Shown: positions 1 through 20,000 of the stretch, piece after piece
Layout: every line of letters starts with the position of its first letter
Position numbering within the stretch: the first letter of the stretch is position 1
From: Promethearchaeota archaeon
GTDB lineage: Archaea > Asgardarchaeota > Hermodarchaeia > Hermodarchaeales > Hermodarchaeaceae
Direction of reading: 5' to 3'
Length of the DNA stretch: 20,000 nucleotides
NCBI GenBank assembly: GCA_048938295.1
Contig: JBHLMI010000027.1
Coordinates: 15,427-35,426, forward strand
Program-made: the position numbers and the translations under genes
Notes under the pieces: model-generated
The model's database searches: none
Told to the model about the DNA's origin: nothing
Seen by the model: only the letters and a program-made list of their open reading frames with translations

Positions 1-3
1 TTT

Positions 4-1236
4 TCAAACCATTACAGAATCTGGGTGTAACCCTACACCCTCTATCCCGTCCACGACAAAAGCTTCCGGGACTGCTTTTCGACCAATATTGTATCCACCA
101 TTAACATCTGCATTTATTATATGACCCTTGGATGAGCGGAATAATCCTCTTTCAATTCTCTTGCCAATATAGCTATGTTGATGTTTGATTGGCTCTTCAT
201 CGAGGAAGCTCACTTTTGAGGTATGACTCTCATCAACTAGAATCAGGTCAATACCTACCATTTTGGCTTTGTATTTTATTTGTCGAACAAGTGTCAAAAA
301 TGGTATGCCTACGAAATTCTGGTTTATCCGCTTACCTAAACCGATGTACTGTTTCCACATCGGATTATATCCAACAACAATTGCTCCAAAACCATGAACC
401 ATGCAATAGGAGATAATCTGGCGAGAGACCTTATGAAAGAAATCGATAATTTTGTTCGTTCGTTTCAGTAACAATCGCTGCAGTCGACGTGTCTGAAACC
501 CTAATCCTTGTTTATCTCGGATCGAAATGAGTCGTGCTCTTTCTTTGTTATAATATTGATTGACGGATTTGATAACCCCGCCTTTAACACGCCAAGGCTT
601 TAACCCTGCGTTGTTGACCACAGTTACAAGATTATTCAGTCCTAAATCAATACTAATAACACGACTTGAATCAAGTTCTAAATCAATAGGGTTTTTCTCA
701 TATACAATTTCTAAAATGTAATGGTTGCCTTTGGGAATAATTCTGACATGACGGAATGATCCACGTATTCGAGTTTTTATAGGCAGTAAATGAGCTTTTT
801 TCGGAAACCATAGAAGCCCGTTTTTGATATTACATTGTTGATTTGTGAAGATTATGAGAGTTTCTCCATTTTTCGGTTTGTATCGCGGTAACCTTGGGCG
901 CCCTAAATATTTCTCTGGATGAATCTTCCAATCCTTAAGAGTAATAAAGAAAGCCTTCCAATTCTGGTCTAGCCGACGAAGTACTTGTTGAGCAGTCTGT
1001 AATGGAAGGTTTCGATATGCACTTGTGGTTTTTAGTAGACTATACAATTCTCCATATCTAATCCAACGACCTTGAAAAATGAAAGTTTGACGAATGTGAT
1101 AATTAGCTAGATTATAGAGGTTCTTTGCTAGGTGGCATAGTTTCGAAATTGGCAGAGATGGGCGAAGCTGAATACGTTCAGTAAGATACGTGTGCCTTCC
1201 TCCCGTAGATCTGATTGTTAGATCCCATTGGCGTTG
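4..1236 (-). CDS. tnpB: TnpB-family RNA-guided nuclease (OrfB_IS605-like). The supplied ORF (TTG start at 1047) is N-terminally short; the same frame stays open to 1236
   Basis: Motifs VISIDLGLNNLVTVV and INADVNGGYNIGRKAV. Reading upstream of the TTG gives TYLTERIQLRPSLPISKLCHLAKNLYNLANYHIRQTFIFQGRWIRYGELYSLLKTT, which has TnpB N-terminal character. Confidence 0.88.
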   Translation of the reverse strand, partial: QRQWDLTIRSTGGRHTYLTERIQLRPSLPISKLCHLAKNLYNLANYHIRQTFIFQGRWIRYGELYSLLKTTSAYRNLPLQTAQQVLRRLDQNWKAFFITLKDWKIHPEKYLGRPRLPRYKPKNGETLIIFTNQQCNIKNGLLWFPKKAHLLPIKTRIRGSFRHVRIIPKGNHYILEIVYEKNPIDLELDSSRVISIDLGLNNLVTVVNNAGLKPWRVKGGVIKSVNQYYNKERARLISIRDKQGLGFQTRRLQRLLLKRTNKIIDFFHKVSRQIISYCMVHGFGAIVVGYNPMWKQYIGLGKRINQNFVGIPFLTLVRQIKYKAKMVGIDLILVDESHTSKVSFLDEEPIKHQHSYIGKRIERGLFRSSKGHIINADVNGGYNIGRKAVPEAFVVDGIEGVGLHPDSVMV

Positions 1237-1429
1237 TTATTAGTGGTAAAGTGGGAGTTAAAGGATAGGGAGAGAAGATGATAAGTGGTTTTAGGGACCT
1301 TGAGGCTGTCTATTAAATATGGTCCCTTTGGTATCTTTATGTACTAGTTCTATCTGCAAATACCAAAATCTCAACATTAAATCCTACACAATCTTTGAAC
1401 TGTGCATAATCTACGAGGCGATACAACGA

Positions 1430-2617
1430 ATGCTACAATTCGAGTTCCTACTTCCTTTCCTTCCATGGCTGCTCATTTTGCTGGCATGGATGGTAATTAT
1501 TGGTCTTGCCTCAGTGTTCAAACTCGAAAAATATGGCGTTGAAGTTGGTCCTTTCATGCTCTTCGCCCGCACGCAACGATTTAACAACCTATTAGATCGC
1601 ATCGGACAATGGCATTCCCGTGCTTGGCGCTACATCTGGTCTTTCTTTATCGGCGCCGGCTTCTTCTTTTCATTATACGCGTTTTACTTCCTAGGATCAA
1701 ACGTGTGGGAATTCGTTAAAGCGGCCCTTGGTCAACCCAGCATGCCAGGAGCAGTTGCTCCTCTAATTCCTGGCGTTACAATGTCATTCAATTTCTTTTT
1801 GATGATCCTAATCCCCCTGATTGTGGCAGTTGTTGTACACGAACTCGCTCATGGTATCGCTGCCCGTGCTGATAATATCCCTGTTGAAAGTTCAGGCCTT
1901 TTCCTCTTCTTAGTCTTCTTCGGTGCCTTCGTTGAACCGGATGAAGAATATGTGAAAACCAAAACAACACGAATACAACGAGCCCGGCTCTACGCTTCTG
2001 GTTCTGGGGCAAACCTTACTGTTGCGGCTATTGCCTTGATCCTGTTGACCTTCATTATAATACCCCTTCCAAGTGGTGCGCTCATTTCACAGGTAGATCC
2101 TGGAACACCCGCATATGGTGTGTTAGTTCCAGGGATGGTCATCATTGGAATGAATGGCACGACTATCCAAACAAACCAAGATATTAGCACCTTCATGGCA
2201 AATACAAGTCCTGGAGATTTGGTGGTATTCACCTTATCAGAAGGCACAATACCTCTAACCCTTGGTACAAACCCAAACAACGCTTCGATTGGATATATCG
2301 GAATCTGGACACGAACCTATTTCCCGTTAGTGTATCCCTTTAGCCTTCTTGGACCAATAGTTGGTACTCAGTTTTATGAAGGGCTGACCTGGTTCTTCGT
2401 GATAACCATTAGTCTAGGTATCATTAACCTCTTACCTATTCCGCCTCTCGATGGTGATAGACTTTGGAAGGAACTCATCGATCGAACTGTTTCGCTAGAA
2501 CGAAAAAGCGGAAAAGTACTCCTTTGGGGACTTCGCGTCACCGCTCTAGCAATACTAATCCTCAACATAATTTTCACCTTTCTCAATCCAGCTCTCTTGC
2601 TCTTCTTCTTTCGTTAG
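1430..2617 (+). CDS. Site-2 protease-like membrane zinc metallopeptidase (M50) with inserted PDZ-like segment
   Basis: HELAHG (HExxH), NLLPIPPLDGDRLW, multiple TM segments, PDZ-like GALISQVDPGTPAYGVLVPGMVIIGMNG. Start chosen at ATG MLQFEF; the supplied ORF opens at 1319. Confidence 0.85.
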   Translation: MLQFEFLLPFLPWLLILLAWMVIIGLASVFKLEKYGVEVGPFMLFARTQRFNNLLDRIGQWHSRAWRYIWSFFIGAGFFFSLYAFYFLGSNVWEFVKAALGQPSMPGAVAPLIPGVTMSFNFFLMILIPLIVAVVVHELAHGIAARADNIPVESSGLFLFLVFFGAFVEPDEEYVKTKTTRIQRARLYASGSGANLTVAAIALILLTFIIIPLPSGALISQVDPGTPAYGVLVPGMVIIGMNGTTIQTNQDISTFMANTSPGDLVVFTLSEGTIPLTLGTNPNNASIGYIGIWTRTYFPLVYPFSLLGPIVGTQFYEGLTWFFVITISLGIINLLPIPPLDGDRLWKELIDRTVSLERKSGKVLLWGLRVTALAILILNIIFTFLNPALLLFFFR

Positions 2618-2654
2618 ATGAATGGAATTTTATTCCACAAACTCATAGCCACTA

Positions 2655-3596
2655 ATGACAATGACAAACGAATGTACGATATGCAAGGCAGAATCAGTTA
2701 TGTCTCGACCCTACTCAGGTGAAGTGCTTTGTGCGCGCTGCTTCAAGGACTCTGTTACCAATGCTGTGCGGATGGCTATTTCAAAGTACAATATGCTTGA
2801 ACGCACAGATCGAATTGCTGTTGGCTATTCAGGGGGAAAAGATAGCACCGTACTCTTAGCGATTCTGGTTGAGATCCAGCAACGTTTCCCTGAATCGGAA
2901 GTCATAGCTATAACCCTCGAAGAAGGCAACAAACAAGATCTTGCACGTCAAGAGGTGTTACAAAGTGTCACGAACACGCTCAAAGTAGAACATATAACAG
3001 CCTCATATCAGGATATGTTTTCCCTTACGCTTGATGAAATCGCGACTCAGGCACGAGCTATACAATCACCCCTCTCCCCATGTGCTTATTGTGGAACCCT
3101 TAGGCGACAGGGACTGAACCTGCTAGCTCGCAAAATTCAAGCCGATAAATTAGCCTTAGGGCACAATCTGGATGATGAAGTTCAATCGATGCTAATGAAT
3201 CTCATTCGTGGAGATTTACCCCGATTATCACGGATTACTCCACACCTGAAGGGTGTTTCTGGCTGGCTAGTACCCCGAATTAAACCCCTGTTTCATATTC
3301 TCGAATCTGATCTTGACCTCTTCGCTAAATTACTTGGGTATCCTGTCTACCATCCCCCCTGTCCCTACAAAGAAACCTCACTTCGCTCTGAATTCCGTGA
3401 ATGGCTCAACATATTCGAAGCCAAACATCCTGGCTCTAAATATAACCTTCATGCTACCTTCACGAAAATCATCGAAACCATTCAACAAGAAGAAGTTCCG
3501 TTCCAAAAATGTCAGAGTTGTGGGGAAATCACATCCCAGCGAATATGTGCAGTATGCCTTCATAAGAAAGCCCTGGGCTTCTCATCATCAAAATAG
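2655..3596 (+). CDS. tRNA 2-thiolation protein, TtuA/Ncs6/CTU1 family (PP-loop ATPase with zinc fingers)
   Basis: CxxC...CxxC N-terminus, SGGKDST PP-loop, CAYCGTLRR, C-terminal CQSCGE...CAVC. Confidence 0.9.
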   Translation: MTMTNECTICKAESVMSRPYSGEVLCARCFKDSVTNAVRMAISKYNMLERTDRIAVGYSGGKDSTVLLAILVEIQQRFPESEVIAITLEEGNKQDLARQEVLQSVTNTLKVEHITASYQDMFSLTLDEIATQARAIQSPLSPCAYCGTLRRQGLNLLARKIQADKLALGHNLDDEVQSMLMNLIRGDLPRLSRITPHLKGVSGWLVPRIKPLFHILESDLDLFAKLLGYPVYHPPCPYKETSLRSEFREWLNIFEAKHPGSKYNLHATFTKIIETIQQEEVPFQKCQSCGEITSQRICAVCLHKKALGFSSSK

Positions 3597-3604
3597 GATA
3601 AGGG

Positions 3605-3955
3605 GTGGACGATGAACCCCGACGGTCGTCAACCCTCCCTGAAGCCGTACTCACAGCCAGGTCTCAGACCCGGATCTCGGAAGCATCTACAGTACAGGCT
3701 TACGCTGCTCCCTCCCGGGCCTAGCTGGTTTCACCCGATAAAGACGATTCAGCCCTTCCTACGAAAAGCCTACCGCCACCAGCGATCCTCCGAGGCGGAT
3801 CATCACAGCCTTAAACAGTGAGTCGTACAACAGGTCAGAAAGCCTAACATCGGCATTCAGCCCGCCGTATAGAGCGTTTGCGGTGCAGGGGAGCCTTAGC
3901 CAGCCCGTAGCGGTGCTGCCGGGCTTCTAGCCCCCCGCCTAGGCTCACCGTCCAC
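3605..3955 (-). ncRNA. Signal recognition particle 7S RNA
   Basis: Minus strand carries the domain IV signature GCTAGGCCCGGGAGGGAGCAGC (3704-3725). The ends close as an 11-bp helix GTGGACGGTGA/TCATCGTCCAC (3945-3955 with 3605-3615). GC-rich; the antisense ORF 3612..3821 is spurious. Confidence 0.88.
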
Positions 3956-3986
3956 TCAGCTCACACAACTCCGCGATATTTAATGT

Positions 3987-4481
3987 TTACTTAGGGCGCT
4001 GTTTTACACGCCAAATCTGAAAGATGTAAACTGGAATAGCAATAATGAAGCATAAGACACAGAACAGATAGATTGTTGAAGACGATGCAAGACCAAGAAA
4101 GGGGTTTACTAGCAGTGGCCAGAATGGCTGCATTTCAGGATACAAGAAGCCGTCTAATACAATATGTGAGTAGGCCCCGATTAGGGCTGCGGCAGTGATG
4201 TTTAACAGCGAAGCTGTTTGCGGGAGAAGGAAGAACGCCATGATCTTTTCAAAGATGCTTCGAAGAAGATAGATTACAAGGACCCCAATTAGAGCTAAGA
4301 TGGTGGCTCCTAAGAAAGTATGAAAGAACAGATGTTGCACTGGTAAACCGAGGAGAAGGAAGGTGAGTGGTTCAATGTCGACGATGATGCTTCCGAGGAG
4401 GATGCTGGGTAGAAATAGGTAGGGAAAGAGTATCAATCCAATCAACAAGCCTGGACCTAAATGGAAGGGGGTAAACGGCAT
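3987..4481 (-). CDS. Integral membrane protein, DUF457/YdjM-like
   Basis: MPFTPFHLGPG...LGSIIVDIEP...AALIGAYSHIVLDGF; multiple TM segments and spaced His/Asp residues typical of this family. Confidence 0.6.
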   Translation of the reverse strand: MPFTPFHLGPGLLIGLILFPYLFLPSILLGSIIVDIEPLTFLLLGLPVQHLFFHTFLGATILALIGVLVIYLLRSIFEKIMAFFLLPQTASLLNITAAALIGAYSHIVLDGFLYPEMQPFWPLLVNPFLGLASSSTIYLFCVLCFIIAIPVYIFQIWRVKQRPK

Positions 4482-4523
4482 TACTTTCAGCCTTCAATGA
4501 AATTTATTGAGTTTAGTAAGAGT

Positions 4524-4608
4524 GGCGCCGAGGACGAGATTCGAACTCGTGAGTCACATGGACACAGACTTAGCAGGCCTGCTCCCTACCAGGCTAGGAT
4601 ACCTCGGC
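4524..4608 (-). tRNA. tRNA-Ser(GCT), CCA encoded, no intron
   Basis: GCCGAGG/CCTCGGC acceptor, anticodon stem-loop CAGGC-CTGCTAA-GTCTG, long variable arm, T-arm CGAG-TTCGAAT-CTCG, 3' CCA. Confidence 0.93.
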
Positions 4609-4647
4609 ACACATTGTGTGCTTTTAAAGCTGCCTTATTTAAGAAGG

Positions 4648-5070
4648 TTATGTTGGCGCCTTCTTGAAAACCGAGTGGACTGTATACTCAGGAATGGCAA
4701 TGATGTAGATAATGTAAACAACGCCAAAGAAACCTTCAATTATTCCCAACACAAGCAGAGCAAACGGTAGTCCTAGAAAGATATAGTACACGAGAACCAC
4801 AGCAGCAATTATTCGAGCTGGAATGTTTGTTATCGGAATGATCAAATGCTGATCCAAATTTCTTGATGCTAAGAGTAAAGCTGAACCAAAACCTACCAGA
4901 AACGCGCCGATGATTTGAAGGAGCGCCGCAGATAGAATTGAAATCGGGTAATTGAGAAGGATTGAGACTATCGGTGAAAAGAAGAGAAAGGTTACAGCCA
5001 AAGCGACGTCATATAACGCTCCAAGTAAAATAAACCGAGTGAACCAACGTTTTTTACTGCTATTCGTCAT
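4648..5070 (-). CDS. Small integral membrane protein of unknown function
   Basis: Several hydrophobic segments. The first residues of the supplied ORF (5154-5071) overlap tRNA-Val, so MTNSSKKRW is the likely start. Confidence 0.6.
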   Translation of the reverse strand: MTNSSKKRWFTRFILLGALYDVALAVTFLFFSPIVSILLNYPISILSAALLQIIGAFLVGFGSALLLASRNLDQHLIIPITNIPARIIAAVVLVYYIFLGLPFALLVLGIIEGFFGVVYIIYIIAIPEYTVHSVFKKAPT

Positions 5071-5120
5071 GTAAAAACTCCGTTTCAGTGTCTTTAATAT
5101 GCCGTAGTAAAAAGGTTCTT

Positions 5121-5229
5121 TGGTGGGCCGAGAGGGACTCGAACCCTCGACCATCGCGGTGTAAGCGCGATATCATAGCCCTCTAGTCTAAGAGAATATC
5201 CTCCTCTCAGATAGCTAGACTATCGGCCC
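5121..5229 (-). tRNA. tRNA-Val(TAC) with a 32-nt D-loop intron (5181-5212), CCA encoded
   Basis: GGGCCGA/TCGGCCC acceptor; anticodon arm TCGCG-CTTACAC-CGCGA; T-arm GAGGG-TTCGAGT-CCCTC. Removing 32 nt gives a 77-nt tRNA. Confidence 0.93.
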
Positions 5230-5296
5230 TGCCTGTTGTGTGATGTTTAACGCCCCCCTAAAAAAGGCTTCTTGAAGACAAAAGTTGAAATCGAAT

Positions 5297-5806
5297 CTAG
5301 TTGTGTTTCATCTCTTGCTCAAGCGCCTCAATCTGTGTTTTAAGTAACTTTATGATTTGTAGATTGTCTACATGAACCAGCTGGCCATTACAAGTAGGAC
5401 ATTTAAAGGCGTTAGCCATAGCTTCATCAAAGGTATGGCGGGGACAGCCGTTGTTCTTACAATGGTAAAACGTGTTTTCTGTCTCGTAGTGGAGTCGTTG
5501 TTTTAATCGTTCAAGGACCTTTGTCTTTTTCTCATGGAGCAGGTCATGTATGCGATCAGGTTCCAGTATCCAGTAGTAGACAAACCATCCGGTTTGTTTA
5601 TCGCGGGTACGGCGATAAGACGCTAGATGAAGATCATAAAGTTTGTAAAGGATCTTTCGAACAGCATTGAGGCGCATACCAGTTTCGTTAGCAATCTCTT
5701 CGTCCGTCGTTTCTTCATCTTCTTTTAGGCGAGAAACCACTTCAAACGCGTCTTCACCGGCGAATTCAATAACAACCTGCTTAATTAGCATCTCACGTCC
5801 AGACAT
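5297..5806 (-). CDS. tfe: Transcription factor E subunit alpha (TFE, TFIIE-alpha homologue)
   Basis: Winged-helix DEEIANETGMRLNAVRKILYKLYDLHLASYRR followed by zinc ribbon CKNNGCPRHTFDEAMANAFKCPTC. Confidence 0.92.
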   Translation of the reverse strand: MSGREMLIKQVVIEFAGEDAFEVVSRLKEDEETTDEEIANETGMRLNAVRKILYKLYDLHLASYRRTRDKQTGWFVYYWILEPDRIHDLLHEKKTKVLERLKQRLHYETENTFYHCKNNGCPRHTFDEAMANAFKCPTCNGQLVHVDNLQIIKLLKTQIEALEQEMKHN

Positions 5807-5866
5807 AGATTTACGTATAACCTAACCTTGCATTGAATAAAGACCTTTTCGTTTAACAAACAAAAG

Positions 5867-6439
5867 TCAAGGATTAAATCGCTCAGTTTTTTCTTTAGAT
5901 TCGATTATCCGTTTCCCATGTGGAGTTGGGTCGATTCGTAGCACTGCATCAGGGAATTTCCTGCGGAGCATTTGCCCTTCAAATAGCCGGTCTAAAAAGA
6001 TCGAAAGGGCTGCAACTTCGCTATGGGGTTGATGACCAACAGCTACATTGTAATCAGCTAACTGGTATACTTGGTTCGGAACCTTAGGACCTCCTACAAC
6101 AACGAGTTTTGGTTGCCGTGAGCGGCGAATATCGTGAATTACATCATCAACATGAAGTCCGTACATGGTAAGATGAATGACCTCACCTTTCTCCTCCTTC
6201 CATTGATGAACCCGCGTCTTCCATTTGACACCTGTAAGTACTTTGAAATCCCTATTTCCCCATTGATTAGAAACCTGCCGGATTGTATCCTCGATATTCG
6301 GATCCTTAAGGCCCGCTGACCAAAACTCACTCGCACCAAATGCACGGGCCGTTAATCCCACATGAGTTGTAAGACGTTTATCACGCTCGGGACGGTGATC
6401 CAGCTTGAGTACAGTAATTCTCCATCTAGGCACGCTCAT
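5867..6439 (-). CDS. trm56: tRNA (cytidine(56)-2'-O)-methyltransferase
   Basis: ITVLKLDHRPERDKRLTTHVGLTARAFGA, HLTMYG and VVVGGPKVP motifs characteristic of aTrm56 (SPOUT). Confidence 0.92.
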   Translation of the reverse strand: MSVPRWRITVLKLDHRPERDKRLTTHVGLTARAFGASEFWSAGLKDPNIEDTIRQVSNQWGNRDFKVLTGVKWKTRVHQWKEEKGEVIHLTMYGLHVDDVIHDIRRSRQPKLVVVGGPKVPNQVYQLADYNVAVGHQPHSEVAALSIFLDRLFEGQMLRRKFPDAVLRIDPTPHGKRIIESKEKTERFNP

Positions 6440-6483
6440 CCGAATATCCAGCCAGTTACAAATCCAAGTTCTTACTTAACAAT

Positions 6484-6990
6484 CTATTTAGAAGGAGGTT
6501 TTTTGCGTCGGATCTGAACAACATCTCCGAGTGTTGCTGAACTTTGAGAAGGTACCGGAGGAAGGTCAACTGATTCCGCTTCCTCAAGTAAGGTCAATTT
6601 GAACAGTCGCTCTAATTTCCGCGCTAAACTAATTGTAGGAGCCATTTTGCCACTTTCAACTTTTGTGATAACTGATGTTCGCTCATTTAGAGCACGAGCA
6701 ACGTCCTTTTGAGCCATTCCTCGCTGCTCACGTGCTTTTCTGATAAGTTTAGTAAAGTTTTCTACAGGTACCAATTCATGCCGTGACTCCCGAGGTGGTC
6801 CAGGTCGCACTTCGCGAGGTATATGAACAGGCCGGCGTTTCAGTTCTGATGAGGGTTGATATACTGGCTTCTTCTGCTGAACTGGTTTTCCTAGCTCAGC
6901 ACACCGATTGCAAACATGCAGGTGGGCACCCTCAAGAGCGATTTCCCTTGTCGAATGACACTCACGACCACAAATCTCACAGGTTGGCAT
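6484..6990 (-). CDS. Archaeal multiprotein bridging factor 1 (zinc ribbon + HTH)
   Basis: CEICGREC...CNRC, then HTH LIRKAREQRGMAQKDVARALNERTSVITKVESGKMAPTI. Confidence 0.9.
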   Translation of the reverse strand: MPTCEICGRECHSTREIALEGAHLHVCNRCAELGKPVQQKKPVYQPSSELKRRPVHIPREVRPGPPRESRHELVPVENFTKLIRKAREQRGMAQKDVARALNERTSVITKVESGKMAPTISLARKLERLFKLTLLEEAESVDLPPVPSQSSATLGDVVQIRRKKPPSK

Positions 6991-7131
6991 TTTCTACAAT
7001 CGCCACCATTCTATTCATTACCCGCCACAATCTAAAAAGTTCTTTTCATTTTATTAATCTCACAGAAGGTCTACAACTTCTGGTGGAGTAATAAAAAAAG
7101 CTTTTAGCGCGTACTACTCAGAGAGCTTGCA

Positions 7132-8337
7132 ATGACCGATTCAACAGATTTACGCAAGAAAGTGGTCTCATCTGACGATTACATGAGTTTAGCTGAACGG
7201 ACAATTTTACTTGAGCAACGTGTTCGAGAACTCGAATTGGAGAGAGAACAACTTACAGCAGAACGAACACGACTAGAAAACGAAGTTCGAATACTTCAAG
7301 CGGAACTCAATAAGTTACGTCAACCACCTTTGGTCTCTGCAACTGTAATTGATGTTCTTGACGATGGGAGGGTCATTGTCAAGAGTAGCACGGGACCCCA
7401 GTTTGTAGTTAATTATCCAGAATCGATAATCGGGAGCCAGCTTGAGTCGGGAGCTAAAGTGGCATTGAACCAAAGAACTTTGGCGGTGGTCGATGTCTTA
7501 CCAATATCCATCGATCCCTTTGTTCAAGCTATGAACGTTGAAGAAAGTCCAGATGTCACCTATAACGATATTGGCGGGTTAGAAGAACAAATCGAAGAAA
7601 TTCGTGAAACTGTTGAACTTCCGCTTCTTCATCCAGAACTATTTGAGAAGGTGGGAATCGAGCCACCAAAGGGCGTACTTCTCTGTGGCCCTCCTGGAAC
7701 CGGAAAAACTCTTCTAGCCCGCGCAGTTGCTCATGAAACGAAGGCAACATTCATTCGCGTGATTGGTTCTGAACTCGTCCAAAAGTTCATCGGTGAGGGG
7801 GCAAGAATTGTCAGAGAGATTTTCTACATGGCTCGCAAACGAGCACCCAGTATTGTCTTCATCGATGAATTAGATGCCGTTGCGAGTCGCCGCCTTGATA
7901 TCGCAACGAGTGGAGACCGAGAAGTTCAAAGAACACTCATGCAACTACTTAGCATGCTCGACGGATTTGATCCACGAGGTGACGTACGTATACTCGCAGC
8001 AACCAATCGTCCTGACATCCTTGATACTGCTCTTACACGACCTGGAAGGTTTGATCGAATCATCGAATTTCCATTCCCTGATAAAGAAGCTCGTATTCAA
8101 ATCCTTAAGATACATATGCGGAACATGAATATCGAATCAGATGTGGATATCAGTCTGCTTGCCTCAAAAACAAATAGCGCATCTGGAGCAGATTTGAAGG
8201 CAATATGTACCGAAGCTGGAATGTTTGCTATCCGTGAACTTCGTGATTCAGTTCGAAAAGAAGATTTTGATAAGGCTATTAGCAAAGTCTTAGGCATGAT
8301 TAGCGACCGTGGTGACGCGACAGACATTTATGGATAA
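7132..8337 (+). CDS. pan: Proteasome-activating nucleotidase (PAN), AAA+ ATPase
   Basis: N-terminal coiled coil, OB-like region, [16 protein letters not shown], Walker [41 protein letters not shown]. Confidence 0.95.
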
Positions 8338-8364
8338 CCTGTTGAAAAGAAGACGAGACAAGTC

Positions 8365-8847
8365 ATGTCGCTAATCAATGAAAGGCTGTACCGAGTAAGG
8401 GGAATTGCCAACTACCAATTTCGTGCCGCAATCGGGCACATAGTTTTTCCTGACAATTGTCATGTGGAGATTTCAAAAAGTACTAGGCGGATTCGCCGGA
8501 TTTTTCTTGACGCACAGATTCTTGCTACTGTTCGCGCACATGACGGATTCCTTGTTCTCACCATCGAAGGGGCTAGACGTTTGCACAACGCATTACCTTT
8601 CCCCAAACTCAGAGTAGTTGTGATCCAAGAGATAGCTCCATTCATTTCAAAGGGTCGTAGCGTCTTTGCCAAACACGTCAAAGCAGTAGATCCACAGCTT
8701 CGCGCTGGTGATGAGGTAATAGTTGTTGATGGTCAAGATAGATTGCTTGCGGTAGGAAGGGCTAGTCTTAGTCCTCAAGAAATGTTAGATCTAACCCGTG
8801 GAGTGGCTGTAAAGACCCGTCACTCGACTGGTAAACAAAAAAGCTAA
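8365..8847 (+). CDS. PUA-domain protein
   Basis: C-terminal PUA sequence VFAKHVKAVDPQLRAGDEVIVVDGQDRLLAVGRASLSPQEML. Confidence 0.8.
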   Translation: MSLINERLYRVRGIANYQFRAAIGHIVFPDNCHVEISKSTRRIRRIFLDAQILATVRAHDGFLVLTIEGARRLHNALPFPKLRVVVIQEIAPFISKGRSVFAKHVKAVDPQLRAGDEVIVVDGQDRLLAVGRASLSPQEMLDLTRGVAVKTRHSTGKQKS

Positions 8848-8894
8848 ATTTGTTCAGCCAATTATGCGATGCTGTAACTGCTTGAGGGATACCT

Positions 8895-9287
8895 TTGGTG
8901 AAAGTAAAGAAAGTAAAATCAAAAAAACGCTCAATGGAACGCCAGATGCGTCGGATGGGTGTTGATTTCCAACAACTTGAAGATGTCACAGAAGTTCTTA
9001 TTCGTTTTCCAGATAGAGAATTAGTTATTCCTGAAGCTCAGGTGATAAAGATGCAGGCACAGGAAGACGATGTCTTCCAAATTGTGGGAAAATCGGAGGA
9101 AAGGAATCTTACAATCTCCGCTGGACCAGAAGAGGGTGCTCCTGCAACAACTGCTCAAACCTTTACTGAAGAAGATGTCCAACTCGTAGCTAGCCAAGCA
9201 AACGTTTCAGAGGATGAAGCACGCGAAGCTTTACGTGGCGCTGAGGGCAACCTTGCAAGGGCAATAATCGCTCTAACTGAAAAATAG
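8895..9287 (+). CDS. nac: Nascent polypeptide-associated complex protein
   Basis: RQMRRMGVDFQQLEDVTEVLI NAC domain and C-terminal UBA FTEEDVQLVASQANVSEDEAREALRGAEGNLARAIIAL. Confidence 0.94.
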   Translation: MVKVKKVKSKKRSMERQMRRMGVDFQQLEDVTEVLIRFPDRELVIPEAQVIKMQAQEDDVFQIVGKSEERNLTISAGPEEGAPATTAQTFTEEDVQLVASQANVSEDEAREALRGAEGNLARAIIALTEK

Positions 9288-9294
9288 ATTCAGT

Positions 9295-9948
9295 CTATGC
9301 GTTTGCTTTTCGCTCTAGCATTGCTTTGACGCGTTTCATCCGAAACAGGTCTTCTCTTTCCTGTTCTTCTAACATCAACTCGATATATCGAATTGTGTTA
9401 TTAATTCGTGGAAGAACCACATAATTAAGCGCATTAACACGGCGTTTCGTTTTCTCAATTTCCGATGCGAGTCGTTTAACTGTTGCTTCAATCTCCGCGA
9501 GTCGTACAACTTTATCTAACGCCAATCGTACCTTTTGGGCAGCTTTATCGACCGTAGCAGAAGTTCCTGCCAGACTGTAATGTAGCTGAACTGATTCTTC
9601 GTGCTCTGTGATTCTAAAAATTGGAACAGTAACTCCCATCGTATTCCGTGTTTCAACTTCAAAATCAAGTGGACTCTTTGCTCCCAAGGCTAGTTCTTCG
9701 AGTTTTGTTCCGCCTTCAACTAACTTGGCGTTCAGTAATGAAATATAAGCTTCAGCAAGGGTTGATTCCATTTCTTCTCTGAATTTTTTTGCTTCTGATA
9801 GAATTGTAAAGAATTCACGAACAAGTGCGTCTTGCTTCTCTCGGAGCAGTTCATAACCTCGAGCAGCTAGTTCCCTGCGTTCTTTGAGCGCGAGTAATTC
9901 CATCCGTGTCGGGCGAACTCCTGCGATGATTCCTGCCGATTCAGACAC
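9295..9948 (-). CDS. atpD: A/V-type ATP synthase subunit D
   Basis: GVRPTRMELLALKERRELAARGYELLREKQDAL and RRVNALNYVVLPRINNTIRYIELMLEEQEREDLFRMKRVK. Confidence 0.94.
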   Translation of the reverse strand: MSESAGIIAGVRPTRMELLALKERRELAARGYELLREKQDALVREFFTILSEAKKFREEMESTLAEAYISLLNAKLVEGGTKLEELALGAKSPLDFEVETRNTMGVTVPIFRITEHEESVQLHYSLAGTSATVDKAAQKVRLALDKVVRLAEIEATVKRLASEIEKTKRRVNALNYVVLPRINNTIRYIELMLEEQEREDLFRMKRVKAMLERKANA

Positions 9949-9957
9949 AGTAATCCC

Positions 9958-10245
9958 TCAAGGAAGTAAAGCGTACACTCCTACGACCCAAATAAGAATC
10001 GCTGCCACGACAATAAGCCATTCGACCAACAATCTTCGGGTTCTCTCAGGATTATCGCTCATAAGGCCTGTTATGCCGAAACACAGACCACAAATAAGCA
10101 GATAGGAAAGGAGAATTATTGCTGATGCTTGATCCCATGGAATATCCAGGACCAGGTTCGTAATGGCAACGAAACCTGCAGCTAACAGGAAGATAATGCC
10201 AAGAACCTGTAGGATTCGAATGAGCTTCATATTTGTTTCGGCCAC
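9958..10245 (-). CDS. Small membrane protein of unknown function, upstream of atpD
   Basis: Three hydrophobic segments, ATG start, abuts the atpD start. Confidence 0.6.
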   Translation of the reverse strand: MAETNMKLIRILQVLGIIFLLAAGFVAITNLVLDIPWDQASAIILLSYLLICGLCFGITGLMSDNPERTRRLLVEWLIVVAAILIWVVGVYALLP

Positions 10246-10381
10246 AACAGCACGCTCGTTACTATGATAAGGTAAAGCGAAAATGCGGGTGCTCGATATT
10301 TAACTTTGTCGGACGGAAACCTCTTCATGCTTGTAAGAGAATAATTATGGGGTTTATAGAATCTTTTGTAAAACTTCTATG

Positions 10382-10607
10382 TATGCCCGACTGGAGCATT
10401 ATTCACCAGTCATTAGGCGGCAGGGCTGCATCTCCGTGCATGAGGCCCCCTCCGGCGTAGCAAGAAATTCCCCTGCAGAAGAGGCAGGCGTGAGGCGGAG
10501 AAGCGTGAGAACCTGGAAAGTTTCGGGCAAAACGCCCCTTGGCGACGAGTGTACCTAGAAGGAAAAGCCCGAAGCCCAATCTGACAGGAAAGGGAGGATG
10601 TCGCGCA
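10382..10607 (+). ncRNA. Candidate structured non-coding RNA of unknown family
   Basis: GC-rich block in an AT-richer intergenic region. Termini pair (ATGCCCGAC with GTCGCGCAT, one mismatch). Internal helices GACTGG/CCAGTC, TGCA/TGCA, GGGC/GCCC and TTCGGGC/GCCCGAA. TATA-like TTTATA at about 10355-10360. Strand inferred from the TATA position. Confidence 0.5.
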
Positions 10608-10634
10608 TTGCTGACTCTACAAATTTGTTTGTCA

Positions 10635-11928
10635 TCACAATTCATCGAAAGTGTGGATGCGCATTTTCGCCGGTTTCTTTACAATGTTGCCAACTCGCAC
10701 CCCAATAATTAATTCGACGCCACGATCTTCGGCAATATCAATGAGGCGTTGTGTGATAACGCCATCTAAGATAAGCACTTTAGCTTTATCGAGTTCTTGC
10801 AAATCGTTAGCCAGTTCACCCACGTGGGTTTCCTTTAACTGTTTAAACTTCTCATCTATGATGACTGCCATCATCGTCTGTTGAATCTTTTGAGCAGAAT
10901 CAAGCACCGGCTTTGGGATTCCCAAATCCTTCATCTTTGGCTCTGGTTTTCTTTCAGCTGTCATTCGTGTGCTAGAGGCAGTACGCGTGGGTGTTCGCCG
11001 CTGTTTCTTTGCCTTCTCAGGAGTTCGACGTGTACGTTTCTTCTCCTTCGGTTTCGCTTTTACTGGTGCTTTTCCTAATACCTGCTCTGCTGGAATCTTA
11101 TTACGTAGGGCTTTAGTAATCTCTTTGTGAGTGAGCTCCTCTACTTCTCTACCAGTAGGTGCTCTAGCCACATAATCAACCTTGATGGTCTGTGCAAGTT
11201 CTTTTAGAATTAAATCTCCACCGCGATCACCATCGAGAAATGCAATCACACTTTTATCCTTGGCAATGTCAGCGATAGATTTAGGAATCGATGTCCCCTC
11301 AACTGCAACAGCATTCTTGACACCAGATCTCAACAGGGCTAAGACATCCGCTCGGCCCTCTACAATGATAATGATCTTTGATGTCTCTACCTCTGGTCCC
11401 GCAGGAAGTCTTTCTTTACCAAATTTGATAATCTCTGCAGTTCTTGCCTGTTGAAGAACCGTATCTGTCATTTCCTGAGAATCCGGAGAGATTTCCCCTT
11501 CCCAGTCCCGTAGCAAATCTACTGCACGATTCACAATTTGTTGCCGCTTTTCTTCGCGGACATCCTCGAGTTTTTCAAGGGTTATTTTAGCTGCACAGGG
11601 GCCAACTCTGTCCACTGTTTCCATCGCGGCTGCAAGGATTGCTGTTTCAGTCCGATCTAGACTACAGGGGATAGTGATGGTGCCCTTTGATTTTCCACTC
11701 TCAGTGTGAAGCTCGACTTTTATTCGACCAATCCGCCCCGATTGTTGTAATTCTCTTAGATCTAAATCTTCACCGATTACCCCTTCACATCGCTGATATG
11801 AAGTGTAGGCCCTCTGTTTGACCGAAGAGAGCACCTACGACATCGGGGGTCTCAACTACTCCATCTATCTCGATTTTACCATGAATACAATACTTCGTAG
11901 TACCAGTACCTTCTGCATTTGCTCCCAT
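10635..11928 (-). CDS. dnaG: Archaeal DnaG primase-like protein; two exons split by a 28-nt BHB-like intron
   Basis: Exon 2: [21 protein letters not shown], Toprim IVEGRADV...[10 protein letters not shown]. Exon 1 in another frame: [41 protein letters not shown]. Joined across 11777-11804. Confidence 0.88.
11777..11804 (-). other. 28-nt BHB-like intron in dnaG mRNA
   Basis: GCCU-AC^A-CUUCA-(UAUCAGCGAUG)-UGAAG-GGGU-AA^U. Excision joins CAAACAGAGGGCCTAC to TCGGTGAAGATTTAGAT = QTEGLLGEDLD. Confidence 0.8.
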
Positions 11929-12064
11929 AATCGTCACCTTGTGAAATGATTTATGATATGTCAGTGTGGGCGTGTGATATTGAGAACGCCACTTTGAAGT
12001 GATGTGTGATGATGCTTAGGTAATTTGGTAATTGTGATACAGCTAGCCTCATGAATGAGCCACA

Positions 12065-12484
12065 TTAAAATTTTGTGCCTTTCGAAGTTTTCTCGATTCG
12101 TTTCAGTCCCTCAATTACCCTCACACGCCAACAAAACGCTCGCCTTAGCTGGTACCGTTCTCGATGAAGGATTGACACGCCCCGCCCTTCTAATTGCTCA
12201 GTTAGTCGTCTTGTCAATTGCCCTCCCCGTCGATCAAAATCAAATAGGATGAGTAAACGAGGAATATTAGCCAATTCATCAGCTAAACTAATGATACTGT
12301 GACCCGCAAGCATGTAAATAGGTCCACTCAAGCCTAATCCCCGTAATGCGGTGATATCTTTAATCCCCTCTACTACTATTGTTATACCCTCTTCTGAGAG
12401 GTTATTTAAGAGCTGAAGGCCTTTTACAAAACGCTCTTCCAGTCGTTCCTGGTTAGTTTGAGTCGCTTCGCGTTGTGGGCACAT
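12065..12484 (-). CDS. Small Toprim-domain protein (UPF0292-like)
   Basis: GITIVVEGIKDITALRGLGLSGPIY...LILFDFDRRGGQLTRRL. Confidence 0.82.
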   Translation of the reverse strand: MCPQREATQTNQERLEERFVKGLQLLNNLSEEGITIVVEGIKDITALRGLGLSGPIYMLAGHSIISLADELANIPRLLILFDFDRRGGQLTRRLTEQLEGRGVSILHRERYQLRRAFCWRVRVIEGLKRIEKTSKGTKF

Positions 12485-12616
12485 GATAATTCGCCAAAAC
12501 TACTTACCAGGGTCACTGTGCTAGCTGGCTCTTATATTTCTCTGGTAATGGACTGTAAGTATCGGTGTACTTTTATATCACACAGAATATGCCCGAAGGG
12601 TAATGGTGTATTATTT

Positions 12617-13714
12617 GTGAACAGCCTTCCACCTAGCGTAATAAAGATTGCACAGCATACCCAAGAAGTGCTAACCATAGAGGACTTAGTTGCTGCCTTT
12701 GCACGGCAAGAAAAACCTCGTGGATATATTGGTGTTGAACCCAGTGGATTATTTCATGTGGGATGGCTCGGGTGGGTCCAAAAGCTCAATGAACTGGTGG
12801 ATATGGGTGTGCGCATGGAAATTCTCCTCGCTACTTGGCATGCTCAAGTAAACGACAAATTTGGAGGCAGTATTGAAAAAATTAGACGTTGTGCTGAATA
12901 CCTACGTCACTGCTTTGTCGCATTAAAAGTAGATACTACCAAAGTACACATCATAACCGCAGAAGACTTAATGCGTCGCCTTGAATACTGGGAAAGAATT
13001 CTGCGAGTGGCCAAGAATCTCACTCTCGCTCGAGTACGCCGATCGACTGACATAATGGGTCGAACTGAGGAGGAAGCCGCTATTGACTTCTCTAAGCTCA
13101 TCTATCCGCTCTTACAGGTAACGGATATCATAGATCAACAATACCAAATCTGTCTTTCTGGGATGGATCAGCGTCGTGCACATGTGCTAGCCCGCGAAGT
13201 GGCCGATAAGATGAAACTAGGGTGGAAACCTATAGGCATTCATATGCCCCTTCTTCTCGGGCTCACTGGAGCTGCTCGGATGGACGTCTCCTCCGAGTTC
13301 ACAGCGCAAGACTTGTCTATAGAAATCAAGATGTCAAAATCAAAACCTGGCGATGCCATTTTCATTCATGACCCGCCTCGAGTAATCAGAAGGAAAATCA
13401 AGAATGCTTACTGTCCTGCAGGAGAAGTGGAAAATAATCCAATACTCAATTACGTTCGAAATATCCTGTTTATGCAAGATGGCTATACTCTACACATAGA
13501 GCGAGCCGAGAAATATGGTGGGCCATTAAGTCTTACGAGCGCTGATGAACTCGAATCACTGTATGCTGCAGGAGCCATTCATCCATTGGATTTGAAAGAG
13601 GCAGCAGCTAAGGCTCTTTGCGATTTTCTTGAACCGATAAGGAAATACTTCGAAGATAATCCTGAGGCAAAGAAACTCTATGAAGAAATCACGGAATTCC
13701 AGGTAACCCGATAA
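12617..13714 (+). CDS. tyrS: Tyrosyl-tRNA synthetase (archaeal/eukaryal type)
   Basis: YIGVEPSGLFHVGWLGWVQKL (HIGH region), GMDQRRAHVLAREVA, KMSKSKPGDAIF, AYCPAGEVENNPIL. Supplied ORF opens at 12458. GTG 12617 is preferred because it follows a TATA-like TTTTATAT at about 12568-12577. Confidence 0.88.
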   Translation: MNSLPPSVIKIAQHTQEVLTIEDLVAAFARQEKPRGYIGVEPSGLFHVGWLGWVQKLNELVDMGVRMEILLATWHAQVNDKFGGSIEKIRRCAEYLRHCFVALKVDTTKVHIITAEDLMRRLEYWERILRVAKNLTLARVRRSTDIMGRTEEEAAIDFSKLIYPLLQVTDIIDQQYQICLSGMDQRRAHVLAREVADKMKLGWKPIGIHMPLLLGLTGAARMDVSSEFTAQDLSIEIKMSKSKPGDAIFIHDPPRVIRRKIKNAYCPAGEVENNPILNYVRNILFMQDGYTLHIERAEKYGGPLSLTSADELESLYAAGAIHPLDLKEAAAKALCDFLEPIRKYFEDNPEAKKLYEEITEFQVTR

Positions 13715-13723
13715 ATCCTGAGG

Positions 13724-14587
13724 TTACCTGCTGTTTAGTTGGATATCAAGAACGAAGTGATTGTACCTAGGATTATAGGTCTTTATCATTCGTGTATTAA
13801 CAAGCTTCACTTGTCGCTTCATCGTCAATGCCATCTTCTGTAATTGTGAAAGCAGCTTTGATTCCATATCTTCTTTAGGACCAATTTCATGGATGTGCAT
13901 CATACCTCCAGAACGAAGGCATTGTATTCCTTGTTCGAGATACTGACTAGTGCCTTGAATTAAACCCATGATGACCCGATCTGCTTGGCCTTTGCCTATT
14001 CGTGGGGCGAGTTGACGGGCATCTCCAAAATGTGGCTGGATCAATTGGGAGACATTGTTTGATTGGATGTTTTGTTCAAGATAATGGAAGGCATCAGGGT
14101 TCCACTCAATTGCATGAATGGCTTTGGGTTTTGCGTGCACAGCCATGGGAAGAGATAGGTACCCTATCCCGGCAAACATGTCAATGACAAACTCATCAGT
14201 TCCCAGCCTGCTCATGCGTAGCCGTTCTGCCTTATTTCCAAAGGAAAACATGACTTTCACTGGATCTAAATGGAAAATCACTTTGTTTTCTCGAAAGACT
14301 GTCTCAGTTTCAGGTGATCCAGCAATCAATTCCACTGAAGGTTTCCGGTAGGGACCCGTAATTGCAGCTGTTCGCCGTAGGACGGATCGAATTTTAGTAC
14401 TATATCCTAGCGTAGCGTCTCCAATCAACTCCTTGTATTGCACAATTAGTGGGTCTAGCCACAAGATGGCTACATGGCCCAGTATTCGAAGCCGTCGAGG
14501 TAGGAGTCCAGGAGGTATCTGGTCTCCCAGCTGGGTTTTGAGGAAGTGATAGAAAGTTGTGCGGTGCCGATGGGTTATTTTCTTCAC
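13724..14587 (-). CDS. Trm5/TYW2-type class I methyltransferase fold enzyme, closest in motif to Taw2 (wyosine aminocarboxypropyltransferase)
   Basis: FVIDMFAGIGYLSLPMAVHAKPKAIHAIEWNPDAFHYLEQNIQSNNV, DRVIMGLIQGT, MMHIHE. Confidence 0.8.
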   Translation of the reverse strand: MKKITHRHRTTFYHFLKTQLGDQIPPGLLPRRLRILGHVAILWLDPLIVQYKELIGDATLGYSTKIRSVLRRTAAITGPYRKPSVELIAGSPETETVFRENKVIFHLDPVKVMFSFGNKAERLRMSRLGTDEFVIDMFAGIGYLSLPMAVHAKPKAIHAIEWNPDAFHYLEQNIQSNNVSQLIQPHFGDARQLAPRIGKGQADRVIMGLIQGTSQYLEQGIQCLRSGGMMHIHEIGPKEDMESKLLSQLQKMALTMKRQVKLVNTRMIKTYNPRYNHFVLDIQLNSR

Positions 14588-14615
14588 CTGAATGATTATA
14601 ATCTAAAGAAGTGAT

Positions 14616-14736
14616 GGGTCGCTTCTGCTCTGCTGACCGATACACTAACGCCCCATCATCATCGGTGGGCAGAGCGCCTTTATTCCTCCGACGGGTCCTC
14701 TCTTAATATGTCGGGCATTATGAGCCTATGCGACCC
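14616..14736. ncRNA. Candidate structured RNA (branched, closed by a 7-bp helix); strand unresolved
   Basis: GGGTCGC(14616-14622)/GCGACCC(14730-14736); GCTCTGC(14627-14633)/GCAGAGC(14669-14675); ACCGAT(14636-14641)/ATCGGT(14661-14666); CCGAC(14688-14692)/GTCGG(14710-14714). Confidence 0.45.
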
Positions 14737-14967
14737 GGCGTTGAAGTGTGGACATCGTGGGTTGCCCCCGCAGTCACCTCATGACGACACGTCATAAATC
14801 ATGCAGGAGCCTGTCACATGCCGCATAACCCTCAACGCTGCTCCAGTGTTGCCACAAATTTGCACGAATCATCATCAGATTGTAGTCTTCGGATTCGTCC
14901 TCGTTGGTGGCTATTATCCTTTCATTGCCTACAAACAAACGTAAACGGTTCCTCAAAAAAGCTTCCA

Positions 14968-15540
14968 CTATTGACTTGGAACACCATGGTAGATAATCCG
15001 TCCATCTCGATCAATCTGCCCCGCTCGGATGCGTGTGGATGAAATTGAGATCTGGTCTTCCGCTTTAACCATGGTCAGAACGGCGATGTGTAAAAGAGAC
15101 AGCTTGTACTCGCGGCGTATTTCATTGATTTCTTTTGCGACTGGGCAAGTTTCTTCACTGACAACAATCAGTTCGAGCTCCGGCATCGTGATGGCAGGTC
15201 CGTATTTGTTGTGAAGTGGTCGAATAATATAACGTCCACTATACCCTTCGCTTTCTAACCATTTTTCTAGTTCCTCTTTGCGCTCGTCATAACTGGCGAT
15301 TATTTCCCAATCAGGCTTATGCATGACCATATCCTGTGTGGTTAACCCAATAAGCACCTGCTTGCCCAACTCGAAGGCCCTGCGAAGTAGTGTTTTGTGT
15401 CCCTTATGTAGACGGTCGAAGGTTCCACCGATGGCTGCCCATTCATATGGCACTTCAGACACGATGCAGTCCTCATGTCTTGCTTTTATATTCTGTTGAA
15501 AAAGCTTTACCACAAGCCAAAATTTGATTGCTGATGGCAA
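14968..15540 (-). CDS. coaD: Archaeal-type phosphopantetheine adenylyltransferase
   Basis: AAIGGTFDRLHKGHKTLLRRAFELG nucleotidyltransferase motif, VVSEET, ISSTRIRAGQID. The true start may be internal, near VPYEW. Confidence 0.88.
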   Translation of the reverse strand: MPSAIKFWLVVKLFQQNIKARHEDCIVSEVPYEWAAIGGTFDRLHKGHKTLLRRAFELGKQVLIGLTTQDMVMHKPDWEIIASYDERKEELEKWLESEGYSGRYIIRPLHNKYGPAITMPELELIVVSEETCPVAKEINEIRREYKLSLLHIAVLTMVKAEDQISISSTRIRAGQIDRDGRIIYHGVPSQ

Positions 15541-15542
15541 TG

Positions 15543-16646
15543 CTACCCGATGCCGATGGTGTTGCCGATGCCTGCGATGATGATGGTGTCACCCTTCGTT
15601 GTCCGCAAACGGACTGCATTTTTCATCCGTTCAACAGCTTTAGGAACTGCGTCAACGAGAGATTTCTTCATCGGTGCAAGCGCATCTTCTAATGACTCTT
15701 TGATGACAATCGCGTCGATGGGGATTTTGTACTTGACAGCAGGATCCTCCATCTTGAATTTCTCAGGTCCTGGATCGCCAATTGCGGCACCAACGCCTTC
15801 AATCACTTGTCCAGTGTCTTCCCCTTCAAGTTTTAGTCCGGCATCAACGGTGATGATACGGGCAATTTTTCCTTTTTTGCGTTCAACTACTTTCTTTATG
15901 CCCTCACCGGGCTTACCAACTTGGCTTCCGAATCCCTTTGCACGGACAAACCATAAGGTCCGTCCTTCAAATTCACCGGAAAAAGCAACCGTGTGTTCTG
16001 CAATTTCTTCGGGCTCTCCTGCCTTGATTTCTCGAGCGAAGTGAGTAACTGCAAGGGGACCCATGCCATCACCTATGGGTTTGCCATCGGCAAAAGCGCG
16101 GGTAGCCTCAAAGTACGCTTTAGCCATCTGAATAATCATGGGTAATTGCATCTGAAGCTGCATAGTATAGTAGATGCTTTTGGTCTTCTTACCCAAAAGC
16201 AAGAAATGACGGACAACCCGATACACGTAATGAAGGGACATAGCTCCTGAAAGCACAGCTTCGGCGTTTGCCTGTTGTTCTGGGGTAGCCTTTGGGATGA
16301 CCCGTGCAACATGCTCCTCATACCGTGTTGTTCTGACATCAAGGACATGCTCCAATCGCTGCAATACACCCGCCGGGTCCAGGTTGACAGGTTCAATGAT
16401 GAAAAATTCCATGAAATCATCGACGGTTGACTTGAGGTCTTTTTCTTCAATCTTCAAATCCTTGAAGGTCTTGGTGGCAATATTCTTGCCCTGTGTTGCT
16501 AAGACTTCAAGCTGTCTCAAGCCCGCTTCTGCTTGTCGCTGCCAAATGTAGGATTGTAGTCTGGTTCCATACAGATAGATGAACATGAAAAAGACCAGAA
16601 AGATGATCTGGAAAATCCAATTGAAATCAGCAAATTGCAACATCAT
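15543..16646 (-). CDS. DUF1512 family membrane-anchored protein
   Basis: N-terminal TM, YVYRVVRHFLLLGKKTKS, VTVDAGLKLEGE-type segment, GAAIGDPGPEKFKMED. Confidence 0.82.
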   Translation of the reverse strand: MMLQFADFNWIFQIIFLVFFMFIYLYGTRLQSYIWQRQAEAGLRQLEVLATQGKNIATKTFKDLKIEEKDLKSTVDDFMEFFIIEPVNLDPAGVLQRLEHVLDVRTTRYEEHVARVIPKATPEQQANAEAVLSGAMSLHYVYRVVRHFLLLGKKTKSIYYTMQLQMQLPMIIQMAKAYFEATRAFADGKPIGDGMGPLAVTHFAREIKAGEPEEIAEHTVAFSGEFEGRTLWFVRAKGFGSQVGKPGEGIKKVVERKKGKIARIITVDAGLKLEGEDTGQVIEGVGAAIGDPGPEKFKMEDPAVKYKIPIDAIVIKESLEDALAPMKKSLVDAVPKAVERMKNAVRLRTTKGDTIIIAGIGNTIGIG

Positions 16647-16748
16647 TTGTCACAGGATTCTGGCTAATGCCGGAACGGAATCAAGGCAAAATAAAAACCT
16701 TTGCTTACAGTCAACCCTCCACTCCTAGCATAAAGAAAGGAAAAGAAG

Positions 16749-16867
16749 TGGCGCAGTTCACGCTTTTCCCGACACCTCGCGGATATCAGTACTCAGAGCG
16801 ACGAAACCGGCTTAACTTCCGGGATCTGACGAGACCGGGTGTGACCCAGCTTCTATGACCGCGCCAC
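16749..16867 (-). rRNA. 5S ribosomal RNA
   Basis: Minus strand: GTGGCGC...ACACCCGGTCTCGTCAGATCCCGGAAGTTAAGCCGGTTTCG...GCGCCAC. 119 nt with helix I GTGGCGC/GCGCCAC. Confidence 0.93.
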
Positions 16868-16923
16868 CCAGCAGGATTCATCCTTGCCTTAAAAATGTTG
16901 TGAACTCCTCTCACCGAAAAAAC

Positions 16924-17059
16924 TGGTGGGCCGGCCGAGATTCGAACTCGGGACCACGAGGTCCCAAACCTTGCGAGAAAAACAGAACCCGTTTTCCTTC
17001 TCGCATCATACCGCTCTAGTCCAGCACATATTGTAACTGGATAACTAGACTACCGGCCC
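16924..17059 (-). tRNA. tRNA-Pro(TGG) with two non-canonical BHB introns (17014-17042 and 16970-16999), CCA encoded
   Basis: GGGCCGG/CCGGCCC acceptor; spliced anticodon arm CGAGG-TTTGGGA-CCTCG; T-arm CCGAG-TTCGAAT-CTCGG. 136 nt minus 59 nt of introns = 77 nt. Confidence 0.92.
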
Positions 17060-17189
17060 GATGCGCGTAAAGGAACAGACGGGTACTTGATAAATCTTAT
17101 CTAGAAACTTCTTGCTACAATCTACTTTCAATTATACCAGGGTCTCTGCAGAAAATAAAACCCGGTTTTATTATTTTCTACCTGAGTGA

Positions 17190-18572
17190 TGCATTGTGGC
17201 TCTATTCGAAAGACAACCGAATTGGACTAAAGCACATCTTATGAAAACAGATTTCATAACGCGAACGGTATGGTCACGTTTACCGAATATATCTAAAAAT
17301 TTAGTCAGAAAATTGCGTCGTATATACACAAGAGCAATTAATGTTTTTTTGATTGACTTAGAAGAAAACAAAGGAAGCATCAAAGAAACTTATCACGAAC
17401 TTCGTAACAATGAATAGTTTTCAAAATTATCCGCGAAAATGCTTAACCAAGCATCACAGGAAGCATTTGTTTGGTTTAATTTAAGACGAAAGGAGAGAGT
17501 TCTAACAGATCAAGAAATACAGAATTGGACAAAATGGGCAAAGAAACAAGGCATTGCGAATTTTGATCCCTCACAAAGTCTTCCAAGATTAATTTCTCAC
17601 TCCGATTATCTTAAAGGACGGCCAGGAAAAAAACACGGTCAATGGCCGCAGACAGCAATTGATGGTGCACGGTTTTACATTGATTCAATTACGAATAATA
17701 TTCTAGTGTCAATCGATAAAGTTGCTAAGAGAACCCAGGTTGTAATTGGTGGAGAACCTGAAAAGCTTCTTCGCCAAGCAATTTCTGGTATACTATCACT
17801 GAAAATCGGTTCTTCACGGCTTCTTGTCAAAGACGGAGTTACACAAATGGCTACTCCTATCCGAGTATCTGTTAATATTCCAGATATTTCAAGCCTTGAA
17901 CAGCCAACGCTGATAGGTGTGGATCTAGGACTAAATACATTAGCTGCTGTGGTTGCGCTAACTTTTGATCGAAGGATCCACCCAGCCAAATCGATCTCTG
18001 GAAAACAACTCAAACACCGTTTAGCATCACTTTGGGCAAAACGAAAAAACGCCGCACGCAAACAAAAATCAGAAAGTATACAAGATATCGATGAAAAGAC
18101 ACAACGAGTAATCCAATATTGGATTCATGTGACAGCAAAAGCAGTAATTAACTATGCAAGTCAGTTCCCACATCCAATAATCGTTCTAGAAGATCTTCGA
18201 AATTATATTCCAACGAAAAAGCGAACTCGATGGGCAAGTTCCTCAATGAGAGACCAGCTTAGTAAATGGGCGCGGGGAAGACTCTTTGAAGCAATTTGTA
18301 TGAAAGCTAGTCTACGTAATTTACCTGTAATCAGAGTCAATGCAGCATATTCTTCTCACGTCTGCCCTAGACAATGTCTTTGTCTTCTACCTCAAGGATA
18401 TTTCGAAGTGTTTCACTGTCCTGCATGTGGCGCAAAAGTTCCACGAGACATTAGTGCAGCTACTGAAATTGCACGTCGTGGTCTTCATCAGGTTACAGAC
18501 AATAAAGTGCAGAACTCTAAGGTTCTTGGCAACGAGAACACATCATCCTTGACCCAATCAGCGGCAGGATGA
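17190..18572 (+). pseudogene. Second TnpB-like nuclease gene, same frame interrupted by a single TAG (17415-17417)
   Basis: LIGVDLGLNTLAAV, IIVLEDLRNY, SSHVCPRQC...CPACGAKVPRDISAATEIARRG. ORFs 17196..17417 and 17439..18572 share a frame, with coding-like residues FSKLSAK between them. Confidence 0.75.
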
Positions 18573-18891
18573 TCGGGGCTATGGAAAGGGCCCTGAATAG
18601 GAGCGGTTAAGACCGTTAAGTAGTAAATTCTCTTGCTTGGCAAGGGAATTAGTGTAAAGGCATGGATAACCTTCGGCACCGGTCCTCCAAATTGGTATGG
18701 AGATTCAATGGCAATCACATTGAAACTCAGATACACACTTTCGGGTATGATGCGAGCAAACAAAACCAGAAATAACTCTGTAGAAAGAAATCTATGGAAA
18801 AATACAGACCGAACTAGACTACCGGTCCAGTTCCCGAAAGGGTACAATCGGAAGTTCAAAAACCTTTGTCCAATTTAGGTGTTCCGATAGG

Positions 18892-19539
18892 TCATGCTTC
18901 AGTTAATCTACTGATGGGGAACCGGATGTAGTAGTAAGGTTTTCCATCTGTGTAATTGACTCTTGGGGATCTCGAAATGATATCGAAATGTTTCTTTAAA
19001 AGGCGAACAAGTTCCTTCAGAAAATTCTTATCGCGCTGTTTTAACTGAACCCGTTTTCTCGTTAAGGAACCATCCGTGTCAATCAAACCAAACATGTAAT
19101 GTTTGAAAAGAAATGGATCTTTTGCAATCAAGGAGGGTACCCTCATATTTTGTTTCTTCCCAGATTGAAAGCCCAATTTATTGAAGAAGAAGTAAGCTGC
19201 TGCACGCTGGATGTTTATGGCATAGCAGTTCTTCTTTCTCTTATCTCGCAGAACACGCGGTTGAAAATCAAAGAGGTCCTTGACTAGCACCGATAATTGT
19301 TTTAGGTAATTTTTCCGACCAACAACCTTTACTCGATAATGATAACCGCCTTTCCTTCGTTGGCACTTATTCAGGTTGCCATCACCCGCAACAACACCAG
19401 CAAAATATGCAACCTTATCACTAATTTCCGGAATTTTTGTCTTTGATTTTTTGGTGCAGATGAAATCCTTCTGAATCCTGTGCCAAACACCTGCTTCATC
19501 TAAAGCCTGTGAAATTGAATGTATTTTGACACCCTTCAT
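18892..19539 (-). CDS. LAGLIDADG homing endonuclease
   Basis: Two motifs, YFAGVVAGDGNLN and YMFGLIDTDGSL. The supplied ORF start (19647) lies inside tRNA-Thr, so the MKGVKIHSI start is more plausible. Confidence 0.88.
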   Translation of the reverse strand: MKGVKIHSISQALDEAGVWHRIQKDFICTKKSKTKIPEISDKVAYFAGVVAGDGNLNKCQRRKGGYHYRVKVVGRKNYLKQLSVLVKDLFDFQPRVLRDKRKKNCYAINIQRAAAYFFFNKLGFQSGKKQNMRVPSLIAKDPFLFKHYMFGLIDTDGSLTRKRVQLKQRDKNFLKELVRLLKKHFDIISRSPRVNYTDGKPYYYIRFPISRLTEA

Positions 19540-19586
19540 TCTTAGTGTGTTCTTTACAAAATTGTCTAAAAACTCGTTATTTGAAA

Positions 19587-19661
19587 TGGAGCCTCCGCCG
19601 GGATTTGAACCCGGGACCATTGGCTTACAAGGCCAACGCACCACCACTATGCTACGGAGGC
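19587..19661 (-). tRNA. tRNA-Thr(TGT), CCA encoded, no intron
   Basis: GCCTCCG/CGGAGGC acceptor, TTGGC-CTTGTAA-GCCAA anticodon arm, CCGGG-TTCAAAT-CCCGG T-arm, discriminator T, CCA. Confidence 0.94.
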
Positions 19662-19756
19662 TTATTTGAAGGTATACCTGCTCAATAGATTAATCATTCG
19701 GAGAAGGTGGGTGTGTTTGGAATCGGATGCATATAAGCCAAAAAATGTTTTGCCAT

Positions 19757-19802
19757 CCGAGAGAGCTGCTGGTCGTGGGTTCAATCCCCGCTCGAGGCTC
19801 CA
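19757..19802 (+). tRNA. Orphan tRNA 3' half (T-arm + acceptor 3' strand + CCA), split-tRNA candidate or remnant
   Basis: TGGTC GTGGG-TTCAATC-CCCGC TCGAGGC T CCA. No GCCTCGA-like 5' half found in cis. TATA-like ATATAA at 19731-19736. Confidence 0.5.
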
Positions 19803-19842
19803 TTTTCTTATTTTCAAGTAGACTTTCAAGACTAAAAAAAGA

Positions 19843-19953
19843 TGGTGCGGGGGCCGGGCTTCGAACCCGGGAACTCCTACGAGACAGGATCTTAAGTCCT
19901 GCGCCTTTGACCAAGCTTGGCTGTGGGGTCTACGAATGGGTAGATACCCCCGC
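19843..19953 (-). tRNA. tRNA-Leu(TAA) with a 23-nt intron between nt 8 and 9 (19923-19945), CCA encoded
   Basis: GCGGGGG/CCCCCGC acceptor, CAGGA-CTTAAGA-TCCTG anticodon arm, class II variable arm, CCGGG-TTCGAAG-CCCGG. Splicing gives GCGGGGGTAGCCAAGC. Confidence 0.92.
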
Positions 19954-20000
19954 GGCTTAGTCTTCGGGACGCTGACCCTTGGACAGGTCCCCCGCACAGC

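Follow-up and report, generated by a model that had tools for sequence, protein, structure and literature searches.

Why does the dnaG gene of an Asgard archaeon of the Hermodarchaeota lie in two reading frames that do not connect? In the window – the whole stretch of 20,000 nucleotides that we analysed – the gene lies on the minus strand, where an ATG at 11928 opens a run of 41 codons that is then interrupted by a 28-nt insert (11804..11777), shifting the frame and bringing in a TGA stop codon (11785..11787). Consequently, the ORF covering this 5' part (11785..11937, minus strand) encodes the 41 N-terminal DnaG residues, then HFISAM, then a stop, and the remainder of DnaG is found in an ORF (10635..11834, minus strand) whose frame, on direct reading of the sequence, differs from that of the 5' part: it is +1 relative to the first and open from 11834. 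The first-pass annotation had described this DnaG ORF, an N-terminus upstream of it in another frame and the 28-nt insert between them, and all are present where it placed them. Five nucleotides upstream of the ATG, direct reading also reveals a Shine-Dalgarno-like GGTGA (11934..11938, minus strand), and the upstream frame of the relatives, K-V-(T/A)-I-M, suggests that this motif is kept among them.

Our answer, held with high confidence on the strength of sequence comparison, is that the 28 nt at 11804..11777 of the minus strand are an archaeal bulge-helix-bulge (BHB) intron in the coding sequence of Hermodarchaeota dnaG. Its EndA-type shape, its conservation and the restoration of a universal protein upon its removal together make it very probably a true mRNA intron. 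On this reading, exon 1 (11805..11928, minus strand) would comprise the ATG (11928-11926), the 41 codons that begin with it and the first base of Leu42 (C 11805); the intron ACUUCAUAUCAGCGAUGUGAAGGGGUAA (11777..11804, minus strand) would be in phase 1, with a length that is not a multiple of three; and exon 2 (10635..11776, minus strand) would begin with the remaining two bases of Leu42 (TC) and end with the stop codon. Deleting exactly 11804..11777 (ACTTCATATCAGCGATGTGAAGGGGTAA, 28 nt) yields a DnaG of 421 amino acids in which the invariant GQTEGLLGEDLDL motif is back, and this product scores 525.5 bits against the NCBIfam DnaG profile NF003108, matching positions 1-419 of 419; the earlier claim that removal of the insert restores the conserved DnaG motif therefore stands. 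Among all frame-restoring 28-nt deletions, this is the only one that produces Leu-Leu, and the motif in question, GQTEGLLGE(D/E)LDL, is invariant in ~65 intact Asgard homologues. The predicted peptide over the spliced junction is FGQTEGLLGEDLDLR, and the corresponding spliced k-mer is CAAACAGAGGGCCTACTCGGTGAAGATTT.

The broken frame is mirrored in the databases. N-terminally truncated gene calls make up 52 of the 53 protein clusters that exceed 60% identity (P0001-P0052 plus P0055, with P0047 as the exception), and homologues more distant than these clusters are intact DnaG. A protein search with the N-terminal 136 amino acids returned no further spliced or intact DnaG from within the clade; its matches were short fragments from other archaeal groups, with at most 70% identity. 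Two separate products – a 47-residue peptide from exon 1 and an N-terminally truncated DnaG, working together or alone – would match what the gene callers annotate, and split genes are known in some archaea, such as Nanoarchaeum. However, neither a start codon nor a ribosome-binding site is conserved in exon 2, and the first in-frame start codon past the insert in the window is Met93, even though purifying selection acts strongly on codons 42-92 (0.022 difference at codon position 2). In most relatives, moreover, a TGA in the insert blocks any upstream start in the exon-2 frame, and separate products would leave the conserved BHB geometry described below unexplained. We regard such a split gene as extremely unlikely.

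Could the raw sequence simply be wrong, or the gene decaying? Its frame is, after all, broken. The first-pass annotation had proposed aligning dnaG loci from related genomes, and had named a sequencing or assembly error as one finding that would undo its reading. The insert is present in 27 of the 28 in-clade loci that we read, and in all 27 of these related loci the junction DNA places it at the identical nucleotide site, 25 of the inserts being 28 nt long and the other two 31 nt. These loci were assembled independently, from many samples, and represent no fewer than 11 species-level genomes. Purifying selection acts on both exons: in exon 1, pairwise differences among 19 distinct relatives are 0.067, 0.065 and 0.31 at codon positions 1, 2 and 3, respectively, the signature of a coding region. 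The gene order surrounding dnaG is likewise conserved. The recurrent insert and the selection on the exons refute, for practical purposes, both an artefact and a pseudogene, whose probability we put next to nil. A single gain at the base of the lineage, followed by almost no losses, is the probable history of the intron.

The one in-clade locus without the insert, on contig L096, reads GGCCTAC|TCGGT, which is exactly the predicted ligation junction. Its protein is 99.65% identical to that of P0042, an intron-bearing genome, the intron in the latter being deduced from ORF spacing only (74 nt from the stop to Leu, the same as in the window). If its IMG sample, 3300036486, is a metatranscriptome, L096 could also be a spliced transcript. 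With a covariance model built on the intron and its flanks, no copies were detected elsewhere in 258 kb, and there is a single copy per in-clade locus; within the sampled sequence, the element is thus not a dispersed mobile one.

Turning to its shape, the insert has two 3-nt bulges on opposite strands with a 4-bp helix between them. The 5' strand of this central helix, GCCU, is exonic (11807..11810, minus strand) and would pair with an intronic 3' strand, GGGU (11779..11782, minus strand), through four base pairs that include two G.U pairs. The 5' bulge is ACA (11804..11806, minus strand), invariant in all relatives, with the predicted cut between C 11805 and A 11804, a position fixed by the intron-less L096 junction; the 3' bulge is AAU (11776..11778, minus strand), replaced by AUU or AGU in relatives, with the predicted cut between A 11777 and U 11776. 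Beside the 5' bulge, the rest of the intron forms the intron-side helix h', a hairpin (11783..11803, minus strand) with a 9-bp stem of strands CUUCAUAUC and GAUGUGAAG (11803-11795 with 11791-11783) and a 3-nt loop, AGC (11794-11792). The fold proposed earlier was right in its 4-bp helix, its ACA and AAU bulges and its two G.U pairs, and wrong in the length of the intron helix, which is 9 bp and not 5 bp. It had also called the exon-side helix weak and the motif relaxed, and we agree: on the exon side, G 11811 : C 11775 is the only pair, the adjoining G/G and A/G positions being unpaired, so that the 3' bulge is barely closed and the insert belongs to the relaxed class, lacking the several-bp exon-side helix of a strict hBHBh' motif. 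With each bulge cut after its second base, the product would be a functional molecule, namely a full-length spliced ORF with a junction identical to that of L096. Folding programs favour other partners for the 5' strand of the central helix, and over a 76-nt stretch the BHB conformer is predicted at -10.1 kcal/mol versus -18.5 for the minimum free energy structure.

How readily would such a shape arise by chance? A scan for compact BHB motifs returned 68 matches in the window and ~54 in shuffled sequence, so the geometry itself is not enriched. We dropped BHB geometry alone as a line of evidence, since naive scans match shuffled sequence about as often, and used instead a test with fixed boundaries, these having been set independently by protein homology and the intron-less relative. 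With shuffled 28-mers between those boundaries, an in-register BHB appeared in 1.6e-4 of trials when the intron helix had to reach 5 bp or more, and in 1.8e-5 when it had to reach 7 bp or more; the native helix has 9 bp.

The relatives tell the same story. The spacing of bulges and helix does not change among the 17 distinct inserts of 28 nt or in the 31-nt variant, and 98.5% of pair cells are paired, versus 37-54% when the 3' partners are slid by one to three columns. The central helix is 98.2% paired across 14 distinct sequences, with changes from G.U to G-C and from C-G to U.G, and the intron-side helix is 98.4% paired, with compensatory changes at two pairs of the hairpin (C-G to U-A and U-A to C-G); this covariation is modest because the sequences are close. 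A shuffle control of the pairing, in which 4-7 of 500 shuffles reach the observed values, is only suggestive. Single mismatches occur in a few relatives: loci L009 and L010 have U.U, L099 has G.G, and L019 has G.A within its central helix. In L103 the upper part of the stem is replaced, and in L097 it is longer. Synonymous sites vary more than stems and bulges do, and the loop evolves freely: the mean pairwise difference per site is 0.06 in stems, 0.035 in bulges, 0.31-0.47 at third codon positions and 0.62 in the loop. Indeed, the sequence conservation of the stems exceeds what pairing alone would require.

This pattern bears directly on the question of whether the ribosome, rather than an RNA endonuclease, might deal with the insert. 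Consider first a programmed +1 ribosomal frameshift within it, giving a DnaG with ~9 extra residues in the conserved motif. The exon-2 frame is indeed the +1 frame and is open in the window, and cbf5 introns were themselves formerly mistaken for frameshift sites (PMC2738675). However, 11 of the 17 distinct 28-nt inserts that we read (including those of L003, L004, L005, L007, L009, L019, L024 and L025) carry a TGA in the exon-2 frame two codons before the exon-1-frame stop, which in most relatives leaves the stop codon itself as essentially the sole remaining site for a shift; the P-site codon there varies (AUG, AUA or UUG) and permits no re-pairing at +1. Instead of a conserved shift-prone site with both frames open, most relatives have stops in both frames 5 nt apart. 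The nine added residues would moreover split a motif of invariant length in all homologues, free loop codons with co-varying stems are the pattern of an RNA and not of a protein, and the intron-less allele shows the insert to be dispensable. A frameshift accordingly has, in our estimation, an extremely small chance of being the explanation.

Alternatively, the ribosome could hop: it would take off from Gly GGC (11811-11809), skip the hairpin and land on GGG (11783-11781), giving TEG-VIGEDL at the length of the homologues. In favour of such translational bypassing, the insert forms a short hairpin of a length not divisible by three, the Gly-to-Gly hop preserves protein length, and known byp elements are similar in size. 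Against this, GGC/GGG is the only length-preserving pair of codons, mispairing would be needed for the two to share one glycine tRNA, and the hop product reads TEG(V/A)(I/F)G and not TEGLLG, placing V/A and I/F where every intact homologue has Leu-Leu and letting those two residues vary among relatives (GTA ATC, GCA ATC, GCA TTC). The take-off codon is not followed by a stop codon, the conserved 3-nt bulges and 4-bp helix would have no role, and the intron-less L096 allele carries the splice junction, not the hop junction. We therefore find bypassing very unlikely.

Returning to the BHB intron, we envisage the following sequence of events, in which the cutting and ligation of the RNA and the enzymes responsible are deduced from motif and junction. 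In the pre-mRNA, exonic GCCU would pair with intronic GGGU, flanked by the bulges ACA and AAU, with the remainder of the intron folded into the 9-bp hairpin; the tRNA-splicing endonuclease EndA would cleave each bulge after its second base, and a ligase of the RtcB type would join ...GGCCUAC to UCGGU.... Ligation would create the codons CUA CUC (Leu-Leu) and bring the 41 codons of the N-terminus into one frame with the remaining 380. As translation of the unspliced message stops six codons into the insert, splicing would be obligatory for full-length DnaG.

Is the host equipped for this? Two tRNA genes in the window, tRNA-Val and tRNA-Leu, are detected by ARAGORN only once introns of the same design are cut out by the same rule (32 nt in the D-loop and 23 nt at position 8/9, respectively); in the related loci, ARAGORN detected no tRNA genes. 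The SRP RNA in the window, read by eye, carries a similar BHB-shaped insert, bringing the apparent BHB inserts in these 20 kb to four, with the dnaG insert and the two tRNA introns checked in silico. It appears, then, that the host uses BHB introns and would hence have the endonuclease and the ligase. Non-canonical introns are reported to be abundant in Asgard tRNAs (PMC11291895), and Asgard EndA is reported as an (alpha-beta)2 enzyme with an L1 loop, the type that cuts relaxed motifs (PMC5829648). Could some machinery other than EndA and RtcB, perhaps a nuclease of another kind or a self-cleaving activity, remove the insert from the RNA? The role of EndA is read from the shape of the motif, the exon-side helix is nearly absent, and the stems are conserved beyond the needs of pairing. 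On the other hand, EndA substrates have exactly this geometry and these cut positions, the rule also holds for the two tRNAs of the window, and 28 nt is below the size of any self-splicing intron we know of, which leaves other machinery a very doubtful candidate. The central proposal of the first-pass annotation, in which full-length DnaG depends on the removal of a BHB intron, is thus supported by the relatives, the pair-preserving changes, the L096 junction and the cut rule shared with the tRNAs.

We can also speculate on why the intron is retained. Perhaps it is a control point that makes production of full-length DnaG, in archaea an RNA-exosome subunit, conditional on EndA and RtcB capacity; we consider this rather unlikely, and keep it in view on account of the near-universal retention across a phylum-level lineage, the conservation of the stem and the four BHB inserts in 20 kb. 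Likewise, these intron-rich genomes might contain more BHB introns in mRNAs, of which the one in dnaG would be the visible tip.

Among archaeal protein-coding genes, endonuclease-dependent splicing of the mRNA has since 2002 been confirmed for cbf5 alone (PMC2738675, PMC7714728); the first-pass annotation had named cbf5 as the classic case among very few genes. The literature that we searched, from which subscription journals were mostly absent, contained no earlier report of the present intron, whether as a BHB intron in dnaG, as one in an Asgard mRNA or as an intron in Hermodarchaeota. As we read it, dnaG would add a second gene family, and with it an obligatory intron conserved throughout an entire lineage of Asgard archaea, which are among the nearest known relatives of eukaryotes; splicing of mRNA by protein enzymes would not, then, be confined to Crenarchaeota. 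It would also provide a clean test case, in which the substrate has 28 nt, the junction is known and alleles with and without the intron occur naturally. In practical terms, nearly all Hermodarchaeota DnaG in public databases is mis-annotated as N-terminally truncated, and in such genomes several genes escape gene callers and tRNA finders.

How, finally, does this intron compare with known systems? The cbf5 pre-mRNA intron of Crenarchaeota (Watanabe 2002; Yokobori 2009, PMC2738675) is likewise a short BHB intron in coding sequence, of 16-44 bp, compared with 28 or 31 nt in dnaG. As in cbf5, the dnaG intron interrupts a highly conserved motif, contains no ORF, is lineage-wide with occasional precise loss or presence-absence among close relatives, resides in a host with a presumed hetero-oligomeric EndA of broad specificity and is routinely mis-annotated by gene callers. 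Yet cbf5 encodes a pseudouridine synthase and its intron is found in Sulfolobales and Desulfurococcales, whereas DnaG is an exosome/primase protein of archaea and its intron is found in Asgard Hermodarchaeota; the dnaG intron is far more uniform in length (28 nt in 25 of 27 loci); and cbf5 splicing was demonstrated by RT-PCR and in vitro cleavage, whereas that of dnaG is predicted from sequence. The non-canonical BHB introns of archaeal tRNAs (Marck and Grosjean 2003; PMC11291895) are identical in architecture and cut rule, and presumably share the processing machinery. Unlike these, the dnaG substrate would be an mRNA, with no tRNA body to aid recognition and an exon-side helix down to one base pair, and the outcome would be a restored reading frame. 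In Haloferax volcanii, the HVO_1309 5' UTR intron (Schwarz 2020, PMC7714728) is similarly an mRNA BHB motif cut by the splicing endonuclease, as dnaG is predicted to be, but that intron lies in an untranslated leader, leaves the coding sequence uninterrupted and is found in a host with homodimeric EndA.

Further afield, bypass elements (T4 gene 60 and the mitochondrial byps of Magnusiomyces) are also short, hairpin-forming, frame-breaking inserts missing from the protein, but act at the ribosome and not on the RNA, and need matched take-off and landing codons, which dnaG lacks. HAC1 and XBP1, processed by Ire1 together with Trl1 or RtcB, offer a eukaryotic parallel: a small coding-sequence intron handled by a protein endonuclease and an RNA ligase, as would be the case for dnaG, whose removal alters the reading frame, so that splicing decides which protein is made. 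The nuclease (Ire1) and its paired stem-loop motif differ, and a regulatory role is proven for HAC1/XBP1 and conjectural for dnaG; were dnaG splicing indeed a retained control point, it would be the Asgard counterpart of this regulated, unconventional mRNA splicing.

The frame opened by ATG 11928 on the minus strand, 5 nt after a ribosome-binding motif (GGTGA, 11938-11934), encodes 41 residues, then HFISAM, and ends at a TGA (11787-85). The remainder of archaeal DnaG lies in a second frame, ORF 10635..11834, whose first 16 residues match no homologue; the first-pass annotation had rightly regarded this start as non-homologous and placed the N-terminus upstream, in another frame running into a stop. 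Removal of 28 nt (11804..11777, ACTTCATATCAGCGATGTGAAGGGGTAA) fuses both frames into a 421-aa protein that matches positions 1-419 of 419 in the NCBIfam profile NF003108 (DNA primase DnaG) at 525.5 bits, the cut-off being 300 bits. Whilst many 3n+1 deletions reopen the frame, GQTEGLLGEDLDL is given only by deletion of 11804..11777, and since the Leu-Leu thereby regained and its spacing are unchanged in all intact Asgard DnaG sequences retrieved, the earlier observation that this removal restores the DnaG motif is correct to the nucleotide. From the sequence, we consider it highly probable that the insert constitutes a bulge-helix-bulge (BHB) intron whose predicted removal restores DnaG; all rival explanations taken together seem unlikely.

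The nearest proteins and loci belong to MAGs of Candidatus Hermodarchaeota / Hermodarchaeia (Asgard archaea, kingdom Promethearchaeati). Gene calls are N-terminally truncated in 52 of the 53 DnaG protein clusters at >60% identity (P0001-P0052 and P0055), many sharing one out-of-frame read-through at their start, ...RAYTSY.RCEG(V/A)(I/F)GEDLDL, and DnaG homologues at <=55% identity, from other Asgard classes, are intact. Junction DNA was read in 27 in-clade loci, drawn from species-representative genomes (L001-L011, n=11), metagenome contigs (L016-L026, n=11) and loci reached via proteins (L097-L103, n=7), the inserts of L100 and L101 duplicating those in L025 and L026. The search for the same insertion in related dnaG loci, proposed as a check on the intron, found it at the identical site in all 27, between GG(C/T)CTAC and TCGG(T/C); it measures 28 nt in 25 loci and 31 nt in L097 and L098, where additional bases make the hairpin longer, and outgroups read an uninterrupted GGxYTxCTCGGT. 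With 27 independent loci carrying the insert, and with purifying selection, an assembly error or pseudogene is excluded, as is the sequencing error that the first-pass annotation had named as a threat to its reading. A covariance-model search of 258 kb of related sequence returned no further copy of the element. One metagenome contig, L023 (~2900-3030), carries unrelated in-frame sequence in place of the opening ~22 codons of dnaG exon 1 (the tblastn match starts at residue 24), its intron and remaining dnaG being normal; an assembly join or indel is the probable cause.

The intron boundaries can be approached without any folding. The intron-less contig L096 (JGI, 1524 nt), which encodes the DnaG of cluster P0047, reads CAAACAGAGGGCCTAC followed directly by TCGGTGAAGAT, the exact predicted ligation product, and its flanking bases permit one boundary placement only. 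Over 286 aa, its protein shares 99.65% identity with P0042, encoded on a 74-kb contig where a 49-aa ORF is followed by a restart 74 nt past its stop; this spacing equals that of the window, implying the same 28-nt insert. L096 would represent either a spliced transcript, should it stem from a metatranscriptome, or an exact loss of the intron from the genome as described for cbf5 (PMC2738675), and whichever its origin, it fixes the boundaries independently of folding. With boundaries fixed, shuffled 28-mers (2 million trials) formed an in-register BHB at a frequency of 1.6e-4 when the intron helix had to reach 5 bp or more, and of 1.8e-5 when it had to reach 7 bp or more; the native helix has 9 bp. 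Unanchored BHB-like geometry is not rare by itself and was dropped as evidence. Elsewhere in L096 (1165-1404), the Lys-rich C-terminal region shows a frame break relative to the window and P0042, with overlapping 359-aa and 79-aa ORFs; an erroneous indel within an A-rich run is the probable source and would be in keeping with an assembly of low coverage or from transcripts.

In the minus-strand RNA, a central helix of 4 bp, GCCU (11810-07) : GGGU (11782-79), is flanked by 3-nt bulges, ACA (11806-04) and AAU (11778-76). These elements stand as first described, whilst the intron helix, put at 5 bp, in fact extends to 9 bp (CUUCAUAUC/GAUGUGAAG) and closes a 3-nt loop. The order of elements (exon helix strand, bulge, intron helix, loop, intron helix, helix strand, bulge) is that of a canonical BHB, and the bulge positions bear out that cleavage behind base two of each bulge would take out exactly 28 nt. 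With one G-C pair (11811:11775) making up the whole exon-side helix, the motif belongs to the relaxed class, as had been anticipated. Thermodynamic folding recovered the hairpin, and its centroid structure the central helix; in the minimum-energy fold the 5' strand of the central helix pairs elsewhere, with -18.5 kcal/mol for the 76-nt stretch versus -10.1 for the BHB conformer. This preference for non-BHB partners is a weakness of the BHB reading.

Across 14 distinct sequences, standard pairs occupy 98.5% of pair cells, against 37-54% after a shift of the 3' partners by 1-3 columns. Two stem pairs are altered on both sides (C-G to U-A in L007; U-A/U.G to C-G in L003 and L024), G.U gives way to G-C and C-G to U.G in the central helix, and in L103 the stem top is wholly replaced (CUUCAUG-CAAAUAA-CAUGAAG) at unchanged total length; single mismatches occur in L009 and L010 (U.U), L099 (G.G) and L019 (G.A). 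Mean pairwise difference per site, computed over 19 distinct sequences, is 0.067/0.065/0.31 at codon positions 1/2/3 of exon 1 and 0.089/0.022/0.467 in exon 2, with 0.062 in the intron stems, 0.035 in the bulges and 0.62 in the loop; both exons are thus translated in their own frames, and the insert evolves as structure, not codons.

Could the two exons instead yield separate products? The split-gene reading fails: a conserved start codon is lacking from exon 2, and codons 42-92 are nonetheless strongly conserved. Translational bypass, in which the ribosome hops from GGC to GGG over the insert, would preserve protein length, but it would replace the Leu-Leu of every homologue with V/A and I/F, which vary among relatives, and would leave the bulges and central helix without a role. 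A +1 frameshift within the insert would add ~9 residues inside an invariant motif; moreover, in most relatives the stops of both frames lie just 5 nt apart within the insert, and the codon preceding the stop varies.

A BHB intron in dnaG would have company in the window, which supplies an internal control in two unannotated minus-strand tRNA genes missed by ARAGORN and by Rfam at gathering threshold. That for tRNA-Val(UAC) (5229..5121) is interrupted in the D-loop by 32 nt (5212..5181), CUAG-CUA-(10-bp hairpin)-CUAG-AGG, and gives only a partial Rfam match of 58 nt (5124-5181, 32 bits); that for tRNA-Leu(UAA) (19953..19843) carries 23 nt (19945..19923) at the non-canonical position 8/9, GGGG-GUA-UCUAC-CCAUUC-GUAGA-CCCC-ACA. 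ARAGORN found nothing in either unspliced sequence, and normal cloverleafs in both once the inserts had been excised in silico by the rule used for dnaG, each bulge being cut behind its second base. The archaeal SRP RNA (3950..3610, minus strand; Rfam, 123 bits) holds a BHB-shaped insert at ~3897-3925 in its 5' hairpin, GCUA-GAA-GCCCG-12 nt-CGGGC-UGGC-UAA, of 29 nt (or 31 nt if read in another register) at a point occupied by 2 nt in the Rfam consensus; this is possibly an SRP RNA intron. Judging from these inserts, the host appears to process introns of such compact design routinely, which agrees with the broad-specificity (alpha-beta)2 EndA with an L1 loop reported for Asgard archaea (PMC5829648) and with the reported abundance of non-canonical introns in Asgard tRNAs (PMC11291895).

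Several neighbouring features deserve mention. A second copy of the tRNA-Leu acceptor sequence, GCGGGGG, lies upstream (19995-19989), and the mechanical ORF 19662..19997 (minus strand) across this region is probably spurious. On the plus strand, 19745-19803 resembles the 3' portion of a tRNA, with a T-arm (GUGGG-UUCAAUC-CCCGC) and an acceptor strand (UCGAGGC) trailed by U and CCA; a 5' acceptor strand to match is lacking nearby, the sole plus-strand GCCTCGA being at 13375. Half of a split tRNA, a tRNA with heavy interruptions and an integration-site remnant are all candidate explanations. A mobile-element cluster adjoins the tRNA genes, comprising a LAGLIDADG homing-endonuclease-like ORF (18892-19647, minus strand) directly downstream of tRNA-Thr(UGU) (19590-19661) and two TnpB/IS605-OrfB-like genes (17439-18572, plus; 4-1047, minus). 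The TyrRS ORF (12458-13714, plus) starts ~55-60 codons before the family profiles do and overlaps the start of a divergent Toprim gene (12065-12484, minus); on the P0042 contig, too, the ORF is called at its long form (410 aa). The 5S rRNA gene (16748-16866, minus; 77 bits) stands alone, with no other rRNA genes adjacent within the window.

Among known cases, the crenarchaeal cbf5 intron comes closest: it spans 16-44 bp, is recognised via a BHB-like motif, has been acquired as well as lost within lineages and is annotated wrongly by gene callers (PMC2738675); in 2020 it was cited as the sole BHB intron in archaeal mRNA besides a Haloferax 5'-UTR case (PMC7714728). Our literature search, incomplete in coverage, turned up no account of an intron in dnaG, nor of an mRNA BHB intron in any Asgard archaeon. 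Whilst the mechanism class would be the same as in cbf5, the gene and the lineage are new, and the dnaG intron would thus extend a known mechanism class to a new gene in an evolutionarily interesting lineage, the Asgard archaea.

Follow-up and report, generated by a model that had tools for sequence, protein, structure and literature searches.

Multi-intron tRNA genes have been described in Thermoproteales by Sugahara et al. 2007/2008 with SPLITS and by Fujishima et al. 2010 in the context of intron transposition (reviewed in PMC4033280 and PMC4090602). The introns of these genes are short, protein-spliced and located at non-canonical positions, with up to three per tRNA and relaxed HBh' motifs; they depend on a broad-specificity (alpha-beta)2 EndA, and similar introns occur at the same site of different tRNAs. 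In the Asgard genomes reported by Valentin-Alvarado et al. 2024 (PMC11291895), multiple introns, often at non-canonical positions, occur in more than half of the tRNAs. For Atabeyarchaeia and Freyarchaeia, 92-95% of the tRNA genes have introns, more than half have several, and two to three introns are listed for tRNA-Pro(TGG), with no description of allele polymorphism or a mobile-element context. Such a context is known for tRNA-Thr(GGU) of Caldiarchaeum subterraneum (Sugahara et al. 2012, PMC3293823), where the two-intron gene has a 5' fragment (nt 1-27) ~1.8 kb upstream, the insertion carries an ORF (a putative integrase/recombinase), the extra intron is within the duplicated 5' segment, and an allele lacking this extra intron exists in the population. 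A more distant parallel is offered by the bacterial IStrons, composed of a group I intron and an IS200/605/607 TnpB element, in which a TnpB transposon is coupled to an intron that preserves the function of the interrupted host gene (PMC4227781, PMC13521648).

Here we analysed a 20,000-nt stretch of archaeal DNA (the window), which contains a tRNA-Pro(UGG) gene interrupted twice, as in Atabeyarchaeia and Freyarchaeia, by short introns at non-canonical positions with relaxed motifs, as in Thermoproteales. Unlike the Thermoproteales (Thermoproteota), the host belongs to the Asgard archaea (Promethearchaeota) and has a moderate G+C content of ~44%. Judged from sequence, the lineage of the window is Asgard, and the MAGs nearest to it at the DNA level carry the labels Thor-, Hod- or Promethearchaeota. 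We consider it highly probable that this is a working tRNA-Pro(UGG) gene with two BHB-type introns, a replacement copy that stands beside a TnpB gene and the stub of an intronless predecessor (Table 1). Since tRNAs with two non-canonical introns are already documented in Thermoproteales and Asgard archaea, the gene adds an example and not a concept. Its value is the allele series at one orthologous locus, with intronless, one-intron and two-intron forms, together with stubs of 25 and 54 nt and a TnpB under selection; allele polymorphism and mobile-element context are thus present here, in contrast to the account of Atabeyarchaeia and Freyarchaeia. The locus would provide a second, independent snapshot after Caldiarchaeum of tRNA intron gain by gene replacement linked to mobile DNA, and the first such case tied to an RNA-guided nuclease with tRNA sequence in its guide region.

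Table 1 Features of the tRNA-Pro(UGG) locus and further interrupted tRNA genes, numbered from the first letter of the window
Feature	Position	Length	Strand	Remark
Exon 1	17043..17059	17 nt	-	tRNA nt 1-17: acceptor 5' strand, D-stem 5' strand, start of D-loop
Intron A	17014..17042	29 nt	-	D-loop, after nt 17
Exon 2 (mini-exon)	17000..17013	14 nt	-	CGGUAUGAUGCGAG
Intron B	16970..16999	30 nt	-	30/31, in the 5' strand of the anticodon stem
Exon 3	16924..16969	46 nt	-	nt 31-73 and encoded CCA; anticodon UGG, G37
T-run	16917..16922		-	right after CCA, likely terminator
P_new	17086..17104		-	block CTAGATAAGATTTATCAAG, upstream of the two-intron gene, BRE/TATA-like
tRNA-Pro 5' remnant	18804..18828		-	GGACCGGTAGTCTAGTTCGGTCTGT, intronless, gene nt 1-25
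P_anc	18854..18867		-	TATA-like element AAAGGTTTTTGAAC, ancestral promoter
TnpB	17196..18572	458 codons	+	IS200/IS605 accessory nuclease, divergent from the tRNA gene
TnpB left-end motif	17126..17147		+	TTTCAATTATACCAGGGTCTCT, conserved
Putative omegaRNA scaffold	18573..18743		+	ends ...ACACTTTCG; assigned by position and conservation
Guide-position 20-mer	18744..18763		+	GGTATGATGCGAGCAAACAA
tRNA-Val(UAC)	5229-5121			32-nt intron at the same D-loop site as intron A
tRNA-Leu(UAA)	19953-19843			23-nt intron at 8/9

The pre-tRNA-Pro(UGG) of 136 nt is encoded on the minus strand at 17059-16924 and reads in full, from exon 1 to exon 3, GGGCCGGUAGUCUAGUU / AUCCAGUUACAAUAUGUGCUGGACUAGAG / CGGUAUGAUGCGAG / AAGGAAAACGGGUUCUGUUUUUCUCGCAAG / GUUUGGGACCUCGUGGUCCCGAGUUCGAAUCUCGGCCGGCCCACCA. 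The unspliced gene gave no match with ARAGORN, with or without intron mode, or with Rfam (gathering threshold, E<=1), and as it was invisible to these standard detectors, its detection required explicit excision. In a SPLITS-like scan of the whole window, candidates with a 4-bp helix, two 3-nt bulges and an inner helix of at least 3 bp were removed as one or two excisions, and the products were evaluated with ARAGORN. Among ~24,000 single and double excisions tried blindly, the 77-nt Pro solution used exactly 17042-17014 and 16999-16970. The coordinates and sequences that the sequence-only reading had given for both introns agree with the exon/intron limits re-derived here, and its 77-nt product of double excision was called tRNA-Pro(tgg) by ARAGORN. 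The spliced product has a full cloverleaf with A73, G37 and an encoded CCA, and the 14-nt exon 2 spans the remaining D-loop, the 3' strand of the D-stem, nt 26 and nt 27-30 of the anticodon stem. Because of an AG repeat at both borders of intron B, cuts at 28/29, 29/30 and 30/31 are sequence-equivalent. The loose BHB pattern is frequent, with ~1,500 candidates per strand of the window, so the signal above chance comes from the motif in combination with tRNA reconstitution, an intronless orthologue and comparative data.

For the comparison, GTDB genomes were scanned with an exon-3 pattern, which matched three Asgard MAGs, in addition to one metagenome locus; the yield was this low because relatives with a TTCAAAT T-loop were missed. 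Additional orthologues, L006, L007 and L016 among them, were gained by protein-anchored look-ups with TnpB and DUF1512. An uninterrupted tRNA-Pro gene was found in 'Promethearchaeota archaeon DZ2M.269' (L003) at the orthologous locus, with the genes for 5S rRNA, DUF1512 and a cytidylyltransferase downstream. It scored 63.6 bits against the Rfam tRNA family RF00005 and was 77/77 identical to the spliced product, and this identical intronless orthologue confirms the mature sequence behind the initial call of a tRNA-Pro(UGG) with two non-canonical BHB-type introns. Both introns are present in L002, L004, L005 (a metagenome contig), L006, L007 and L016. The tRNA-Pro genes of L018, L019 and L020 have a single D-loop intron at the same site as intron A, are uninterrupted at 30/31 and stand behind an ancestral-type promoter.

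We next describe the splice motifs themselves. In both introns a 4-bp helix lies between two 3-nt bulges, one on each strand, and the cuts fall in the bulges. Intron A consists of an H helix CUAG/CUAG, a 5' bulge UU^A, an inner helix h' UCCAG(U)/(G)CUGGA and a 3' bulge AG^C, while intron B has H UGCG/CGCA, a 5' bulge AG^A, h' AGGAAAAC/GUUUUUCU and a 3' bulge AG^G. Neither intron has the strict hBHBh' form, which includes a stable outer helix h and is the substrate of alpha4 and alpha'2 EndA. The outer helix of intron A is the U11.G48 pair alone, leaving its 3' bulge unclosed by an outer helix, and that of intron B consists of only an A-U and a G.U pair. With outer helices of at most 2 bp, both motifs fall into the relaxed HBh' class, which is cleaved only by (alpha-beta)2 or epsilon2 EndA (PMC5829648, PMC4033280). 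In the minimum-energy fold of intron A, the central helix CUAG/CUAG, the 5' bulge UUA and the hairpin of h' are all formed. For intron B the strict BHB has a free energy of -9.8 kcal/mol versus -13.9 kcal/mol for a slipped register, ~4 kcal/mol more stable, because AGA and AGG are both able to pair with UCU; the strict BHB of intron B is the minimum-energy fold in none of the orthologues. The description of these motifs as near-ideal BHBs was therefore overstated, as both are relaxed HBh' motifs and the strict 5' bulge of intron B is 4 kcal/mol less stable than its slipped alternative. In L007, a change of A61 to U disrupts the slipped register, and the change of G64 to A, shared by L002 and L007, turns a G.U into an A-U pair in the BHB register. 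Together, the two changes in L007 might slightly favour the BHB register for intron B.

The genomes with the seven two-intron genes have diverged considerably, with TnpB dS values up to 0.68, and the splice motifs have changed little. Only 2/77 exon columns are variable. Exon 1 is unchanged across the seven and the same as in the intronless L003, and exon 2 has one variable column (U to C in L007). When the bulges, the 3' strands of H and the first 5 bp of h' were taken as core columns (34 in total), 3/34 core columns varied versus 15/25 in the distal stem-loops (Fisher p=3.5e-5). Both core helix changes are compatible with pairing, G.U having replaced A-U at 22:37 and A-U having replaced G.U at 64:82, and the remaining core change is the bulge nucleotide 61. 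Of the variable columns in intron A, 7/8 are within the distal stem-loop, and its stem changes keep the pairing as well (A-U to G.U and U.G to C-G). Over the two-intron set, the BHB structure is 99% paired. We detected no two-sided compensatory covariation in any intron helix among these seven close sequences, a depth at which shuffle controls are uninformative. In this alignment we show that the nucleotides of the splice motifs are selectively conserved among the orthologues.

The TATA-like P_anc element is located directly 5' of the tRNA-Pro gene in L003, L018 and L019, and the upstream block of the functional gene (17104-17086) differs from it; this block is common to all two-intron loci (the window, L002, L004, L005, L006, L007 and L016) and probably serves as the promoter of the two-intron gene. 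The T-run downstream is followed by the promoter and gene of 5S rRNA (16866-16748). This 5S rRNA gene is solitary, and an archaeal SRP RNA is also encoded in the window. We infer that the gene is expressed, spliced by an endonuclease and ligated, in the following way. Its own upstream promoter would yield the 136-nt precursor, in which each insert would fold with the flanking exon into a relaxed BHB made of an inner hairpin and a central helix of 4 bp with a 3-nt bulge at either end. EndA would cleave after the second nucleotide of each bulge, an RtcB-type ligase would join the three exons into the 77-nt tRNA, and the introns would leave, probably as circles.

Conservation also bears on whether the interrupted gene could be a decaying pseudogene, with a functional tRNA-Pro(UGG) elsewhere in the genome. 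The locus is a rearrangement hot spot with TnpB, a LAGLIDADG ORF and tRNA fragments, as would suit a gene in decay, and our search for tRNA-Pro covered the 20-kb window, in which ARAGORN, Rfam and the excision scan found no further Pro tRNA. However, the exons are near-invariant over a dS of ~0.68, at which the intron loops and flanking spacers diverge freely, the promoter block, the encoded CCA and the T-run are conserved, and the truncated copy at the locus is the uninterrupted one, not the two-intron gene. We thus consider decay very improbable and a working gene the better account.

The truncated copy lies ~1.75 kb upstream of the two-intron gene, behind the old promoter. The remnant in the window is uninterrupted at the D-loop site and differs from the gene by one change in the acceptor strand (G3 to A), and the same 25-nt remnant is found in L005, L006 and L007. 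L016 retains a longer remnant of 54 nt, which is free of introns at either site and joined to a tRNA-Thr-like 3' end; its tRNA-Pro gene has both introns, and TnpB is absent. Neither TnpB nor a stub was found at the L003 locus. As the stubs in the two-intron lineage are uninterrupted, the original gene in that lineage was probably intronless, like that of L003. It follows from our reconstruction that the resident gene was probably displaced by a copy already equipped with both introns and its own promoter, and that the stub was later trimmed differently between lineages. The two-intron gene would accordingly be a replacement, and the former uninterrupted gene would have been reduced to a 25-nt stub behind its old promoter, with TnpB in between. 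A simple insertion at nt 25/26 was also considered and rejected, as it leaves intron B unaccounted for and is contradicted by the 54-nt remnant of L016.

The stubs also weigh on the opposite polarity, in which both introns would be ancestral and their absence from L003 a secondary loss, for example through recombination of the gene with cDNA made from mature tRNA. The D-loop intron of L018, L019 and L020 lies at the same site and behind the ancestral-type promoter, and its presence in these distant relatives indicates that this intron position is old in the clade. Yet no intron interrupts the D-loop site in the stubs of the window, L005, L006 and L007, or either site in that of L016, and the two-intron gene is under a different promoter. 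Loss from an ancestral two-intron state is thus unlikely in our estimation, though it deserves to be weighed seriously, and we favour replacement of an intronless resident gene.

The first 19 nt of the remnant and the old TATA element are conserved beyond neutral expectation and far past the neighbouring spacer. Such conservation would be expected if the old promoter still supplied exon 1, so that the remnant and the ~1.75 kb behind it formed one long intron or the remnant acted as a trans-spliced 5' half, and the remnant does hold the CUAG required for the H helix of intron A. By inspection, however, the sequence after the would-be 5' bulge (GGUCUG...) is unpaired with the strand before the 3' CUAG and no h' can form, G3 to A in the window remnant would break the acceptor stem, and the L016 remnant is fused to a tRNA-Thr-like tail that is unable to pair. 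Splicing from the remnant is therefore hardly credible, and a displaced stub next to a replacement gene remains our reading.

The layout matches that expected of intron gain through a mobile element, in that the displaced fragment is a direct repeat of the 5' part of the gene with inserted DNA between the two, intron A lies inside the repeated 5' segment, and an insertion-free allele exists in relatives. By analogy, the replacement scenario resembles the model of Sugahara et al. 2012 for Caldiarchaeum tRNA-Thr, with the integrase absent here. As in Caldiarchaeum, a stub (nt 1-25) is separated from the gene by ~1.75 kb of DNA with an ORF, and an intron (A) is in the duplicated segment. Several points differ from it. 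Where Caldiarchaeum has a putative integrase/recombinase, the DNA between stub and gene contains TnpB as its sole ORF, followed by an omegaRNA-like 3' region, and no integrase was found in it; the intronless allele and the long remnant of L016 lack both introns, instead of one; and the insertion, which segregates within one population in Caldiarchaeum, is old here (dS ~0.6) and fixed in the clade. A single shared att-type junction is absent, with the L016 remnant reaching nt 54.

TnpB occupies the DNA between the remnant and the two-intron gene and lies 137 nt upstream of the tRNA. In its full-length orthologues the protein has 458 aa, and the window copy contains a premature in-frame TAG at 17415-17417. 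The protein includes a zinc-finger/TNB domain, matches the Pfam families PF07282, PF01385 and PF22126 and has an intact RuvC D/E/D triad with the conserved motifs GVDLG, VLEDL and PRDISAA. By its substitution pattern, TnpB is under purifying selection, with dN/dS ~0.2 over dS up to 0.68. The left-end motif TTTCAATTATACCAGGGTCTCT and the scaffold end motif ACACTTTCG are common to TnpB relatives of ~52% identity at other loci, and the putative omegaRNA scaffold had no match to an Rfam family. The left flanks contain a conserved TTTCA, which is either a TAM or the element end. No TnpA was found, nor any copy of the element at another site. The resemblance to IStrons is conceptual only, since the introns here are BHB introns of 29-30 nt expected to be spliced by protein and TnpB lies outside them on the opposite strand; we found no evidence at the locus for splicing of the TnpB element itself.

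A lineage-specific block of 18-20 nt follows the common ...ACTTTC scaffold end. In the window lineage (lineage 1), the 20-mer GGTATGATGCGAGCAAACAA at this guide position is invariant in the window, L005 and L007 despite ~45% neutral divergence, and the next 45 nt diverge freely. Its first 13 nt are identical to exon 2 nt 2-14 in tRNA-sense orientation, and the match to exon 2 runs precisely up to the 5' splice site of intron B. Compared with exon 2 and the adjoining first nucleotides of intron B, the 20-mer agrees at 16-17/20 positions, versus 13/20 for the intronless allele, and no complete match to a full-length target was found among the tRNA alleles compared. In a second TnpB lineage (L008, L012, L014), the 18 nt after the scaffold end correspond to the 3' end and trailer of the L019 tRNA-Thr(GGU), and a complete but different tRNA-Thr(GGU) stands on the left-end side. 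These observations suggest that the TnpB family is functionally linked to tRNA genes, be it through homing, cleave-and-rescue or regulation, a reading to which we give only a slim chance of being right. A functional link of this kind would bear on the way in which non-canonical tRNA introns multiply.

In its boldest version, which we consider just as improbable, the two-intron tRNA-Pro would act as the 'rescue' component of a selfish cassette built on TnpB. Under cleave-and-rescue, TnpB would cut uninterrupted resident tRNA alleles, and the linked copy would escape through introns or substitutions that destroy the TAM and target. In its favour, a complete replacement tRNA is found at the left-end side in two TnpB lineages, and the guide-position sequence is a piece of the resident tRNA with that same identity. 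For lineage 1 the piece comes from tRNA-Pro exon 2, the segment bracketed by the two introns, and for lineage 2 all 18/18 nt match an ancestral-type tRNA-Thr(GGU) at its 3' end and trailer. Against it, the lineage-1 guide matches none of the compared alleles in full, and the two-intron allele of L016 persists without TnpB. If true, non-canonical tRNA introns would have an RNA-guided means of spreading, by homing or cleave-and-rescue.

Other arrangements of the element were examined and abandoned. In one, the right end of TnpB abutted the remnant, with a guide antisense to tRNA nt 1-21 whose target was broken by intron A; this model was dropped because the cross-lineage comparison puts the scaffold end ~60 nt earlier. 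A resemblance of intron A to the element ends was not convincing, and neither inversion nor fold-back, both tried by hand, fits as the origin of the inverted exon-2 13-mer.

Relaxed motifs raise the matter of the splicing enzyme. An (alpha-beta)2 EndA with an L1 loop occurs throughout Asgard archaea (Kaneta et al. 2018, PMC5829648), and by analogy with these, a broad-specificity (alpha-beta)2 EndA would be the enzyme expected here. No EndA gene was found in the 20-kb window. In relatives, an EndA homologue is encoded ~2.3 kb from the orthologous tRNA-Pro locus (L018 555-1193; also in L019), and the HycI-EndA-rpiA neighbourhood was found again in L008 (EndA 5549-6145), L012 and L014. The homologue has N-terminal and C-terminal endonuclease domains, and carries Thr at the position of the catalytic His of the M. 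jannaschii and M. kandleri EndA, with triad positions that we take to be those of the M. jannaschii structure. Lacking the catalytic His, it would be a structural beta subunit and the enzyme hence heteromeric, and its sequence is consistent with this role.

Introns are not confined to tRNA-Pro. Of the five tRNA genes of the window, three (3/5) contain non-canonical introns, and those for Ser(GCU) and Thr(UGU) are uninterrupted. With two of five genes free of introns, the intron density appears lower than in Atabeyarchaeia and Freyarchaeia, which represent another Asgard lineage. Two non-canonical introns in one tRNA had been called uncommon, which is valid for archaea overall and not for the Asgard lineage, in view of the three interrupted genes here and the genomes of PMC11291895. 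The intron of tRNA-Val(UAC) has ends that match those of intron A (AUC...GACUAGAG), and is 22/32 identical to the tRNA-Pro D-loop intron of L018. By sequence comparison, this sharing of a D-loop intron between tRNA-Val and tRNA-Pro is the pattern termed intron transposition in Thermoproteales.

In at least six related genomes, the TnpB gene beside the two-intron tRNA-Pro(UGG) is a fixed component of the locus, with no TnpA accompanying it there. Its dN/dS of about 0.2 indicates purifying selection and the RuvC motifs are intact; the in-frame stop is confined to the window copy, aligned relatives having TGG or CGG at that codon. At the guide position, 20 nt are unchanged among diverged orthologues, and the first 13 of them are identical, in sense orientation, to nt 2-14 of the 14-nt mini-exon (exon 2) of tRNA-Pro. 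Guide-position sequence also carries a tRNA segment in a second TnpB lineage (L008, L012 and L014), where 18 nt equal the 3' end and trailer of the tRNA-Thr(GGU) of L019 (about 1591, minus strand), a relative with a one-intron tRNA-Pro. The element in this lineage is directly preceded upstream by a complete, different tRNA-Thr(GGU), and its locus, adjoining rpiA and an EndA homologue, is conserved.

Features at the tRNA-Pro locus, elsewhere in the window and at related Asgard loci
Feature	Locus	Position	Strand	Remark
TnpB (IS200/IS605) gene	window	17196-18572	+	in-frame stop TAG at 17415-17417
Guide-position 20 nt	window	18744-18763	+	directly after putative omegaRNA scaffold
Guide-position 18 nt, second TnpB lineage	L008; L012; L014	4556-4573; 1699-1716; 2774-2791		
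Interrupted tRNA genes (acceptor GCCGAGG.../...CCUCGGCACCA)	L008; L018	about 2630-2840; about 2320-2560	+; -	
EndA homologues	L018; L008	555-1193; 5549-6145	+; -	near orthologous tRNA cluster
Chimeric pseudo-tRNA	L016	2174-2250	+	
tRNA-Thr-like gene, 3' part (…GGTCGTGGGTTCAATCCCCGCTCGAGGCTCCA)	window	about 19751-19802	+	
tRNA-Val(UAC)	window	5121-5229	-	intron 5181-5212, 32 nt, non-canonical
tRNA-Leu(UAA)	window	19843-19953	-	intron 19923-19945, 23 nt, at 8/9
LAGLIDADG-domain ORF (Pfam LAGLIDADG_3)	window	18892-19647	-	
Trm5/Taw22-family methyltransferase	window	13724-14587	-	m1G37 or wyosine pathway

TnpB genes also adjoin heavily interrupted tRNA genes in other Asgard lineages, represented by L008 and by L018, another relative with a one-intron tRNA-Pro; these genes contain several inserts, one of them in the T-loop. 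The EndA homologues of the same two loci have the catalytic His replaced by Thr and an acidic N-terminal extension, and they are probably structural (beta-type) subunits.

In the chimeric pseudo-tRNA of the related locus L016, nt 1-54 come from an intronless tRNA-Pro, and a gene of the tRNA-Thr(GGU) type supplies the T-loop and 3' end. The ancestral promoter precedes this chimera, and the functional two-intron tRNA-Pro lies 0.9 kb downstream. For the tRNA-Thr-like 3' part, no matching 5' half was found in the window, while the orthologues in L018 and L019 are complete, with an intron near the anticodon; the window copy may be fragmentary, belong to a split gene or contain a long intron.

The tRNA-Val(UAC) intron occupies the same site as the 29-nt intron A of tRNA-Pro, in the D-loop after nt 17, and shares with it the ends AUC...GACUAGAG and a CUAG/CUAG central helix; it is identical to the D-loop intron of the L018 tRNA-Pro at 22 of 32 positions. 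ARAGORN did not call this gene, and the Rfam match was limited to its 3' two-thirds. In tRNA-Leu(UAA) the intron motif is GGGG-GU^A-UCUAC...GUAGA-CCCC-AC^A, and GCGGGGG recurs some 45 nt further upstream, at about 19989-19995, possibly as a further 5' stub, the remnant of a displaced tRNA gene.

The free-standing LAGLIDADG ORF starts inside or just after tRNA-Thr(UGU) (19661-19587), and neither an intron nor an intein is recognisable around it. Four related loci (L003, L005, L007 and L016) conserve the ORF in this place, with tRNA-Thr(UGU) on one side and the old promoter of tRNA-Pro on the other. The Trm5/Taw22 gene lies 2.3 kb from the G37-bearing tRNA-Pro, a proximity that is probably coincidental synteny; the arrangement is conserved in the related loci L002, L017 and L018.

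Follow-up and report, generated by a model that had tools for sequence, protein, structure and literature searches.

A tRNA-Leu(UAA) gene on the minus strand of the window (the whole 20,000-nucleotide stretch of Promethearchaeota archaeon DNA analysed here) is interrupted by 23 nucleotides between U8 and A9, and comparison with its orthologs makes it very probable that these constitute a bulge-helix-bulge (BHB) intron at a non-canonical position, which would be cut by the splicing endonuclease EndA before the exons are ligated. Read along the minus strand from 19953 to 19843, the 5′ exon, the intron and the 3′ exon directly follow one another (Table 1). An intron between nucleotides 8 and 9, at 19923-19945, was the central claim of the original prediction, and the coordinates, the product of excision, 17 orthologs and the covariation among them all agree with it.

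Table 1. Coordinates of the tRNA-Leu(UAA) gene, its leader, and other features of the window and of related loci (window coordinates unless a locus is named)
Feature	Position	Strand	Remarks
tRNA-Leu(UAA) gene with intron	19843..19953	-	111 nt; mature tRNA 88 nt including encoded CCA; ARAGORN call after intron removal
5′ exon GCGGGGGU (G1-U8)	19946..19953	-	G1 = 19953, U8 = 19946; invariant in 17/17 orthologs
Exonic strand of BHB central helix (G3-G6)	19951-19948	-	
5′ splice-site bulge G7-U8^A	19945..19947	-	predicted cut between 19946 and 19945; BHB fold
Intron AUCUACCCAUUCGUAGACCCCAC, 23 nt	19923..19945	-	deletion restores tRNA; 14-23 nt in orthologs
Intron hairpin UCUAC-CCAUUC-GUAGA	19944-19929	-	preceded by A
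Intronic CCCC	19928-19925	-	followed by AC
3′ splice-site bulge A-C^A	19922..19924	-	predicted cut between 19923 and 19922; BHB fold
3′ exon AGCCAAGCUUGGUCAAAGGCGCAGGACUUAAGAUCCUGUCUCGUAGGAGUUCCCGGGUUCGAAGCCCGGCCCCCGCACCA	19843..19922	-	A9 = 19922; end of encoded CCA = 19843
D-loop strand GCUUGGUC (nt 15-22)	19909..19916	-	leader-paired in precursor
Anticodon UAA	19894-19892	-	
Leader strand GACUAAGC	19955..19962	-	8 bp with D-loop GCUUGGUC; 97% of cells paired; MFE folds
GC-rich leader hairpin GGGACCUG...CAGCGUCCC with invariant block AAGGGUCAGCG	19966..19991	-	hairpin in 17/17 orthologs
A1, second GCGGGGG, copy of acceptor 5′ strand	19989..19995	-	42 nt upstream of real copy
TATA-like box AATTTTAAG	L001 5470-5476, beyond window		~85 nt upstream of G1; common to all Asgard orthologs
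EndA-family protein, 196 aa	L001 8248-8838, outside window	-	PF02778 + PF01974
Archaeal SRP RNA	3610-3950	-	
5S rRNA	16748-16866	-	
tRNA-Val(UAC)	5121-5229	-	~30-nt D-arm insertion
tRNA-Pro(UGG)	16924-17059	-	directly upstream of 5S rRNA
TnpB / IS605 OrfB-like gene	17439-18572	+	
TnpB / IS605 OrfB-like gene	L001 5553-6845	-	just past window end
Intronless tRNA-Thr(UGU), then 215-aa ORF	19587-19661, then 18892-19539	-	ORF with LAGLIDADG_3 / homing-endonuclease domain
tRNA-Thr(UGU)-like 3′ part	19764-19802	+	no 5′ half nearby
Second tRNA-Leu(UAA) of Hermodarchaeum yapensis	L008 2773-2839	-	also in L021 and L027

The intron and its predicted bulge-helix-bulge fold

In the unspliced DNA no tRNA is called at this position, either by ARAGORN or by Rfam at its gathering threshold, and at a permissive threshold the Rfam tRNA model covers model positions 9-63 only, with 27.3 bits (the gathering score is 29). 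A required tRNA-Leu(UAA) gene therefore escapes the standard tRNA finders in these genomes, and this is explained by the intron. When 19923-19945 are deleted, ARAGORN reports a tRNA-Leu(taa) of 88 nt, which has an acceptor stem of 7 bp and a long variable arm and ends in the encoded CCA; the predicted spliced junction joins GCGGGGGU to AGCCAAGC, and the sequence GCGGGGG-U-A-GCC that excision had been expected to give is thus recovered, with the same junction as in intronless orthologs.

The program itself does not fix the boundaries of the intron. An exhaustive single-deletion scan yielded 112 different deletions that ARAGORN called as a tRNA, and because it is too tolerant in such a scan the boundaries were set instead by the intronless orthologs and the BHB rule, together with the common insertion point in relatives. 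A one-base shift, deleting 19922-19944, gives an identical product, since an A is the first base of the intron and of the 3′ exon alike; the BHB rule, with the cut after the second bulge nucleotide, selects 19923-19945.

The proposed fold has a central helix of 4 bp, set between two 3-nt bulges, in which G3-G6 pair with the intronic CCCC, so that the acceptor GGGG is the exon half of this helix, as the original prediction had it. On one side the intron closes with its own UCUAC/GUAGA hairpin (5 bp here, 2-5 bp across the orthologs), and on the other the outer helix consists of G1C2:G10C11, prolonged by the 8-bp pairing of the leader with the D-loop. Minimum free energy (MFE) folds return this BHB structure, and the 49-nt core has a folding energy of -16.5 kcal/mol, compared with -10.35 +/- 2.47 for shuffles. 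One point counts against the register: the G-run permits a one-base slip of the central helix (to G4-G7), which leaves 2-nt bulges.

The 4-bp helix, the two 3-nt bulges on opposite strands and the flanking helices h and h′ are the features by which BHB motifs are recognised, and the fold at the 8/9 site matches the published definition of the archaeal splice motif as a 4-bp helix with two 3-nt bulges (PMC4090602). The intron length, 23 nt here and 14-23 nt among the orthologs, is likewise inside the known range for archaeal tRNA introns, which is 11-129 nt with medians of 12-25 (PMC4090602). Further non-canonical introns in the window, in the tRNA-Pro(UGG) and tRNA-Val(UAC) genes, also count in favour of the BHB reading. 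EndA cuts after the second bulge nucleotide on each strand, and cutting at these points gives exactly GCGGGGGU + AGCC; the 5′ and 3′ cut positions are thus predicted from the BHB rule together with the restored product.

From the sequence, its fold, its conservation and covariation, and the restoration of a tRNA by excision, all of which are shown here, we infer a pathway with its enzymes, exact cuts and order of events. In the precursor, acceptor nucleotides G3-G6 would pair with the intronic CCCC as the 4-bp central helix of the BHB, with the intron self-closed by its 5-bp hairpin and G1C2 paired with G10C11, and the outer helix would be lengthened by 8 bp between the last leader nucleotides and D-loop nucleotides 15-22. 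EndA would then cleave each 3-nt bulge just past its second nucleotide, after U8 and before A9, and the exons would be joined by a ligase, presumably RtcB, which is the ligase in known archaea. After ligation the real acceptor stem and the D-stem could form, and RNase P could remove the leader. The further claim of the original prediction, that splicing must precede formation of the acceptor stem, seems reasonable and agrees with the folding calculations described below, in which the BHB conformer is favoured with the natural leader.

A near-identical 15-kb contig, L001 (assembly GCA_048941715.1; window position = L001 position + 14561), differs from the window solely by a C to G change in the 3′ bulge and extends beyond the window end. 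A protein of the window is encoded there too, as is an EndA-family protein about 3 kb from the tRNA-Leu(UAA) gene, the only such protein seen within the 15 kb of this contig. Compared with Methanocaldococcus jannaschii EndA it keeps Tyr115 and Lys156 and has a Thr in place of the catalytic His125; it may thus, to judge from these residues, be the structural subunit of a heteromeric enzyme. Its homologs fall into one group of more than 68% identity and one of 44% or less, with none between. Asgard archaea have been described to contain an (alpha-beta)2 EndA with a broad-specificity loop, and tRNAs that escape prediction (PMC5829648).

Orthologs and covariation

Two scans with a degenerate 3′-exon pattern gave 17 loci in species-representative genomes and 13 loci in metagenome contigs. 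All loci from metagenome-assembled genomes (MAGs) labelled as Hermod-, Odin-, Thor- or Promethearchaeota, with the single exception of Thorarchaeota B65_G9, have 14, 16, 22 or 23 nt inserted between U8 and A9. The bearers comprise 13 species-level Asgard genomes and further metagenome contigs, and provide 17 distinct orthologs with the insertion, all from Asgard MAGs; its length varies from 14 to 23 nt and its site never shifts. In the intronless orthologs, from Methanosarcinales, Poseidoniales and one Thorarchaeota MAG, U-AGCCAAG comes directly after the acceptor stem, with the same U8-A9-G10 junction. The Asgard exons are near-identical, and the 3′ exons differ only by one D-loop base and one variable-arm base.

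In an alignment of the 17 sequences the 19 proposed pairs are formed in 96.5% of 318 cells, whereas in a slid control, with the 3′ partners moved by 1-3 columns, only 19-44% of cells are paired; none of 500 shuffles reached the observed covariation score. Three pairs are changed on both sides: A:U to G:C in the leader:D-loop helix (three sequences), and U:A to A:U (one sequence) and C:G to A:U (six sequences) in the intron hairpin. A second changed pair of the leader:D-loop helix goes from U:G to C:G, and this 8-bp helix is supported. The central helix is 100% paired in the 17 sequences and varies only from G:C to G:U; its acceptor side never varies because all of the sampled exons are identical, so the support there is one-sided. 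Variation is free in the hairpin loop and in the bulges, where the third base of the 5′ bulge is an A or a U and the middle base of the 3′ bulge is a C, G, U or A, and the helices are retained. Judged from the alignment, this is the pattern that a functional BHB intron, and not a pseudogene, would be expected to show.

The architecture appears to be particular to this gene within the sequences that were searched. A covariance model of the BHB region, run on 262 kb of Asgard loci and on the distant loci L032-L037, matched only tRNA-Leu(UAA) orthologs, and no other tRNA with such a BHB architecture was found in that set.

The conserved 5′ leader

Beyond the original prediction lie two elements, the outer helix built from the leader and a conserved leader of about 50 nt that contains a second GCGGGGG. 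In the orthologs the TATA-like box is followed by A1, the GC-rich hairpin with AAGGGUCAGCG, and GACUAAGC, in that order. In the Asgard orthologs A1 lies 40-44 nt upstream of the real copy, with 7/7 bases in most of them and GCGGGG in L011 and L025. Where ordinary tRNA genes in these loci show a recognisable TATA-like hexamer, it precedes the mature 5′ end by 31-40 nt; in tRNA-Leu(UAA) it precedes A1 by 30-40 nt, and most orthologs have no such hexamer within 70 nt of the true G1. Because this spacing fits A1 and not G1, the transcript most likely starts just before A1, with a leader of about 50 nt.

Both RNAalifold and the MFE fold of the window precursor (-71.6 kcal/mol) pair UGCGGGGG, at the 5′ end of the leader, with the 3′ acceptor strand CCCCCGCA; the T, variable and anticodon arms are normal and the real 5′ strand is inside the BHB. 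With the natural leader the BHB conformer is predicted at -69.9 to -71.6 kcal/mol, compared with -62.5 kcal/mol when the real acceptor stem is forced, a cost of 9. The balance depends on leader length: without a leader the acceptor conformer is ahead by 7.8-12.3 kcal/mol, 12 nt of leader bring the two about level, and 58 nt put the BHB conformer ahead in all 17 orthologs. Mutation of A1 in the window sequence abolishes the preference, and in the precursor spliced in silico the two acceptor choices are nearly isoenergetic.

One reading takes the leader to be a built-in folding device for an intron that the acceptor stem would otherwise outcompete, with the D-loop helix completing the BHB and A1 serving as a surrogate acceptor strand. 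A1 would hold the 3′ acceptor strand and leave the real acceptor strand free for the intron; splicing would then remove about 7 kcal/mol of bias, the real strand would take over, and RNase P would make the mature 5′ end. We put this forward tentatively, as an idea that is rather unlikely to be correct in full. When the upstream 46 nt of the leader were shuffled, the observed shift in conformer balance was reached by 13, 4, 22, 32 and 147 of 150 shuffles, and because shuffled leaders shift the balance comparably the energetics are not specific evidence for A1; any leader rich in G can pair with the C-rich 3′ strand. Throughout the sample in which covariation between A1 and the acceptor could be sought, the acceptor stem is constant, and EndA homologs of 31-44% identity led to distant lineages in which synteny has broken down and no tRNA-Leu turned up.

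The competing view, to which we give not quite an even chance, is that the intron is real but that the upstream leader, comprising A1 and the hairpin, plays no part in splicing. This stretch might be an element close to the promoter, an independent small RNA, or the relic of a partly duplicated 5′ end of the gene. The comparable effect of shuffled G-rich leaders is in keeping with this, and the local hairpin alone accounts for part of the conservation. As to a relic, global alignments of the leader with the 5′ half of the tRNA gave z = 0.4-2.3 and p = 0.02-0.35 against shuffles, a likeness that is weak but not nil; since it is not significant we rejected the specific proposal that the leader is a degenerate copy of the 5′ half from an old partial duplication. 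An origin as part of the upstream TnpB element was also rejected, as TnpB is present only in L001 and L010. On the other side, UGCGGGGG is kept even where the leader hairpin does not use it, and complementarity to the tRNA body is higher for the leader than for its shuffled versions (0-20 of 300 shuffles do as well), being due in part to the 8-bp helix; at a permissive threshold the leader matches no Rfam family.

A more radical use of A1 is to take it as the real 5′ exon, with everything from A1 (19995-19989) through 19923 forming one long or nested intron. Its sequence is identical to the acceptor strand, it is at a normal distance from the promoter, and it is the copy that pairs with the 3′ acceptor strand in the RNAalifold and MFE predictions. 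The base that follows it is, however, an A or a C and not U8, and on inspection the two GCGGGGG copies, being one and the same G-rich sequence, cannot be joined by a 4-bp helix flanked by two 3-nt bulges. If RNase P trimmed the leader off at the downstream copy, the same mature sequence would result with no need for a second splice, and we consider a 5′ exon at A1 highly improbable.

Remaining alternatives, neighbouring genes and known systems

It would be equally surprising if the gene were a decaying pseudogene, or if the 23 nt were an insertion that is never removed. Such a state would account for the silence of the standard tRNA finders, and Hermodarchaeum yapensis does contain an aberrant second copy with a damaged 5′ acceptor strand (GAAGGGGC). 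Against it, divergence among the 17 distinct orthologs falls on the leader, the hairpin loop and the bulge bases and leaves the exons near-identical, compensatory changes keep the helices, and the insertion varies in length at a fixed site; the CCA and a promoter-like box are present, and these loci hold no other tRNA-Leu(UAA) save the aberrant copy of L008, L021 and L027. That second copy has an intron at the same site and an almost identical 3′ exon, and lacks the A1 leader; it could be a pseudogene or follow another route of maturation. A split or permuted tRNA was rejected since the two exons lie next to each other in collinear order on the minus strand, as was a self-splicing intron, since group I and group II introns have a ribozyme core of hundreds of nucleotides and the insert, of 14-23 nt only, matches no Rfam intron family.

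The window is of archaeal origin, as its SRP RNA and 5S rRNA indicate, and several of its other tRNA genes are unusual. The tRNA-Pro(UGG) gene was missed by ARAGORN and Rfam, and against its intronless ortholog in L010 it shows two insertions, one in the D-loop (29 nt) and one in the anticodon stem (30 nt). The ortholog in L006 carries, in place of these, a different intron, and since the three differ, introns have been gained and lost between relatives. The tRNA-Val(UAC) gene matches Rfam with 32 bits, without its D-arm. Its D-arm insertion and the D-loop intron of tRNA-Pro end alike at the same site (...UAGACUAGAG and ...GGACUAGAG, respectively), which suggests that the two introns are related.

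The tRNA-Thr(UGU)-like sequence consists of the 3′ strand of the anticodon stem, the T-arm, the 3′ acceptor strand and CCA, and is preceded by a CGGAUG...CAUCCG hairpin. It has full-length, intron-containing orthologs in L004, L008, L013, L016 and L021, and could either be what remains after disruption of a gene or belong to a split tRNA as its 3′ half. Adjoining it are the intronless tRNA-Thr(UGU) gene and the LAGLIDADG_3 ORF, which may together represent a mobile insertion with its own tRNA copy. On the minus strand of L007 the tRNA-Thr(UGU) acceptor 5′ strand, GCCUCCG, is present in two copies, which precede the T-arm at 113 by 93 and 47 nt; the extra copy is 46 nt upstream of the other, and by chance one such case would be expected in about 80 tRNAs.

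Of the two TnpB genes, the one on L001 is directly upstream of the tRNA-Leu promoter, and L010 has a 70%-identical TnpB in the same place; in most relatives this position is occupied by a divergent tRNA with a CAU anticodon. The same divergent arrangement of tRNA-Leu(TAA) and a CAT-anticodon tRNA is described for Atabeyarchaeia-1 (PMC11291895). According to the same paper, introns are present in 92-95% of the tRNA genes of Atabeyarchaeia and Freyarchaeia, often at non-canonical positions and in multiple copies, and the portion of its intron table that was examined lists no intron starting 8 nt into a tRNA.

Non-canonical intron sites in archaeal tRNAs include 3/4, 20/21, 22/23, 25/26, 29/30, 45/46, 53/54, 56/57 and 59/60 (PMC4090602), and the 3/4 site has been called an "extreme case" in the review literature. 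The original prediction called introns at the acceptor/D-arm junction rare; site 8/9 is absent from the positions listed in the reviews that we examined, and a literature search centred on such reviews found no 8/9 intron. The intron described here resembles the non-canonical BHB introns of Thermoproteales, Thaumarchaeota, ARMAN and Asgard archaea in its short length, its 4-bp helix with two 3-nt bulges, a central helix shared between exon and intron, and its occurrence in a lineage with an (alpha-beta)2 EndA. It differs from them in its 5′ exon of 8 nt and, because that exon is so short, in an outer helix completed by the 5′ leader.

Compared with the canonical 37/38 intron the topology is identical, with G3-G6 corresponding to nucleotides 32-35, G7-U8 to 36-37 and A9 to 38, and with G10C11:G1C2 in the role of the anticodon stem; the difference is one of place, as an intron at the junction of the acceptor and D-arms blocks the acceptor stem and the D-stem, and not only the anticodon loop. 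There is also a likeness to the split and permuted tRNA precursors of Nanoarchaeum, Caldivirga, Staphylothermus and Thermofilum (PMC3218864), in which a BHB stands beside a longer leader/trailer helix and an unusually long distance separates the promoter from the mature 5′ end; it was this distance that drew attention to the permuted tRNAs of T. pendens (PMC3218864). In the gene described here, by contrast, the exons are collinear and lie in one transcript, with neither trans-splicing nor permutation.

Only in depending on the 5′ leader does the mechanism proposed for the 8/9 intron depart from the standard one, and the intron is a fairly ordinary case of a known kind, with an unusually long conserved leader. 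With it the archaeal tRNA introns on record gain a conserved and structurally well-supported site, from the Asgard lineage that is closest to eukaryotes. With a 5′ exon of just eight nucleotides situated in the acceptor stem, the precursor must choose between the acceptor stem and the splicing motif. If the leader does act as a folding device, the order of events would be enforced, with splicing first and 5′ maturation second, and it would provide a concrete case in which the order of splicing and then RNase P may be written into the sequence of the precursor.
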